Below, piece after piece: positions 1 to 64,000 of a stretch of DNA of 64,000 bases (its first letter is position 1; the number at the start of each line of letters is the position of its first letter). Made by a program: the position numbers and the translations under genes. Source of the stretch: Vicinamibacterales bacterium (GTDB lineage Bacteria; Acidobacteriota; Vicinamibacteria; Vicinamibacterales; UBA2999); NCBI GenBank assembly GCA_035711805.1, contig DASTBV010000147.1:91334-155333 (forward strand). Reading direction: 5' to 3'. Under the pieces are notes generated by a model that saw nothing but the letters and a program-made list of their open reading frames with translations, made no database searches and was not told where the DNA came from.

Positions 1-32
1 CGCGCAGTCCACCACGGCGCGACGGTCCGTGA
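1..32 (+). CDS. 3' end of an upstream CDS entering from the window edge (possibly 5-oxoprolinase subunit B, PxpB/KipI)
   Basis: Frame 3 is open from base 3 to the TGA at 30-32, which overlaps the GTG start of the next gene (GTGA). The identity is guessed only from the usual pxpB-pxpC adjacency. Confidence 0.25.
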   Translation, partial: RSPPRRDGP

Positions 33-952
33 CGGTCGTCGAGCCGGGCCTGTTTACCACGATCCAGGACGCAGGACGCTGGGGGCATCAGGCGAGCGGC
101 GTTCCCGTCAGCGGCGCCATGGACTGGATCGCGTACCGGACGGCGAACGCCATCGTCGGAAACGAGCCAGGGAGCGCTGCCGTCGAGGCCACCCTGTCCG
201 GCCCGAAACTGCGTTTCGATCAGAAAACGACGTTCGCGATCGCCGGCGCGGATTTCGGCGCCACCCTCGACGGTGTCCGAGTACCGCATTGCGCGGCCGT
301 CGCCGCTCCCGCAGGCAGTATCCTGCGCTTCAACACGCGTGCGTTTGGCGCGCGGGCATATGTGGCGGTGGACGGCGGCGTCGATGTTCCACGCGTGCTC
401 GGCAGCCGGTCCACACACCTGCTGAGCCGAATGGGCGGCGCCCAGGGCCGCACGCTGCTGCAGGGAGATCGACTGGGACTCGGCGCCGAGGGCACGACGA
501 ACCGCCGCCGCAAGCCGATCCCCGAGGCGACCGCGTACGGGCGCGGGGGCGGCGCACGGCTGCGCGTACTCGCAGGTCCGCAGACCGAGTATTTTCCGGC
601 TGATGCGATGGATCTGTTGCAGCGCACGCGATTCATCGTCTCGTCGCAATCGAATCGGATGGGATATCGCCTGCAAGGCGATCAGATCCCGCGTCTGCTG
701 GAGCAGGAGATGATTTCGGACGCCGCCTTCACGGGCGGTATTCAGGTGCCGCCATCGGGCGAGCCGATTCTTCTTCTCACCGACCACCAGACCACCGGCG
801 GATACCCTCAGCTCGCCGTTGTCATTACCGCCGACATTCCGCTCGCCGCCCAGCTCGCGCCGGGGGACTGGGTTGAATTCCGCGTGTGCTCGCGGTCGGA
901 AGCACTCTCGGCGCTCGTGGCACAGGAAGCACGGCTCCTTGCCTTCGATTGA
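29..952 (+). CDS. pxpC: 5-oxoprolinase subunit C / allophanate hydrolase subunit 2 (KipA family)
   Basis: 307 aa. The N-terminus (EPGLFTTIQDAGRWGHQASGVPVSGAMD) and the C-terminal TTGGYPQLAVVITADIPLAAQLAPGD are typical of the biotin-dependent carboxyltransferase/KipA family. Confidence 0.85.
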   Translation: MTVVEPGLFTTIQDAGRWGHQASGVPVSGAMDWIAYRTANAIVGNEPGSAAVEATLSGPKLRFDQKTTFAIAGADFGATLDGVRVPHCAAVAAPAGSILRFNTRAFGARAYVAVDGGVDVPRVLGSRSTHLLSRMGGAQGRTLLQGDRLGLGAEGTTNRRRKPIPEATAYGRGGGARLRVLAGPQTEYFPADAMDLLQRTRFIVSSQSNRMGYRLQGDQIPRLLEQEMISDAAFTGGIQVPPSGEPILLLTDHQTTGGYPQLAVVITADIPLAAQLAPGDWVEFRVCSRSEALSALVAQEARLLAFD

Positions 953-968
953 GGCGCTCGGCGGCGCA

Positions 969-2045
969 GTGGACGGGGAACCACTGGCACCGCTGACCAC
1001 GCTCGGCGTCGGCGGTCCTGCGCGATGGCTGCTGCGCGCGCGGACTGTCGAGGACGTCGATCGCGCGCATCGCTGGAGCAGGTCGAATGGCGCGCCGCTG
1101 TTCGTTCTCGGCGGAGGCAGCAATCTGGTGATCGCCGATGCCGGCTTCGACGGCCTGGTCGTGCACGTCGACGTTCGAGGGCGGGAACATGCGCGCGAGG
1201 GGACCGATACGCTCCTCACCGCCGGCGCGGGGGAGTCCTGGGACGAAACCGTTGCGGATTGCGTGGCGCGTGGTCTCGCTGGTCTGGAGTGCCTGTCGGG
1301 GATTCCCGGGACGGTGGGAGGAACGCCAATCCAGAACGTCGGCGCGTACGGCCAGGAGGTGGCGAACTGCATCGATCATCTCACCGCGTTCGACCGGGAG
1401 AACGGCGCACTGTGCACGCTGACCGGGCGTGACTGCGGCTTTTCCTATCGCACCAGCCGCTTCAAGCAGACCGACGGTGGTCGATTTGTGATCTGCACCG
1501 TGACATTCCGCCTGCGCGTGGCCCGGCCGACCACCACGTACCCCGACATCACGGAGCAGCTGTCGCGCGAGGGTGTATCAGCCCCGGACGTCGAGCATGT
1601 ACGAAATGCCGTCCTTGCGGTGCGCCGGCGGAAAGGCATGGTGATCGACCCGGGCGATCCGGACACGCGCAGCGTCGGCTCGTTCTTCATGAACCCGGTG
1701 GTCACGGCGATCGGCAGAGATCGCGTCGCCGCAGTCGCCGGCGCGCAACCGCCTGCGTTTCCAGCAGATGGCGGCCGTGTCAAGCTTCCGGCCGCGTGGC
1801 TGATCGAGCGGGCAGGTTTCCGGCGCGGCGACACGGACGGCAATGTGGGGATTTCGACCAAACACACGCTCGCGTTGGTCAATCGCGGTGGCGCGACGGC
1901 ACGTGATGTGCTGAGATTTGCGGCACGTATCAAGCGCGGGGTGGTGGATCGATTCGGCATCAGCCTCCGGCCGGAGCCCGTGTTCGTCGGCTTCGGCCAC
2001 AATCACGATCTCGAGTTCCTGACACATGTCCAGTCTCCTGATTGA
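969..2045 (+). CDS. murB: UDP-N-acetylenolpyruvoylglucosamine reductase
   Basis: The FAD-binding region (LGGGSNLVIADAGFDGLVV) and SGIPGTVGGTPIQNVGAYG match MurB. The track ORF starts at 819 inside pxpC; the first in-frame start after the pxpC stop is GTG at 969. Confidence 0.9.
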   Translation: MDGEPLAPLTTLGVGGPARWLLRARTVEDVDRAHRWSRSNGAPLFVLGGGSNLVIADAGFDGLVVHVDVRGREHAREGTDTLLTAGAGESWDETVADCVARGLAGLECLSGIPGTVGGTPIQNVGAYGQEVANCIDHLTAFDRENGALCTLTGRDCGFSYRTSRFKQTDGGRFVICTVTFRLRVARPTTTYPDITEQLSREGVSAPDVEHVRNAVLAVRRRKGMVIDPGDPDTRSVGSFFMNPVVTAIGRDRVAAVAGAQPPAFPADGGRVKLPAAWLIERAGFRRGDTDGNVGISTKHTLALVNRGGATARDVLRFAARIKRGVVDRFGISLRPEPVFVGFGHNHDLEFLTHVQSPD

Positions 2046-3285
2046 GGGCGGCCACCGGCTGGAAGGCCGCGTCTCCGTCGAAGGCAACAAGAATGCGGCG
2101 CTGCCGCTGCTGGCCGCCTGCCTCCTGACCGACCAGGAGTGCGTGCTGACGAACGTGCCGCGCATCGGCGACGTCGAGGTCATGGCGCGCCTGCTGCTCG
2201 ACGTCGGCGCCGAAGTGGAGGGCATCGGCACGACCACGCTGCGGATCCGGACGCCGTCGGTCCGCACCCATTCTCCGGATCGAGCGCTCGTCGGCCGCCT
2301 GCGCGGCTCGGTGCTCCTCCTCGGGCCGCTGCTGGCGCGCGCCGGGCGTGCGCACATCGCGCCGCCCGGCGGTGATTTTCCTGCGCGCCGCTCCATTTCG
2401 ACGCATCTCGAGGCGCTGCTCGCGATGGGCGCTCATGACGAGGGAGGTCCGGACCACGCGCTGCACGCGCCCGACGGGCTGAAACCGGCGTCGATGTATC
2501 TCGAAGAGGCGTCCGTCACAGGCACGGAGACTGCGCTGCTGGCTGCCGCGTCGGCGCCCGGACGCACCGAGATTCGAAACGCCGCGACCGAACCACACGT
2601 CGTCGAACTGTGCGAGTTCCTCGTCAAGATGGGCGCCGACATCTCCGGCATCGGCAGTTCGAAACTGCGCGTCGAAGGCGTCGGCAAGCTCTCGGGAGCG
2701 ACGCACCAGCTTGGCGGCGACTATATCGAAGCAGGGAGCTGGGCGGTGGTCGCCGCGATCACAGGAGGAGAGATCGCCATCGGGGGCGCGCGCGATGAAG
2801 ATATCGAGGTTGTCGCATCGGTGCTGAAGCGGATGAATGTCGACTGCGGCATGAAAGACGGTGTCTTCGAGGTCCGGCCGTCACGCCCGAAAGCGGTCCG
2901 CCGAATCACGACCGGACTCTGGCCGGCGTTTCCGAGCGACCTCGTCAGCCTGGTAACCGTTCTGGCGACTCAATCGCAGGGGCGCACACTCGTGCACGAC
3001 TGGATGTATGAGCTGCGTCTGTTCGCGCTCGAGCAGATGAGCGGCATGGGGGCCGATCTGTTTCTGGCCGATGCGCATCGCATTATCGTGACGGGGCCGA
3101 CGCGGCTCCGGGGCGGACGCATCCTCGACAGCCGCGATCTGCGGTCCGGCATGTCGCTCATTGCCGCGGGACTGGCGGCGGACGGTCAGACGCGCGTCGC
3201 GCCGCTCGAGACGGTCGAGCGCGGATACAGCAACGTCGTGCAGCGCCTGATCTCGCTTGGCGCACAGGTCGCCAAGATCGAATAA
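2026..3285 (+). CDS. murA: UDP-N-acetylglucosamine 1-carboxyvinyltransferase
   Basis: 419 aa. The sequence IEGGHRLEGRVSVEGNKNAALPLLAACLL is the classic MurA N-terminus. The gene overlaps the murB stop by 20 nt. Confidence 0.95.
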   Translation: MSSLLIEGGHRLEGRVSVEGNKNAALPLLAACLLTDQECVLTNVPRIGDVEVMARLLLDVGAEVEGIGTTTLRIRTPSVRTHSPDRALVGRLRGSVLLLGPLLARAGRAHIAPPGGDFPARRSISTHLEALLAMGAHDEGGPDHALHAPDGLKPASMYLEEASVTGTETALLAAASAPGRTEIRNAATEPHVVELCEFLVKMGADISGIGSSKLRVEGVGKLSGATHQLGGDYIEAGSWAVVAAITGGEIAIGGARDEDIEVVASVLKRMNVDCGMKDGVFEVRPSRPKAVRRITTGLWPAFPSDLVSLVTVLATQSQGRTLVHDWMYELRLFALEQMSGMGADLFLADAHRIIVTGPTRLRGGRILDSRDLRSGMSLIAAGLAADGQTRVAPLETVERGYSNVVQRLISLGAQVAKIE

Positions 3286-3296
3286 GCGCGGTAGAG

Positions 3297-3323
3297 GGCG
3301 ACCTTCAGGTCGGCCTGTCAGGC
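3297..3323. repeat. REP-like hairpins between the convergent murA and lolA genes (GACC-TTCA-GGTC core plus GGCCTG-T-CAGGCC)
   Basis: Read directly (gggcgaccttcaggtcggcctgtcaggcc). It is related to the copies at 43716 and 54756. Confidence 0.6.
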
Positions 3324-3326
3324 CTT

Positions 3327-4007
3327 TCAGCGTCCGTCGTCTGTAACGACCTTGACGCCTGATGGGACTCGGAAAACGAAGTCCCGGTCGGGCAGGCCGC
3401 GATTCTCTCTCATGTTGCTGAACGTCAGCGTCGATTCGCCGCCCTGGTGGTCCCGCGTCATGAGCGCGCGAATCTGGAGCGTGCCCGGATCGAGCGCGAC
3501 GACGAGGTACTGGTACTCCGGCTCGTTCTTGCGCGGGACGAGTTTCAACGCCACACTGCCCTGAACCGGCGTCTCTGCGTAACTGGCGGTGAAGTCCCGG
3601 GCGATGTCGCCGCGGCCGCTCAGGAACAGATCGGGCGTGCTGGCCTGACTCGCGACGTCTCTCTCCACCACCTGCTTGTCTTCCGGCACGTACCAGTACA
3701 GCTTCACGCCGTCCGACACCAGTTCTTTGCGCTCCGGCTTCGTGTAGGTCCAGCGCATCTTGCCGGGCTTTTTGATCGCCACCGTCCCGCGTTCCTGCGA
3801 CTGCGTCTTCAGCACGCCGGCGCGGTAACTCTGGACGAAATCGGCAGAGAAGTCGCGAATCGACTGATAACGTGCCTGCAGTTCCCTGGCAAGCGCGTCC
3901 GGCGACTTGCCAGCCTGTGCAGCGTTTGTCGCGCCCTGGCCGGCGATGACCGGCGCAAAGGTCGTGGTCACCGTAAGAGCGAGAAGGACGATCAGTTTTC
4001 GAGCCAC
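3327..4007 (-). CDS. lolA: Outer-membrane lipoprotein carrier protein LolA-like
   Basis: LolA-like core (FSADFVQSY...GTVAIKKPGKMRWTYTKPERKELVSDGVKLYWYVPED). I place the start at GTG 4007, giving a signal-peptide-like VARKLIVLLALTV. The track ORF extends to 4235 inside the upstream gene. Confidence 0.8.
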   Translation of the reverse strand: MARKLIVLLALTVTTTFAPVIAGQGATNAAQAGKSPDALARELQARYQSIRDFSADFVQSYRAGVLKTQSQERGTVAIKKPGKMRWTYTKPERKELVSDGVKLYWYVPEDKQVVERDVASQASTPDLFLSGRGDIARDFTASYAETPVQGSVALKLVPRKNEPEYQYLVVALDPGTLQIRALMTRDHQGGESTLTFSNMRENRGLPDRDFVFRVPSGVKVVTDDGR

Positions 4008-5998
4008 GTCTTTTTGAGCATAGCACCTGAGCCGCGGGCGACCTGCTGAGGTACAGACGCCGGCATCCGCAGCCTGGCCTTCGGAGCGTATAAGCCGGCG
4101 GCGTAGCTGACGGCCGGCGATCCGTCCGGCTCGAACCACACGAGGCTGACGCCGCGCTCGATCGTCAGCACCGGCTCGCGCCCGCGCAGGACGTGACCAA
4201 ACCCGGCCCGGCGGAACGTGTCGAACGGCAGCCACGACTCGATGCGCACCGCGAATGGGTCGCCGAGAATCGTGAACGCCGATCGGAATGGACGGTTCGA
4301 TTCGCGATGCTCGGCGCCGGGTTCACCGCTGATCCCGGCCCAGACCTGGTAGCGTGCCGCGCTTCGGGGTGGAGCCGATCCACCGGCGAGGATCGCGAGC
4401 GCCCGATCGAAATCGTCGATGTCGACCGCTTCGCCTCCTGCAGGCTCGAGCAGTGTCAGAACGTAGGGCGTGCCGCGCGGGAGTGCCTCAACGCGATCGG
4501 CAATTCCTCGCGGCGGGACGGTGTCTGCCGCGAGAGGAAAGAACGTTCCGTATGCGCTCACAACGCGGGCAGCGGCGTTGCCGGCGAGCACGACGTCGCG
4601 GCCGATCGCATGGTTGTCGGCCACCAGGAACGGAAGATGCGGCAGCACCTCTGCGGCTCGGCGCCATGCCAGCTGGCGCCGTTCGTATCGCGACGAATAC
4701 AGGAGCGCGTTTTCCAGCTGCCAGTCCATGTCGGAGAGAAGCACGGCATTCGTGTCGCTGATGCCGGCGGTGACACCGGCGACGAAGGCATCGGCGCGCC
4801 GATCGCGGCTGCGGTCGGCACTTGGCCATGTATCCCACCCACGCCATCCTGCATACGCGAGCAGAGCTGCGATTGCGACACTCGACAGGAGGGGCACCCC
4901 TGAAAGGGACGCCCGACGAGTCGACGGCGTGTTGTCCGGAGGGCGTCCCTTGACGGAGCGCCATCCGGCAAACAGCGCGGCAATCGCCAGCGCGGTGAGC
5001 GCGTGACCGGGCAGAAAGAACACGTGAGGATCGCCGACGTTATAGGTGACGGCGAATATCGTGTTGACGAGGTAGGCGCTGACAAAGAGCAGCGCCCATG
5101 GACGGGAGAAGAGCCATAGCCGGATGACGCCGGCGATGGCGAGCGCCAGACCGGCCAGTCCAAATTGCAGCCGCGCATCCCAGATCCACATCGCCATGCG
5201 TTCGGCGAGCTCACTCCGATCGACGCCGGCCATCATCGTGCCGCGCCAGTCCGACTTGGTTGCATCGAACCAGAACGTGGCGAGGCGATCGCTCCAACGC
5301 GGCGGCGCATCGATGTTCGTCCACACGAACAGGACGTTGGGCGCGTAGAGAAGAGCGCCGGCACCGGCGATGCCAATCGCCAGACCGATCGTGCCCGGCC
5401 GCAGGAGATCGCGCGGCCGCGGGTGCGCGAGCACGAGGAACAGCGCAAACGGCAGCAGCAGCAGAAGCATCGACAGGTGGTTGCCGAATGAAAGCGCATA
5501 CACCGCGAAAAAGGCGGCGAGCCGGCGCCGTGTCGGCTGCTGGCTATACGCGTACAGCGCGAGCAGGCAGCAGGCGATCAGCGCGATGTGCAGGGTGTAG
5601 ACCTCCGCGATGACCGACTGCGTCCAGAATGTGTGCGAGAAGGCGAGGAGCAGTCCGGCGGCGGCGCCGGCAGCGGCGCTCGTCGTCAGCAGGGCCGCGA
5701 AACACGTCAGCAGGCCTGCGGCGAGACCGCCCGCGAGCGCCGAGAACAGATTGAGTCCGCGCGCCGGGTTGTCCGGGCTGACGGCGAGGACGAACGGCCG
5801 TGCGAGTGAGTAATACAAGGGGTAGGCCTGCCGCGCGCTCGTCTCCGGCCACAGGACGGCTGCCTGAAAGCCGCCGGTGTCGCCCAGATCCACGCCGGGA
5901 AGCAGCGTGCGGGCGTACACGGAGAACGCAATCGTTCCCACCACGCACGCAACGAGAACGGCGCCCCTGAACGGGGGCCCTGCGTTATCCGCGCGCAC
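3992..5998 (-). CDS. DUF2723/GT-C-fold (PMT/ArnT-like) polytopic membrane glycosyltransferase-like protein
   Basis: Many transmembrane segments and an N-terminal DLGDTGGFQAAVLWPETSARQAYPLYY motif typical of DUF2723/TMEM260-like proteins, plus a C-terminal soluble domain. The start is uncertain: GTG 5998 is chosen, and the track start is 6112. Confidence 0.7.
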   Translation of the reverse strand: MRADNAGPPFRGAVLVACVVGTIAFSVYARTLLPGVDLGDTGGFQAAVLWPETSARQAYPLYYSLARPFVLAVSPDNPARGLNLFSALAGGLAAGLLTCFAALLTTSAAAGAAAGLLLAFSHTFWTQSVIAEVYTLHIALIACCLLALYAYSQQPTRRRLAAFFAVYALSFGNHLSMLLLLLPFALFLVLAHPRPRDLLRPGTIGLAIGIAGAGALLYAPNVLFVWTNIDAPPRWSDRLATFWFDATKSDWRGTMMAGVDRSELAERMAMWIWDARLQFGLAGLALAIAGVIRLWLFSRPWALLFVSAYLVNTIFAVTYNVGDPHVFFLPGHALTALAIAALFAGWRSVKGRPPDNTPSTRRASLSGVPLLSSVAIAALLAYAGWRGWDTWPSADRSRDRRADAFVAGVTAGISDTNAVLLSDMDWQLENALLYSSRYERRQLAWRRAAEVLPHLPFLVADNHAIGRDVVLAGNAAARVVSAYGTFFPLAADTVPPRGIADRVEALPRGTPYVLTLLEPAGGEAVDIDDFDRALAILAGGSAPPRSAARYQVWAGISGEPGAEHRESNRPFRSAFTILGDPFAVRIESWLPFDTFRRAGFGHVLRGREPVLTIERGVSLVWFEPDGSPAVSYAAGLYAPKARLRMPASVPQQVARGSGAMLKKTWLEN

Positions 5999-7274
5999 GT
6001 TTTCGGGCGACGAACGCGCGCACCTCGTCGAGGCCGCGTGTGTTGAGCACGTGCTCCGGCCCGATCCATCCGCGGCGAGCGGTGCCCACGCCGAAGCGCA
6101 TCTGCCGGCCAAGTCCGTCCGACCGGTGACAATCGCTGTCGATGACGAGCGTTACGCCTGCGGCGACCGCGCGGCGCGCGAGCGCGCCGTCGAGATCGAG
6201 ATGACCCGGGGCGCCGTCCACTTCCATGGCCGTTCCGGTTTCCGCGGCAGCCGCGAACAGCGCATCGAAGTCGAGCGGGTAACCGCTCGAGCGCCCGGGC
6301 GTCCGGTTGGCGGGGTGGGTAATGACATTGACGAGCGGATGCCGGATCGCACGCAGGTACCGCTCGGTCAGCTTCGACGCATCATGGCCGGCGTGGTCGT
6401 GCAGCGAGGCGAGGACGATGTCGAAACCGGCAAGTTGCTCGTCGTCGAAGTCGAGCGAACCGTCGTGCATGATATCGACTTCGACGCCGTGCAGGATCTG
6501 CACGCGCTTGACGCGCGCGCCGGCCCTCTGGATGTCTGCGCCCTGCCGGCGGATGTCGGATGCGGCCAGCTGGCGCGAGGCCGGCGCTCGTTCCGAGTGG
6601 TCGGTGATGGCGATGTATTCATATCCGAGCTGCTGGCTCGCGAATGCCATCTGCTCGATCGAGTCGCGTCCATCGCTCCAGGTACTGTGCATATGGAGAT
6701 CGCCGCGGATATCGCCTGTGCTGACGAGCGGCGGCAGTTCGCCGCGCTCGGCGACGATGATTTCGTCGCCGTCCTCGCGAAGCTCGGGCGGAATCTCCGG
6801 CAGCTCCAGGTGGCGGTAGAAATCGGCTTCGGTGTCGCTGGACAGCGGCTGACCCTGGCGGTCGAGCAGGCGTGCCCGATCGAAGGTCAAGCCCAACCGC
6901 TGCGCACGCGTCTGGAGCGCGCTCGTGTGCGTTCGCGAACCGGTGTGCCAGACCAGCGCAGCGCCGGCCTCTTCCGGAACGGCGACGTGCACCGAGACCG
7001 TCCCGCGGTCGTTGCCGATGATGAGATGGGTTGCCGAGCGGGCGAGGATGACGGCGGCCGTCAGGCGCGCAAAGCCCGTCAGCACGTCATGGTGCGCAGC
7101 GGCGGGCGCCACTGCCAGCAGAGACACGTCGCCGACGGCCGGAGCGAAGCGGCGGAGGCTGCCGAGCGGCGTGATCGATCGCACCGGGAGGCCGGCCCGC
7201 TGTGCATCGCGCATGACCGTTGACGCGAGCATATGCGCACGGCCGAGAGGAATTCTGGTCGTTATCGACGGCAC
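5985..7274 (-). CDS. PHP-domain phosphoesterase with a truncated PolX-like N-terminal domain
   Basis: The C-terminal approx. 240 aa form a PHP domain (GDLHMHSTWSDG...ITDHS...). The N-terminal approx. 190 aa resemble PolX palm/thumb (GSLRRFAPAVGDVSLL, GAALVWHTGSRTHTSAL, PEIPPELRE). An in-frame stop lies upstream at 7323-7325. Confidence 0.8.
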   Translation of the reverse strand: MPSITTRIPLGRAHMLASTVMRDAQRAGLPVRSITPLGSLRRFAPAVGDVSLLAVAPAAAHHDVLTGFARLTAAVILARSATHLIIGNDRGTVSVHVAVPEEAGAALVWHTGSRTHTSALQTRAQRLGLTFDRARLLDRQGQPLSSDTEADFYRHLELPEIPPELREDGDEIIVAERGELPPLVSTGDIRGDLHMHSTWSDGRDSIEQMAFASQQLGYEYIAITDHSERAPASRQLAASDIRRQGADIQRAGARVKRVQILHGVEVDIMHDGSLDFDDEQLAGFDIVLASLHDHAGHDASKLTERYLRAIRHPLVNVITHPANRTPGRSSGYPLDFDALFAAAAETGTAMEVDGAPGHLDLDGALARRAVAAGVTLVIDSDCHRSDGLGRQMRFGVGTARRGWIGPEHVLNTRGLDEVRAFVARKRARG

Positions 7275-7316
7275 GGAAGGGCTGGCGGCCGTGTGGCCCG
7301 CCGGCCATCGTGCATT

Positions 7317-7377
7317 GTGACACTAACGCGCCGGGGTTTGTTCGTCAGCAGACAACTCGGACGCGCGTTAGTGTCAC
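7317..7377. repeat. Perfect 15-nt inverted repeat GTGACACTAACGCGC / GCGCGTTAGTGTCAC with a 31-nt spacer
   Basis: The arms are at 7317-7331 and 7363-7377. A third direct copy, GTGACACTGACGCG, lies at 7429-7442. Confidence 0.8.
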
Positions 7378-7442
7378 GAAAAGACACAGGACATTACAGC
7401 GCGGCTTTGGTTGCCGCGTCGCCGCGCTGTGACACTGACGCG

Positions 7443-7466
7443 GTCCGCCTGAAGGCGGACACTACG
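7443..7466. repeat. REP-like hairpin GTCCGCC-TGAA-GGCGGAC + ACTACG
   Basis: The 24-mer here is identical to the one at 55778-55801. Confidence 0.8.
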
Positions 7467-7500
7467 TACTCCAGCGACGAGGTTTGTTTTTGAGCGCCTG

Positions 7501-7761
7501 CTACGGCGTCAGCGTGCGCCGCCGGGTCATCATGCGATACAGCGCGAGCAGTACGACCGCGCCGACGAACGACATGAGGTAACCCGCCGGCTCGCCTTCG
7601 CCGTACCAGCCGAGCGCCCGGCCGGCGAAGCCGGCCAGCACGGCGCCGGCAATGCCGAGCAGCATGGTCACGATGATGCCGCCGGGATCGCGGCCAGGCA
7701 TGATCAGCTTGGCCAGCGCTCCGACGACGAGACCGAACAACATCCATCCAAGAACGGCCAT
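7501..7761 (-). CDS. GlsB/YeaQ/YmgE family (transglycosylase-associated) small membrane protein
   Basis: 86 aa (MAVLGWMLFGLVVGALAKLIMPGRDPGGIIVTMLLGIAGAVLAGF...). ATG at 7761 is preceded by GGAGGAAAAG. The track ORF, which extends to 8253, is over-extended. Confidence 0.85.
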   Translation of the reverse strand: MAVLGWMLFGLVVGALAKLIMPGRDPGGIIVTMLLGIAGAVLAGFAGRALGWYGEGEPAGYLMSFVGAVVLLALYRMMTRRRTLTP

Positions 7762-7906
7762 CTTTTCCTCCACCCGATCTGTGGTCCGCGCAGTGGCCCA
7801 GCGGGCAGGCGCGGACCCCGCCAGCGCTGGTTGCAAGCGTGTTGCCTGCCGTTCGAGTACCCGGGCTGTTGCAGCCGAGCTTTTTTCATGCGCGGGATTC
7901 GGTAGG

Positions 7907-8320
7907 ATGTGTCCGGTGTTCTTCGAGCTTCGCGACGCGCTCACGCTTCCGCCGCTCGTCGGCCGGCGGCCGGGCGTCGACCTCGTCAAGACCTCGCGCC
8001 GGTCGAACTTCGTTGCCAGCATCACCGTCAGCCGTGAGGCCGACGAGGACGTCGGATTCCGGGAGGTCTTCATCCAGGTGGACGGGAAGGACGTCGGCAT
8101 GCTGCGGTTCGGCGACACCATCTCGCAGGAGCTTCCCGCCGGCCCGCATCGCATTCGAGCCCACAACACCCTGTTTTCGAAAACGCACGACGTGGTACTG
8201 CAGCCGGGCGAGCACGCACGGTTCGTGGCGATCAACCGCGCAGGGTGGGGCACCTTCGGCTTGCTGATGATCCTCGGAGCCGCGCCTGTCTACCTGACGT
8301 TCGAGCGCGCGCGCGAGTAG
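7907..8320 (+). CDS. Hypothetical protein with a C-terminal transmembrane segment
   Basis: 137 aa from ATG 7907. Third-position GC is high like neighbouring genes, and there is a C-terminal hydrophobic stretch (WGTFGLLMILGAAPVYLTF). I recognise no family. Confidence 0.5.
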   Translation: MCPVFFELRDALTLPPLVGRRPGVDLVKTSRRSNFVASITVSREADEDVGFREVFIQVDGKDVGMLRFGDTISQELPAGPHRIRAHNTLFSKTHDVVLQPGEHARFVAINRAGWGTFGLLMILGAAPVYLTFERARE

Positions 8321-8434
8321 ACGGCGCTTCGGCCCGGCGCCGGCGCCTTTGGCGGGAAGCGCCGTGGTAAACTCGATTTTGCGCGTGCAGCCGAGACGCT
8401 TGCCCGGCGGGCGCGCCTTCATTTCACTCCATCA

Positions 8435-8507
<73 letters not shown>

Positions 8508-8510
<3 letters not shown>

Positions 8511-8620
8511 CTCGACTCGGGCGCTTTGCGCCCTCGCTCGTGGCAGGCCAATACGTGAGCGTCCGAGTCGAGTGCCCTGAGCGAGCGGAGAAGTCCGCGC
8601 GAGTCGAAGGGCCGCTCGGA
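8508..8620. repeat. Structured palindromic element abutting the tRNA-Ala 3' end
   Basis: Outer stem CACTCGACTCGG (8509-8520) / CCGAGTCGAGTG (8563-8574). It encloses GCGC-TTT-GCGC and a second imperfect hairpin. A further hairpin, CGAGCGG...CCGCTCG, spans 8582-8618. Confidence 0.6.
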
Positions 8621-8647
8621 TTGTGACCAGACCGCGCCAAAGCTCCG

Positions 8648-9730
8648 ATGCCCACGATTAAGAAAATTGGCGTTCTGACCGGTGGAGGCGATGCGCCCGG
8701 TCTCAACGCCGTGATCCGCGCCGTCGTGAAGGCGGCGTCCAACTCGCAGATCCAGGTCGTGGGCCTGGAGGACAGCTTCGATGGGCTGATCTACCCGGAG
8801 AAGTCCCGCCTGCTGACGCCGCGCGACGTCACCGGCATCCTCAGGCTCGGCGGAACGATTCTCGGCACCGTCAACCGCGGCGACCCGTTCGCCCAGCCGA
8901 TCCAGACCCCCGAAGGCACGTTCGACTATGGCGACCGCGTCGTCGAGATGTTTCAGAAGATGGGCCTCGATGCGCTCGTCTGCATCGGTGGCGACGGCAC
9001 GCTGGCGATTTCGTACGAGTTCTACAAGAAGGGCATCCCGCTGGTGTGCGTGCCGAAAACCATCGACAACGACATCGTCGGGACGACGAGCTGCTTCGGA
9101 TTCGACACGGCGGTCGATTTCGCGACGGAGTCGATCGACCGTCTGCACTCGACCGCAGAGGCCCACCGCCGCATCATGGTCGTCGAGGTCATGGGACGCT
9201 ATGCCGGATGGATTGCGCTGCACAGCGGCGTCGCCGGCGGCGCCGACGTGATTCTCATTCCCGAGATTGCGTACGATCTCGAACGCGTCGCGCAGTGCAT
9301 CCGCAATCGTGACGACTGGGGCGCGCGCTTCAGCATCGTCGTCGTCGCCGAGGGGGCGCATGCAAAGAACCAGCGGGCGGCCGTCATCGCGGAAGCGCAC
9401 ACGGGCCACGCCGAGCGGCTCGGCGGAGAAGGCGCGCGCGTGGCGAAGCAGCTGGAGGAATTGACCGGCAAGGAGACCCGCTACGTGATCCTCGGCCACC
9501 TGCAGCGCGGCGGCAGCCCGACGGCGTTCGATCGCACGCTGGCGACGCGGTTCGGCGGCAAGGCCGTCGAACTGATCCTGAAAGGGCAGTTCGGCAAGAT
9601 GGTGGCGAATCATCCGCCGGACCTCGTTCCCGTCCCGCTGGGTGAAGTCGTCGGCAAGACGAAGACCGTGCCGCTCGACTACGACCTCCTGACCACCGCC
9701 CGTGCGATGGGGGTGTCGTTTGGAGACTGA
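8648..9730 (+). CDS. pfkA: 6-phosphofructokinase (phosphoryl donor not assignable from sequence)
   Basis: 360 aa with IGVLTGGGDAPGLNAVIRAVV, CIGGDGTL and PKTIDNDI motifs. Confidence 0.9.
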   Translation: MPTIKKIGVLTGGGDAPGLNAVIRAVVKAASNSQIQVVGLEDSFDGLIYPEKSRLLTPRDVTGILRLGGTILGTVNRGDPFAQPIQTPEGTFDYGDRVVEMFQKMGLDALVCIGGDGTLAISYEFYKKGIPLVCVPKTIDNDIVGTTSCFGFDTAVDFATESIDRLHSTAEAHRRIMVVEVMGRYAGWIALHSGVAGGADVILIPEIAYDLERVAQCIRNRDDWGARFSIVVVAEGAHAKNQRAAVIAEAHTGHAERLGGEGARVAKQLEELTGKETRYVILGHLQRGGSPTAFDRTLATRFGGKAVELILKGQFGKMVANHPPDLVPVPLGEVVGKTKTVPLDYDLLTTARAMGVSFGD

Positions 9731-9842
9731 CGCGCGGTGGCTGCGAGCGGGCACCGGTCGGTCGAGGCATCTGACGCCGATCGGTGCAACGCGGCTGACG
9801 CTGATTGGTGCAAGACGTCTGACGCTGGTCGGTCCAAGGGTG
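9727..9842. repeat. Array of CTGACGC-initiated repeats (three 24-nt units plus one longer unit)
   Basis: Units at 9771, 9795 and 9819 follow CTGACGCYGRTYGGTSCAA. A longer variant lies at 9727-9770, and its CTGACGC contains the pfkA TGA stop. Confidence 0.75.
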
Positions 9843-9877
9843 TCAATTCGCGGCGGGTGGTACGCGGAGAGACTGAG

Positions 9878-10324
9878 ATGTTGCGCTATCTGAAAGGTCT
9901 GCTGGCGGCGTTTCTACTATTTGGCCTTGCGTTCTTTGCGACATCTGTCGTGGCTAGCCAGTTGGGCAGGAGCAGACTCGTCAGCTGGCATTCGCTGATC
10001 GACATCTGGATTGGGTTCGGGGTGCCATCGCTGATCTTGTTGGCAGCTGGCATCGGCCCGATCGTTTTAGGAGTCAGTCACGCGGTTGGTGGCACATTAT
10101 CCGTCCGCTCGGCAGGATTGCTCGGCACGGTGCTCAGTCCAATGCTCGCACTCGCGGTCATGCGACTCTATCCAGAAGGCGAGACCCTCGAGAACCTATT
10201 TCAGTACTGGCTCCGATTTCCCGGCCAATTCGTCCTGGGCGTCATTCCGTGCGCGGCAGCCACTGCGTTCTTTGCTGGTTGGGTCGCTTCTCATCAGCGG
10301 CGATCGCGACCGCAGACTGCCTAA
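9878..10324 (+). CDS. Hypothetical small polytopic membrane protein with atypical codon usage
   Basis: 148 aa from ATG 9878 with about 4 hydrophobic segments. It has many A/T-ending codons (cta, tta, aca, gga, agt, cca, caa), unlike its neighbours. It is flanked by inverted repeat arrays. Confidence 0.5.
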   Translation: MLRYLKGLLAAFLLFGLAFFATSVVASQLGRSRLVSWHSLIDIWIGFGVPSLILLAAGIGPIVLGVSHAVGGTLSVRSAGLLGTVLSPMLALAVMRLYPEGETLENLFQYWLRFPGQFVLGVIPCAAATAFFAGWVASHQRRSRPQTA

Positions 10325-10345
10325 CAGACGACGACCGAAGCGGCT

Positions 10346-10414
10346 TCACCGACCGGCGAAGTCTGATTGCACCGACCGGCGGAAGCGCGAATCGCACCTG
10401 CCTGCCTGCGTCAG
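10346..10414. repeat. Inverted copies of the 9727-9842 repeat
   Basis: The reverse complement reads CTGACGC..., CTTCCGCCGGTCGGTGCAA and CTTCGCCGGTCGGTGAA. The terminal GCGTCAG (10408-10414) contains the frr stop codon. Confidence 0.7.
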
Positions 10415-10980
10415 TGACCGAGTAACTCCTGGTCCTTTTTCTTCTGCAGCTCGTCGATCGTCTTGACGTGATCGTCGGTCATCTTCTGAATCTGGTCGAG
10501 ACCCTTCCGCTCGTCGTCTTCCGAGATCTTGTGCTCCTTCAGGAGCTTTTTGAGGCGCTCGTTGGCATCGCGGCGCACCTGGCGGACGGCGTTGCGGCCT
10601 TCCTCCGCCTGCTTGTGCACGTGCCGTGACAGCTCCTTGCGGCGTTCGTCGGTGAGGGAGGGGATCGGAATGCGGATGACCTTGCCGTCGTTCGCCGGGT
10701 TCAAGCCGAGGTCGGACGATCGGATCGCCTTTTCAATCGCTCCCATCAACGACGGGTCGAACGGCTGCGCGATCATCATCGACGGCTCGGGAATCGACAG
10801 GGTGGCGACCTGGTTGATCGGCATCTTCGAGCCGTAGGCCTCCACGTGAACGCTGTCGAGCAGACCGACGGTGGCCCGTCCCGTTCGGACGTTCGCCATA
10901 TCGCGGCGGACGCGGTCGATGCCGCCGTCCATCCGCGTTTTGACTTCCGCAAACATGCCTTTCAGATCGCTGAATTCCAT
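10411..10980 (-). CDS. frr: Ribosome recycling factor
   Basis: 189 aa, full-length match in character to Frr (VRTGRATVGLLDSVHVEAYGSKMPINQVATLSIPE...). Confidence 0.95.
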   Translation of the reverse strand: MEFSDLKGMFAEVKTRMDGGIDRVRRDMANVRTGRATVGLLDSVHVEAYGSKMPINQVATLSIPEPSMMIAQPFDPSLMGAIEKAIRSSDLGLNPANDGKVIRIPIPSLTDERRKELSRHVHKQAEEGRNAVRQVRRDANERLKKLLKEHKISEDDERKGLDQIQKMTDDHVKTIDELQKKKDQELLGH

Positions 10981-11022
10981 GCTCTCACCTGGTTTGTGGT
11001 TGGTGGTTAGTCGCTGGCCGCG

Positions 11023-11769
11023 CTAACCACGAACTGGCTCATGAGACACCGTCGTGCCGATGGGGTCACCAAGCACGACTCGGCGGATGCTGCCGGTTTC
11101 TCGGAGATTGAATACGACGATTGGCAGCTTGTTGTCCATGCAGAGGGAAATGGCCGTGGCGTCCATGACCTTCAACTGCCGCTCGAGGACCTGCAGATAA
11201 GAAATGCTTGGGTATTTGGTGGCCGCCGGGTCGAGCATCGGATCGGCGGTGTAGACGCCGTCGACCTTGGTGCCCTTCAAGATGACCTCGGCCTTGATCT
11301 CCATGGCGCGCAGCGCGGCGGCGGTATCGGTCGTGAAATACGGGTTGCCGGTGCCGGCGGCGAAGATGACGACGCGGCCTTTTTCCAGGTGGCGGATGGC
11401 GCGCCGCCGGATGAACGGCTCGGCGACGGCACGCATCTCGATCGCCGTCACGACGCGCGTCAGCACGTTCTGCTGCTCCAGGGCGTCCTGCAGGGCGAGG
11501 GCATTGATGACCGTCGCCAGCATGCCCATGTAGTCGGCCGTCGCGCGGTCCATCCCGCGCGCACTCGCCGCGAGCCCGCGAAAGATGTTTCCACCGCCGA
11601 TGACAATGGCCGTCTCGACGCCGAGGGCCTGAATCTCGCCAACATCGCGGGCGATGCGCGTGGCGACAGCCGGATCGACGCCGAACTGCTGTTCGCCCAT
11701 CAGGGCTTCACCGGAGAGTTTGAGAAGGACGCGCTTGTAGATCGGGGTCGAGGAGGAGTCCGCGGACAT
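11023..11769 (-). CDS. pyrH: UMP kinase
   Basis: [13 protein letters not shown]...[11 protein letters not shown]...[23 protein letters not shown] 11769 is chosen; the track start is 11808. Confidence 0.93.
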
Positions 11770-11787
11770 CGAAAGACGATTATTGCA

Positions 11788-11885
11788 GGCCCAAGGGCTA
11801 AGGCCCAAGGCCCAAGGGCTGGTCCAGGTATAAGGCGGCTCATGCCTCGACCAGTCCTTAGGCCTTAGGCCATGGGCCTTGGGCC
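11788..11885. repeat. Imperfect palindrome of about 98 nt built from GGCCCAAGG-type units (tsf-pyrH intergenic)
   Basis: The left arm (11788-11824) and right arm (11849-11885) are complementary at about 31 of 37 positions by hand alignment. Confidence 0.75.
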
Positions 11886-11891
11886 CGTTGG

Positions 11892-12503
11892 TTATTCAGC
11901 CGCTTCGCCAACCCGGAAGCGAACAAACCGGCTTATCTGGATGTTTTCTCCCGTCTTCGCGCTCGCCTGCGCGACCAGCTGGCTGACGGTCATCTTGTCG
12001 TCGCGGATGTATGGCTGGTCGAGCAGCACGAACTGCGAGTAGAAGCTCCCGAGCTTGCCCTCGATGATCTTCTCGAGCACGTTCGCCGGCTTGCCTTCCT
12101 TCTCCATCTGCGCGCGATAGATGTTCTTCTCCTTCTCGACCTCGGCGGCGGGCACCTCCGCGCGGCGTACCCAGCGCGGGGAGGCGGCGGCGATGTGCAT
12201 CGCCACGTCCTTGACGAGGTTGTTGAAGTCGTCGGTGCGGGCGACGAAGTCCGATTCGCAGTTCACCTCCACGAGGACGCCGATCTTGCCACCCATGTGG
12301 ATGTAGCTGCCGATGGCGCCCTGCGCAGTGGCACGGCCGGCGCGCTTGGCCGCCTGTGCCAGCCCGCGCTTGCGCAGCAGCGTCATCGCCTCTTCCATGT
12401 CGCCGTTCGCTTCGGTGAGCGCCGCCTTGCACTCCATCATGCCGGCGCCCGTCTTGTCGCGAAGCTGTTTCACCATTTCCGCCGAAATCGTCATAGTCGC
12501 CAT
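11892..12503 (-). CDS. tsf: Elongation factor Ts (short form)
   Basis: 203 aa. The N-terminal UBA-like [30 protein letters not shown] is diagnostic. Confidence 0.93.
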
Positions 12504-12525
12504 TCCTGTTTCTCTGCTTTCTCAA

Positions 12526-12562
12526 CCGCGAAGGCCGCGAAGAACGCGAAGCTCGCGAAATC
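12526..12562. repeat. Four tandem 9-mers CGCGAAGNN (rpsB-tsf intergenic)
   Basis: cgcgaaggc cgcgaagaa cgcgaagct cgcgaaatc, read directly. Confidence 0.75.
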
Positions 12563-12570
12563 AATCTGTA

Positions 12571-12600
12571 CAAACAAAGCGCCGGCTCGCAGGCCGGCGC
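12571..12600 (-). terminator. Rho-independent terminator/attenuator downstream of rpsB
   Basis: The minus strand reads GCGCCGGC-CTGCGA-GCCGGCGC followed by TTTGTTTG. It lies 24 nt after the rpsB stop and ahead of tsf. Confidence 0.6.
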
Positions 12601-12623
12601 ATGGTCCTGCGGATTCCCTTGTG

Positions 12624-13439
12624 CTATGCGCCGGCGGGCGTTGCCTCACGCCGCTGCGGCCGGACGGCCGAGCGGAGCCGGGCCGCCTGATCGGCCTTGG
12701 CGGCCTCTTCGGCCTGCTGCGCATCTTCTTCCGCGATGCGCGACTCGCGCATCTGGCGTCCGCCGATGATCGCGTCGGCGATCTTCGATGCGAACAGCCT
12801 GATCGAGCGCAGCGCGTCGTCGTTGCCCGGAATAACGTAGTCCACTTCATCCGGGTCGCAGTTGGTGTCGACAATGCCGATCACCGGAATCTTCAGCTTG
12901 CGGGCCTCGTCAACGGCGATCTTTTCCTTACGCGTGTCGACCACGAAGATCGCGTCCGGCAGCTTGCTCATCGGCCGAATGCCTTCGAGGTTCTTGAGCA
13001 GCTTCCGCTTCTCTTTTTCCGCGCGGGCGATTTCCTTCTTGGACAGCGTTTCGTAGCGTCCATCGGTGCCCGGCGTGACCATCGCTTCCAGGTCGCGAAG
13101 CCGGCCCAGGCTGCGCTGAATCGTGGCGAAGTTGGTGAGAAGACCGCCCAGCCAGCGCTGATTGATGAAGAACATGCCGCAGCGCTGCGATTCCTCGGCG
13201 ATGACGTCCTGCGCCTGCCGCTTCGTGCCGACGAAGAGCATGGTCTTGCCGTCTGCCGCCAGGTTGGTCACGAACTCCTCCGCGTCCCGGAACTTCTTGA
13301 CCGTCTTGTTCAGGTCGAGGATGTAGATTCCGTTTCGCTCGCCGAAGATGAATTCCTTCATCTTCGGATTCCACCGCTTCGTCTGGTGGCCGAAATGCAC
13401 GCCGGCCTCCAGCAGATCCTTCATCGCGATCCCGGGCAA
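12624..13439 (-). CDS. rpsB: 30S ribosomal protein S2
   Basis: [35 protein letters not shown] with a C-terminal acidic/Ala-rich tail. Confidence 0.95.
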
Positions 13440-13455
13440 AGTCCCTCCGTTCCTC

Positions 13456-13848
13456 TTAACGTTTACTGAACTGGAAGCGCTTGCGTGCGCCCGCCAGCCC
13501 GTACTTCTTGCGTTCCTTGATGCGCGAGTCGGACGTCAGCAAGCCATCCTTCTTGAGCTGCTTGCGCAGCTCGGCGTTGAACTCCACCAGTGCGCGGGCG
13601 ATGCCCAGGCGCACCGCGCCGGCCTGTCCGTTCACTCCGCCCCCGGCGACCGTCGCCAGGACGTCGAACTTTTCCCCTGTTTCGGTCACCAACAGCGGCC
13701 GCCGCACCTGAACGCGCAGCGCGTCGGTAGGGAAGAAGCGGTCGAACTCTCGGTGGTTGACGGTGATGGTCCCGTTTCCGGGGCGGAGAAAGACGCGGGC
13801 GGTGGACGTTTTCCGGCGGCCTGTTCCGTAATACTCGATGTTCGGCAA
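13456..13848 (-). CDS. rpsI: 30S ribosomal protein S9
   Basis: 130 aa ending ...[24 protein letters not shown]. Confidence 0.95.
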
Positions 13849-13850
13849 AG

Positions 13851-14282
13851 TTACGCGACCTCGATTTTTCTTGGTTGCTGAGCAGTGTGGGGGTGCTCGG
13901 CGCCCGGGTAGACCTTCAGCTTCCGGTACATCGCATCACCCATCTTGGTCTTCGGCAGCATGCCGCGAACCGCTTCCTCCACGAGACGAACCGGCCGGCG
14001 CTTCCGGACGTCAACCGCGCGCTCCTCGCGCAGGCCGCCCTCGAAGCCGCTGTGACGCCGATACACCTTGTCCGTTTCCTTCTGTCCCGTCAGCTTCACC
14101 GCCTCCGCGTTCACGACGACGACGTGGTCGCCCGTGTCAATGAACGGGGTGTAAGTGGGCTTGTGCTTGCCCTGAAGCAGCCGGGCCGCCAGGGTGGCCA
14201 CACGGCCGAGGACCTGGTCCTTCGCATCGATGACATGCCACCGGCTGTCCGCGCTTTTCGCGCTGGCTACGAACGTACGCAT
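13851..14282 (-). CDS. rplM: 50S ribosomal protein L13
   Basis: 143 aa ([33 protein letters not shown]). Confidence 0.95.
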
Positions 14283-14337
14283 GTAAAGGGTCCCTCAGGG
14301 GCCTCTGGACAGACTTGTCCAGGAACCGCAAACCCCA

Positions 14338-14366
14338 ATGATACGGAGGGTTGTCGGAATAGTCAA
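14338..14366 (-). promoter_or_regulatory. Sigma-70-type promoter for rplM-rpsI (TTGACT-17 nt-TATCAT)
   Basis: The minus strand reads ctggTTGACTattccgacaaccctccgTATCATtgggg. It leaves a leader of about 45-50 nt containing the hairpin CTGGACA-AGTC-TGTCCAG (14305-14322). Confidence 0.55.
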
Positions 14367-14574
14367 CCAGACGGATACCGCAAGTCCGTCGTTTGCCGGG
14401 AGTTATCGCCCCATCACCCCAATCTTTGGCGGCTCCGTGATGTCGCGGATTGGTACAGCCGATAACGGGGACGGCCTCAGAGTGAGAGCCGGGCCCGCGT
14501 TGACCGCAGACCGGTCGCCACCCGGGCGCACGAAAACGCTGCTAACCCCCCTCCCGGGGACCGAGGTAACTAGG

Positions 14575-15633
14575 GTGTTTCGCAAGCAGAAGAGCGTGGT
14601 CGGGCTGGACATCGGTTCCAGCGCCGTGAAGGCCGTCGAGCTCAAGCCGACAGCCAAGGACTTCCGCGTTGCCGCATTCGGAATCGAGCCGGTGCCCGCC
14701 GATGCCATCGTCGACGGCGCAATCATCGACGCTACGGCGGTCGCGAATTCGATCAAGCGAATCTTCGAGCGCAACTCGTTCAAGACCAAGGAAGTCTGCG
14801 CGTCGCTGTCGGGCAGCGCCGTGATCGTCAAGAAGATCACGCTCCCGGTGATGACCGAAACAGAGCTGCACGAATCGATCTACTGGGAAGCGGAGCAGTA
14901 CATCCCGTTCGACATCCAGGACGTCAACCTGGATTACCAGATTCTCGACCCTGGCACCGGGCCCGACTCGCGCGGCAGCATGGAAGTGCTGCTCGTCGCC
15001 GCCAAGAAGGAAAAGATCGGCGACTACACCGGCGTGATCGCCCAGGCCGGCCGGACGCCGGTGATCGTCGACGTGGACGCGTTCGCGCTGCAGAACGCTT
15101 ACGAAGTGAACTACGGCTTCGACGCGAAGCAGGTCGTCGTGCTGCTCAACGCCGGCGCCAGCGCCATCAACATCAATATTCTGCAGGGCGAGCAGTCGGT
15201 CTTCGCGCGTGACGTCTCCATGGGCGGCAACACCTACACCGAGGCGGTGCAGAAGGAGCTCGACCTGCCGTTCGAGGCGGCCGAGCAGTTGAAGAAGGGC
15301 ATTCCGGTCGACGGCGCGACGTTCGAAGACGCGCAGCCGGTGCTGCGGGCGGTCACTGAAAACGTCCTGCTCGAGATTCAGAAGACGTTCGACTTCTTCA
15401 AGGCCTCGGCGGCGAACGACCACATCGACCGGATCATCATCAGCGGCGGCGCATCGCGCGTGGACGGCTTCCGCGAGATGCTCGAGGAGCGCTTCGGCAC
15501 TCCTGTCGAGGAGTTCGACCCGTTCAAGGCCGTCACGTGGGATCGGGGCAAGCTCGGCTCGGAATCGGCGGATCACGCGGCGACGGCGGCCGTGGCCGTC
15601 GGCCTCGCACTCCGAAAGGTGGGCGACCGATGA
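14575..15633 (+). CDS. pilM: Type IV pilus assembly protein PilM
   Basis: Actin-like ATPase fold (VGLDIGSSAVKAVELK). GTG 14575 is preceded by GAGG at 14563-14566. The track start at 14338 lies inside the rplM promoter region. Confidence 0.88.
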   Translation: MFRKQKSVVGLDIGSSAVKAVELKPTAKDFRVAAFGIEPVPADAIVDGAIIDATAVANSIKRIFERNSFKTKEVCASLSGSAVIVKKITLPVMTETELHESIYWEAEQYIPFDIQDVNLDYQILDPGTGPDSRGSMEVLLVAAKKEKIGDYTGVIAQAGRTPVIVDVDAFALQNAYEVNYGFDAKQVVVLLNAGASAININILQGEQSVFARDVSMGGNTYTEAVQKELDLPFEAAEQLKKGIPVDGATFEDAQPVLRAVTENVLLEIQKTFDFFKASAANDHIDRIIISGGASRVDGFREMLEERFGTPVEEFDPFKAVTWDRGKLGSESADHAATAAVAVGLALRKVGDR

Positions 15634-16283
15634 TTCGCATCAACCTCCTCGGCGTCGAGCGCGCCAAGACGCGCAAGCTCCCGACCTTCACCATCCAGGC
15701 GCAGCAGCTGACGATCGCCTGCAGCCTCATTCTGGTCGCGTCGTGCGCCGGCATCGGCTGGTGGTACTGGACGCTGAGGCAGACCGCGGCGCAGGTGGAA
15801 ACGGACATCGCCACCGCACAGCAGGAGCAGCAGCGGCTGCAGTCGGTGCTGGCAGAAGTCCGCCGGTTCGAGGGACGCCGGTCGCAGCTGCAGCAGCGCG
15901 TGCAGCTGATCGAGCAGCTCCGCGCCGGCCAGACGCTGCCCGTGCAGCTCCTCGATCACGTCAGCCGCAGCGTGCCGGAGATGCTCTGGCTGACGGACAT
16001 GGATCAGAAGGGCGACGCCCTGACGATTCAGGGACGCTGCAACACCCTGATCGCGGCGGCGGACTTCGTGACGAACCTGGGGAACTCCAATGTGCTGGCG
16101 AAGCCGATCGAGCTCGACACCCAGGTGGAAGTCCTCCAGACGGCACAGGGCCAGGCCGGCGTCGAGCTGTACAAGTTCACGGTCCGGGCGAAGGTGGACC
16201 CGGCGGCAGCGGCGAAAAGCGGCACCAAGCCGGCCAGTGCGCCGGTTGTCGGGGGCGGCGGTGGGGGAGCGGCGGCCCGCTAA
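15630..16283 (+). CDS. pilN: Type IV pilus assembly protein PilN
   Basis: MIRINLL start, one transmembrane segment and a coiled region. The ATGA overlap with the pilM stop and the gene's position in pilMNOPQ support the call. Confidence 0.8.
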   Translation: MIRINLLGVERAKTRKLPTFTIQAQQLTIACSLILVASCAGIGWWYWTLRQTAAQVETDIATAQQEQQRLQSVLAEVRRFEGRRSQLQQRVQLIEQLRAGQTLPVQLLDHVSRSVPEMLWLTDMDQKGDALTIQGRCNTLIAAADFVTNLGNSNVLAKPIELDTQVEVLQTAQGQAGVELYKFTVRAKVDPAAAAKSGTKPASAPVVGGGGGGAAAR

Positions 16284-16319
16284 AGAAGAGGTGGAGCGGC
16301 CCCGATACCGGGAAACGAG

Positions 16320-16931
16320 ATGGCAATCAATCTGAGTCTCAACAAGCTTCCGTGGTACGGACAGATCGGCGTGTTCGTGGCCATCGGCATTGGCGGGGCG
16401 GCGGCGTTCTGGAACTACTACTCCAAACCCGCCACCGCTGAGATCGAGTCGCGGCGCGCCGTGCTGAATCAGGTTCGCGGCGACATCAACCGCGGGCTGA
16501 TGACCGCCCGCCGCCTGCCGGAATTCCGCCGGGAAGTGGCGACGCTGGAGCTGCAGCTCGATCGGCTGCGTGCCGTGCTGCCGGAGCAGCAGGACGTGGC
16601 CGACCTGCTCAATCGCGTCAACTCCATGGCGACACAGTCGAATCTGAAGGTGCTCGGCTTCATTCCGCAGGCGACGACGAAGAAGAACCTCCACACGGAG
16701 TGGCCGATCGGACTCCAGCTCGAAGGCTCCTACCACGACCTCGGCATGTTCCTCGAGCGCATCAGCAAGTTCCCTCGCATCATCAACGTCGGCAACATGC
16801 GGGTGAAGGCGCGCGAGAACCAGAGCGCGCGGGCGACGGTCACCATCGACGTGACGGCGACGACCTTCGTCCTCGCCGAACAGCCCAAGCCGGCGACGCC
16901 GGCCGGCGCGCCGGCAGGCGGTGGCGCATGA
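16320..16931 (+). CDS. pilO: Type IV pilus assembly protein PilO
   Basis: N-terminal transmembrane segment, coiled coil and PilO-like C-terminal domain; position in the operon. Confidence 0.8.
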   Translation: MAINLSLNKLPWYGQIGVFVAIGIGGAAAFWNYYSKPATAEIESRRAVLNQVRGDINRGLMTARRLPEFRREVATLELQLDRLRAVLPEQQDVADLLNRVNSMATQSNLKVLGFIPQATTKKNLHTEWPIGLQLEGSYHDLGMFLERISKFPRIINVGNMRVKARENQSARATVTIDVTATTFVLAEQPKPATPAGAPAGGGA

Positions 16932-17422
16932 TGCGCATCACCGCCCTCAGCATTGCCGCGGCGCTGCTCGCCGCGACGCCGGTTGGTGGACAGACGCCGG
17001 CCCCGAGCGCGGCGGCGCCGGCCGCGGCCACGACGCCGGCACCAAAGGTGCCGCCGCTCGAGCCGCAGGGCTACGACTACAACCCGGCGGGCCGCCGGGA
17101 TCCGTTCATCAGCCTGGTGCGCCGGACCACGCAGGCGAGCGGAACGTCTGCGAACCCGCGGCCGACCGGTCTGGGCGGCCTGAGCATCGAGCAGATCCGG
17201 ATGACCGGCGTCGTCAAGGGACGCCAGGGATTCTCCGCGATCGTGAAAGGCGTCGATAACCGCACCTACTACGTGAAGGCCGGCGACGAGCTCTACGACG
17301 GCAAGGTCCGCGCGGTGACCGCCGATGCGATGTTCCTGACCCAGAACGTGAACGACCCACTGTCGGTCGCCAAGACGCGCGAAATCAAGCGGCTGCTCCG
17401 ACCGGAGCTAGAGGCTCAATAG
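16928..17422 (+). CDS. pilP: PilP-like pilus assembly protein
   Basis: 164 aa from ATG 16928 (ATGA overlap with pilO). It has a signal peptide, a Pro/Ala-rich linker and an RRDPFISL motif. It sits between pilO and pilQ. Confidence 0.65.
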   Translation: MMRITALSIAAALLAATPVGGQTPAPSAAAPAAATTPAPKVPPLEPQGYDYNPAGRRDPFISLVRRTTQASGTSANPRPTGLGGLSIEQIRMTGVVKGRQGFSAIVKGVDNRTYYVKAGDELYDGKVRAVTADAMFLTQNVNDPLSVAKTREIKRLLRPELEAQ

Positions 17423-17424
17423 CC

Positions 17425-19656
17425 ATGTATCGACACTCCCTCCTCCTGGGCCTTTCTATCGCGGCGTTCGTGTTGTCGCCGCTCGGTGTCGCGGGAACGC
17501 GCACCGAAGGCGAACGCGGCGCGGCCGCGACGCTCAGAAAAGTGACGTCGCAGCTGGATGCGCAAAAGGGAATTCTCAGCATCGAAGCGTCCGCTCCGGT
17601 CGCGTACGTGGCGTCGCAGCCGGATGCGCGGACGACGATTGTGGAGATGCGGAACGTCGCAGCCGGCAGCATCGGCGACGTGACTGTTGACCAGCGGCAC
17701 CCGATTGATGCGGTGAAGGTCGAGAGCGTCGTCAGCCCGGCAGGGGAGTCTCTGGCCCGTGTGCTGATCACATTCCGTCAGCCGGCGCGGCCGCGTATCC
17801 GCAGCTCGCGCAATGTGATCTTCGTCGAAGCCGACCGCATCGACCCCTCGACGTCGCTCGGGGCGGGCCCCTCGACGGGGCTCGGGGCGGGCGGCTCGAC
17901 GGCACCGTCCCGCACCGCGATGGGCCCGAAGCTCGATTTGCAAACCTTCTCGCCGGCGATTCGCGACCTGCGCGTTACGCAGCGGGGCACGGCGACGGCA
18001 ATCACGCTCCTTGGCACGGCGCCGCTCGTGGCGTCGGGCATCCAGGAGCCGAAGGATGCGCCGCGCCGGATCGTTCTCAATCTTCCACAGGCGACGTCCG
18101 CCATACCGACCACCATGCGCGTGGTCCGCGAGGGGCCGGTCGAGCGTGTGCGTGTTTCCATGAGTCCCGCCGCGCCGTTCGGTACGCAGGTCACGATGGA
18201 ACTATCGCGCGCCGCGACCTACCGGCTCGAATCATCGGCGGACGGCAACGACCTCTCGGTGGTGTTCGACGAGCCGGCGGCGGATCCGATCGCGGCGCTT
18301 CGTTCGCCAGTACCGTTGGCCGCAGCCCCACTACAGGCGCCGGCACCGGCACCGCCGGTGGTTGCCGCCCCGCAGCAGCCAGCCGCTCCGCTCCAGGTCG
18401 AAGCGGGGCAGCGCCAGTTCACCGGCACTCCGGTCAGTCTCGATTTCGACGGCACCGATCTGCGGGCCGTCCTGACGGCGCTTGCCAAAGAGGGCGGAAT
18501 CAACATCTGGATCGACCCGCGGGTGCAGGGAACGGTGACGACGACGCTGACCGACGTTCCGTGGGATGAGGCGTTCGACATCATCGCCAGCGGGAACGGA
18601 TTGGGTTACGTCCAGCGCGGTTCCGTCGTCCGCGTCGTGCCGCTGGCGGTGCTCGCGGAAGAGGAAGCGGCGCGGCGAAAGGTCGAGGAGGAGCGCGCGC
18701 TTGCGGGCGAGCTGCGGACCTATACCAAGTCGCTCAGTTACGCGACGGCGAAGGAACTGGCGACGCTGGTGAAGGACACGGTTCTGTCGCCCCGCGGGCA
18801 GGTGCAGGTCGACGACCGAACCAACACGCTCATCGTCACCGATCTTGTCGATCGGCTGGGGCGAACCGAAGACCTGATTTCGAAGCTCGACGTGCCGCAG
18901 CCGCAGGTGGAGATCGAGGCGCGTATCGTTCAGACGAGCCGCGACTTCGCCCGGCAGATCGGTGTGAACTGGGGCGTGAACGCCCGGGCCTCAACTGATC
19001 TTGCCAACACGACGGGGCTGACGTTCCCGAACCAGGGCAGCATCAGCGGCCGCACGGGCAGCGCCCAGGGACCCGATGGTGTGCCCACCGTCGTGGATCA
19101 GGCCGTGACGAATCCATCGAGCGCGATCGGCCTGGCGCTGGGATCGATCAATGGCGCGATCAACCTCGATATCGCGCTCTCGGCGCTCGAGCGTTCGGGC
19201 AAGGGAAAAATCCTGTCGACGCCGCGGGTCTCGACGCAGAACAACGTCCAGGCCGAGATCATGCAGGGCGTCCAGATTCCGATCCAGACCGTGGCCAACA
19301 ACACCGTGACCGTCACGTGGAAGGACGCGGCGCTGATTCTCCGCGTGCTGCCGCAGATTACGGCCGCGAATACCGTGATCATGAAAGTCGAGCTCGAAAA
19401 CGGATCGCCCGACTTCGCACGCGCCATTGAAAACAACCCGCCGATCAACACCCAGCGGGCGCTGACGAGTGTTCGCGTCGCCAACGGCGACACCACGGTC
19501 ATCGGCGGCATCTTCCTGAGTACCGAGCAGGCCACCCAGTCCCGTACGCCGGGGCTCAGCAAGGTCCCGCTCCTCGGCTTGCTGTTCAGGCGCGACGAGG
19601 TGACGGATGAGAGCCGAGAGCTGCTCATCTTCATCACGCCGCGGATTATTCAGTAG
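17425..19656 (+). CDS. pilQ: Type IV pilus secretin PilQ with N-terminal AMIN-like repeats
   Basis: 743 aa with a C-terminal secretin domain (...GGIFLSTEQATQSRTPGLSKVPLLGLLFRRD...LLIFITPRII). The N-terminus has repeated AMIN-like modules. Confidence 0.9.
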   Translation: MYRHSLLLGLSIAAFVLSPLGVAGTRTEGERGAAATLRKVTSQLDAQKGILSIEASAPVAYVASQPDARTTIVEMRNVAAGSIGDVTVDQRHPIDAVKVESVVSPAGESLARVLITFRQPARPRIRSSRNVIFVEADRIDPSTSLGAGPSTGLGAGGSTAPSRTAMGPKLDLQTFSPAIRDLRVTQRGTATAITLLGTAPLVASGIQEPKDAPRRIVLNLPQATSAIPTTMRVVREGPVERVRVSMSPAAPFGTQVTMELSRAATYRLESSADGNDLSVVFDEPAADPIAALRSPVPLAAAPLQAPAPAPPVVAAPQQPAAPLQVEAGQRQFTGTPVSLDFDGTDLRAVLTALAKEGGINIWIDPRVQGTVTTTLTDVPWDEAFDIIASGNGLGYVQRGSVVRVVPLAVLAEEEAARRKVEEERALAGELRTYTKSLSYATAKELATLVKDTVLSPRGQVQVDDRTNTLIVTDLVDRLGRTEDLISKLDVPQPQVEIEARIVQTSRDFARQIGVNWGVNARASTDLANTTGLTFPNQGSISGRTGSAQGPDGVPTVVDQAVTNPSSAIGLALGSINGAINLDIALSALERSGKGKILSTPRVSTQNNVQAEIMQGVQIPIQTVANNTVTVTWKDAALILRVLPQITAANTVIMKVELENGSPDFARAIENNPPINTQRALTSVRVANGDTTVIGGIFLSTEQATQSRTPGLSKVPLLGLLFRRDEVTDESRELLIFITPRIIQ
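17844..17900 (+). repeat. In-frame 24-nt tandem repeat (about 2.4 copies) inside pilQ
   Basis: cccctcgacgtcgctcggggcggg / cccctcgacggggctcggggcggg / cggctcgacgg. It encodes PSTSLGAG-PSTGLGAG-GST in a linker. Confidence 0.8.
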
Positions 19657-19675
19657 GAGAGCGACTGTGAGTGCG

Positions 19676-20302
19676 ATGTTCAGGTCTTGGAAAGCGCTGG
19701 CGGCGATCGGCATCGCCGTGACCTTCGCCGGCTGCGGCGATCTGGCGACGCAGGGACGCTCGCCCTCGCAGCTGGTGATCCTGTCGCTGGCGGCGGCGCC
19801 GGGGGCGAACCCCAGCGAATTCGGCGCGAACCTGTTGTCGGATGTCGTCACCAACGTGCAGCGGACCGAGAACGGCGTGCAGGTCTCGTCGCCCACGATC
19901 TTCAATGACGTCGGTTCGGTCGAGTTCGGGCTGGTCTTGAAGGACCCGGGCAGTGATCCGGCCGCTCCGACGGCTCCCGGACCGCTCAACGCGGTCACGA
20001 TCACACGCTATCGCGTCGTCTATCGGCGGGCCGACGGCCGCAATACCCCGGGCGTCGACGTGCCATTCCCGTTCGACTCCGGCGTGACCGTGACGGTGAC
20101 GAGCGACGGCGGCTCGACCGGATTCGAAATCGTGCGCGGCTCCGCCAAGCTCGACGCGCCGCTGCGCGCGCTGAAAGACAACCCGGACATGATTTCCACA
20201 ATCGCTGAAGTGACGTTCTACGGCCACGATCAGGCCGGCAACGATCTCAGCGCTACGGGGATGATTGGCATCAACTTCGCCAACTTCGCCGATCCCCAGT
20301 AA
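19676..20302 (+). CDS. Hypothetical lipoprotein
   Basis: MFRSWKALAAIGIAVTFAGCGD carries a lipobox (FAGC). The rest is beta-rich and belongs to no family I recognise. It starts 20 nt after the pilQ stop. Confidence 0.6.
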   Translation: MFRSWKALAAIGIAVTFAGCGDLATQGRSPSQLVILSLAAAPGANPSEFGANLLSDVVTNVQRTENGVQVSSPTIFNDVGSVEFGLVLKDPGSDPAAPTAPGPLNAVTITRYRVVYRRADGRNTPGVDVPFPFDSGVTVTVTSDGGSTGFEIVRGSAKLDAPLRALKDNPDMISTIAEVTFYGHDQAGNDLSATGMIGINFANFADPQ

Positions 20303-20308
20303 GAGGAC

Positions 20309-21046
20309 GTGATGCAGATCAGGACCGCTGGAATCCTGCGCGCGGGCGCCGCGCTGCTGATCGCCGGCAGCGTGGCAGCGTGCACCGAGTCTCAGGAGCC
20401 GCCATCGTTGACGGGGCCGTCAGGCTTGTCGCAGACGCTGACGCTCAGCGCCTCGCCGGATCGGATTGCGCACAACGGAAGCGCGCAATCTGTCGTCACG
20501 CTCACCATGCACGACGGTGCGGGGCAACCGCTGTCGGGTCAGCGCGTCAGCCTCGGCACATCGTCCGGCACGCTGTCTCATGCGGACGTGGTCACGGGAA
20601 CGGACGGGCGCGCGGCATTTATCGTGACCGCGCCGGCCCTGTCTGTTCCTGCAGAAGACATCAGCGTGTTTGCAACGCCATTCGGTACCGATGCCGGTGC
20701 GGCGTTGACGCGCGTTCTGCGCATTGCCTTCACCGGTCCGAGCAACACGACGGCGCCACAGCCGGAGTTTGTTTTCTCGCCGGAAACACCCGTGGCCGGC
20801 GTTTCGACCGCGTTCGACGCCTCGGCGACGACGGACGAGGGCGTCCAGTGCGTGACCTGCACGTTTACGTGGACGTTCCCGACAGAGACGGCGAGCGGAA
20901 TGGGGGCGAATTACACGCTTCCAACGGGTCAGTTCCCGCAGGGTGGAACGTTTGTCGTCACGCTGACCGTCCGGGACTCGACCGGCAGTGAATCCACGCT
21001 GCGGCGTGCCGTGACGTGGGACCCGCCGGCGCCCGAAGAAGAGTGA
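20309..21046 (+). CDS. Lipoprotein with Ig-like (Big_1-type) and PKD-like domains
   Basis: Lipobox (SVAAC). An Ig-like segment (LTLSASPDRIAHNGSAQSVVTLTMHDGAGQPLSGQRVSL...AAFIVTAP) is followed by a PKD-like segment (FDASATTDEG...FTWTF...VTLTVRDSTG). Confidence 0.65.
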   Translation: MMQIRTAGILRAGAALLIAGSVAACTESQEPPSLTGPSGLSQTLTLSASPDRIAHNGSAQSVVTLTMHDGAGQPLSGQRVSLGTSSGTLSHADVVTGTDGRAAFIVTAPALSVPAEDISVFATPFGTDAGAALTRVLRIAFTGPSNTTAPQPEFVFSPETPVAGVSTAFDASATTDEGVQCVTCTFTWTFPTETASGMGANYTLPTGQFPQGGTFVVTLTVRDSTGSESTLRRAVTWDPPAPEEE

Positions 21047-21049
21047 TCA

Positions 21050-21069
21050 CTAGGGCACAATAGCCCTAG
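21050..21069 (+). terminator. Hairpin after the pil-associated lipoprotein gene (CTAGGGC-ACAATA-GCCCTAG), no U-tract
   Basis: It lies 4 nt after the stop at 21046 and 9 nt before the pepP start. It is only a candidate. Confidence 0.3.
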
Positions 21070-21077
21070 GTTCCCAA

Positions 21078-22211
21078 ATGGCTGCGGCGACGTCATCCCA
21101 GCTTGATGTACGCCATGCGGCGATCCGCCGCGCGTTCGAGACGCTCGGTCTCGACGCGCTGATCGTCACCGCGCCCGCCAATATCCGTTATCTGACGAAC
21201 CACGCCGGCAGCGCGGGCACGCTTGTCGCCGCCACCGGCGCAATGCACCTCCTGGTGGACTTCCGGTATCACGAGTCGGTGCGCCAGCTTCAGGCATCGG
21301 CGTCGGCGTGCCCGACACTCAGGCTGTGGCCCGTCGCGGCCAGCTACGACGAAGCCCTGCTGGAGTGCCTGGCGGAGACGGGCGTCACGACGGTCGGCTT
21401 CGAGGCCGCTCACCTGACGGTGGCCCGCCACGAGTGGCTCGTGCGAACGGCCGCGGCTCGAGGTGTGGCGGTGACACTCCGGCCCACGGAACGGGTTGTC
21501 GAGCAGGCGCGGGTTATCAAGGACGACGGTGAAGTGGCGATCTTGCGTGAAGCGGCGCGGCGCCTCACACCTGTCGCCCGCGCGGCATTCGAAATGGTGC
21601 GTCCGGGCACGACCGAACGCGCCGTAGCGGCGCGGATCGAGTCGGCGATTCGGGAGGCCGGGTTCGAGCGGCCCGCGTTCGATACGATTGTCGCGTCGGG
21701 GCCGAACGCGGCCCTGCCGCACTATCGCGCCGGCGACCGCGTGCTCGAGCGGGGCGACGTGGTGGTGCTGGACTTTGGCGGTGTCTTGGACGGATACTGC
21801 AGCGACTTGACGCGGACGGTCGCAGTCGCGCCCCCGTCCGCGGAAGCGCACCGCGTGCACCAGGCGGTGCGCGAAGCGCAGCAGGCGGCGATCGACGCCG
21901 TCAGGCCGGGCATCGCGACCACGGATGTGGATCGGGCGGCCCGCAGCGTTCTCGAGGCACATGGACTGGGCGAGGCATTTGGCCACGGAACGGGCCATGG
22001 TCTCGGCCTCGACGTCCATGAGGAGCCGAGGGTCACGCGGCCGCGCGCCGATGTGGCGCCGGTGCCACTTGAACCGGGGATGGTCTTTACGATCGAGCCG
22101 GGCGCGTACCTTCCCGGATGGGGGGGCGTGCGGATTGAAGACGATGTGCTGGTCACGGCCCGCGGATGCGAGGTCCTCACATCGGTGCCATACGCTCTGA
22201 TCCCAGACTGA
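21078..22211 (+). CDS. pepP: Xaa-Pro aminopeptidase (M24 family)
   Basis: Creatinase-like N-domain plus an M24 core (VLDFGGVLDGYCSDLTRT...HGTGHGLGLDVHEEP...EPGAY). Confidence 0.88.
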   Translation: MAAATSSQLDVRHAAIRRAFETLGLDALIVTAPANIRYLTNHAGSAGTLVAATGAMHLLVDFRYHESVRQLQASASACPTLRLWPVAASYDEALLECLAETGVTTVGFEAAHLTVARHEWLVRTAAARGVAVTLRPTERVVEQARVIKDDGEVAILREAARRLTPVARAAFEMVRPGTTERAVAARIESAIREAGFERPAFDTIVASGPNAALPHYRAGDRVLERGDVVVLDFGGVLDGYCSDLTRTVAVAPPSAEAHRVHQAVREAQQAAIDAVRPGIATTDVDRAARSVLEAHGLGEAFGHGTGHGLGLDVHEEPRVTRPRADVAPVPLEPGMVFTIEPGAYLPGWGGVRIEDDVLVTARGCEVLTSVPYALIPD

Positions 22212-22696
22212 TGACCGTAGACGAGATCAAAGAGATTCTCGAACTGATGCGCGAGCACGAGCTCGCCGAGTTCGAACTGCAGCGAAACGGCGAAACACTT
22301 CGCCTGCGCAAGCACGCGCCCGCGCAGTGGACGGCGGCGATGCCCCCGCTCCCGGCCGTCGCCATGCAGGCGCCGGCCGCGGCGCCGCCCGCGGCGGCGC
22401 CGCCGCCGATCGCCGGCGAACCACCCGTGCTCGAACCGGCGAGCGAAGACGTCGACCTGGCGATCGTCAAGTCGCCCATCGTCGGCACCTTCTACCGGTC
22501 GTCGGAACCTGGAGCTCCGCCGTTTGTCGAAACCGGCCAGACGGTGCGCAAAGGGCAGGTTCTGTGCATCATCGAAGCGATGAAGCTGATGAACGAGATC
22601 AACGCCGAATGCGACGGCGAGATCGTCAAGGTGTATGTCGAAAACGGTCAGGCCGTTCAGTACGGCGAGCGGCTGTTTGCGATAAGACCGAGTTAG
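22211..22696 (+). CDS. accB: Acetyl-CoA carboxylase biotin carboxyl carrier protein
   Basis: The EAMKLMNEI biotinylation motif follows a Pro/Ala linker. ATG 22211 overlaps the pepP TGA (TGATG). Confidence 0.92.
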
Positions 22697-22723
22697 CTGT
22701 GATGCATCGTTCACTTCAGAGCA

Positions 22724-22785
22724 GCCACGGAGACACGAAGGCACGGAGATCGATCGGCTTCTCCGTGTCTTTGTGCCTTCGTGGC
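22724..22785. repeat. Palindromic element made of CACGRAGR octamers (accB-accC intergenic)
   Basis: The 26-nt arms GCCACGGAGACACGAAGGCACGGAGA and TCTCCGTGTCTTTGTGCCTTCGTGGC flank a 10-nt loop. On + strand RNA I count 22 Watson-Crick pairs, 3 G:U pairs and 1 A:C mismatch. Confidence 0.8.
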
Positions 22786-22796
22786 CTGTGAGGCCG

Positions 22797-24167
22797 ATGT
22801 TTAAGAAAATACTCATCGCCAATCGCGGGGAAATCGCGCTGCGCGTCATTCACGCGTGCCGTGAGCTCGGTATCAAGACGGTGGCGGTCTACTCGGAGGC
22901 GGACGAGAACTCGCTCCACGTCCGGTTTGCCGACGAAGACGTCTGCATCGGGCCGCCGCGCAGCGCCGACAGCTACCTGAACGTGCCGGCGATCATCAGC
23001 GCCGCCGAGATTACCGGCGCCGACGCGATTCACCCCGGCTACGGCTTTCTGTCGGAGAGCGCCTACCTCGCCGAGGTCTGCCAGGCCTGCCACATCCGGT
23101 TCATCGGCCCCGATCCGAGCGTGATCAAGCTGCTCGGAGACAAGGCGCGCGCGCGCAAGGCGATGAAGAAGGCGGGCGTGCCGATGCTCCCGGGCAGCGA
23201 GGGGCCGGTGGAGAACGAAGAGCGGGCGCTGAAGGTGGCGCGTGATATCGGCTACCCGGTGATCATCAAGGCCGTCGCCGGCGGCGGCGGCCGGGGGATG
23301 CGTGTCGTGCGCGACCCCGAGGAACTCCCGCAGCTGCTGCGGATGGCGACGCGCGAAGCCGAGGCGGCGTTCGGCAACGGCGATGTCTATATCGAGAAAT
23401 ACCTGGACAACCCGCGCCACATCGAGTTCCAGATCATCGGCGACCATCACGGCAACCTCGTCCACCTCGGGGAACGGGAATGCTCGATTCAGCGGCGGCA
23501 TCAGAAGCTGATCGAGGAATCGCCGTCGCCGGTGCTGAGCGAGAAGGTCCGCCGCAAGATGGGCAGCCTCGTCGTGGACGCCGCAAAAGCGGTGCAATAC
23601 ACGAACGCGGGCACGTTCGAGTTCCTGATGGACGCCGAAGGGAAGTTCTATTACATGGAGACGAATACGCGTCTCCAGGTCGAGCATCCGGTGACCGAAA
23701 TGGTGACCGGTATCGACATCGTCAAGGAACAGATCCGGATTGCCGCCGGCGAGCGCCTGTCGTTCCGGCAGAGCGACATCACCTTTACCGGCCACTCCAT
23801 CGAGTGCCGCATCAACGCCGAAGACCCGGTGACCTTCGCGCCATCACCCGGATTGATCCACGCCTGGAGCGTGCCGGGCGGCCCGGGCGTCCGCATCGAC
23901 ACCTTCGCGCACGCGGAGTGCACGGTGTCGCCGTACTACGACTCGATGATTGCGAAGATCATCGTGCACGGCCGCGATCGTCAGGAAGCCATCGCGCGGA
24001 TGCGCCGCACGCTGGAAATGACCGTCATCGAAGGCATCAGCACATCCGTGCCGCTGCACATGAAGATCCTCAACGACGCCGATTTTCAGGCCGGCCGGCT
24101 CGGCACCGGGTTCATGGACCGGTTCATGCCGGCGCCGAAGCAGAACAAACTGGCCGAGACGGCGTAA
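22797..24167 (+). CDS. accC: Acetyl-CoA carboxylase biotin carboxylase subunit
   Basis: [26 protein letters not shown]...ATP-grasp core. ATG 22797 is chosen; the track start at 22773 lies in the repeat hairpin. Confidence 0.95.
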
Positions 24168-24195
24168 CCACCAGAACGCTTCTCACAACTCCGTA

Positions 24196-24262
24196 GCCAC
24201 GGAGACACGAGGTCACGGAGAAGTTTGATCCACGAACCTCCGTGTTTTCGTGCCTCCGTGGC
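24196..24262. repeat. Second copy of the CACGGAG-octamer palindromic element (after accC, convergent with the VWFA-related gene)
   Basis: GCCACGGAGACACGAGGTCACGGAGAAG ... CCTCCGTGTTTTCGTGCCTCCGTGGC. It has the same left-arm family as the copy at 22724. Confidence 0.75.
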
Positions 24263-24280
24263 GGCGTGGATTGAAATGGT

Positions 24281-26263
24281 CTAGCGGACGCGGAACGGGA
24301 CGCTGCGGGAAACCGGGTCGCCGCCGGCGCTCGATGATGCCTCGATCGACACCACGTAACGGCCGGCGGGAAGCTTCGTGAGCGGCAGCGGCGCTTCGAA
24401 GCGCAGGACGTCGCCGTTCTTCTTCAGCTCGTCGGACGAACGGGACACCGACGAAATCGTCGTCACCTCGCCCGCTTCGTTGCGGAGTGCGGCCCGCGCC
24501 TCCACCGTGTGCGGCCGGCCGCCCGTCGAGTCGTAGATTTCCGCGAACACGCTCACCCGGTCGCCGTCGCGGAACAACCGGACCGTCGTCGGTGCGCGGA
24601 TGGCGAGCGCCTGCAGCGGATCGCCGGCTGGCAGGAACACGCCTTCCGGGTCGTTCGGCCCGCGGAGCGCCACGCCGCTCATGGCGAGTTCCTTTTTGCT
24701 GAAATCAGGCACGTCGAGGTCGTAGATGACGCTGCCGCCCCGCTGCGCGGTGCCGACGGCGATGCGAAGCTGGTAGCGTCCGGGCTGAAGATCGGTTTTC
24801 GTCAGGACGCGAAGCCCGGCTCGCTCTACGCCGGCTCGAGCGTCGGCCGGCACGGTGATGTTGCCCAGCTGCCGGATCTGCGGCAGCACTTTGGAGCGGA
24901 CGTCGATTGGGACCAGGCGCACGTCGATTGAGCCCCGTAACCCGCCGTCCTGCTGTTCGACGAGGCCAAGGCGCTGCGGATCCATCTCGAGTGCGATCGC
25001 GACAGCCGCTGTTTTGCCGCGTCCCCTGAATGGCGCCGCAAAGGCGCGGAGAGTGACGCCCCCGACAGGCACCGGGCTCGCCAGCGCGGCGCCGACGCCC
25101 GGCGTGCGTTCCGGAGACGCGATGTTATCGCGGCCTTTGAAAGGTGCGATATAGCCATCCTTGGCCAGCACCTTGAGGCCGGGACGGTTGACTCGCACCT
25201 GCATCGGAACAAACCGACCGTCGTCTTTGTCTTGCGTCGAATTGAAGCCGAGCATGTAGTAGACGCTGTTCTCCTGCACGAGGCGCGTGAACGCGTTGCC
25301 GAAGGTGTTGGAGTTGAGGTGAGCGAAGCCACCCGTGGCGGCTGCGATCGAACGCATCTCCATCCTGGGCGCGAGTGCTTGACCCGCGGCCGCCTGCTGC
25401 ACTTCGACCGAAGGGAGCGATTCGGCGGTTGCGTCGGGGCCTTCAACCTCGAGGCCGCCGGGATGGATCGGATAGATCGCGATATTCCCGCGCGTGGCCG
25501 CGGTCATCGCTGCATGGGCGTCCTGTGCGGCGGGGCTCAGCGTCGTGCCCGAGTAGTCCTTGAAGTCGATGGCATCGAAGCCGATCGCTTCGGTGACGAG
25601 GACCATAGCCTTCCGGCGGCCGGGGGTCTTGATCAGGAATTCAGTGAGGTCCTTGAGGCGGCTCATGCGATTACGGGCCAGGAACGCAGCCGGCCCCGTT
25701 GGCGGGGCAAACGGCGAGGCCGACCCCGCAAAGACACGTTCATCCGGCGACCCCGCAAAACTATCGATGCCCTTGATCAACAGGCGCCGGTTCGATGTGA
25801 AATCCTGGCCGGCGTTCGGGTGGGCCTTGTCCAGGAACATGATTGCCGCGCTGTCGCTCGGACCGAAGTGCTCGTCGAAAAACCTCCTCAGCTCGCGTTT
25901 GGCAAGCATGGCCAAAGCGGGACTGATGGAGTCGAACACGATCAAGTAGATGCGGCCGTCGCCTTCATTCGCGACGACATCGGGATCCGCCAGATCCGGC
26001 AACTGCCGTTCGATTGGAATGTCGACCGCTTCAAACGTAGTGATGGGCTGCGGAACGCCCCGTTCAGTGAGTTCGAAGTCCTCGATCGTCAGGCCGCGCA
26101 CCGGATTGCCTTCTTCGTCGGTAACGACAGCATCGACCTGAATCGCGCGGACCCCTGCCCGGAAGGTGGCAACCGGCTCCTGCGGCGGCTGCCGGACGGG
26201 CGCCTGGGCCAGGCCGGCGATCGGAGCCAGTGCCGCGATGAGGGACAGACACAGCCTGCGCAT
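24281..26263 (-). CDS. VWFA-related (TIGR03436-like) secreted protein
   Basis: Signal peptide from ATG 26263 (MRRLCLSLIAALAPIAGLAQA). It is followed by FRAGVRAIQVDAVVTDEEGNPVRGLTIEDFELTERGVPQPITTFE, characteristic of the acidobacterial VWFA-related family. Confidence 0.8.
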   Translation of the reverse strand: MRRLCLSLIAALAPIAGLAQAPVRQPPQEPVATFRAGVRAIQVDAVVTDEEGNPVRGLTIEDFELTERGVPQPITTFEAVDIPIERQLPDLADPDVVANEGDGRIYLIVFDSISPALAMLAKRELRRFFDEHFGPSDSAAIMFLDKAHPNAGQDFTSNRRLLIKGIDSFAGSPDERVFAGSASPFAPPTGPAAFLARNRMSRLKDLTEFLIKTPGRRKAMVLVTEAIGFDAIDFKDYSGTTLSPAAQDAHAAMTAATRGNIAIYPIHPGGLEVEGPDATAESLPSVEVQQAAAGQALAPRMEMRSIAAATGGFAHLNSNTFGNAFTRLVQENSVYYMLGFNSTQDKDDGRFVPMQVRVNRPGLKVLAKDGYIAPFKGRDNIASPERTPGVGAALASPVPVGGVTLRAFAAPFRGRGKTAAVAIALEMDPQRLGLVEQQDGGLRGSIDVRLVPIDVRSKVLPQIRQLGNITVPADARAGVERAGLRVLTKTDLQPGRYQLRIAVGTAQRGGSVIYDLDVPDFSKKELAMSGVALRGPNDPEGVFLPAGDPLQALAIRAPTTVRLFRDGDRVSVFAEIYDSTGGRPHTVEARAALRNEAGEVTTISSVSRSSDELKKNGDVLRFEAPLPLTKLPAGRYVVSIEASSSAGGDPVSRSVPFRVR

Positions 26264-26292
26264 GATGGTTGCGGCTATTGTACCGACGAACG

Positions 26293-26922
26293 ATGACCAC
26301 GGACCTTTCCGTTCTCCATGCGATCGTGGACGTCCACGTGGCGACCGGTGCCGGCTGGAAACCGACAGAGTTGGCGCGGGCGTTTCTCGACGGCGGCGCA
26401 CGTCTCCTTCAGCTACGCGCCAAGGATCTGCCGTCCGGCGCTTTTCTCGACCTGAGCGACGCGGTGGTCGCGCTGGCCGGCGAATACGAGGCGCGGATCA
26501 TCGTGAACGATCGCGTCGATGTGGCGCGTTTATCGGGTGCGGCCGGAGTACACATCGGACAGGAGGATCTTTCACCGGCGGCTGCGCGCGCACAGCTCGG
26601 CCCGGCGGCGATTATCGGCTTCTCGACGCACACCGTGGCCCAGGTCGAAGGGGCGCTGACCGAGCCAATCTCCTACATCGCCGTTGGGCCTGTGTTTGGA
26701 ACGGCGACGAAGGACACGGGCTACAGCGCGGTAGGACTCGACCTCGTTTCCGCGGCCGCGCATCTGGCCGGATCGGTCCCGATCGTCGCGATTGGAGGTG
26801 TGAAGCTCGAGAATGCGCGAGCGGCGATCGACGCCGGCGCCTCGTCGGTCGCGGTGATCTCGGACCTACTGGTTGGCGATCCTGTTGAAAGAGTGAAGGC
26901 GTTTTTGCGAATCCTTCGTTGA
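26293..26922 (+). CDS. thiE: Thiamine-phosphate synthase
   Basis: LQLRAKDL...IIVNDRVDVA...GVHIGQEDL...IGFSTH...YIAVGPVFGTATK...AIGGV. ATG 26293 is preferred over the TTG at 26269. Confidence 0.85.
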   Translation: MTTDLSVLHAIVDVHVATGAGWKPTELARAFLDGGARLLQLRAKDLPSGAFLDLSDAVVALAGEYEARIIVNDRVDVARLSGAAGVHIGQEDLSPAAARAQLGPAAIIGFSTHTVAQVEGALTEPISYIAVGPVFGTATKDTGYSAVGLDLVSAAAHLAGSVPIVAIGGVKLENARAAIDAGASSVAVISDLLVGDPVERVKAFLRILR

Positions 26923-27627
26923 CTATTCACCCAGGTACGCCTCGCGGATCCTCGGATCCCCGGCAATGGAGGCGGCGCTGCCTTCGAGCGTGACGGCGCC
27001 GGTCTCGAGGACGTAGCCGCGATCCGAATGCTTGAGGGCCGCGTTCGCGTTCTGCTCGACGAGCAGCACGGTCGTCCCGGTGGCCTTGATCTGGTCGATC
27101 GTCGCGAAGATCGTATGGCAGACGATAGGGGCGAGGCCGAGGGACGGTTCGTCGAGCAGCAGCAGCTTCGGCCGCGACATCAGCGCCCGTGCGATTGCCA
27201 GCATCTGCTGCTCCCCGCCGGACAAGGTGCCCGACCGCTGCTTCACGCGCTCGCGCAGCCGCGGGAACAGGGTGAAACTTCGTTCGATGTCGTCCCGGAT
27301 CTGTGCCTGATTGCGGACCCGATACGCGCCCATTTCGAGATTCTCGAGCACCGTCAGGTTGGCGAAGATCCCGCGGCCTTCCGGCGCCATTGAGATGCCG
27401 CGCCCGACGAGCTGGTGAGCGGGAAGGCCGGCGATGTCCGCGCCCTCGAAGCGGATTCGGCCGCTGCGCGGCGCGAGCAGGCCCGTGATTGCGCGCAGGG
27501 TGGTCGACTTGCCCGCGCCGTTGGCGCCAATCAGAGTGACGACCTCGCCCGCCTCGACGCGCAGCGACACGTCGCGGAGCGCGTGAATTCCGCCGTAGTA
27601 GACGTTGACGTTCTCGAGCGTCAGCAT
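26923..27627 (-). CDS. livF: Branched-chain amino acid ABC transporter ATP-binding protein LivF
   Basis: 234 aa with Walker A (GANGAGKST), signature (LSGGEQQML) and a LivF-type C-terminus. Confidence 0.9.
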   Translation of the reverse strand: MLTLENVNVYYGGIHALRDVSLRVEAGEVVTLIGANGAGKSTTLRAITGLLAPRSGRIRFEGADIAGLPAHQLVGRGISMAPEGRGIFANLTVLENLEMGAYRVRNQAQIRDDIERSFTLFPRLRERVKQRSGTLSGGEQQMLAIARALMSRPKLLLLDEPSLGLAPIVCHTIFATIDQIKATGTTVLLVEQNANAALKHSDRGYVLETGAVTLEGSAASIAGDPRIREAYLGE

Positions 27628-27640
27628 CGCTCGTCCGCCC

Positions 27641-28411
27641 TCAGGCGCCCCCCAGGTACGCTTCGATCACCTTGGGGTTCTTCTGAATCTCAGCCGGCGG
27701 CCCGATAGCGATCGTCTCGCCGTAGTCGATGACGTGGACCGTCTCGCAGACCCCCATGACCACCTTCATGTTGTGCTCGACGAGCAGGATCGTCAGCGCG
27801 AACTCGTCCCGCAACCGCCGGATCACGCGCATGAGATCGAGCGCCTCTTGCGGATTCATGCCGGCCGCCGGTTCGTCGAGCAAGAGCAGTTGCGGGTCGG
27901 TCGCCAGCGCGCGGGCGATCTCGAGCCGGCGCTGACTGCCGTAGGGGAGGCTGATGGCTGTCTCGTCGGCCAGGCGCTGAAGATCGAAGAGCTCGAGCAG
28001 CGCCATCGATCGGGCCCGGATTTCGCGTTCTTCCTCGTGATGACGCGATGTACCCAGGACCGCGTCGGCGAATGTCTGCCGGCTGCGGAGGTGCCGCGCG
28101 GCCATCACGTTTTCGAGCACGCTCAGATCGGGAAACAGACGGATGTTCTGGAACGTGCGCGCGATGCCGAGGCGCGTGATCTCGTGCGGCTTGCGGCCCT
28201 CGATGCGAGCCCCCTCGAAGAGCATGTCGCCGTCGGTCGGGTCGTAGACACCGGTGAGCAGGTTGAAGACGGTCGTCTTTCCGGCGCCGTTGGGGCCGAT
28301 CAGTCCGTACAAGGCCCCGCGCTCCACCTTCATGGTGAGCGTCTTGACGGCCGTCAGCCCGCCGAATCGTTTGGTGACTGCACGTGTCTCCAGCAGGGCA
28401 GTGGTCATCAC
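27641..28411 (-). CDS. livG: Branched-chain amino acid ABC transporter ATP-binding protein LivG
   Basis: 256 aa with GPNGAGKTT and the LivG-type C-terminal extension (...NPKVIEAYLG). Confidence 0.9.
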   Translation of the reverse strand: MMTTALLETRAVTKRFGGLTAVKTLTMKVERGALYGLIGPNGAGKTTVFNLLTGVYDPTDGDMLFEGARIEGRKPHEITRLGIARTFQNIRLFPDLSVLENVMAARHLRSRQTFADAVLGTSRHHEEEREIRARSMALLELFDLQRLADETAISLPYGSQRRLEIARALATDPQLLLLDEPAAGMNPQEALDLMRVIRRLRDEFALTILLVEHNMKVVMGVCETVHVIDYGETIAIGPPAEIQKNPKVIEAYLGGA

Positions 28412-29439
28412 TTGATCGCCGCGGCCGGCGCAGCCGGGCCGCGCCGCCGCAGCCAGGTCCAGCCGAGCTCGCGCCGCCCGAATAATCCCTGCGGCCGGAA
28501 GATCATCATCAGAATGAGCAGCAGGGCGTAGGTCACCATCCGGAGCCCGGGAAACTGCTGGTCGAGCCTGCGAAGGGCCTCCGGCAGGATGGTGAGTGTC
28601 GTGGCGCCGAAAACCGCCCCGGTGATCGAGCCGATGCCGCCGATGACGATCATCACGATGATTTCGATCGAGCGGACGAAATTCAGGTTCTGTGGATTCA
28701 GCGGATTCGCGAACAGTTGTCCCGAAAGGCCGCCCGCGACCCCGGCCAGCGCCGCGCTGATGACGAACGCCAGCACCTTGTAACGCGTCGTGCTGATGCC
28801 CATGGCCTCGGCAGCAATTTCGTCGCCGCGGATCGTGGCGAGCACGCGACCGAACGTCGACGTCGCGATATTGCGGACGATCACGATCGTCAGGATCGCC
28901 ACCGCAAAGATCCAGAAGAAGTTCGTGATCGGGATGGCGGCGGTAAACCCGGTTGCGCCGCCGACAGCGGGAATATTCAGAATGATCACCCGGATGATCT
29001 CGGAAAACCCGAGCGTGACGATGGCGAGGTAGTCGCCACGCAGCCGCAGCGACGGGATGCCGACCGCCAGACCGGCCACGGCTGCTGCCGCGGCACCGGT
29101 CAGCAGACTGATCAGCATCACGACGGCCGCCCCGACGGCATCGTCCAGCGAGGAGCCGAACAGGCCCGCGATCGCACGGCCGTAATACACGGTGACGAAC
29201 GTCGCGCTGTAGCCGCCAACCGCCATGAAGCCGGCATGCCCGATGGAGAACTGACCGGCGAGCCCGTTGATCAGGTTGAGGCTGACGGCAAGGGTGATGT
29301 TGATGCCGATCAGGTTGAGGATGCGCGCGTAATAGGCGTTGATGCGGAAGTCGCCGAATCCGTGCTCGAAGAGGTAGTTCAGGCCGACCAGGAGGCCGAT
29401 CGTGACGGTCGTCGCGAGGAGCTTCGTCGGCACCCGCAT
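28408..29439 (-). CDS. livM: Branched-chain amino acid ABC transporter permease LivM
   Basis: Polytopic permease. ATG 29439 is chosen, 16 nt after the livH stop; the track start at 29592 lies inside livH. Confidence 0.85.
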   Translation of the reverse strand: MRVPTKLLATTVTIGLLVGLNYLFEHGFGDFRINAYYARILNLIGINITLAVSLNLINGLAGQFSIGHAGFMAVGGYSATFVTVYYGRAIAGLFGSSLDDAVGAAVVMLISLLTGAAAAAVAGLAVGIPSLRLRGDYLAIVTLGFSEIIRVIILNIPAVGGATGFTAAIPITNFFWIFAVAILTIVIVRNIATSTFGRVLATIRGDEIAAEAMGISTTRYKVLAFVISAALAGVAGGLSGQLFANPLNPQNLNFVRSIEIIVMIVIGGIGSITGAVFGATTLTILPEALRRLDQQFPGLRMVTYALLLILMMIFRPQGLFGRRELGWTWLRRRGPAAPAAAIK

Positions 29440-29455
29440 GCGAAAGTTCGGCGCC

Positions 29456-30355
29456 CTAGACCTTCTCGACCGTTGCCGTTCCCATGATGCCGGCCGGCCT
29501 GAAGAGCAGGATGAGAATGAGCACCGCGAATGCCGCGGCGTCGCGGAACGTGGAATAGGCGGTGGCGCCGAGCCACGTCTCCAGGAGACCAATGAGCACG
29601 CCGCCGATCATCGCGCCTGGAATGTTGCCGATGCCGCCGAGCACCGCTGCGACGAACGCCTTGAGGCCGGTCATCAGCCCCATCAGCGGATCGATTCGTG
29701 GAATGGCGAGGGCCACCATGACGCCCCCCACCGCGGCCAGCGCCGAGCCGAGCGCGAATGTGAAGGCGATCACGTAGTCGGTGTTGATGCCCATGAGTTT
29801 GGCCACCGACAGGTTGAACGAGGTCGCACGCATCGCCTTGCCGATGCGCGTCCGATGGACGATGAACTGGAGCCCGAACATCACGACGATGGCGACGACG
29901 ATGATGAGGAGGTTCTGGTTGGTAATCTGCACGCCGCCGACCGAGTAGACCTCCGCGCGAATCATCTGCGGAAAGAACCGGGGATTGGCGCCGAACACCA
30001 CCTGGCCGCCGTACTCCAGCAACAGCGAAACGCCGATGGCGGTGATGAGGGCCGTCAGCCGCGAATGATGCCGCACGGGCCGGTAGGCCAGACGCTCGAT
30101 CAGCACGCCGATGAGGCTGCAGATGGCCATCGCCCCGAGCGTGACGACGATGGCACCGGCGATGGAAGGGGAGGCGTCGAGGTCCAGCGCGTTGGCGAGG
30201 AAATAGCCGGCGAACGCGCCGAGCATGTAGACGTCGCCGTGCGCGAAGTTGATGAGGCGCAGGACCCCGTAGACCATCGTGTAGCCGAGCGCGATGAGCG
30301 CGTAGATCGCGCCGAGCGACAACCCGTTGATCAGCTGCTGGAGAACGGTGTCCAC
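29456..30355 (-). CDS. livH: Branched-chain amino acid ABC transporter permease LivH
   Basis: 299 aa (MDTVLQQLINGLSLGAIYALIALGYTMVYGVLRLINFAHGD). Confidence 0.9.
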   Translation of the reverse strand: MDTVLQQLINGLSLGAIYALIALGYTMVYGVLRLINFAHGDVYMLGAFAGYFLANALDLDASPSIAGAIVVTLGAMAICSLIGVLIERLAYRPVRHHSRLTALITAIGVSLLLEYGGQVVFGANPRFFPQMIRAEVYSVGGVQITNQNLLIIVVAIVVMFGLQFIVHRTRIGKAMRATSFNLSVAKLMGINTDYVIAFTFALGSALAAVGGVMVALAIPRIDPLMGLMTGLKAFVAAVLGGIGNIPGAMIGGVLIGLLETWLGATAYSTFRDAAAFAVLILILLFRPAGIMGTATVEKV

Positions 30356-30356
30356 G

Positions 30357-31541
30357 CTAGCCGGGATTGATGGTCGTCTTGTAGATGAACGTCACCTTGC
30401 CGCCGGCATAGGTCACTTCCTGCACCACCGCAGGCTTGTCGACATTGCGCTTGGCGTTCATTTTCAGCTGCCCGGTCACGCCGGGCACGTCCGCCGACGC
30501 GATCGCATCGCGCAGCTTGGGGCCCTCGGTGGACTGGGCGCGGGTGAGCGAGTCGGCCAGCACCTTGATCGCGTCGTAGCCCAGCGCGGCGATGGCGTCG
30601 GGCTCGCGGTTGAAGCGTTTCCTGTACGCGGTGACGAAGTTCTGGACGATGGGATCGGGGTTATCGCCGGAATAGTGGTTCGAGATGTACGTGTTATTGA
30701 GCGCTTCGCGGCCGTTCTGCAACGCGTCGCCGACCCAGCCGTCGCCGCCGAGGATGGGCATCTTCATGCCGAGCTCGCGCGCCTGTCTGGTGATGATTGC
30801 GGCCTCGGAGTAGTAGCCGGTGGCAAACAGGACGTCGGGCTTTTCGCTGCGGATGCGTGTGAGCGCGGCCTTGAAGTCGGCGTCGCCGCTCGAGTAGCTC
30901 ACCGGCGGCAGCACCTGGCCGCCAAGCCGGGTAAAGTGCTGCGCCACCGAATCCGTGAGGCCGACCGAGTAGTCCTGCGCCTGATCGCGGAGAATCGCGA
31001 CCTTGCGCGCCTTCAGGTCGTTGTAGGCGAACTTCGCCAGCACCTCGCCCTGGAACGGGTCGATGAAGCAGACGCGGAAGACGTAGTCGCCGACCTCCGT
31101 CACCTTCTCGTTGGTCGAGGCGGGCGTGATCATCGGTATCTGATATCGCTGCGCGATCGGTGCGGCAGCCAGGGTACGGCGGCTCGCCACTTCGCCGATC
31201 ACCGCCACCACCTTGTCCTGCGTGATCAGTTTCGTCACCGCATTCGACGCTTCTTCCGGCTTGCTCTGGTCGTCTTCGACGAGGAGCCGAAGCTGGCGGC
31301 CGAGGACACCGCCGGCGGCGTTCAGCTCGTCGACCGCGAGCTCGGCGCCTTCACGCGACGATTGCCCGAACGAAGCGCCGTCGCCCGTCAGTGAACCATA
31401 GAAGCCGACGAGAATGGCGCCGGTGGTGTCGGTGGCGCCGCCCGATTTGCGCTCGCACGCGACCATTGACATCAGGCCGGTGGTGAGAAGCAGCCACGTG
31501 GTCGTTGCGCACAAGATCCGGGGCGCTGAACGATGTCTCAT
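30357..31541 (-). CDS. livK: Branched-chain amino acid ABC transporter substrate-binding lipoprotein
   Basis: Type I periplasmic binding fold (ILVGFYGSLTGDGASFGQSSREGAELAVDELNAAGGVLGRQL) with a lipobox-like MSMVAC. Confidence 0.88.
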   Translation of the reverse strand: MRHRSAPRILCATTTWLLLTTGLMSMVACERKSGGATDTTGAILVGFYGSLTGDGASFGQSSREGAELAVDELNAAGGVLGRQLRLLVEDDQSKPEEASNAVTKLITQDKVVAVIGEVASRRTLAAAPIAQRYQIPMITPASTNEKVTEVGDYVFRVCFIDPFQGEVLAKFAYNDLKARKVAILRDQAQDYSVGLTDSVAQHFTRLGGQVLPPVSYSSGDADFKAALTRIRSEKPDVLFATGYYSEAAIITRQARELGMKMPILGGDGWVGDALQNGREALNNTYISNHYSGDNPDPIVQNFVTAYRKRFNREPDAIAALGYDAIKVLADSLTRAQSTEGPKLRDAIASADVPGVTGQLKMNAKRNVDKPAVVQEVTYAGGKVTFIYKTTINPG

Positions 31542-31587
31542 GTCCTTGGAGAATCCGGTAACTGGCCTGAAAAGTCAACGCCATGGA

Positions 31588-31644
31588 TCGTGGCGCGAAC
31601 CCTGTCGGGTTCGCGAAGCGAGCCTGACAAGGCTCGCCCCACGA
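31588..31644. repeat. Conserved three-way-junction repeat (copy 1)
   Basis: TCGTGG [CGCGAACCC-tgtc-GGGTTCGCG] aa [GCGAGCCT-gaca-AGGCTCGC] c CCACGA. It lies in the livK/folD divergent intergenic region. Confidence 0.8.
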
Positions 31645-31773
31645 GTCCAACGCTGCGGTTTAGAATGACGCTTCGGTCGATCGCTCCGGTTCCGGGGCGA
31701 ACAGCAGGGGAGACGCGATGACGGAGCGGTCAGGCGTGCGCCGGATGCGCGCGCGCCGGGGTACGGACGCGGC

Positions 31774-32703
31774 ATGAGCGCACGGGTGCTCGATGGACAG
31801 GCGCTCGCCGATCGCATGCAGCGGGACATCAAGCCGGAGGTGGCGGCATTCGCGGAGCGCCACGGACGACCGCCAGGGCTGGCGATCGTACTCGTCGGGG
31901 ATGATCCGGCCTCCCACGTTTACGTCAACCACAAGGTCAAAGCCGGGACCGAGGCAGGATTTCGCGTCGATCTGGAGCGAATGCCGGCGACCGCGTCGCT
32001 CGACGACGTGCTCGGCCTCGTGCGGAAATTGAACGCCAGCGCCGCCCACGATGGCATCCTGGTGCAGTCGCCGCTGCCGAAGGCCATGGGCGCCGGCGCC
32101 GAACAGAAGGTGTTCGACACGATCGCCGTCGAGAAGGACGTCGACGGGTTCAGCGCGGAAAGCGTCGGACTCCTGGTCCAGAAGCGTCCCAAGCTGGTCG
32201 CGTGCACGCCAAGCGGCGTCATGGAGCTGCTCGATCGCGAAAAGATTCCAATCGCCGGCACACACGCAGTGGTCGTCGGGCGAAGCGACATCGTCGGCAA
32301 ACCGATGGCCATGCTGCTGCTGCATCGCGACGCGACGGTCACCATCGCCCATTCGCGGACACCCGATCTCGCCGGTGTCTGCCGCACGGCGGACATATTG
32401 GTTGCCGCGGTCGGTAAAGCCGGGCTGATTCGCCGCGACTTCGTGAAGCCTGGTGCCGCCGTCATCGACGTCGGCGTGAATCGAGTGGTCGACCCGGCGC
32501 TGGTCGACAGTCTGTATCCGCAATCGCATCCACGCCAGCGGGTCTTCAAGTCGAAAGGGGCGCTGCTCGTCGGAGATGTTCATCCGGAGGTGGCCGACGT
32601 GGCAGGTGCGCTGACTCCCGTCCCCGGCGGCGTGGGTCCGCTCACCATCACCATGTTGATGATGAACACGCTGACCGCGGCAAGAGGCAGGGTTGGGGGT
32701 TAG
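31774..32703 (+). CDS. folD: Bifunctional methylenetetrahydrofolate dehydrogenase/cyclohydrolase
   Basis: LDGQALA...PGLAIVLVGDDPASHVYVNHKVKA...VVGRSDIVGKPMAMLLL...PVPGGVGPLTITML. Confidence 0.93.
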   Translation: MSARVLDGQALADRMQRDIKPEVAAFAERHGRPPGLAIVLVGDDPASHVYVNHKVKAGTEAGFRVDLERMPATASLDDVLGLVRKLNASAAHDGILVQSPLPKAMGAGAEQKVFDTIAVEKDVDGFSAESVGLLVQKRPKLVACTPSGVMELLDREKIPIAGTHAVVVGRSDIVGKPMAMLLLHRDATVTIAHSRTPDLAGVCRTADILVAAVGKAGLIRRDFVKPGAAVIDVGVNRVVDPALVDSLYPQSHPRQRVFKSKGALLVGDVHPEVADVAGALTPVPGGVGPLTITMLMMNTLTAARGRVGG

Positions 32704-32706
32704 TGG

Positions 32707-33822
32707 TTGGGGGTTAGCGGTCTGAGGCTTGTCGTCGCAGTTCTTGCGGTCGCTGGCGCGTTGCAGACGCCTGCGCGTCCGAGCGCACAAGCCATATCCG
32801 TCGATGCCATAAAGCTGGCCGAGGCAGGGTCCAAAGCGTTGGAGGAACGGCGTTTTGCCGACGCGCTCGCCTCGTTCACCGCTGCCGCAAAGCTGGCTCC
32901 CCGCAACGCGAATATTGCGTTCGGGGTGGGGATCAGCGCCTTCATGCTCGGGCAGAACACCGAGGCCGAGCGCCAGTTTCAGCGCGCTCTCCAGCTCGAT
33001 CCATCGGTCACGGACGCATCGATCCTGCTGGGCGAGCTTCAGTACCGCAGCGGCCGTATCGCCGACGCTGTTGCCACTTACGAGGCGGCGTTGAAGAGGG
33101 CTCCGTCGGACGCGCGCCTGAAAGAAAAGATCGCGGAGTGGTCGGCGGAGGCTAGATCGGAGAGCCGGTTCGCCGAGACGCGCGGCGTCCATTTCCGCGT
33201 CCTGTTCGAAGGACCGGTCGATCAGGCACTGGCGCGTCGCGCCGTGGAGATGCTCGAGGCTGCGTACCTGCGGATTGGCGATGCGCTGGGTTTCTACCCG
33301 TCGCAATCGGTCGAAGTAGTGCTCTATACCTCGCAGCAGTTCCGCGACATCACTCGCGGGCCGGCGTGGGCGAACGGTGTCTATGACGGCCGCATCCGTG
33401 TTCCGGTCAAGGGCGCACTCGAGCAGGGCGGCGACCTCGAACGTGTGCTGGCTCACGAGTACGTCCACGCGATCGTCGCGAACCTGGCCGGCCGCGGGGT
33501 GCCGGCCTGGGTGAACGAAGGGCTTGCCGTCGTGTTCGAGCCGGGCGGCCTTGCCGCCGCCGACCGGGTGATGGCGGCAGCGCGCAGCCGGCCGGCGCTG
33601 TCGCAGTTGCACGACGGTTTTGGCAATCTTCCTGACGCGCAGGCGCAGCTCGCCTATGCCCAGAGCGCATTGGCGGCGCGGGCGATGCTCGACATCCGCG
33701 GACCGTCCGCCGTGCTGATGCTGCTGCGGGATCTCGGTGCGGGCGCGGCCTTCAGCACCGCCTTCCACCAGCGGATCGGCGTCCGTTACGAAGAATTTCA
33801 GGACACCGTCGCGCGCCGTTAA
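32707..33822 (+). CDS. TPR-repeat protein with a peptidase-MA-like (HExxH) domain
   Basis: Signal peptide and TPR repeats in the N-half. The C-half has VLAHEYVHAIV...WVNEGLAVVFE (a gluzincin-like HExxH...E arrangement). Confidence 0.7.
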   Translation: MGVSGLRLVVAVLAVAGALQTPARPSAQAISVDAIKLAEAGSKALEERRFADALASFTAAAKLAPRNANIAFGVGISAFMLGQNTEAERQFQRALQLDPSVTDASILLGELQYRSGRIADAVATYEAALKRAPSDARLKEKIAEWSAEARSESRFAETRGVHFRVLFEGPVDQALARRAVEMLEAAYLRIGDALGFYPSQSVEVVLYTSQQFRDITRGPAWANGVYDGRIRVPVKGALEQGGDLERVLAHEYVHAIVANLAGRGVPAWVNEGLAVVFEPGGLAAADRVMAAARSRPALSQLHDGFGNLPDAQAQLAYAQSALAARAMLDIRGPSAVLMLLRDLGAGAAFSTAFHQRIGVRYEEFQDTVARR

Positions 33823-34610
33823 CGCTGTTTCCGTGCGAACCGATTGTTCTCGCACACGAACTCGATGAGGTTCGTGTCCGCCGCCAGTCGCTGATTCCAG
33901 CGCACCGTGAACGGCCCTTCGTACGCCTTCTTGTCGTCGATCGTGATGTCGACTTCCATTCGCCCGTACGAAGGGCGGCGGAAGCGCTCGACGATCTTTC
34001 CCGCATCGGTCAGCGGATTACCGGCCATGTCCAGCCAGCCGCCGTCCCGGAAGTGTGTCGTTTCTACGACAAGCGCGTCCCCGTCCCAGCGGCCGACTGA
34101 GTACCCGTTCCACCACGGCTGCGGATCGTTGGCCGGAAGCGACCGGCCGTCCGTGAAGATCTCGCGCCGCTCCCCGTTCACCTCGTAGAGGATCAGCAGT
34201 TCGCCCGGCGTCTGGACGTACCGTGCAACGCCGGCCGACGTGTGAAGCTGGACGATCCCCATCGGCAGGCAGAGCCCGCGCGGATTGTCCTGGCTGTTGG
34301 TGGCCCGACGCGCGTTGTACAGCTCTTCGCCGTAGGCGGTCCGTCGAAACACGAACAGCGGCGCGATATAGATGCCGGCGGTATACGCGACGTCACGTCC
34401 GGGATAGCTGAATCCTGTCGGGCGGCCGCCGCCACTCCATGTTCCCGACAGGTCAGGCTTGCCGTCGCTGCTGCGCGGCGTTGGCCCGTCGAGGTCGATT
34501 TCGCCAGCGGCCGTGAGTGGAGCGTTTGCCGGCGCCCTCGCCGGCCACTGTGCGTGAGGCGAGGTGACGGATACGACGAGCGCTGCCACGACGGCGACGG
34601 CCCGGTTCAT
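33819..34610 (-). CDS. Conserved hypothetical exported protein
   Basis: Signal peptide (MNRAVAVVAALVVSVTSPHA). Motifs DGKPDLSGTWSG and WDGDALVVETTHF recur in uncharacterised exported proteins. Its stop overlaps the convergent upstream gene's stop by 4 nt. Confidence 0.6.
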   Translation of the reverse strand: MNRAVAVVAALVVSVTSPHAQWPARAPANAPLTAAGEIDLDGPTPRSSDGKPDLSGTWSGGGRPTGFSYPGRDVAYTAGIYIAPLFVFRRTAYGEELYNARRATNSQDNPRGLCLPMGIVQLHTSAGVARYVQTPGELLILYEVNGERREIFTDGRSLPANDPQPWWNGYSVGRWDGDALVVETTHFRDGGWLDMAGNPLTDAGKIVERFRRPSYGRMEVDITIDDKKAYEGPFTVRWNQRLAADTNLIEFVCENNRFARKQR

Positions 34611-34650
34611 GGGGGCAAGGGTAGCGGCGGCTTGTTACGGGAGTGTTACC

Positions 34651-34675
34651 CGCGTTCGCGCTTCGCGCTTCGGCG
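34651..34675. repeat. Tandem heptamers TTCGCGC (x2-3), sharing the CGCGAA core with 12526-12562 in inverse orientation
   Basis: cgcgttcgcgcttcgcgcttcggcg, between the coaE stop and the next gene's start. Confidence 0.6.
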
Positions 34676-34685
34676 AGGCGGGCCC

Positions 34686-35279
34686 TCAGGCAGACAGGCG
34701 CTTGTAAACCTCATGAACTTGGGCGTTCGTGCTGGCAAGCAGTCCATCGGTCCTGATCACGTGATCGGCGCGGCGGACCTTTTCCTCGATCGGCAGTTGC
34801 GCGGCGATGCGCTGTTTAGCCTCGCCTTCGCTGATGCCGTCACGCGCCATGACGCGGCGGATCTGCGTCGGGAGTTCGCAGGCGGTCACGATGACGACGT
34901 CGTAATCTCGCTCGCGGCCGGCTTCGTAGAGCAGCGGAACGTCGGCGATGGCGAATGGATGCACCCGGGCATCGAGCGACGAGAACCAGCGGTCGATCGC
35001 CTCGACCACTTCCGGATGGATGATCCCCTCGAGGTCTTTACGCGCCTGTGGGTCCGCGAAAACCACGCTGCCGAGCTTCCGGCGATCGAGTCCGCCGGCT
35101 GAGTCGAGAACAGAGGGCCCGAACCGGGCCTTCACCGCTTCGAAAGCGGCCGATCCGGGCGCCACCGCCTTGTGGGCGAGAACGTCCGCGTCGATCGTCG
35201 GCACCCCGAGCGCTTCGAACACCGCACGAACGTGGCTCTTGCCGGTCGCGATTCCGCCCGTCAGACCTACGCGTTTCAC
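34686..35279 (-). CDS. coaE: Dephospho-CoA kinase
   Basis: MKRVGLTGGIATGKSHV P-loop; 197 aa. Confidence 0.9.
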   Translation of the reverse strand: MKRVGLTGGIATGKSHVRAVFEALGVPTIDADVLAHKAVAPGSAAFEAVKARFGPSVLDSAGGLDRRKLGSVVFADPQARKDLEGIIHPEVVEAIDRWFSSLDARVHPFAIADVPLLYEAGRERDYDVVIVTACELPTQIRRVMARDGISEGEAKQRIAAQLPIEEKVRRADHVIRTDGLLASTNAQVHEVYKRLSA

Positions 35280-35280
35280 G

Positions 35281-36516
35281 TCAGCTCTCCGCTACGGTTG
35301 TTTCCTTGGCTGGTGCGATCCGTTCCTCCACGAATGTATTCCATTCGTGGCACTGGGGGCACTGCCAGAGCAGCTCGGTGCTGCGATAGCGGCAGTGCGT
35401 GCACACATGAGGGTCGAGGTAGAACACCGCATCGCGTGTCAGCGCGACATAGCGCCGCACCAGATCCTGGTTCAAACCCAGCGCAAGCAGCGCCTGCCAG
35501 ATCTCCTGGTGCACGACCAGCCCATGCGGATTGTGGGGCAGCGACGCGAGGAGCAGGTCGAAGGCTTCGCGCGCGTTGCCGGCGGCGGCGTAATAGCGCG
35601 ACAGCGCCAGCCGAGCGCGCCAGTCCTGCGGATTCCGAGCGATCAGCTGCTGACACAAGGCGACGAACCGCTGCGGCGAACCAGAGCCCTTGTACGCCCG
35701 TTCGAGCCGTTCATACGCCAGATATGCGCGTTCCGGGATCGTTTCGACAAGGCTCTCCCACGCCGCGATGGCAGCGGCCGTGTCGCCGCGCTGAAAGTGC
35801 ATGTCGCCCAGGTTGAGATAGGCCGGGGCCGTCTTCGGATCGATATCGATCGCCTCGCGAAACATGGCCGAGGCGGCTTCCGCGTCGCCCCCCCGGACGG
35901 TCTCGGTGCCGAGCTGGTTGCGGAGAAAACCGAGGATCTGCTGATTCTCGGGCCGGCGATGACCGTCGATCCTGGCAATCTGGGCGCGCACGCGCTCGGC
36001 GTCCGCCCATTGCTGCTGATCCTCGTGCAGCTTCTGCAGGTTGACGAGCGCGTAGCGGTTTTCGGGATCGAGCTGCACGACTTCCTGAAACGCTTCGAGC
36101 GCGCGATCGACGAATCCGCCATGCCGGAAATCCAGGCCGAGGCAGAGCAGCACGTAGGCGTGCTCGAGACGCGTGAGGTTGGTGCGCTGCAGCAGCGCCT
36201 GGTGCACGGTGATGGCGCGGGCGACCTGCCCCTTCTGCCGGTAGAGGTTGCCGAGGATCATCTGAATTTCGAGGGCGTCGGTGTCGCTGCTCGTGGCGGC
36301 CGTCAGTTCCTCGATGGCCTGATCGACCTGATGCTCGGTGAGGAAGTTCAGGCCGAGCATGTAGTGCGGTGTCTCGCGCAGGCGGCGGCGATCGATCCAC
36401 CGCCCGTCGCGCAGCTTGTATCGCTCCCACGCCTTGCCCGCGATGAGGCCAACGAGCAGGGCCAGCAGGGCGGCGAGAAGGGGAAGGTATTGACTCACGG
36501 CGAAGTCAAAAGGCAA
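35281..36516 (-). CDS. lapB: Lipopolysaccharide assembly protein LapB (YciM)
   Basis: N-terminal transmembrane segment, TPR array and a C-terminal rubredoxin-like CTHCRYRSTELLWQCPQCHEWNTF. The start is ambiguous: TTG 36516 lies inside the repeat, and GTG 36498 is the alternative. Confidence 0.85.
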   Translation of the reverse strand: MPFDFAVSQYLPLLAALLALLVGLIAGKAWERYKLRDGRWIDRRRLRETPHYMLGLNFLTEHQVDQAIEELTAATSSDTDALEIQMILGNLYRQKGQVARAITVHQALLQRTNLTRLEHAYVLLCLGLDFRHGGFVDRALEAFQEVVQLDPENRYALVNLQKLHEDQQQWADAERVRAQIARIDGHRRPENQQILGFLRNQLGTETVRGGDAEAASAMFREAIDIDPKTAPAYLNLGDMHFQRGDTAAAIAAWESLVETIPERAYLAYERLERAYKGSGSPQRFVALCQQLIARNPQDWRARLALSRYYAAAGNAREAFDLLLASLPHNPHGLVVHQEIWQALLALGLNQDLVRRYVALTRDAVFYLDPHVCTHCRYRSTELLWQCPQCHEWNTFVEERIAPAKETTVAES

Positions 36517-36600
36517 AAGTCAAAAGGCAAGAGTCAAAAGGCAAAAGTCCAAAAGCCAAGATCACAAGTCTTTTGCCTTTTGCCTTTTGACCTTTGACTT
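36505..36600. repeat. Four tandem 14-mers GTCAAAAGGCAAAA followed by inverted copies (kdsD-lapB intergenic)
   Basis: Units start at 36505, 36519, 36533 and 36547. The 15-mer CTTTTGCCTTTTGAC at 36577-36591 is a perfect complement of the units at 36505 and 36533. Confidence 0.8.
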
Positions 36601-36606
36601 ACACAC

Positions 36607-37581
36607 TTAAATCATCTCCGTGCGCCACAGGTCGTGCAGGTGGACCACACCCAGCACCTTGTGGTCATCGTCGACGACAACGACTGACGTGATCTTGTGG
36701 CGTTCGAGCGTGTTCAGGACTTCCACCGCCAATGTCTCCGATGCGATGGTGATCGGATTGCGCGTCATCACGTCCTCGGCGCGCCGCGCGAGCAGGTCCG
36801 ACGTGTCGGCCATGTGCCTCCGCAGGTCGCCGTCGGTGATGATGCCGACGAGGCGGCTGTTTTCGTCGAGCACGCACGACATGCCGAGCTTCTTGCGGGA
36901 AATCTCGTAGATGACCTCGCGCATTTCGTCGCCGGTGCGCACCACCGGGGTCTGCTCGCCAGCGGTCATAAGTTGATCGGCACGCATCAGCCGCTTGCCG
37001 AGCTTCCCTCCAGGGTGGAGGTTGGCGAAGTCCTCCTGTCGGAATCCCTTGGTGACGAGCAGTGTCATGGCCAGCGCGTCGCCGAGGGCGAGCGCCGCCG
37101 TCGTGCTGGCGGTGGGGACGAGGTTGAGCGGACACGCCTCTTTCGAGACGTGGCAGTCGAGCGCCACATCGGCGGCCTGGCCCAGCGTCGAGTGAGGCTC
37201 GCCGGTCATCACGATCAGGCGCGCGCCGAGGCGCTTGATCGTTTCCAGCAGCCTGAGCAGCTCGTCTGTTTCCCCACTGTGCGACAGGGCGACGATGGTG
37301 TCCTCGGGCTGCAGGACACCAAGGTCGCCATGGATCGCTTCGGCGGGGTGAAGGAAGAAAGCCGGCGTTCCGGTGCTGGACAAGGTCGCGGCAATCTTCC
37401 GGCAGATGATCCCCGACTTGCCCATGCCGGTGACGATCACGCGGCCGCGGCACTCGAGCAGCAGTCGAACGGCACGTTCGAAGCTCTCGTCGAGGCGGTC
37501 GACCAGTGCCAGAATGGCTGCGGCTTCCGTCTGAAGCACCTTGCGCGCCAGCGCGAAGTCCGGCGCTACGGTCTTGCTCAC
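36607..37581 (-). CDS. kdsD: Arabinose-5-phosphate isomerase (KpsF/GutQ/KdsD family; SIS + CBS pair)
   Basis: GRVIVTGMGKSGIICRKIAATLSSTGTPAFFLHPAEAIHGDLG plus a C-terminal CBS pair. Confidence 0.9.
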   Translation of the reverse strand: MSKTVAPDFALARKVLQTEAAAILALVDRLDESFERAVRLLLECRGRVIVTGMGKSGIICRKIAATLSSTGTPAFFLHPAEAIHGDLGVLQPEDTIVALSHSGETDELLRLLETIKRLGARLIVMTGEPHSTLGQAADVALDCHVSKEACPLNLVPTASTTAALALGDALAMTLLVTKGFRQEDFANLHPGGKLGKRLMRADQLMTAGEQTPVVRTGDEMREVIYEISRKKLGMSCVLDENSRLVGIITDGDLRRHMADTSDLLARRAEDVMTRNPITIASETLAVEVLNTLERHKITSVVVVDDDHKVLGVVHLHDLWRTEMI

Positions 37582-38441
37582 GCGCGGACCCCCGAGGACA
37601 CCGCGGCGGCATCCGGAATCGCCCGCTCCCGGGCTGCGGCGTCGATCCGCTGCAGCTTTCGGATGAGCGGCTCGAGGTGATCGAGCCGGAGGGCATTGGC
37701 GGCATCGCTTTTCGCGCGCGCCGGATCTTCATGGACCTCCATGAAAATTGCATCCACGCCGGCTGCAACGCCGGCCGATGCCAGCGGTTCGATGTACTCG
37801 GCGAGGCCAGCGGTTACCCCGTCGCCAGCCCCTGGCAGCTGCAGGCTGTGCGTGACGTCGAAGACGACCGGATAGCCGAGCTCCCGCAGCATCGGAAAAG
37901 CGCGGACGTCCACGACCAGGTTGTTGTAACCGAAGCTCACGCCGCGCTCGGTGACCAGGACGCGATGGTTACCCGTGGCAGTCACTTTGTCGATCACATG
38001 GCGGACGTCGCGCGGAGCCAGGAACTGTCCCTTCTTGATATTGACGACCGCGCCGGTTCGCGCGGCGGCGTCGATCAGATCGGTCTGGCGCGAGAGAAAT
38101 GCCGGAATCTGGATGACGTCGGCGACCGCGGCCGCGGCGGCGGCCTGCGCGGGTTCGTGGATGTCTGTGAGCACCGGAAGCCCCGTCCGCGCCTTGATAT
38201 CGCCGAGAACGCGCAATCCCGCTTCGAGACCCGGACCGCGAAACGACGCGCCGGATGTGCGGTTTGCCTTGTCGAACGATGCTTTGTAGACAACCGGGGC
38301 AGAGCAGCGGTTGGCCACGTCTCTGATGGCAAGCGCCAGATCGAGGGCATGCGCCGCGCTTTCGATGACGCAGGGGCCGAGGATGAAGGCGAGCGGCTGC
38401 CCGCCTCCCACCGTGAAGCCTCCGATCTGGACCGGGTGCAC
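37578..38441 (-). CDS. kdsA: 3-deoxy-8-phosphooctulonate (Kdo-8-P) synthase
   Basis: YKASFDKANRTSGASFRGPGLEAGLRVL...LPVLTDIHE...VNIKKGQF...FDVTHSLQLPG. Confidence 0.93.
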   Translation of the reverse strand: MHPVQIGGFTVGGGQPLAFILGPCVIESAAHALDLALAIRDVANRCSAPVVYKASFDKANRTSGASFRGPGLEAGLRVLGDIKARTGLPVLTDIHEPAQAAAAAAVADVIQIPAFLSRQTDLIDAAARTGAVVNIKKGQFLAPRDVRHVIDKVTATGNHRVLVTERGVSFGYNNLVVDVRAFPMLRELGYPVVFDVTHSLQLPGAGDGVTAGLAEYIEPLASAGVAAGVDAIFMEVHEDPARAKSDAANALRLDHLEPLIRKLQRIDAAARERAIPDAAAVSSGVRA

Positions 38442-38450
38442 GGCTCTATT

Positions 38451-40145
<1,695 letters not shown>

Positions 40146-40886
40146 TCACAATGGTGTACTTGAGGCTGTTTCTCGCACACGTTCCAAGTCCGCCGGGGTG
40201 TCGACGCCGATCGAATCGTGCTCGGTTTCCACCGCGCGAATACGGTGGCCGTGCTCCAGCGCGCGCAGCTGCTCGAGCGATTCCGCCTGCTCGAGCGCCG
40301 TTTGCGGCAGCGCCGCGAGACGAATGAGAAAGTCGCGGCGGTACGCGTAGAGCCCTAGATGTTTATAGGCGTAGTGTCCGCCTTTCGGCGGACCCTCTCG
40401 ATGAAACGGAATCGGCGCGCGCGAGAAATACAGCGCATCGTCGTTGCCGTCGACCACGACCTTCACGACGTGGGGACTTGCGTAATCCTCTTCGAGTCGA
40501 ATCGGGGTCCGCAGCGTTGCCATCTCCAGGTCCGCATCACCGCGCAAGGCGTCGATCATCAGCGAGATGGCCGACGGCTCGACAAGCGGTTCGTCGCCCT
40601 GCACGTTCACCACGATGGAGCAGTGCAGATCGCGGGCGACCTCGGCGATGCGATCCATGCCGGTCCGGTGATGCCGGCCCGTCATGCGGGCGATGCCGCC
40701 GAAGCGTTCCACCGCGGTCACCACGCGTTCGTCGTCGGTGGCAACGACCACTGCGTCGATGCCACGTGCGTCCGCCGCGCGTCGGTAGACGTGCTCGATC
40801 ATCGGGCGGCCGGCGATTTCTGCGAGAGGTTTTCCGGGGAATCGTGTCGAGGCGTAGCGGGCAGGAATGACAGCGACCGAGGTCAC
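40146..40886 (-). CDS. kdsB: 3-deoxy-manno-octulosonate cytidylyltransferase (CMP-Kdo synthetase)
   Basis: AVIPARYASTRFPGKPLAEIAGRPMIEHVY...VNVQGDEP. GTG 40886 is chosen; the alternative start is 40931. Confidence 0.88.
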   Translation of the reverse strand: MTSVAVIPARYASTRFPGKPLAEIAGRPMIEHVYRRAADARGIDAVVVATDDERVVTAVERFGGIARMTGRHHRTGMDRIAEVARDLHCSIVVNVQGDEPLVEPSAISLMIDALRGDADLEMATLRTPIRLEEDYASPHVVKVVVDGNDDALYFSRAPIPFHREGPPKGGHYAYKHLGLYAYRRDFLIRLAALPQTALEQAESLEQLRALEHGHRIRAVETEHDSIGVDTPADLERVRETASSTPL

Positions 40887-40973
40887 TTGTGCCGTCCGTT
40901 CGAATGGATCACGGAACGAAACGGGGTGCACGGCGAATCATAACACGCCCGCCTTCGCGCGTCGCGCGAAGGG

Positions 40974-42557
40974 TCAGACCCTGACGATTCGCGCCTCACG
41001 GATCGCGGGCACTTCCCGCAATTCGTCGACGACGATTTCCGGGATCGGCTTGTCGTCGGGCTCGTCGACGATGGCGACGGCAACGGCGCGGTCGCCGTCG
41101 CGCCCTAACGCGAACGTCGCGATATTGACGTCGTAGCGTCCGAGAATCGTGCCGACGCGTCCGATGACGCCGGGCTGGTCGGTGTTGCAGGTCACGATCA
41201 TCGTGCCCTCGAGCGGCGCTTCGACGACGACACCGTCCAGCAAAACCAGACGGGGCACTCCGCGTTCGGAAATCGCCCCTTCGATGTGCCTGGCGCCTTC
41301 GGCGGTCTTGAGCTGCACCGAGATCAGGCTGGTGTAGTCGCGGCGGCGAGTGCTGCTCGATTCGACAACCTCGATGCCACGTTCGGCGGCGACCGCGCGC
41401 GCGTTGACGAGCGTCACTCCCGACGAGAGAATCGGCTTGAACATCCCGGCCAGGACGGCGTTCCCGAGCATATCGGTTCGGCTTTTGGTGACCTCCCCGT
41501 AGTAGCGCACGCCCAGGGACGCGGCGCGGCCATCGCTCATCTGGGCGATGAATGTTCCGAGCCGTTCTGCAAGCGTGACAAAGGGTTGCAGCTTCTTGTA
41601 TTCGTCGGCGGATACCGACGGGAAGTTGACCGCGTTGCGAATCAGGCCGTCTTTAAGGAAGTCGCGCAGCGCCGCGGCAGTTTCTACGCCGACAAGCTCC
41701 TGGCCCTCCCGGGTCGAGGCCGCGATGTGCGGCGTCGCGATCACCTGTGGCAATGACTGCAGCCGGTGGTCCACCGTGGGTTCCTTGGTAAAGACGTCAA
41801 GGGCCGCCCCGCCGACGAGGCCTGCTTCGATGGCATCGGCAAGTGCCGCTTCATCAATCAGATCGCCGCGTGCAGTGTTGACGATCCGCACGCCTTTCTT
41901 CATCTTGTGCAGCCTGGCGGCGTTCACCAGCTGCTTGGTCTGTGGCGTCGACGGCATGTGCAGGGAGATATAGTCGGCGCGGGTAAACAGGTCGTCCATC
42001 GACACGAGCTCGACGCCGAGGTCGGCGGCGACCCGTTCCGAGATGAATGGATCGTGCGCGATGACGCGCATGCTGAATCCGGAGGCCCTCTTCGCCACCT
42101 CCTGACCAATCCGGCCCAGCCCCACCAGTCCGAGCGTCTTGTCGCGAACCTCCTCGCCGAGAAACTTCTTCTTCTCCCACTTGCCCTGCTTCATGGCGGC
42201 GTCTGCGGCAGGGAGATGGCGGGCGAGCGCCAGGATCAAGCCCATCGCCAGCTCGGCGACGCTGATGCTGTTCGCACCGGGCGCGTTCATGACGACAATG
42301 CCGCGGGCGCTGGCTGCTGGCACGTCCACGTTGTCCACGCCTGTTCCCGCGCGAGCGATCACGCGCAGCTTCTTGGCGGCGGCGATGAGCTCCGCGGTGA
42401 CCTTGGTTGCACTTCGCACGACCAGCGCGTCAGCCTCAGCGACGTCGGCGGCGAGCTGCTCCGCCGTACGCCCGGTGCGGGCGTCGACGGTCCAGCCTTC
42501 TGCTTTCAGGAGTTGAAGTGCGGATTCAGGGAGGTCGTCGGCGACAACAATTTTCAC
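40974..42557 (-). CDS. serA: D-3-phosphoglycerate dehydrogenase (long form with ASB and ACT domains)
   Basis: KIVVADDL..., NAD-binding GLVGLGRIGQEVAKRA and a C-terminal ACT domain. GTG 42557 is chosen (527 aa); the track start at 42731 extends into low-GC intergenic DNA. Confidence 0.9.
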   Translation of the reverse strand: MKIVVADDLPESALQLLKAEGWTVDARTGRTAEQLAADVAEADALVVRSATKVTAELIAAAKKLRVIARAGTGVDNVDVPAASARGIVVMNAPGANSISVAELAMGLILALARHLPAADAAMKQGKWEKKKFLGEEVRDKTLGLVGLGRIGQEVAKRASGFSMRVIAHDPFISERVAADLGVELVSMDDLFTRADYISLHMPSTPQTKQLVNAARLHKMKKGVRIVNTARGDLIDEAALADAIEAGLVGGAALDVFTKEPTVDHRLQSLPQVIATPHIAASTREGQELVGVETAAALRDFLKDGLIRNAVNFPSVSADEYKKLQPFVTLAERLGTFIAQMSDGRAASLGVRYYGEVTKSRTDMLGNAVLAGMFKPILSSGVTLVNARAVAAERGIEVVESSSTRRRDYTSLISVQLKTAEGARHIEGAISERGVPRLVLLDGVVVEAPLEGTMIVTCNTDQPGVIGRVGTILGRYDVNIATFALGRDGDRAVAVAIVDEPDDKPIPEIVVDELREVPAIREARIVRV

Positions 42558-42787
42558 GATGGGACCAGACTTAGTGACTGTGTATTCGCGTTCGAATAAC
42601 GCGGATGCTTGAAAGTATAATCTTTGGTTCGGGAAGGTAACGTCCGCACAACGATGGTGCAAACCGCTAAATGCCGTGGAATCGGTTGCGGTTCGCTGCG
42701 TACGCGGCCTCTTTTCAACAGGCTTTTCCACAGAAATTGTGAGTACTTCGATCCGCGGCTGCGGGATCGTGCCCTAATGAGGAGTTC

Positions 42788-43714
42788 ATGAATCGCAAAG
42801 TCACAGTGGTGGGCGGGGCCGGCAACGTCGGCATGACTGTCGCCCGCGCGATTGCAGAGAAGGCGCTCGCCGATGTCGTCATCATCGACATCGCGGAGCA
42901 GAAAGCCGCCGGCGTTGCGCTCGACATTTACGAGACGTGTCCGATCATCGGCTCGGATTCGCGCGTCATCGGCGGAGCAGACTGGAATGCCGCCGCAGGC
43001 TCCGACATCGTCGTCATCACGTCGGGCAAGCCGCGCAAGCCGGGCATGAGCCGTGACGATCTCGTCCGCGACAACTTCGAGATCATGAAGAGCATCGCGC
43101 CGAACCTGGTGCAGTACTGCCCGAACGCGATCGTCGTGCCGGTCGCCAATCCGCTCGATGCGATGTCCCAGGCGCTTTTCCGGCTGACCAAATTTCCGCG
43201 CGAGCGGATCATCGGTATGGCCGGGGTCCTCGACTCGGCGCGCATGAGCACGTTCGTCGCCATGGAGCTGAACGTCTCGGTCCAGAACGTTCATTCGTTC
43301 GTGCTCGGCGGACACGGCGACACGATGGTGCCGCTGCCGCGGTACTCGACGGTAGCAGGCATTCCGCTGACGGAACTGCTGTCGAAGGATCGGATCGACG
43401 CGATCGCGAAGCGGACGGCCGACGGCGGCGCCGAGATCACGAAACTGGTCGGCACGAGCGCGTGGTACGCGCCCGGTCAGGCGGCCGCGGAGATGTGCGA
43501 CGCCATTCTGAAGGACAAGAAGAAGATCCTTCCGTGCTCCGTCTTCCTCCAGGGAGAGTACGGGATTCGCGATCTCTTCGTCGGCGTGCCTGTGAAGCTC
43601 GGCGCGCGAGGCGTGGAGCAGATCATCGAGATTAAGCTGACGGCGGACGAAGACGCAGCGCTCAAGAAGTCGGCGGCGTCCGTGAAGGAATTGGTTGACG
43701 TAATCGGCATGTAG
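42788..43714 (+). CDS. mdh: Malate dehydrogenase (LDH-like type)
   Basis: [16 protein letters not shown]...[16 protein letters not shown]...; 308 aa. Confidence 0.93.
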
Positions 43715-43715
43715 C

Positions 43716-43735
43716 GGCCGACCTCAAGGTCGGCC
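43716..43735. repeat. Perfect hairpin GGCCGACC-TCAA-GGTCGGCC immediately after the mdh stop
   Basis: Read directly. Degenerate relatives lie at 3297-3316 and 54756-54775. Confidence 0.75.
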
Positions 43736-43773
43736 CTTACGCGTCACTGCATCTCGTATACGATCACCTCTTT

Positions 43774-44967
43774 GTGAAAATCCACGAGTACCAGGCAAAG
43801 TCAGTTCTCGCGCGGTTCGGCGTGCCGGTTCCGCGCGGCGAGGTCGCGTTCTCTCCAGCAGAGGCGGGGGACATCGCTCGCCGTCTCGGCGGCGACGTCG
43901 TTGTGGTCAAGTCGCAGATCCATGCCGGCGGACGGGGCAAAGGCGGAGGCGTCAAGATTGCCCGGTCCGCGGCCGAAGGCGAGCAGATCGCCAAGCAGAT
44001 GATCGGGATGACCCTCGTCACCCATCAAACAGGCCCGGAAGGGAAGAAGGTCGGCCGCGTGCTCATCGAGGAAGGCCTTCAGATCGATCGCGAGCTGTAC
44101 CTGAGCATCGTGATCGACCGGGCATCCGCGTCCCCGGTGGTGATCGCCAGCGCGGCCGGGGGAATGGACATCGAGGAGGTGGCGGCCTCCGATCCCGGCA
44201 AGATTCTGAAAGAGCGGATCGATGCGGGCACCGGTGTCGTGGCGTTCCAGGCCCGCAAGCTGGCGTTCGGCATGGGCTTGCCGGCGGCGTCGGTGTCGAA
44301 GTTCGTGAAGCTGCTCGAGTCGGTCTACAGGGCGTTCATCGAAACGGACGCGTCGATGATCGAGATCAACCCCCTGATCCTGACGAAGGGGGGCGATCTC
44401 CTGGCGCTCGACGCCAAGGTGAGCTTCGACGACAACGCGCTCTACCGTCATCCCGACCTGAAGGAACTGCGCGACGTCAGCGAAGAGGACCCGCTCGAAG
44501 TCGAGGCCTCGAAGTTTTCGCTGAACTACATCCGGCTGGACGGCAACATCGGCTGCATGGTGAACGGCGCCGGGCTGGCGATGGCGACGATGGACATCAT
44601 CAAACTCGCCGGTGGAGAGCCCGCCAACTTCCTTGACGTGGGCGGTGGCGCAAACGCCGAACAAATCAAGAACGCCTTCCGCATCCTGATGGCGGACAAG
44701 AACGTCAAGGCCGTGCTGATCAACATCTTCGGCGGCATCCTTCGATGTGACGTGCTGGCGCAGGGGGTAATTGCCGCTGTCACCGAGCTGGGCGTTCGCG
44801 TGCCGATCGTGATCCGGATGGAAGGCACGAATGTCGAGGAAGGGAAGCGGCTGCTCCGCGAAAGCGGCCTGAATTTCACGACCGCCGACGCGATGGGCGA
44901 AGCCGCAGAGAAAGTGGTCGCGCTGGCGGAACAACCCCAATCACGACTCACCAATCCCAAATCATAA
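43774..44967 (+). CDS. sucC: Succinyl-CoA synthetase beta subunit
   Basis: [25 protein letters not shown]...; 397 aa. Confidence 0.95.
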
Positions 44968-44973
44968 ATAGCC

Positions 44974-45846
44974 TTGTCCGTCCTACTCGACAAGAACACC
45001 CGTCTGATCGTCCAGGGACTCACCGGCCGCGAGGGCACGTTCCACGCGAAGGCGGCCGCCGCGTACGGCACGAGTGTCGTCGGCGGCGTCACGCCGGGCA
45101 AGGGCGGCACCGTCCACGAAGGGTGGCCGGTGTTCAACAGCGTTCACGACGCGGTACGTGAGACGGGGGCGAATGCCAGCGTCATCTTCGTTCCGCCGGC
45201 CTTCGCGGCGGACGCCATCATGGAAGCGGCCGACGCGGAGATCCCGCTTGCCGTCTGCATCACCGAAGGCATTCCGACGCTCGACATGCTCAAGGTGATG
45301 ACATTCATGAAAGGGCGCCGGACGAGGCTCATTGGCCCCAACTGCCCCGGAGTCATCACGGCCGGGCAGGCGAAAGCCGGGATCATCCCGGGCCATATCT
45401 GCCGCGAAGGAACGATTGGCATCGTCTCGAAGAGCGGAACACTGACCTACGAGGCGATCCATCAGCTCTCGAAGCAGGGGATGGGGCAGACGACCTGCAT
45501 CGGCATCGGCGGCGATCCTCTGATCGGCACGAGCTTCATCGACGCGCTGACGCTGTTCGCGGCGGACCCTGACACCGAGGCGGTCGTGATGATCGGCGAG
45601 ATCGGCGGCACGGCTGAAGAAGACGCGGCGGCGTTCATCAAACGTGCGTTCAACAAGCCGGTGGTCGGGTTCATCGCCGGGCAGACGGCGCCGCCGGGGC
45701 GGCGAATGGGTCATGCCGGCGCCATCATTGCCGGCGGCCAGGGAACGGCGGCGGAAAAGATGAACGCGCTCACCCGCGCGGGTGTTCACGTGGTGAAGAG
45801 CCCGGCGGACATGGGAGCCAAGATGCGAGAGGCACTCGGACGATGA
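44974..45846 (+). CDS. sucD: Succinyl-CoA synthetase alpha subunit
   Basis: [14 protein letters not shown]...SKSGTLTYE...[11 protein letters not shown] start as given in the track. Confidence 0.95.
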
Positions 45847-46277
45847 GCACTGCGGGAGTAGGCACTGAGCGGACGTTCGCGATCATCAAGCCGGACGCGG
45901 TGAGCCGGCGGCTGGCCGGCAAGATCCTCGCCCGCATCGAGGAGGCCGGCTTCACCGTCCGGGCAATGCGTCTGCAGCACCTGTCGAAACAGGAAGCGGA
46001 AGGGTTCTACGCCGTCCATCGCGAGCGGCCGTTTTTCGGCGAACTGACCGAGTTCATGTCCTCCGGACCATGCGTGCTGCTCGCCCTCGAGGCGCCGGAT
46101 GCGATCAGGAAATGGCGGGACACGATGGGACCGACCGACCCGGCCAAGGCGGCGCCGGGCACGCTGCGCCGCGACTTCGGCGAGTCGATCGGGCGGAACG
46201 CCACCCACGGATCCGACGCGCCGGAGACGGCCGCCTTTGAACTGGGGTATTTTTTCCGCGGGATGGAGCTGATCTGA
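45843..46277 (+). CDS. ndk: Nucleoside diphosphate kinase
   Basis: [12 protein letters not shown]...NATHGSD; 4-nt overlap with sucD. Confidence 0.93.
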
Positions 46278-46284
46278 GACGAAG

Positions 46285-46482
46285 ATGGGCCGATTTCTCA
46301 TCCTCGCCGGTTTGGTGATCGCGGGGGCCGGGCTGCTGATGACGCTCGGGTTCCCGCTGGGACGGCTGCCCGGGGATTTCGCCGTCAAGCGAGGTAACTT
46401 CAGCTTCTACTTTCCCCTGGCGACATCGATCCTCGTGAGTTTGATTCTGACGCTCGTGATGATGTTTTTCGGGAAGCGCTGA
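46285..46482 (+). CDS. DUF2905-family small membrane protein
   Basis: 65 aa with two transmembrane segments and the [22 protein letters not shown] motif typical of DUF2905. Confidence 0.7.
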
Positions 46483-46486
46483 CGCT

Positions 46487-47044
46487 ATGCCGTCGATTAA
46501 GGCCGATCGCTGGATAAAGAAGATGGCCCTCGAGCACGGGATGATCGAGCCGTTCGAGGACCGTCAGGTGAGAAAGGGCGTCATCTCCTACGGCCTCTCG
46601 TCCTACGGCTATGACATCCGCGTCGCCGACGAGTTCAAGGTCTTCACCAACATCAACAGCACCGTCGTCGATCCGAAAAACTTCGACGCGCGGTCGTTCG
46701 TGGACGTAAAGGCGGACGTTTGCATCATCCCGCCGAATTCCTTCGCCCTGGCCAAGACCGTCGAATACTTCCGGATCCCCCGGAACGTCCTTACTGTTTG
46801 CGTCGGCAAATCCACCTACGCGCGCTGCGGGCTGATTGTGAACGTCACGCCGTTCGAGCCGGAGTGGGAGGGATACGTCACGCTCGAGATCTCGAACACG
46901 ACGCCGCTGCCGGCGAAGGTCTACGCGAATGAGGGCATTTCCCAGGTGCTCTTCTTTGAGAGCGACGAAGACTGCGAAGTCTCCTACGCGGACAAGGCGG
47001 GCAAGTACCAGAAGCAGCAGGGCCTGACGCTGCCGAGGCTCTAA
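46487..47044 (+). CDS. dcd: dCTP deaminase
   Basis: [23 protein letters not shown]...SSYGYDIRV...GKSTYARCG...EP.WEG.VTLEISN. Confidence 0.93.
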
Positions 47045-47127
47045 TGCAGAATGCAAAATGCAGAATGCAGCCGCGGACTGCTGATGCTACCCGTTGCATG
47101 CATTCAGAATTCTGCATTCTGAATTTC
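47045..47127. repeat. Palindromic element of TGCAGAA/TGCAAAA heptamers with inverted GCATTCT/GAATTCT heptamers (dcd-hisS intergenic)
   Basis: The left arm (47045-47070) starts 1 nt after the dcd stop. The right arm (47095-47127) ends 6 nt before the hisS ATG. CAGAATGCAG and CTGCATTCTG pair perfectly. Confidence 0.8.
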
Positions 47128-47132
47128 CGTCG

Positions 47133-48464
47133 ATGACACGCACCGAGCCGGCGCGCGGCATGCGCGACTTCCTGCCGGAGGACGTGCGGCGCCGCGAGTA
47201 CGTCATCGGCATCGTCAAGCAGGTGTACGAGCGCTACGGCTACGAGCCGCTCGAGACCCCCGCCGCCGAAAACCTCGAAACCCTGATGGGCAAGTACGGG
47301 GACGAGGGCAATCAGCTCATTTTCAAGATCCTGAAGCGCGGCGAGCACGAGGCGAGCGGCCAGGCGGACCTGGCGCTCCGCTACGACCTGACCGTGCCGC
47401 TGGCGCGAGTCATCGCTCATCACCAGAGCAAGCTGCCGCGGCTGTGGAAGCGCTACCAGATTCAGCCGGTATGGCGGGCGGACCGTCCGGCCCGCGGACG
47501 GTTCCGCGAGTTTTATCAGTGCGATGTGGACTTCCTCGGCTCCACATCACCGGCAGTGGAAGCCGAACTGTGTGCTGCAGTAGCGGACGTCCTGAAGGAG
47601 CTCGGTTTCTCGGACTTCAGGATCCGCCTGAATCACCGGCAGCTGCTGACTTCGATCCTGACGGCGGCGGGTATTCAGGAGCCGCTGCATACAACCGCGC
47701 TCGTGGCGATTGACAAGCTCGACAAGATCGGACGCGATGCGGTGCATGCCGAACTGACGGCACGCGGCATCACGCCACAGTCCGCCGAATCGCTCCTTCA
47801 GCTAATGGAACACGGACGGGGCGAGCCCGGCACCAGCATCGGTTTCGGGTCAGACTTCGATGCCGTTGGCCTCGCCGCGTTGCAGAACACGTCCGAAATC
47901 GTGGCCCTCGCCAATGAAACATCGGCTGCGGGTCGTATTCAGCTTGACCTGACGCTCGCGCGCGGGTTGTCGTACTACACTGGCGCGATCATGGAGGTCA
48001 ACGTTCCGGATCTCGCCGGAAGTCTCGGCGGCGGCGGACGTTACGACAACCTGGTGGGGATGTTCCTCGACCAGAGCATCCCTGCCTGCGGGTTCTCGCT
48101 CGGGCTGGAGCGGATCCTGGTCGTGATGGGGGAGCGCGGGATGTTCCCGGCGTCCGTGGCGACGACCCCCGCCGACGTCATGGTGGCCGTATTCGACGCC
48201 GCGGACATGCCCCACGCCATGCGGGTTGCCGGCAGCTTGCGGCAAGCGGGGCTGCGCGTCCTCATCTATCCGGATCCCGACAAGATCGGCAAGCAGATCA
48301 AGTACGCTGATTCACGAGGGATTCCGTTTGTCGCCATCCTCGGTGGCGACGAAATCGCGAACGGCACCCTGACGGTCAAACACCTCGCGGCGAAGACCCA
48401 GCACACATACGAACAGGACGGAGCCGGCGCGGCGATTCTGAAGGAACTGAAGCAACGTGGCTGA
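47133..48464 (+). CDS. hisS: Histidine--tRNA ligase
   Basis: GMRDFLPEDV...YRYDLTVPLAR...FYQCDVD...GGGRYD. ATG 47133 is chosen; the track start at 47094 lies in the repeat element. Confidence 0.93.
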   Translation: MTRTEPARGMRDFLPEDVRRREYVIGIVKQVYERYGYEPLETPAAENLETLMGKYGDEGNQLIFKILKRGEHEASGQADLALRYDLTVPLARVIAHHQSKLPRLWKRYQIQPVWRADRPARGRFREFYQCDVDFLGSTSPAVEAELCAAVADVLKELGFSDFRIRLNHRQLLTSILTAAGIQEPLHTTALVAIDKLDKIGRDAVHAELTARGITPQSAESLLQLMEHGRGEPGTSIGFGSDFDAVGLAALQNTSEIVALANETSAAGRIQLDLTLARGLSYYTGAIMEVNVPDLAGSLGGGGRYDNLVGMFLDQSIPACGFSLGLERILVVMGERGMFPASVATTPADVMVAVFDAADMPHAMRVAGSLRQAGLRVLIYPDPDKIGKQIKYADSRGIPFVAILGGDEIANGTLTVKHLAAKTQHTYEQDGAGAAILKELKQRG

Positions 48465-50231
48465 ACAACTGGGGGAACTGACACGGACGCACACCTGCGG
48501 CGCGCTCCGCCCGGACGACGTGGGGGCCGACGTGGTGCTGCTCGGGTGGGTGCATCGCGTCCGCGATCTGGGCGGCCTCCTGTTCATCGACGTGCGGGAT
48601 CGCGAGGGCGTCACGCAGGTCGTGTTCGACAAGGACGACGAGGCGCTGATGGCGAAGGCCAAGCGGCTCCGCTCGGAGTTCGTGGTCGCGGCTACCGGCC
48701 GTGTGCGCCGGCGATCGGCCGACACGGTGAACCCGAAGCTCTCGACGGGCGAGGTGGAAGTGGTCGTACGTCAGCTCGTGCTCCTCAACGAGGCGAAGAC
48801 GCCGCCGTTTCCGATTGCCGACGAGACGCCGGTGGCCGAAGACGTACGCCTCAAGTACCGCTATCTCGACCTGCGCCGGCCCCGCCTGCAGGGGAACATG
48901 ATCCTCCGCCACCGGGTGACTTCGATCACACGGCGCTATTTCGACGAGAACGGCTTTCTTGAAATTGAAACGCCGATTCTGACGAAATCCACTCCCGAAG
49001 GTGCACGCGATTACCTGGTACCGAGCCGTGTTCACCCTGGCGAGTTTTTTGCCCTGCCCCAATCGCCGCAGCTGTTCAAGCAGATCCTGATGGTCGCCGG
49101 AATGGACCGTTATGTACAGATCTGCAAATGCTTCCGCGACGAGGACCTGCGCGCGGATCGGCAGCCGGAATTCACGCAGGTCGACGTCGAGATGTCGTTC
49201 GCGCGGCCGGAGACGATTTTCGGTGTCATCGAACCGTTGATGAAGCAGATCTTCGCCGTGATAGGCCGCGAGATCACCACGCCGTTTCCACGCATGCCGT
49301 ACGCCGAGGCGATCGCCAGGTATGGATCCGACAAGCCTGATCTGCGCTGCGGCATGGCGATCGAGGATCTGCGCGAGTTCTTCCGCGAGTCCAGCTTCCG
49401 GGTGTTCCGCGAGATCGTGGCGAACGGTGGAACCGTCCGCGGTTTCGTCGTCAGGAACGCCAGCGGCTATTCACGGAGCGAGGTGGACGGCCTGGTTGAT
49501 CAGGCGAAGGCGCTCGGTGCGACGGGGCTCGTCTGGGCTCGCCGCCTCGACGACGGCTCGGTGACCAGCTCGATCATGAAAGCGATGGGCGAGGACGCCG
49601 TCCGCAAACTGCTTGACGAGGCCCGAGTCAGCAACGGCGAACTGCTGCTGATAGCCGCCGGCGCACCCGACTCGACCTCGAAGCTGCTGGGCCAGCTCAG
49701 GCTGAACATCGCCCGTCGGGACAATCTGCTGCCCGCAGATGGGTACGCCTTTACCTGGATCGTGGACTTCCCCTTGCTGGAATGGGACGCTGGGGAAGGC
49801 AAGTGGATTTACGTGCATCACCCGTTCACGTCGCCGCACGATGACGACATCGGCCGTCTCGAAACGGATCCGGGCGCTGCCCGGGCGAAGGCCTACGATC
49901 TGGTGCTGAACGGCAGCGAGATCGGCGGCGGCAGCATCCGTATCCACGACTCCACGCTGCAGCGCCGGATGTTCTCGCTCCTCAACATCAGCGAGGAGGA
50001 GGCGCGGACGCGGTTTGGATTCTTCCTCGAGGCCCTCGAATACGGCACGCCTCCGCACGGCGGGATTGCTCTTGGCCTCGATCGCGTCATCGCCATCCTG
50101 GCGGCAGAGTCCTCGATTCGCGAGGTGATCGCCTTCCCGAAGACGGCTGCGGCGGTGGATCTGATGTCGGACGCACCCTCCCAGGTTGACCCACGTCAGC
50201 TCCGCGAGCTGCACATCCGGATCGCGAACAC

Positions 50232-50235
<4 letters not shown>
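48457..50235 (+). CDS. aspS: Aspartate--tRNA ligase
   Basis: 592 aa with an OB-fold N-terminus and class II motifs ([34 protein letters not shown]). Confidence 0.95.
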
Positions 50236-51215
<980 letters not shown>

Positions 51216-51659
51216 GTTCCACCGCCGGCTGACCGTAGAGATCGTGCTGCCGCCCGGCGTCCGCGCGCCGGGGCTCGCGGCCTGGCTCGAGCTGGTCGCG
51301 CCCGCCCGCGGGCGGGGTACTGTCATCGTTGCGGTGGTTCCCGACGGTCGCGTGCGGGAGCTGAATCGCCGCTATCGCGATAAAAACCTTCCCACGGACG
51401 TCCTGTCGTTTCCCGCCGATGAGCCCGGCCAGCTCGGCGATATCGTGATCGCGCTGGATGTTGCACGGCGACAGGCCAGGGCGGCAGGGCACAGCCTGGC
51501 CACGGAATTTCGGGTGCTTGCCCTGCACGGGCTGCTGCACCTTCTTGGCTATGATCACGAGCGCGACAACGGCGAAATGAGACGACTTGAACAGCGCCTG
51601 CGCCGTGCGGGCGGATTGCGGGAAGGTCTCATCGAGCGTGAGGCGCCGCGCCCCGCTCG

Positions 51660-52898
51660 ATGACGCCTCTCGCCATCTTCCTGCTCGGCTGCGCCACCGT
51701 CTTCCTCGGCGCGATCCAGGCGGCTTTCAGCGCGCTGATGCGGCTGTCGCTGCGGCTGATGGCCGAACGCGGCGGCCGCAGCGACCGGCTCGGCCACTAC
51801 CTCGACGATCCGATGCAGCTCTTCGTCCCGCTGCGGTTGCTGCTCGGGATCTGCATCGTGGCGGCCGGCGTGCTCATCGCGCGCGTCAGCGACGTGCGTG
51901 ACGCGACGTCGATCGCCGTCTTCGTCGTCTCGCTGATTTCCTTCGTGGTCGTATGCGAGCACGTGCTGCCGATGCTGATCGTACGAGCCAACCCGGAGCA
52001 GGCGCTCGATCTGATGCTGCCGGTGTTCCACGTGATGGCGCGTGCGCTTCTGCCGGTGACGCTCACGATCATCCGTATCTTCGGGCCGCGCCGCGACCGG
52101 GAATCCGCCAACGGCGGCAACGGCAGCGAATCCGAGGCCGAGACACCGCCCAACGCGACGGAATCGGCGGCCGACGACGCCATTTCGGACGAGGAAGGGC
52201 GGGAGCTCCTCCAGTCGATCGTCGATTTCACCGAAACCGTGGCCCGTGAGGTCATGACACCGCGGCCCGACATCGTCGCCGTGCACGTGGATACGTCGCT
52301 GGCCGATCTGCGGGCTCTGTTTCGCGAGGAGCAGTACTCGCGCATGCCGGTGTATCGCGACAGCCTCGACAACATCCTCGGCATCGTGTTCGTCAAGGAT
52401 CTAGTCGCGCTGCCGCCGGACGCGGCGCCGCCGATGACGACGCTGATGCGGACGGCGCACTTCGTGCCCGAGAGCAAGCGGGTGTCGGAGCTGCTCAAGG
52501 AGATGCAGCGTCGGCAGCTGCAGATGGCCATCGTCGTGGATGAATACGGCGGCACGGCGGGGCTCGTCACGCTCGAGGATTTACTCGAGGAAATCGTCGG
52601 CGAGATCCGCGACGAGTACGACGTCGAGAGCGAGACGGTGACCGACGAAGGCAATGGCGTCTTTACGTTCAGCGGCAAGGTGAACGTCGATGAAGTCCGC
52701 GAACGTTTGGGCGTGGATATCGAGCGCGAGGGCTTCGAGACGGTCGGCGGATTCCTGCTGTCGCAGCTTGGGCGGATGCCGTATGTTGGCGAGATCGTCG
52801 AAATCGACGAGCTCGTCTTCGAGGTGCTCGAGGTCGAGCGGCGGCGCATCACCAAGGTACGCGTGCGGCGGCGGCCGGAACCGGCCAGGGAGCCGTAA
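51660..52898 (+). CDS. CNNM/DUF21 + CBS pair + CorC_HlyC domain protein (hemolysin-family/CorC-like)
   Basis: N-terminal transmembrane domain, a CBS pair (AREVMTPRPDIVAV...) and a C-terminal CorC/HlyC domain (...ITKVRVRR). Confidence 0.88.
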   Translation: MTPLAIFLLGCATVFLGAIQAAFSALMRLSLRLMAERGGRSDRLGHYLDDPMQLFVPLRLLLGICIVAAGVLIARVSDVRDATSIAVFVVSLISFVVVCEHVLPMLIVRANPEQALDLMLPVFHVMARALLPVTLTIIRIFGPRRDRESANGGNGSESEAETPPNATESAADDAISDEEGRELLQSIVDFTETVAREVMTPRPDIVAVHVDTSLADLRALFREEQYSRMPVYRDSLDNILGIVFVKDLVALPPDAAPPMTTLMRTAHFVPESKRVSELLKEMQRRQLQMAIVVDEYGGTAGLVTLEDLLEEIVGEIRDEYDVESETVTDEGNGVFTFSGKVNVDEVRERLGVDIEREGFETVGGFLLSQLGRMPYVGEIVEIDELVFEVLEVERRRITKVRVRRRPEPAREP

Positions 52899-53851
52899 TG
52901 CCCACACGGCCGGATCTCGTCGTCCTTCACGAACACCCGGAGTGGCAGAAGCCGCTCTTCGACGCCCTCGAGCGCCGGGGAGTCGCCTACGCGCCATTCG
53001 ATCTCAAACACGCGGCCTTCAGCAATGACGAAACGGCGCTGGCGAGGCTGTATTTCAATCAGGCGAGCCCGAGTGCCTACGTCCGGGGCAATACCCGCGC
53101 CGTCCCGCTCGCGCTCGCCTATATGCGGACACTGGAGCGGCGCGGGGCGCGTGTGCTGAACGGCGCCGAGGTCTTCGCGCTGGAGTTGAGCAAGAGCGCG
53201 CAGGCGACGCTGCTGCGTACGCTCGGCATCGACACGCCATGGTCGATCACGTTCAACGACGCGGCGGCACTCCGCGCGTACCAGGACACGATTCGCTGGC
53301 CGGCGATCCTCAAGCCTGATCAGGGCGGCAGCGGTGCGCGTATTCATGTCGTCGAATCGCTGGAGCACGTCTGCTCGATCCTCTCAGCCAATCCAGAGGT
53401 GTGGCTCCCGGATAACCTGTTCCTCCTGCAGGAATACCTGCCGCACGACCCTGACCACGGCATCGTCCGGCTCGAGTTCCTCGGCGGCGAGCTCCTGTAC
53501 GCGATGCGGGTCAAAACCCACGGCCGCTTCAATTTGTGCCCATCGCCGGTCTGCAACCCGGACGACGGCGACGGCGTGTGCGAAGTACCGGAGGTGCATG
53601 CACCTCCGGTCGAGTTCTATCCTTACATCGAGGTGCCAAGAGACGCGGTGGAGGTGGCCGGACGGATCGTGCGTGCGGCCAGGCTGGACGTGGGCGGCAT
53701 CGAGTATCTCGAGACACCAGACGGCCGGCGGGTCTTCTACGACATCAACGCCAACTCGAACCTCCGCCCGTCCGTTGCAGCCGCCTTCGGATTCGATCCC
53801 TTCGAGCGCGTTGTCGACTTCCTCCAACGGGAGTTAGAACGAACGGCGTGA
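52898..53851 (+). CDS. ATP-grasp domain protein (RimK/glutathione-synthetase-like ligase, substrate unknown)
   Basis: 317 aa with ATP-grasp signatures (WPAILKPDQGGSGARIHVV, LFLLQEYLP, GGIEYLE...VFYDINANSN). Its ATG overlaps the corC-like TAA (TAATG), and its TGA overlaps the era GTG (GTGA). Confidence 0.75.
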   Translation: MPTRPDLVVLHEHPEWQKPLFDALERRGVAYAPFDLKHAAFSNDETALARLYFNQASPSAYVRGNTRAVPLALAYMRTLERRGARVLNGAEVFALELSKSAQATLLRTLGIDTPWSITFNDAAALRAYQDTIRWPAILKPDQGGSGARIHVVESLEHVCSILSANPEVWLPDNLFLLQEYLPHDPDHGIVRLEFLGGELLYAMRVKTHGRFNLCPSPVCNPDDGDGVCEVPEVHAPPVEFYPYIEVPRDAVEVAGRIVRAARLDVGGIEYLETPDGRRVFYDINANSNLRPSVAAAFGFDPFERVVDFLQRELERTA

Positions 53852-54741
53852 AATCGGGTTTCGTGTCGCTGCTCGGCCGGCCGAACGCCGGGAAATCGAC
53901 GCTGCTCAACCGCATCATCGGCCAGAAGCTCGCCATCGTCTCCGACAAGCCGCAGACCACGCGCACAAGGGTCGTCGGTGTGAAGAACTACCCGGAAGGG
54001 CAGGTAGTGTTCGTCGACACGCCAGGCGTCCACAAGCCGATGCACCGGCTCAACGTGCGGATGGTGGACATCGCGCGCGAGTCGATGCGCGAGGTTGACG
54101 TGCTGGCCTTGATCGTGGACGCGTCGGTGAAGCCGGGCAAGGGCGATCGGTACATGCTCGATCTGATGAAGGAAGCGACCCAGCCGGCAATTCTGGTCCT
54201 CAACAAGGTCGATCTCGTGGCAAAGCAAAAGCTCCTGCCGCTCATCGATCACTACCGGCAGGAGCACCCATTCGCCGAGATCGTGCCGGCATCGGCGTCG
54301 GACGGCACGAACGTGGACGTCCTCGAGAAGCTGTTTCTGCAGTACCTGCCGGAAGGCGAGCCGTTGTATCCGCCCGACTACCTGACGGCTCAGAGCGAGC
54401 GCTTCTTCGTTGCCGAAGTGGTGCGCGAGCAGGTGCTGCAGCTGACCCACGACGAGCTGCCGTTCTCGACCGCGGTGGTCGTCGATCGGTTCGACGAATC
54501 AGCCGATGACGAGCGAGTGGACCTGTATTGCACGATCCTCGTGGACCGTGAATCGCAGAAGCCGATCGTGATCGGGAAGGGCGGCGCCATGATCAAGCAG
54601 ATCGGCACCGCCGCACGCGCTGAGCTGGAGCGATACCTCGAGAAGCACGTCTATCTCGATCTGCACGTGAAGGTGAAATCGGAGTGGCGCGACGACGAGC
54701 GGATGCTGGACGAGATCAAGGCCCAGAACAGAGAACCCTAG
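53848..54741 (+). CDS. era: GTPase Era
   Basis: SGFVSLLGRPNAGKSTLLNRIIGQKLAIVSDKPQTTR...DTPG...NKVD and a C-terminal KH domain. GTG 53848 is chosen; the track start at 53536 lies inside the ATP-grasp gene. Confidence 0.93.
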   Translation: MKSGFVSLLGRPNAGKSTLLNRIIGQKLAIVSDKPQTTRTRVVGVKNYPEGQVVFVDTPGVHKPMHRLNVRMVDIARESMREVDVLALIVDASVKPGKGDRYMLDLMKEATQPAILVLNKVDLVAKQKLLPLIDHYRQEHPFAEIVPASASDGTNVDVLEKLFLQYLPEGEPLYPPDYLTAQSERFFVAEVVREQVLQLTHDELPFSTAVVVDRFDESADDERVDLYCTILVDRESQKPIVIGKGGAMIKQIGTAARAELERYLEKHVYLDLHVKVKSEWRDDERMLDEIKAQNREP

Positions 54742-54755
54742 ACCTGAAGATGAAA

Positions 54756-54775
54756 GGCCGACCTGAAGGTAGACC
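54756..54775. repeat. Degenerate GGCCGACC-TGAA-GGTAGACC hairpin after era
   Basis: It is part of tagacctgaagatgaaaggccgacctgaaggtagacctga, which contains three GACCTGA repeats. Confidence 0.5.
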
Positions 54776-54781
54776 TGATTC

Positions 54782-54835
54782 CGTGGCGCGAACCCTGCGG
54801 GTTCGCGCGGCGAGCCTTGCAGGCTCGCCCCACGA
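54782..54835. repeat. Conserved three-way-junction repeat (copy 2)
   Basis: CGTGG [CGCGAACCC-tgc-GGGTTCGCG] cg [GCGAGCCT-tgc-AGGCTCGC] c CCACGA. The stems are identical to copy 1; only the loops and junction differ. Confidence 0.8.
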
Positions 54836-54852
54836 AAATACGGCCAGATTGG

Positions 54853-55260
54853 TTAAGGCGTCAGCATCCGCTCCTTGCCGTCTTCGTTTTTCAGCTTCAA
54901 GGTCGTGGACGTGTCCTTGGCACCGATGCTTACATATGTTTGATGGGTCCCGGTCGGACCGGCTAAGGACATTCCCGAGCCGCCGCCCTCTGACGTGCTG
55001 ATCTTGACCGCCGGACGCCCCCGGTCGGTGATCAGACGCAACAGCACGGTCTCGGGGAAGGTGGACCCGTTTGCGGATTTCTCCTCGGGCATCACGCTGA
55101 TGCTGGCCCGCACCCGTCCTTTTGCATCGACGATCTCCAGACCCCGCCCACGCAGCATTGCCTCCGACGCAATCGCTGGCTTGTTGACCTGTGAAATCAG
55201 CAGGGCGAGCAGGAACAGGTTGACGACGGTGAGCACGATTCCGAATCGTTGTGGATTCAT
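54853..55260 (-). CDS. Hypothetical membrane-anchored protein
   Basis: 135 aa from ATG 55260. It has an N-terminal transmembrane segment (FGIVLTVVNLFLLALLI) followed by a beta-rich domain. It is the last gene of the ECF module. Confidence 0.55.
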   Translation of the reverse strand: MNPQRFGIVLTVVNLFLLALLISQVNKPAIASEAMLRGRGLEIVDAKGRVRASISVMPEEKSANGSTFPETVLLRLITDRGRPAVKISTSEGGGSGMSLAGPTGTHQTYVSIGAKDTSTTLKLKNEDGKERMLTP

Positions 55261-55267
55261 AGGAACC

Positions 55268-55759
55268 TCAGGATTGTGAACGCGCGAGCGCGGCAACCGC
55301 ATCGTCGACCTGCTTCTTCGTAGCGGGTTCGCGCAGCACTTCGCTCTTCTCGCGGATGAATGTTCCCTTGCTGACGGCGACGAGCGTGCTGGCCTCAGCC
55401 TTGGGGGATGCGCACGTCCCCTTCAGGTGCAATACCCACGCACCTTCCTGCGGCCACTGCTGATGGATGGCGTAGACCGCCTCCGCCGGCTCGACCGCGG
55501 TTAATGTGACCGGCAGCGATTGTCGCTTGCCGGCAACCACCCCTTCGGCAGTGCCGGTGATTCGCACGTTCGCGAGGTCCTGGCACACCACCGCGCGCAC
55601 CGCGACGATCAGCTTCTTGTCGGTCTTCTTGAAATACTTGTTGACTCCCAACGCCACGGGGGAGCCGATCTCAACGCGGAACATCGTTCCAGCCGTCGCC
55701 GAGGCTGCGACAACGGCGATGGTAGCGGTTCCCGCGGCGAGCAATCGGATCAGAGACAT
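55268..55759 (-). CDS. Hypothetical secreted protein
   Basis: 163 aa from ATG 55759, preceded by GGAG. It has a signal peptide (MSLIRLLAAGTATIAVVAASATA). The track ORF, which extends to 55996, reads through the repeat region. Confidence 0.55.
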   Translation of the reverse strand: MSLIRLLAAGTATIAVVAASATAGTMFRVEIGSPVALGVNKYFKKTDKKLIVAVRAVVCQDLANVRITGTAEGVVAGKRQSLPVTLTAVEPAEAVYAIHQQWPQEGAWVLHLKGTCASPKAEASTLVAVSKGTFIREKSEVLREPATKKQVDDAVAALARSQS

Positions 55760-55777
55760 ATGAGGGCTCCTTTCAAG

Positions 55778-55832
55778 GTCCGCCTGAAGGCGGACACTAC
55801 GCCGGTTCGTCCGCCTGAAGGCGGAAGCGACG
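55778..55832. repeat. Two tandem GTCCGCC-TGAA-GGCGGA(C/A) hairpins (31-nt period) inside the ECF operon
   Basis: 55778-55801 is identical to 7443-7466. The second copy, at 55809-55832, has a variant tail (GGCGGAAGCGACG). Confidence 0.8.
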
Positions 55833-55833
55833 G

Positions 55834-56865
55834 TCACCATTTCCAGGCGAGCTCTTCTCGCCACTCCCGAAGCGCGTCCGCGTCGAGTGCCAGTATCTGA
55901 CTGCGCGAGACCCCTGCCGGCGGCGGCGCGAACGCCGCAATCCCGTCGTAAACGCGAACCCTGTCCGGCTCGCCGACTCGCGACAACAAGTGCCACAGCG
56001 TGAGGGTGTCGCGCGTACGTGCTTCCCGGATGATGACGGCGAGCGCCTCTGTGCGCCGCCTCCCTTCATCGAAATCATCCACAGCCTCCTTCAGCGCGGC
56101 AGGCGCATCTTCGAAGTACGGCGTCCCGGGACCCGCGCCGGGCCTGGTCCTGCAGATGGCTCCAGCCGGCACCAGCGATTCGCGACCCTTGAACTCCAGC
56201 GCGGCCCAGCCCGACGTCATTCTGAGCTGCCCGGCGCCGTCCTCGCCGACCGTGACGGTGTAGGCGCAGCCGAGATCGACAACCGTGCTCGCCGGGGTAT
56301 CCACGATGAAGAGGCGGGGCGGCGCGACGATTTCCGCGCTGATGGTCCCACGCGCCAGCGCCAGCCGGTACTCGGATTCGCTGACCTCGCCGAGACGGAC
56401 ACGGGTCCCGGGCGCAACGTCAACGGTGCCCAGTGCCCCGACGGTGATGCGAGCCTCTGAGCCATCGTCCGTTTCGACCCACTCGCCACTGGTCATGCGG
56501 CGCGAGATGCCATCCTTCGTCTGCGCCACCTCCCATGGACCAGCGACGGAGTCGCGGGTCCACCAGTAGGCGCTACCGGCAATGACCAGCAGCACGGCGC
56601 AGGCAGCCGCCCACCGCAGCGGGAGACGGGCGGCAACGGTGCGGTGCGGCCCGGCCAGTGCTGCATCGATTCCGTGCCAGACAGATGGGGGAGCGCTGAC
56701 GGTGGTCAACTGACGAACCAGCGTCGCCGAAAACTGAATCTCATCGAGCGCAGCCCGGCACCGCTCGCACGATGCGAGGTGCGCCTCGACGCGCTGTCTC
56801 TCGACGGCCGGGAGTTCGCCGTCGTAGTACCGCGTCAACGATTGATCAACGTGCCTGGTGAACAT
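55834..56865 (-). CDS. Anti-sigma factor (zf-HC2 + transmembrane segment + FecR-like domain)
   Basis: The N-terminus (YYDGELPAVERQRVEAHLASCERCRAAL) is the zf-HC2 anti-sigma motif. It is followed by one transmembrane segment and a FecR-like beta domain. It overlaps the sigma gene by 20 nt. Confidence 0.8.
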   Translation of the reverse strand: MFTRHVDQSLTRYYDGELPAVERQRVEAHLASCERCRAALDEIQFSATLVRQLTTVSAPPSVWHGIDAALAGPHRTVAARLPLRWAAACAVLLVIAGSAYWWTRDSVAGPWEVAQTKDGISRRMTSGEWVETDDGSEARITVGALGTVDVAPGTRVRLGEVSESEYRLALARGTISAEIVAPPRLFIVDTPASTVVDLGCAYTVTVGEDGAGQLRMTSGWAALEFKGRESLVPAGAICRTRPGAGPGTPYFEDAPAALKEAVDDFDEGRRRTEALAVIIREARTRDTLTLWHLLSRVGEPDRVRVYDGIAAFAPPPAGVSRSQILALDADALREWREELAWKW

Positions 56866-57418
56866 TTCGTATTGGCGCCAGCTTCTTCGCCAGCAAACGA
56901 TGTCCTCGGCTCAGACGGGACGCCACCGTGCCGATCGAGCAGTTGAGCGCCCTTGCCATGTCTGAATAGGACAGATCGTCGAAATATCGCAGGAGGATGG
57001 CCGCGCGCAGCTTCGCCGGCAGCGTCGCAATCGCCTGCTGCACCGATGCCGCCAGCTGCTTCTGCGCGAACGACTCCTCGTGCGAGCCGGGCGCCGGCAT
57101 GCGGTCGAGCACCACCGGGTCGCCGGCGTCCGCGTCCCTGCGGCGGCTGCGCGACCGATCGACACACGCGTTGACGACCATCCGGTAGAGCCACGTCGAG
57201 AACGCGGCGTCTCCGCGAAATCGGGCGATCTCACGCATCAACTTCAGGAACACCTGCTGGGTTACCTCGCTTGCCGCATCGGCATCCGCATGAAAGAAGT
57301 AGAACGCGATCGAGTAGACGCGGTCCTTGTACGCCTCGTACAGCGCCCGGAACGCTTCCCGGTCCCCGCGGCGACAGGCCTCGAGGATTTCGGGGCTCAC
57401 GTCGCCACCCCCACCCAC
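56846..57418 (-). CDS. ECF-type RNA polymerase sigma-70 factor
   Basis: Region 2 (AFRALYEAYKDRVYSIAFYF...) and region 4 (LRAAILLRYFDDLSYSDMARALNCSIGTVASRLSRG). The alternative start is GTG 57400. Confidence 0.88.
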   Translation of the reverse strand: MGGGGDVSPEILEACRRGDREAFRALYEAYKDRVYSIAFYFFHADADAASEVTQQVFLKLMREIARFRGDAAFSTWLYRMVVNACVDRSRSRRRDADAGDPVVLDRMPAPGSHEESFAQKQLAASVQQAIATLPAKLRAAILLRYFDDLSYSDMARALNCSIGTVASRLSRGHRLLAKKLAPIRNVHQAR

Positions 57419-57425
57419 CTGACCA

Positions 57426-57454
57426 TTAGACGCGCCGATCTTCGTGTTTCTTCC
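57426..57454 (-). promoter_or_regulatory. Candidate ECF-type autoregulatory promoter (GGAAGA-16 nt-CGTCTAA)
   Basis: The minus strand reads tagcacGGAAGAaacacgaagatcggcgCGTCTAAtggtcagGTG. The -10-like element ends 7 nt before GTG 57418. Confidence 0.4.
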
Positions 57455-57494
57455 GTGCTACATTTAGCCGTTTATCAGTGTCGGAAGATTCACA

Positions 57495-58865
57495 ATGGCG
57501 GCGCAGCGCAGAATCGATCTCGTCCTCGACTCGGTCAAACGACTGCTGCGCATTGGTGCAACCGCTAACCTGTTGAACCTGCTGCAGAAGCAGCATCCTG
57601 CCGACCTCGCCCAGATTCTCGGCGAACTGCCCGACAAGGACCGCGAGGCCGCCTTCAGCCTCCTGGCGGATCGGAACGGCCGTCTCGCCATGGAGACGAT
57701 TTCCGAACTCGGCCCCGAGAAAGGCGCCGCACTCCTCGCCACTCGCTCGGCGGAAGAGATCGCCAAACTGGCTCAGGAGATCGAGTCGGACGATGCCGCC
57801 GCGCTGATCGATCACCTGCCCGAAGAGCTGTCGGCGGCTGTTCTCGATTTGATGCGACCCAAGGAGTCGGGGGTCGTCGAGAACCTCCTCGAATACGACG
57901 AGCAGACGGCCGGCCGCATCATGAACCCGAGTGTCTTCGCGTTGAACGAGGACATGACGGTTGGCGAGGCGATCACCGAGATCCAGAACAACCGCGACGT
58001 CGAGATGGTGTTCTACCTCTACGTCGTCGACGACCGCATGCACCTGGTGGGTGTCGTGTCTCTGCGCCGGCTGCTCCTGGTGTCGCCGGAGACACCGCTG
58101 AAGCGGATCATGACCGCCGATCTGATCAGCGCCCGCGTCGACATGGACCAGGAGGAAGTGGCGAGGCAGGTGGCCGCCTACAACCTGCTGGCGATTCCCG
58201 TTGTCGACGAAGAGAACAAGCTCGTCGGGATCATCACGGTTGACGACGTCATCGACGTCATCAAGGACGAAGCGACGGAGGACATCTACCGTCTGGCCGG
58301 TGTCGCCGGCGACGACCGGGCGTTTACCCCGGCGATCGAGTCGTTCCGGAAACGGCTGCCGTGGCTCGGCATCAACCTGATGACCGCGTTTCTGGCCACG
58401 GTCGTCGTGGCGATTTTCGAGCCGACGATCGACCAGCTGGCCGCCGTCGCGATCTTCATGCCCGTGGTTGCCGGGATGGGTGGAAACGCGGGCACGCAGA
58501 CGCTGACCGTAATCGTTCGCGGTATCGCGCTTGGCGAGCTGACGTGGAGCAACTCGAGGAAGGCCTTGCTGAAGGAGGCGACGGTCGGACTGGGCAACGG
58601 TATGGTGCTCGGGGTGATCGCTGCGCTGGTGGCGTGGGTCTGGCGCGGCAACGCGACGCTCGGTCTGGTACTCGGCGCGGCGATGATCATCAACATGTTC
58701 GTCGCCGCCACAGCCGGGACGCTGGTGCCGCTCGGGCTGCGGGCGGCGAACGTCGATCCCGCGCTCGCCTCGTCCGTGTTCATCACGACGCTGACCGATA
58801 TCGCCGGGTTCTTCGCGTACCTGGGTCTGGCGACCATCTTTATTCAGCACCTGGCGGGCTTGTAA
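57495..58865 (+). CDS. mgtE: Magnesium transporter MgtE
   Basis: N-domain, CBS pair and transmembrane domain with FMPVVAGMGGNAGTQTLT. Confidence 0.93.
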   Translation: MAAQRRIDLVLDSVKRLLRIGATANLLNLLQKQHPADLAQILGELPDKDREAAFSLLADRNGRLAMETISELGPEKGAALLATRSAEEIAKLAQEIESDDAAALIDHLPEELSAAVLDLMRPKESGVVENLLEYDEQTAGRIMNPSVFALNEDMTVGEAITEIQNNRDVEMVFYLYVVDDRMHLVGVVSLRRLLLVSPETPLKRIMTADLISARVDMDQEEVARQVAAYNLLAIPVVDEENKLVGIITVDDVIDVIKDEATEDIYRLAGVAGDDRAFTPAIESFRKRLPWLGINLMTAFLATVVVAIFEPTIDQLAAVAIFMPVVAGMGGNAGTQTLTVIVRGIALGELTWSNSRKALLKEATVGLGNGMVLGVIAALVAWVWRGNATLGLVLGAAMIINMFVAATAGTLVPLGLRAANVDPALASSVFITTLTDIAGFFAYLGLATIFIQHLAGL

Positions 58866-58896
58866 GCAGGGTTTTGCCACTAAAATAGACGGATTC

Positions 58897-59580
58897 GTGC
58901 CGCTGCACACAGCCGAAGCGCTGGTTCTCCGCACCTATAAACTGGGTGAAGCCGACCGGATCGTCGTGTTCCTGACGAAGGACCGCGGTAAGAAGCGCGG
59001 CGTTGCCAAGGGGGCACGGCGGCAGCGGTCCCGATTTGCCGGCGCGCTCGAGCCGCTGACCGAAGTCAGGGTGGCGTATTTCGAGAGCGAACGGCGGGAA
59101 CTGGTCGGCCTGAACTACGCCGAGACGGTCCGTTCGCCCCTCTCGCTGACGGCATCGTCGAGCGCGGCGACACCCGCCCTGGCGGGCCGCTATCTGCTCG
59201 TCGAATACATCGCGGAACTGCTCGACGAGTGGGCGCAGGACAGCGACGCCGACGATCGGCTGTACCGATTGGGTGCGTCCATGCTGGATGCGCTGACGGC
59301 GGGAGCGCCGCCGGAGCCGCTGGCGCGTTATTTCGAGTACTGGCTGCTGCGCCTGCAGGGGGTGTACCCAGAGGTGCGCGGCACGCTGTCGCCACAGGCA
59401 CTGGGATTCCTGGCCTCGGCGCGAGCCGTTCCGCCGCACGAGGTTGGCGCCGTGCCGGCGGACGTGCGCGTCCTGCGCGAACTGGAAGGCGTGCATCGTG
59501 CGCTGATCGCGACGCATCTGGAGAAGTCGTTGAAGTCGGATCGGGTGCTTCGAGAGATGCGCCGCGCGGCGGAGAATTAG
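58897..59580 (+). CDS. recO: DNA repair protein RecO
   Basis: [38 protein letters not shown]-fold N-terminus; 227 aa. Confidence 0.88.
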
Positions 59581-59587
59581 TCCTTTC

Positions 59588-60490
59588 GTGACGTTTCAAG
59601 ATCTCATCCTCAAGCTGTCGGCGTTCTGGTCGTCCCACGGATGCCTGCTGCAGCAGCCGCTCGATCTGGAAGTCGGCGCGGGCACGTCGCACCCGGAGAC
59701 GCTCTTCCGTGTGCTTGGGCCCAAGCCGTGGAGCGTTGCCTACGTCCAGCCGTCGCGCCGGCCGGACGATGGCCGGTTTGGACAGAATCCGAATCGCCTG
59801 TTCAAACACCACCAGTACCAAGTCATCCTGAAGCCGTCGCCGGACGAAGTGCAGCAGCTGTATCTGGACAGCCTCGAAGCGTGCGGCATCAACCCGCGGC
59901 AGCACGACATCCGCTTCGAGGAAGACAACTGGGAGTCGCCGACGCTTGGCGCCTGGGGGATCGGCTGGCAAGTCCTGCTGGACGGTCTCGAGATCACGCA
60001 GTTCACCTACTTCCAGCAGGTCGGCGGCATGGATCTCTCGCCGATCTCCTGCGAGATCACCTACGGTCTCGAGCGTATTGCGATGTTCCTGCAGCGTGTC
60101 GAGAACGTGTTCGATCTGGAGTGGGGCGGCGGCGTGAAATATGGGGAAGTGCGATTGCAGGAGGAGATCGAACAGTCGAAGTATGCGTTCGGCCAGGTGA
60201 ACATTCCACCGGCGGAGTTCGCAGCGCTCCACCGCGATCTGTTCGACAGGAACTTCACGTTTGCCGGCCAGCTGCTCGATTCAGGACTGATCTGGCCGGC
60301 GCTCGAGCACGCGCTGAAGTGCTCTCATCTCTTCAACATCCTCGACTCGAGCGGCAGCATCGGCGTCACCGAACGCACCGCCTACATCCTCCGGGTGCGG
60401 CAGCTCGCGGTAAAGATCGCGCGGGCGTACGTCGGCGACGCGCCGGCCGAGGCCGCCGAGGCGCCGCCGCAATCAGCAGGAGGCGCGTAG
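59588..60490 (+). CDS. glyQ: Glycine--tRNA ligase alpha subunit
   Basis: [46 protein letters not shown]... Confidence 0.95.
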
Positions 60491-60491
60491 C

Positions 60492-62684
60492 GTGGACCGC
60501 GAGCTGTTGATCGAGATCGGCTGCGAAGAGATACCGGCCAGCTGGCTGCCCGGTTTGACGAGGCAGGTCGGCGGGCAGCTGGACGCCCGCCTGAAAGACT
60601 TCCGGCTGGAGGCAGATGCTCCGACCGAAACCTACAGCACGCCTCGCCGCCTGACCGCGCGCGTGGTCAAGCTTGCCGAGCGGCAGACCGACTTCGAAGA
60701 ACTGGTCACGGGACCTCCGGTATCGGCGGCATTCAAATCGGATGGAGAGCCGACGCCTGCCGCTGTGGGATTTGCGAAGAAGTACAGCGTGGAAGTGGGG
60801 GCGCTCGAACGGAAGGACACGCCGAAGGGCCCCTATCTGGCGTATACAGTGCGCCAACGCGGCAAGGCGACTGTTGATGTGCTGCCGGACGTCATGGCCG
60901 GCCTGCTTCGAAGCCTGACGTTTCCAAAGCAGATGCGCTGGGACGCCTATCTCGAGGACGGCAAGGGCGACCTCGTCTTTGCGCGGCCGATTAGATGGCT
61001 CGTCCTCCTGTATGGCGGACGCGTGGTGCCATTCGTCATTCGCCGTACCGAGCTGGCGCAGGGCCCCACGGTCCAGGACATCCGGACGGGAGCCAATACA
61101 TACGGACACCGCTTTCTGACCACGAGCGGACGTGCCGGCCGGGCGATCAAGATCAAGACGTTCGACGACTACGAAGCGCGGCTGCTCGAAAACTTCGTCA
61201 TCCTGCAGCGGAGCGAGCGCGAGTCGAAGATCAGGCGCGAGCTCGAAACGCACGCACGCAAGCTGGGCGGCCGCGTCAGCGGCCTCGTCGCGGCGCACTC
61301 GTCACTGCTGCAGGAGGTTCCCGATCTCGTCGAATATCCGTCGGTTGTCGCGGGGCATTATCCGGTCGAGTTCCTGCAGCTTCCGGAAGAAGTGCTGACC
61401 ACCACGATGATTCACCACCAGCACTACTTTCCGGTGGTGGATGACGAGGGCAGGCTGAAGCCGGCGTTCCTCGCCGTGACGAACACGCAGGCTGAAAAGC
61501 CGGAGGTGATCGCCCGCAACTCCGAGCGCGTGCTCACGGCGCGGCTTCGCGACGCCCGGTTTTTCTGGGACGAAGATCGCCAGCAGCCGCTCGAGGCGCG
61601 GATCGACCGCCTGTCGACGATCCTGTTCCACAAGAGCCTTGGCGACTACAAGCAGAAGGCCCTGCGCGTCTCTCGCCTCGCCGGGCAGCTCGCAAGAACA
61701 TTGGGGCAGCCGAACACGGAGGCGCAGGCGACAGAGGCCGGACTGCTCTGCAAGGCGGACCTTGCCACGGATATGGTGCGGGAGTTCACCGAACTGCAGG
61801 GCACGATGGGCGGCATTTACGCCCGCGAAGAAGGAAAGCCCGAGGCCGTCTGGAAGGCGATCTACTACCACTATCTGCCGGTCGGCGTCGAAGCGGACGC
61901 GCCTCCTTCACGCCAGCAGTTGGGCACCGCGGCGGTGACGTGGGTCGCGGTCTCGCTTGCCGACAAGCTCGATTCGCTGGCCGGCATGTTCGCCGCGGGA
62001 GAGCGTCCGACCGGTTCCCGCGATCCGCTGGGCCTTCGCCGCCAGGCGCAGGGCGTGGTGAAGATTCTCACCGACCTGCCGGAGTTGATCGGGCCGGTGG
62101 GACGAATACCGATCGCGGCACTCCTGGAGTACGCGGCGCACCACGGTCAGTTTTCGCTGGAAGGCCAGGCGCATTCGGCCCTGTTTACGTTCGTTCGCGA
62201 ACGGGTTACGTACCTGTTTCAGGAACGGGGATTCGACATCCGTAACATTCGAGCGGTGCTCCATGCCTGGCCCGACGTCGACGCCGTTGAAGCCCGTCTG
62301 AAGCTGGAAGCGCTGGCGCAATTGAGCGGCTCACCGGAGTTGCAAGGCGTAGCGACGCTCTTCAAGCGCGTCAAGAACATCACCAAAGACGTGCCTCCCG
62401 TTACGGACGTGCGGCAGACGCGGTTGACCGAGCCGGCGGAACTGGCACTCGTCAACGCACTGCCAGGACTGGAGTCCGCGTTGAGCGAAGCGGCGGGCAG
62501 GCGCGAGTATCGTCGTGCGTTCACGGAGATCGGCGCGCTGCAGCCGCTCGTCGCGAAGTTTTTCGACGATGTCCTGGTGATGGCCGACGAGGCGGAACTG
62601 CGCGAGGCGCGGCTCTCGCTGGTTGGACGGCTCCGCGACCGCATCCTGGAGATCGCGGACATTTCGGAAATCGTGACTGACTAG
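60492..62684 (+). CDS. glyS: Glycine--tRNA ligase beta subunit
   Basis: 730 aa (LLIEIGCEEIPASW...); sits 1 nt after the glyQ stop. Confidence 0.93.
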   Translation: MDRELLIEIGCEEIPASWLPGLTRQVGGQLDARLKDFRLEADAPTETYSTPRRLTARVVKLAERQTDFEELVTGPPVSAAFKSDGEPTPAAVGFAKKYSVEVGALERKDTPKGPYLAYTVRQRGKATVDVLPDVMAGLLRSLTFPKQMRWDAYLEDGKGDLVFARPIRWLVLLYGGRVVPFVIRRTELAQGPTVQDIRTGANTYGHRFLTTSGRAGRAIKIKTFDDYEARLLENFVILQRSERESKIRRELETHARKLGGRVSGLVAAHSSLLQEVPDLVEYPSVVAGHYPVEFLQLPEEVLTTTMIHHQHYFPVVDDEGRLKPAFLAVTNTQAEKPEVIARNSERVLTARLRDARFFWDEDRQQPLEARIDRLSTILFHKSLGDYKQKALRVSRLAGQLARTLGQPNTEAQATEAGLLCKADLATDMVREFTELQGTMGGIYAREEGKPEAVWKAIYYHYLPVGVEADAPPSRQQLGTAAVTWVAVSLADKLDSLAGMFAAGERPTGSRDPLGLRRQAQGVVKILTDLPELIGPVGRIPIAALLEYAAHHGQFSLEGQAHSALFTFVRERVTYLFQERGFDIRNIRAVLHAWPDVDAVEARLKLEALAQLSGSPELQGVATLFKRVKNITKDVPPVTDVRQTRLTEPAELALVNALPGLESALSEAAGRREYRRAFTEIGALQPLVAKFFDDVLVMADEAELREARLSLVGRLRDRILEIADISEIVTD

Positions 62685-62731
62685 ATCGATCGTAGGGCAC
62701 TCCCTCAGGGGTGCCATTGCAAGGGAGACCA

Positions 62732-64000
62732 ATGGCGAAGGCGGCGAAAAAGACGAAAACAGCAAAAACCAAGAGCGGGAAATTCGTTTATCTGTTCGGC
62801 AGGAAGACCGACGGCAACGGCACCATGAAGCCGCTCCTCGGCGGAAAAGGCGCCAACCTGGCCGAGATGTGCCGCATCGGGCTGCCGGTACCGCCTGGAT
62901 TCACGATCACGACCGAGGTGTGTACCCACTACTACGCCAACGGGCGCAAGTACCCGTCCGCGCTGAAGGCGCAGATGGAAGGCGGGGTGGCGTCGATCGA
63001 GCAGCAGACGAAGAAGAAGTTCGGCGACCTGACGAATCCGCTCCTCGTCTCGGTGCGCTCGGGCGCGCGCGACTCGATGCCCGGCATGATGGACACGATT
63101 CTCAACCTCGGGCTGAACGATCAGACGGTGGAAGCGCTCGCCAGGAAGACGCAGAACCCGCGCTTTGCCTGGGACTGCTACCGCCGCTTCATCCAGATGT
63201 ACGGCGACGTGGTCCTCGGCGTGCAGAAGAGGCCCGGCGAGGATCACGAGCCGTTCGAGACGGTGATCGAGGGGCTGAAGCACGAGCGCTACCACGGCGG
63301 CATCGAGGATACGAAGCTCAGCGTCGAGGACCTGCAGGAACTCGTCCGCCGCTTCAAGGCGCTGGTCAAGGAACGCGTGGGAAAGAACTTTCCCTCGTCA
63401 CCGTGGGATCAGCTGATGGGTGCCGTCGGGGCCGTATTCGGCTCCTGGATGAACGACCGCGCAATCGTCTACCGCCGCAAATACAACATTCCGACCGAGT
63501 GGGGCACGGCGGTCAACGTGCAGGCGATGGTCTACGGCAATACCGGCGACGAATCGGGATCGGGCGTCGCCTTCACGCGCAATCCGGCCAACGGAGAGAA
63601 AGAGTTCTACGGCGAATTCCTCATCAACGCGCAGGGCGAGGACGTGGTCGCCGGCGTGCGCACGCCGGAGCCGGTCGCCGAATTGAAAAAGCAGATGCCG
63701 GCCGCGTACAAGGAACTCGAACGGATCCGCCAGACGCTGGAGCGGCACTTCCGCGACGTCCAGGACTTCGAGTTCACGATCGAAGACGGCGTCGTCTACA
63801 TGCTGCAGACGCGGAACGGCAAGCGGACGGCGATGGCCGCGCTGAAGTTCTCGATCGACATGCAGAAGGAAAAGCTGATCGACTGGAAGACGGCGGTGAT
63901 GCGCAATCCGGCGGATCAGCTCGAGCAGCTGCTCGCTCCGGTCTTCGACGCCGCCGAGGCGAAGAAAGCCGAGGTCATCGCGACGGGGCTGCCGGCCGGA
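62732..64000 (+). CDS. ppdK: Pyruvate, phosphate dikinase (5' partial, runs off the window)
   Basis: Not in the track because no stop is reached. ATG 62732 follows GGGAG. The sequence [32 protein letters not shown]...[14 protein letters not shown] is diagnostic. Confidence 0.9.

Follow-up and report, generated by a model that had tools for sequence, protein, structure and literature searches.

The DNA analysed here is a stretch of 64 kb from a member of the Vicinamibacterales, referred to as the window. In it the genes of ATP-dependent phosphofructokinase (pfkA) and ribosome recycling factor (frr) converge, as an earlier note on this DNA had stated and as their coordinates, strands and Pfam matches bear out. 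Between the two genes lie arrays of short repeats in inverse orientation, which enclose one open reading frame (ORF148). Positions are those of the window:

8648..9730, + strand: pfkA, ATP-dependent phosphofructokinase, left flank (Pfam PF00365, PFK, E 2.9e-103; GC3 0.86)
9727..9770, + strand: unit 0, heptamer CTGACGC including the pfkA stop, plus 37 nt (inverted pair I13)
9728-9730, + strand: pfkA stop codon TGA (read in the sequence)
9729..10412, + strand: putative inserted segment, 684 bp, GACGC...GCGTC (outgroup junctions versus window sequence)
9751..9789, + strand: local GC-rich hairpin of 11-13 bp formed by units 0 and 1 (I13; kept in the centroid DNA fold)
9771..9842, + strand: three tandem 24-nt units, each CTGACGC, 5 nt, a GGTGCAA-like box and 5 nt (~80% identical)
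9866..9871, + strand: Shine-Dalgarno-like GGAGAG, 6 nt 5' of the ATG of the ORF (read from the sequence)
9878..10324, + strand: ORF148, 148 amino acids, four hydrophobic helices (HMMER family, AlphaFold, codon usage, dN/dS)
10319..10325, + strand: GCCTAAC, match to the attC inverse core (R'', RYYYAAC), includes the TAA stop of the ORF
10342..10387, - strand: two inverted copies of the core, 10344-10357 and 10367-10380 (23-nt spacing)
10408..10414, - strand: heptamer GCGTCAG with the frr stop codon (inverted-repeat pair I17)
10411-10413, - strand: frr stop codon, TCA on the plus strand (read in the sequence)
10411..10980, - strand: frr, ribosome recycling factor, right flank (Pfam PF01765, RRF, E 2.7e-63)

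The earlier description of this locus is largely real, but the identity of the units, their number and the terminal repeat need correction. The upstream units do start at 9771, 9795 and 9819 with a spacing of exactly 24 nt; they are, however, not the exact copies that they were taken for. The fourth upstream unit likewise starts with CTGACGC but is 44 nt long, and its core (GCACCGGTCGG at 9751-9761) is degenerate. Downstream, three inverse copies had been counted, of which two are clear, whereas the third consists of the terminal heptamer only. The core GCYGRTYGGTSMAR occurs five times (three times on the plus and twice on the minus strand), where 0.11 occurrences are expected, and nowhere else in the 64-kb window. 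Nor was the repeat unit found beyond the orthologous locus in about 450 kb of related genomes (83 fetched loci) or in a plasmid collection; further copies of the unit, such as the earlier note had envisaged, did not turn up, and it stands at a single locus in all this DNA. CTGACGC at 9727-9733 holds the TGA of pfkA and GCGTCAG at 10408-10414 the stop codon of frr, as had been seen before, and the former, which is the stop context of pfkA, heads every upstream unit. The terminal inverted repeat is present and perfect over 8 bp (ACTGACGC/GCGTCAGT), but is for the most part a consequence of how the two genes end: it carries little weight as evidence because 5 of the 8 bp (ACTGA) follow from both genes ending in xAC TGA.

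Among close relatives the arrays vary in length. There are four upstream units in the window and in L012, and one in the L064 lineage; the downstream array comprises two to four, and it is longer by two units (47 nt) in the Logan contigs L001 and L009, which may be chimeric. Between the window and L064 the repeat units differ by ~3% and the unique spacer segments by ~12-20%. The arms cofold with a ddG of -28.8 kcal/mol versus -8.9 +/- 3.7 kcal/mol for shuffled sequences, a value that none of 200 shuffles matches. The ends of the cassette pair although the folds of the whole cassette are unremarkable, the RNA of neither strand being more stable than its shuffles (z -1.1 and +0.3). End-to-end pairing is retained in the spacer of L012, from which the ORF is deleted (z -3.5). 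The local hairpin at 9751..9789 is not followed by a U-tract, and an Rfam scan of 9000-11500 with permissive thresholds returned noise only.

That the cassette is a discrete insert, as had been proposed, is confirmed by empty sites in many relatives. The stops of pfkA and frr overlap by 4 nt in eight Vicinamibacterales species (L013, L015, L019, L025, L029, L032, L038, L041) and abut or are at most 10 nt apart in five more (L014, L018, L034, L037, L040), and the search for pfkA-frr junctions without the cassette, which had been suggested, was thereby successful in 13 species. In the genome of a distant member of the Acidobacteriota (L046; PfkA 66% identical) the stops likewise overlap or nearly abut. 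A filled junction is found only in the clade of the window, L012 and L064, within which the flanks have a dS of 0.16-0.4, as compared with 0.65-1.1 to the empty outgroups. The outgroup junctions read GACTAGTG in L018 and L040 and GACTAG in L014, and the flanks of the window, GGAGACT and AGTGACC, restore an empty site of the GACTAGTG type when the insert is taken out. A target-site duplication is not seen at the insert flanks when the window is compared with the outgroup junctions. To judge from these junctions, the 684-bp segment is a lineage-specific insertion amid the formerly overlapping stops of pfkA and frr. It would split the ancestral overlapping-stop junction as GAC-T|AG-TG, and its terminal GA and TC would re-make a TGA stop for both genes.

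The earlier note had ascribed about four membrane segments and a foreign-looking codon usage to the 148-amino-acid ORF. Four hydrophobic segments are indeed seen, GC3 is 0.64 versus 0.82 +/- 0.04 for 55 genes of the window (z -4.4), and a CAI-like index, a codon-adaptation check of the kind that had been proposed, also sets the ORF apart (z -4.6). With an exhaustive HMMER search ORF148 falls into a family of about 22 representatives that align over their full length (best E 4.8e-22) and share the pattern GP...E-ET...FW-R-PGEF..GV-P; a word-indexed search, which finds only its own 90% cluster, had made it look like an orphan, and this is ruled out. A longer reading of 195 amino acids from GTG 9737 was also rejected: the homologues begin at the M-x-R-Y of ATG 9878, and the extension consists of translated repeats. 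The AlphaFold model has a pLDDT of 91 and a pTM of 0.83. Relative to the L064 allele dN/dS is 0.36, with 9 synonymous and 9 non-synonymous changes where 4.8 and 13.2, respectively, would be expected under neutrality. ORF148 is therefore a real gene of a small uncharacterised family. Neither Pfam nor NCBIfam has a family for ORF148 and its homologues (DUF2627 stays below its threshold), and Foldseek finds no match to the model in the PDB at E <1; the interest of this membrane-protein family lies in its being predicted to fold confidently while being represented neither in these collections nor among solved structures. Relatives in plasmids or phages were not found, and a scan of metagenomes with a 6-sequence profile yielded 3 short loci only. 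No sigma-70-like promoter is predicted in 9400-10800, a terminator scan gave nothing at the gene ends, and no regulator gene adjoins the locus.

ORF148 has relatives in integrons. Homologues from three lineages lie in attC arrays, namely P0020 (L074-77), the homologue in L078/79, and P0034 (L084), the last of which is the closest of all (44% identity). Three other homologues are chromosomal and adjoin a Macro-domain gene. In a neighbour-joining tree without support values the window ORF lies between the cassette clade and the Macro-linked clade. The GCCTAAC at its end recurs over the stops of the homologues that L076, L079 and L084 carry in cassettes, and RYYTAAC at the stop is found in none of 55 window genes. 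On sequence grounds GCCTAAC could be a relic of a cassette. It should be noted, however, that the Macro-linked homologues end in GCCTGAC or GCCTGAT, and since these are only one nucleotide away the heptamer may have arisen independently.

An attC site is not found at the window locus. The covariance model employed (R1) was trained on 10 attC sites from the arrays around the homologues, with 96% of cells paired and 9 compensatory pairs. In the homologue loci it recovers 19 attC sites with 38-86 bits, 5 of them outside the training set, yet at the window locus its score does not exceed 8.4 bits with filters off. It also finds no attC in L064, L012, L001 and L009. Two matches elsewhere in the window, at 4583 and 12643, were discarded; they lie inside housekeeping genes, and the AAC/GTT that is conserved in core sites is missing from them. 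GCCTAAC has no GTTRRRY partner at the locus, and the 3' flank folds no better than chance (z -0.7 and -1.05 versus -5.9 for a real attC). Searches with nhmmer using 11 attC 5' halves, or the L'' arm alone, gave random matches and none at the locus, and Smith-Waterman alignments of both flanks to nine attC sites are weak (individual p 0.02-0.3). All 20 ORFs of integrase size that were tested in the window proved to be housekeeping genes; none codes for an integrase. The ancestral junction GACTAGTG deduced for the insert is without the GWT consensus of attG, which GATTAG-type junctions contain. The most likely source of the ORF148 gene is the pool of integron gene cassettes; as its recombination site is no longer present, it would be stranded.

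Between the window and L064 the ORF core has a dS of 0.08 versus 0.35-0.44 for the flanks, i.e., 4-5 times less silent divergence, and the tract of low divergence lies within the cassette and does not end at its termini. In L012, a metagenome-assembled genome at 1.75x coverage, the interior of the ORF is deleted. This deletion and the low dS suggest that the ORF is dispensable and exchanged between strains. Loss does happen, because one of the three cassette lineages, L012, shows decay. The context is constant, all 27 ORF-bearing contigs having the identical pfkA-frr surroundings. Because empty, filled and decaying states have all been sampled, it becomes possible to trace what befalls a stranded cassette, in terms of attC loss, expression by read-through and exchange among strains.

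For the origin of the arrays several readings must be weighed. The arms could themselves be integron debris, left by a fragment of an array or by a circular cassette that was opened in the apical loop of its attC. The insert would then span the L'-R' half of one attC, the ORF, and the R''-L'' half of the next, and the inverted repeats would go back to the palindromy of attC (with TTGCACCGACCGGCG / GCCGGTCGGTGCAA as attC arms), tandem amplification having come later. Such debris would account for the GGTGCAA-type boxes upstream, for GCCTAAC followed by TTGCACC/TTCACC-type boxes downstream, and for the 7-5-7-5 substructure of the unit, which resembles R box, spacer, L box, spacer. Moreover, 14 of 16 positions of the 3' unit TTGCACCGACCGGCGG agree with the L'' arm of attC L079_2, and 13 of 14, with one gap, agree with that of L078_1 (empirical p ~0.02-0.05). 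We consider this reading unlikely, however, since neither the 11-site profile of attC 5' halves nor the covariance model gives more than noise at the locus, since summing the alignment scores gives a borderline value for the 3' flank (p 0.05) and a null one for the 5' flank (p 0.27), and since GTTRRRY is missing between the upstream boxes and the ORF. Besides, it is the stop context of a host gene that opens every upstream unit, and the L064 lineage has a single unit. The arrays could also be operator or iteron-like sites of a regulator that loops the DNA, as the earlier note had suggested, or controls the membrane-protein gene. The enrichment of the motif over expectation, its regular arrangement on both sides of one gene, and the lower divergence of units than of unique spacers between the window and L064 speak for such sites, although the downstream units may owe their conservation simply to the recent exchange of the ORF tract. 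Operators are quite unlikely all the same: closely related strains carry between 1 and 4 copies upstream and between 2 and 4 downstream, the spacings (24 and 23 nt) are not helical repeats, a regulator gene is missing next to the locus, and the motif is found neither elsewhere in the window nor in homologous cassettes.

The proposal of the earlier note that the cassette recalls a MITE or foldback element, i.e., a non-autonomous element with subrepeat-built terminal inverted repeats and a passenger ORF, agrees with a segment that is discrete and missing from relatives, with inverted terminal arrays crowned by the perfect 8-bp repeat, and with an interior less diverged than the flanks. Against it, the unit has no second copy in the 64 kb, the ~450 kb of related DNA or the plasmids, searches of plasmids and phages give no relative of the ORF, a single context is shared by all 27 ORF-bearing contigs, and a target-site duplication is missing. 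Most of the terminal repeat is dictated by xAC TGA, the two arms differ from each other (4 versus 2 units, 24 versus 23 nt) and vary between strains, the tract of low divergence does not end at the termini, and the interior encodes a conserved, well-folding protein family. The MITE/foldback reading is therefore highly improbable. That gene and repeats are ancestral here and were repeatedly lost in relatives has scarcely any chance and is already effectively refuted: the cassette is common to the three lineages and is decaying in L012, but relatives, rather than carrying the same ORF and repeats, have overlapping or nearly abutting stops (13 species with such precise junctions, including the distant L046), the codon usage of the ORF is 4.4 SD off that of the host genes, its silent divergence of 0.08 is far below the 0.4 of the flanks, and family members elsewhere are found in unrelated contexts.

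To the reading that we prefer, namely that a gene from the cassette pool lies stranded within a palindrome which the host has built of repeats, we would give an even chance of being right. The cargo would be an accessory gene for a small four-helix membrane protein that came from the cassette pool and lost its attC. The inverted arrays would be the two arms of a stop-to-stop palindrome, built by the host from tandem copies adjacent to a stop, with a unit here of 24 nt rather than 7, and lengthened and shortened by slippage. Indeed, with a motif confined to one locus, a copy number that varies between strains, stop-context heads and hairpins in relatives, the arms look home-grown, i.e., host-made rather than transposon ends. 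With no predicted promoter of its own, the ORF148 gene would be translated from pfkA read-through transcripts via GGAGAG as ribosome-binding site. The arms may pair in RNA or in single-stranded DNA, bracketing the gene, and may have replaced the compact bidirectional hairpin that relatives carry between pfkA and frr. Whether palindrome or gene came first can only be inferred, because a lineage with arms but without the ORF was not found. If the preferred reading is right, the locus shows cleanly how a gene of the cassette pool can become fixed in nature outside any integron, and in the narrowest conceivable place, between the overlapping stops of two essential genes.

Palindromes that are built of repeats and run from stop to stop are found generally in this bacterial order. 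Relatives have compact stop-to-stop hairpins at the pfkA-frr junction (z -4 to -9), which consist of heptamers repeated in tandem and seeded by the end of the gene, e.g., GTGATTA, and 329 kb contain 25 inverted heptamer arrays (~1 per 13 kb), three of them within the window. The 24-nt period of the window array differs from these heptamer hairpins, which serve as the analogy. Such stop-seeded tandem-repeat hairpins are apparently an undescribed habit of this soil order, in which they may serve as terminators and as a source of hypervariable intergenic DNA. It is conceivable, though doubtful, that an undescribed active process in the Vicinamibacterales builds stop-anchored palindromes by tandem copying next to a stop, mirrored on the other arm (with a unit usually of 7 nt and here of 24), and that their centres act as landing pads where foreign genes, including cassettes that later lose their attC, are captured between essential genes.

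Several known systems resemble the locus in part. Isolated cassettes are known outside integrons (SALIN), and cassettes can insert at genomic attG sites (Loot et al., bioRxiv 10.1101/2022.09.11.507474). Like a SALIN, the window has a single small ORF of atypical composition in a housekeeping region, without an integrase among the 20 ORFs tested, with homologues (including the closest) that are bona fide cassettes, with a stop codon within the inverse core RYYYAAC, and without target duplication. SALIN are, however, defined by a detectable attC, which the covariance model does not find at the window locus; the presumed target CT|AG in GACTAGTG does not have the GWT consensus, the ORF begins 147 nt from the left junction rather than about 15-20 nt, and the flanks are tandem-repeat arrays. 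With bidirectional intrinsic terminators the locus shares a place right between two convergent stop codons and stems that start at or in them, and the compact, strongly folding hairpins of relatives at the same junction fit this type, but in the window ~500 nt that include a gene separate the two arms, a U-tract is missing, and neither flank alone folds above chance.

Cyanobacterial STRR are short tandemly repeated heptamers in intergenic DNA. The TAACTGA direct repeats of Beggiatoaceae are also short tandem intergenic units (PMC4679880). The arrays described here are intergenic too, with a sequence specific to locus or lineage, but both in the window and in relatives they form inverted, hairpin-forming pairs seeded at stops, and the unit of the window has 24 nt instead of 7. 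Unlike REP, REPIN, BIME and MITE sequences, the window unit is found at a single locus in all DNA examined (including 64 kb of its own genome), and the element is without a conserved GTAG-type head and bears a protein gene. It resembles them in being palindromic, extragenic and located between convergent genes. At the pfkA-frr junction of L016, L017 and L027 the palindrome GCGCAGGCTGAAGCCTGCGC or a close variant stands beside CTACG/CGTAG, and L035 has an analogous palindrome with CTACG/CGTAG as flanking motifs.

The pfkA-frr locus of the window (GC 65%; Vicinamibacterales, Acidobacteriota) is best read as an isolated gene of the integron cassette pool whose cassette recombination site (attC) has been lost and which lies within a repeat-built palindrome reaching from stop codon to stop codon. 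The gene (ORF148) encodes a 148-aa membrane protein and is flanked by two repeat arrays, the arms:

8648-9730, plus strand: pfkA, convergent with frr
Directly after the pfkA stop: 44-nt unit of the upstream arm
Starts at 9771, 9795 and 9819: three further units of the upstream arm
Three plus-strand copies upstream; minus strand at 10344-10357 and 10367-10380: 14-nt core GCYGRTYGGTSMAR
9878-10324, plus strand: ORF148, four hydrophobic segments
10411-10980, minus strand: frr, convergent with pfkA

The description of this locus in the earlier note stands overall, with three corrections. The copies called exact are exact in their 24-nt spacing, but the units are only about 80% identical. Of the three inverted copies reported downstream two are clear; they lie 3′ of the ORF with a spacing of 23 nt. 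The outermost heptamers of the proposed terminal inverted repeat (CTGACGC/GCGTCAG) do contain both stop codons, but five of its eight bases follow from the ends of the genes, because pfkA and frr both end xAC TGA. The core GCYGRTYGGTSMAR is matched five times in the 64-kb window versus 0.11 expected, with no further match outside the locus. The arms pair with each other (ddG −28.8 versus −8.9 ± 3.7 kcal/mol in shuffled controls), and whole-cassette folds are not unusually stable.

ORF148 is a real, foreign gene. Its GC3 of 0.64 versus 0.82 ± 0.04 (z −4.4) and its CAI-like index (z −4.6), both relative to the 55 window genes, bear out the foreign-looking codon usage noticed earlier. Synonymous and non-synonymous changes relative to the allele of the related locus L064 number 9 each, as against neutral expectations of 4.8 and 13.2, respectively (dN/dS 0.36, the best among the three frames). 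The exact protein is HET9195275.1 from a Vicinamibacterales MAG. A word-indexed protein search returned its own 90% cluster alone (11 sequence variants, all situated between pfkA and frr), and exhaustive HMMER searching yielded 22 family representatives with 30-44% identity over the full length, which have the motifs GP, E-ET and FW-R-PGEF..GV-P in common. AlphaFold with the family alignment predicts a helical bundle (pLDDT 91, pTM 0.83), for which no match was found in a PDB fold comparison; Pfam and NCBIfam hold no family for ORF148.

The cassette was inserted where the stops of pfkA and frr had formerly overlapped. The empty sites that the earlier note proposed to look for were found by a PfkA scan with one genome per species (52 loci). 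Eight Vicinamibacterales species have pfkA and frr stops that overlap by four bases on opposite strands (GAT TAG/TTA; L013, L015, L019, L025, L029, L032, L038 and L041, at about 5080-5083 except in L041, at 1527-1530), leaving zero intergenic DNA between these convergent essential genes. In five further species the stops abut or are ≤10 nt apart, and in the distant acidobacterial locus L046 (PfkA 66% identical) they essentially abut. The filled junction is confined to the window's own clade (window, L012 and L064), in which the flanks diverge from those of the window by a dS of 0.16 (L012) and about 0.4 (L064), compared with 0.65-1.1 for L013 and L014, the empty species nearest to it. Set against GACTAGTG-type junctions (L018, L040; GACTAG in L014), the window sequence is GGAGACT + [9729-10412] + AGTGACC. 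Judged from these outgroups, the insert would split the overlapping CTAG in its middle, and its terminal GA and TC would restore a TGA stop for pfkA and frr; comparison with the outgroup junctions revealed no target duplication at its ends. Large fillings are also present in two other species, namely a 599-bp spacer with nested long inverted repeats in L043 (1185-1785) and a 2.2-kb insert, apparently with genes, in L031 (5083-7319). The junction seems to be a hot spot for repeated insertion.

Classical integron cassette arrays hold three independent lineages of ORF148 homologues: P0020 (L074-77), the homologue of L078/79, and P0034 (L084), the closest relative outside the cluster with 44% identity. 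In these arrays, which also hold toxin-antitoxin genes and an IS110 element, sites of 72-170 nt running from GCCTAAC to GTTAGGC or GTTAGAC separate consecutive small ORFs. In an alignment of ten attC sites 96% of the cells pair, with nine compensatory pairs and the expected single extrahelical base. The inverse core GCCTAAC encloses the stop codon in all three cassette-borne lineages, and ORF148 ends in the same GCCTAAC (10319-10325), an end of a type found in none of the 55 window genes. Since chromosomal relatives linked to a Macro-domain gene end GCCTGAC or GCCTGAT, one base off the inverse core, this end as an integron relic is suggestive, not conclusive. GC3 is 0.68-0.72 in cassette-borne members, similar to the 0.64 of ORF148, and 0.78 in Macro-linked members. 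A neighbour-joining tree places ORF148 between the two clades.

The attC itself is absent from the window locus. A covariance model built from the homologue-array sites recovers 19 attC sites in the homologue loci (five untrained; 38-86 bits), but detects no site in the strain variants or at the window locus itself, where the top score with filters off is 8.4 bits. GCCTAAC has no GTTRRRY partner there, and the 3′ flank folded alone is not above chance, whereas a real attC reaches z −5.9. We read ORF148 as coming from the cassette pool, yet not as an integron cassette today.

Two details of the homologue loci may be added. An IS110-family transposase gene (L074, 1635-2747; L075, 1232-2344) lies immediately 5′ of the P0020 cassette, in the place of the L077 attC site, in an array that also has ParE and PemK toxin cassettes. 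Chromosomal family members overlap the start of the Macro-domain gene (L072, 4001-4994; L080, 1-700; L083, 1008-2448), with BlaI- and BlaR-like genes after it in L080 and L083; such an arrangement may be the native operon of the family.

Compared with L064, the window has differences at 8-9% of sites in the flanking genes (dS 0.35-0.44) and at 12-20% in the unique arm parts and 5′ UTR, whereas the ORF differs at 4% (dS 0.08; about 1% in its first 180 nt) and the 60 nt 3′ of it at 3%. This lower divergence indicates that the ORF core was exchanged between the lineages more recently than they split. The low-divergence tract has its breakpoints within the cassette, as homologous exchange among cassette-bearing strains would explain better than transposition. 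L012 has lost the ORF interior, so the gene would be dispensable, as far as this low-coverage MAG can be trusted. In L001 and L070 a 1-nt deletion just 5′ of TAA (GACTG-CTAAC, equivalent to window 10319-10321) takes away the stop, so that the ORF runs on antisense into frr and reaches 194-242 aa; the deletion may be a genuine polymorphism or an error of assembly.

The arms are complementary and variable in copy number, upstream and downstream. Four upstream units are present in the window and L012, one, fused directly to the pfkA stop, in the L064 lineage (six independent assemblies), and two extra downstream units in L001 and L009. No copy of the unit lies outside this locus, either elsewhere in the window or in the other 64 loci examined, among them about 450 kb of related Vicinamibacterales DNA. 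Plasmid searches with the cassette gave no match, and plasmid and phage searches with the ORF no relative. Every upstream unit starts with the pfkA stop context CTGACGC. With the ORF deleted, the 251-nt spacer of L012 still pairs from end to end (z −3.5). At the same junction, compact stop-to-stop hairpins (z −4 to −9) are present in eight relatives; their stems consist mostly of tandem heptamers seeded at the gene end, for example GTGATTA-GTGATTT-GTGATTC...AATCACG-AATCGCT. We therefore read the arms as a local, slippage-prone palindrome of the pfkA-frr junction rather than as mobile-element ends. The MITE- or foldback-like element suggested in the earlier note is not supported, given the locus-confined unit, the missing target duplication and the breakpoints inside the cassette; nor are paired operator arrays, its alternative. 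Derivation of the arms from an attC stays alive as a rival, in that the 3′ unit weakly resembles the L″ arm of two attC sites (14/16 positions, p about 0.02-0.05), but attC profile and covariance-model tests of the locus were negative.

The arms would bracket ORF148 in RNA or single-stranded DNA and stand in for the bidirectional hairpin that separates pfkA and frr in the relatives. ORF148 would be expressed by read-through from pfkA, as suggested by the lack of a predicted promoter or terminator between pfkA and frr and by a GGAGAG 6 nt before its ATG.

REPIN-like palindromes are found at the junction in four relatives, in two of them (L016, L017) nested inside heptamer hairpins:

L016 and L017, about 5140-5170
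L027, 1787-1859
L035, 5083-5163

All four adjoin CTACG/CGTAG; the palindrome is GCGCAGGCTGAAGCCTGCGC or a close variant in L016, L017 and L027 and an analogous one in L035. The most interesting loose end is a family of stop-codon-anchored hairpins built of tandem repeats that extends across the order. Inverted heptamer arrays, intergenic hairpins whose arms are a tandem locus-specific heptamer (AGGCCCA, AAGGCAA, AATGCAG and others) and its complement, number 25 in 329 kb of Vicinamibacterales DNA (window and L012-L043), about one per 13 kb. Their fold z-scores are −5 to −12, and in most cases the hairpin begins at a stop codon or directly behind it; we know of no description of such hairpins. 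Those in the window are:

11787-11885
36503-36600
47043-47125

A different 24-nt-period tandem repeat, CCCCTCGACGGCGCTCGGGGCGGG, is present in 2.5 copies at 17844-17903 within a long ORF (17425-19656) and is unrelated in sequence to the arm units. In L082 a tandem heptamer, GACTGAG, occurs in at least four copies (about 1460-1482) downstream of a family member adjoining a BrnT toxin gene.
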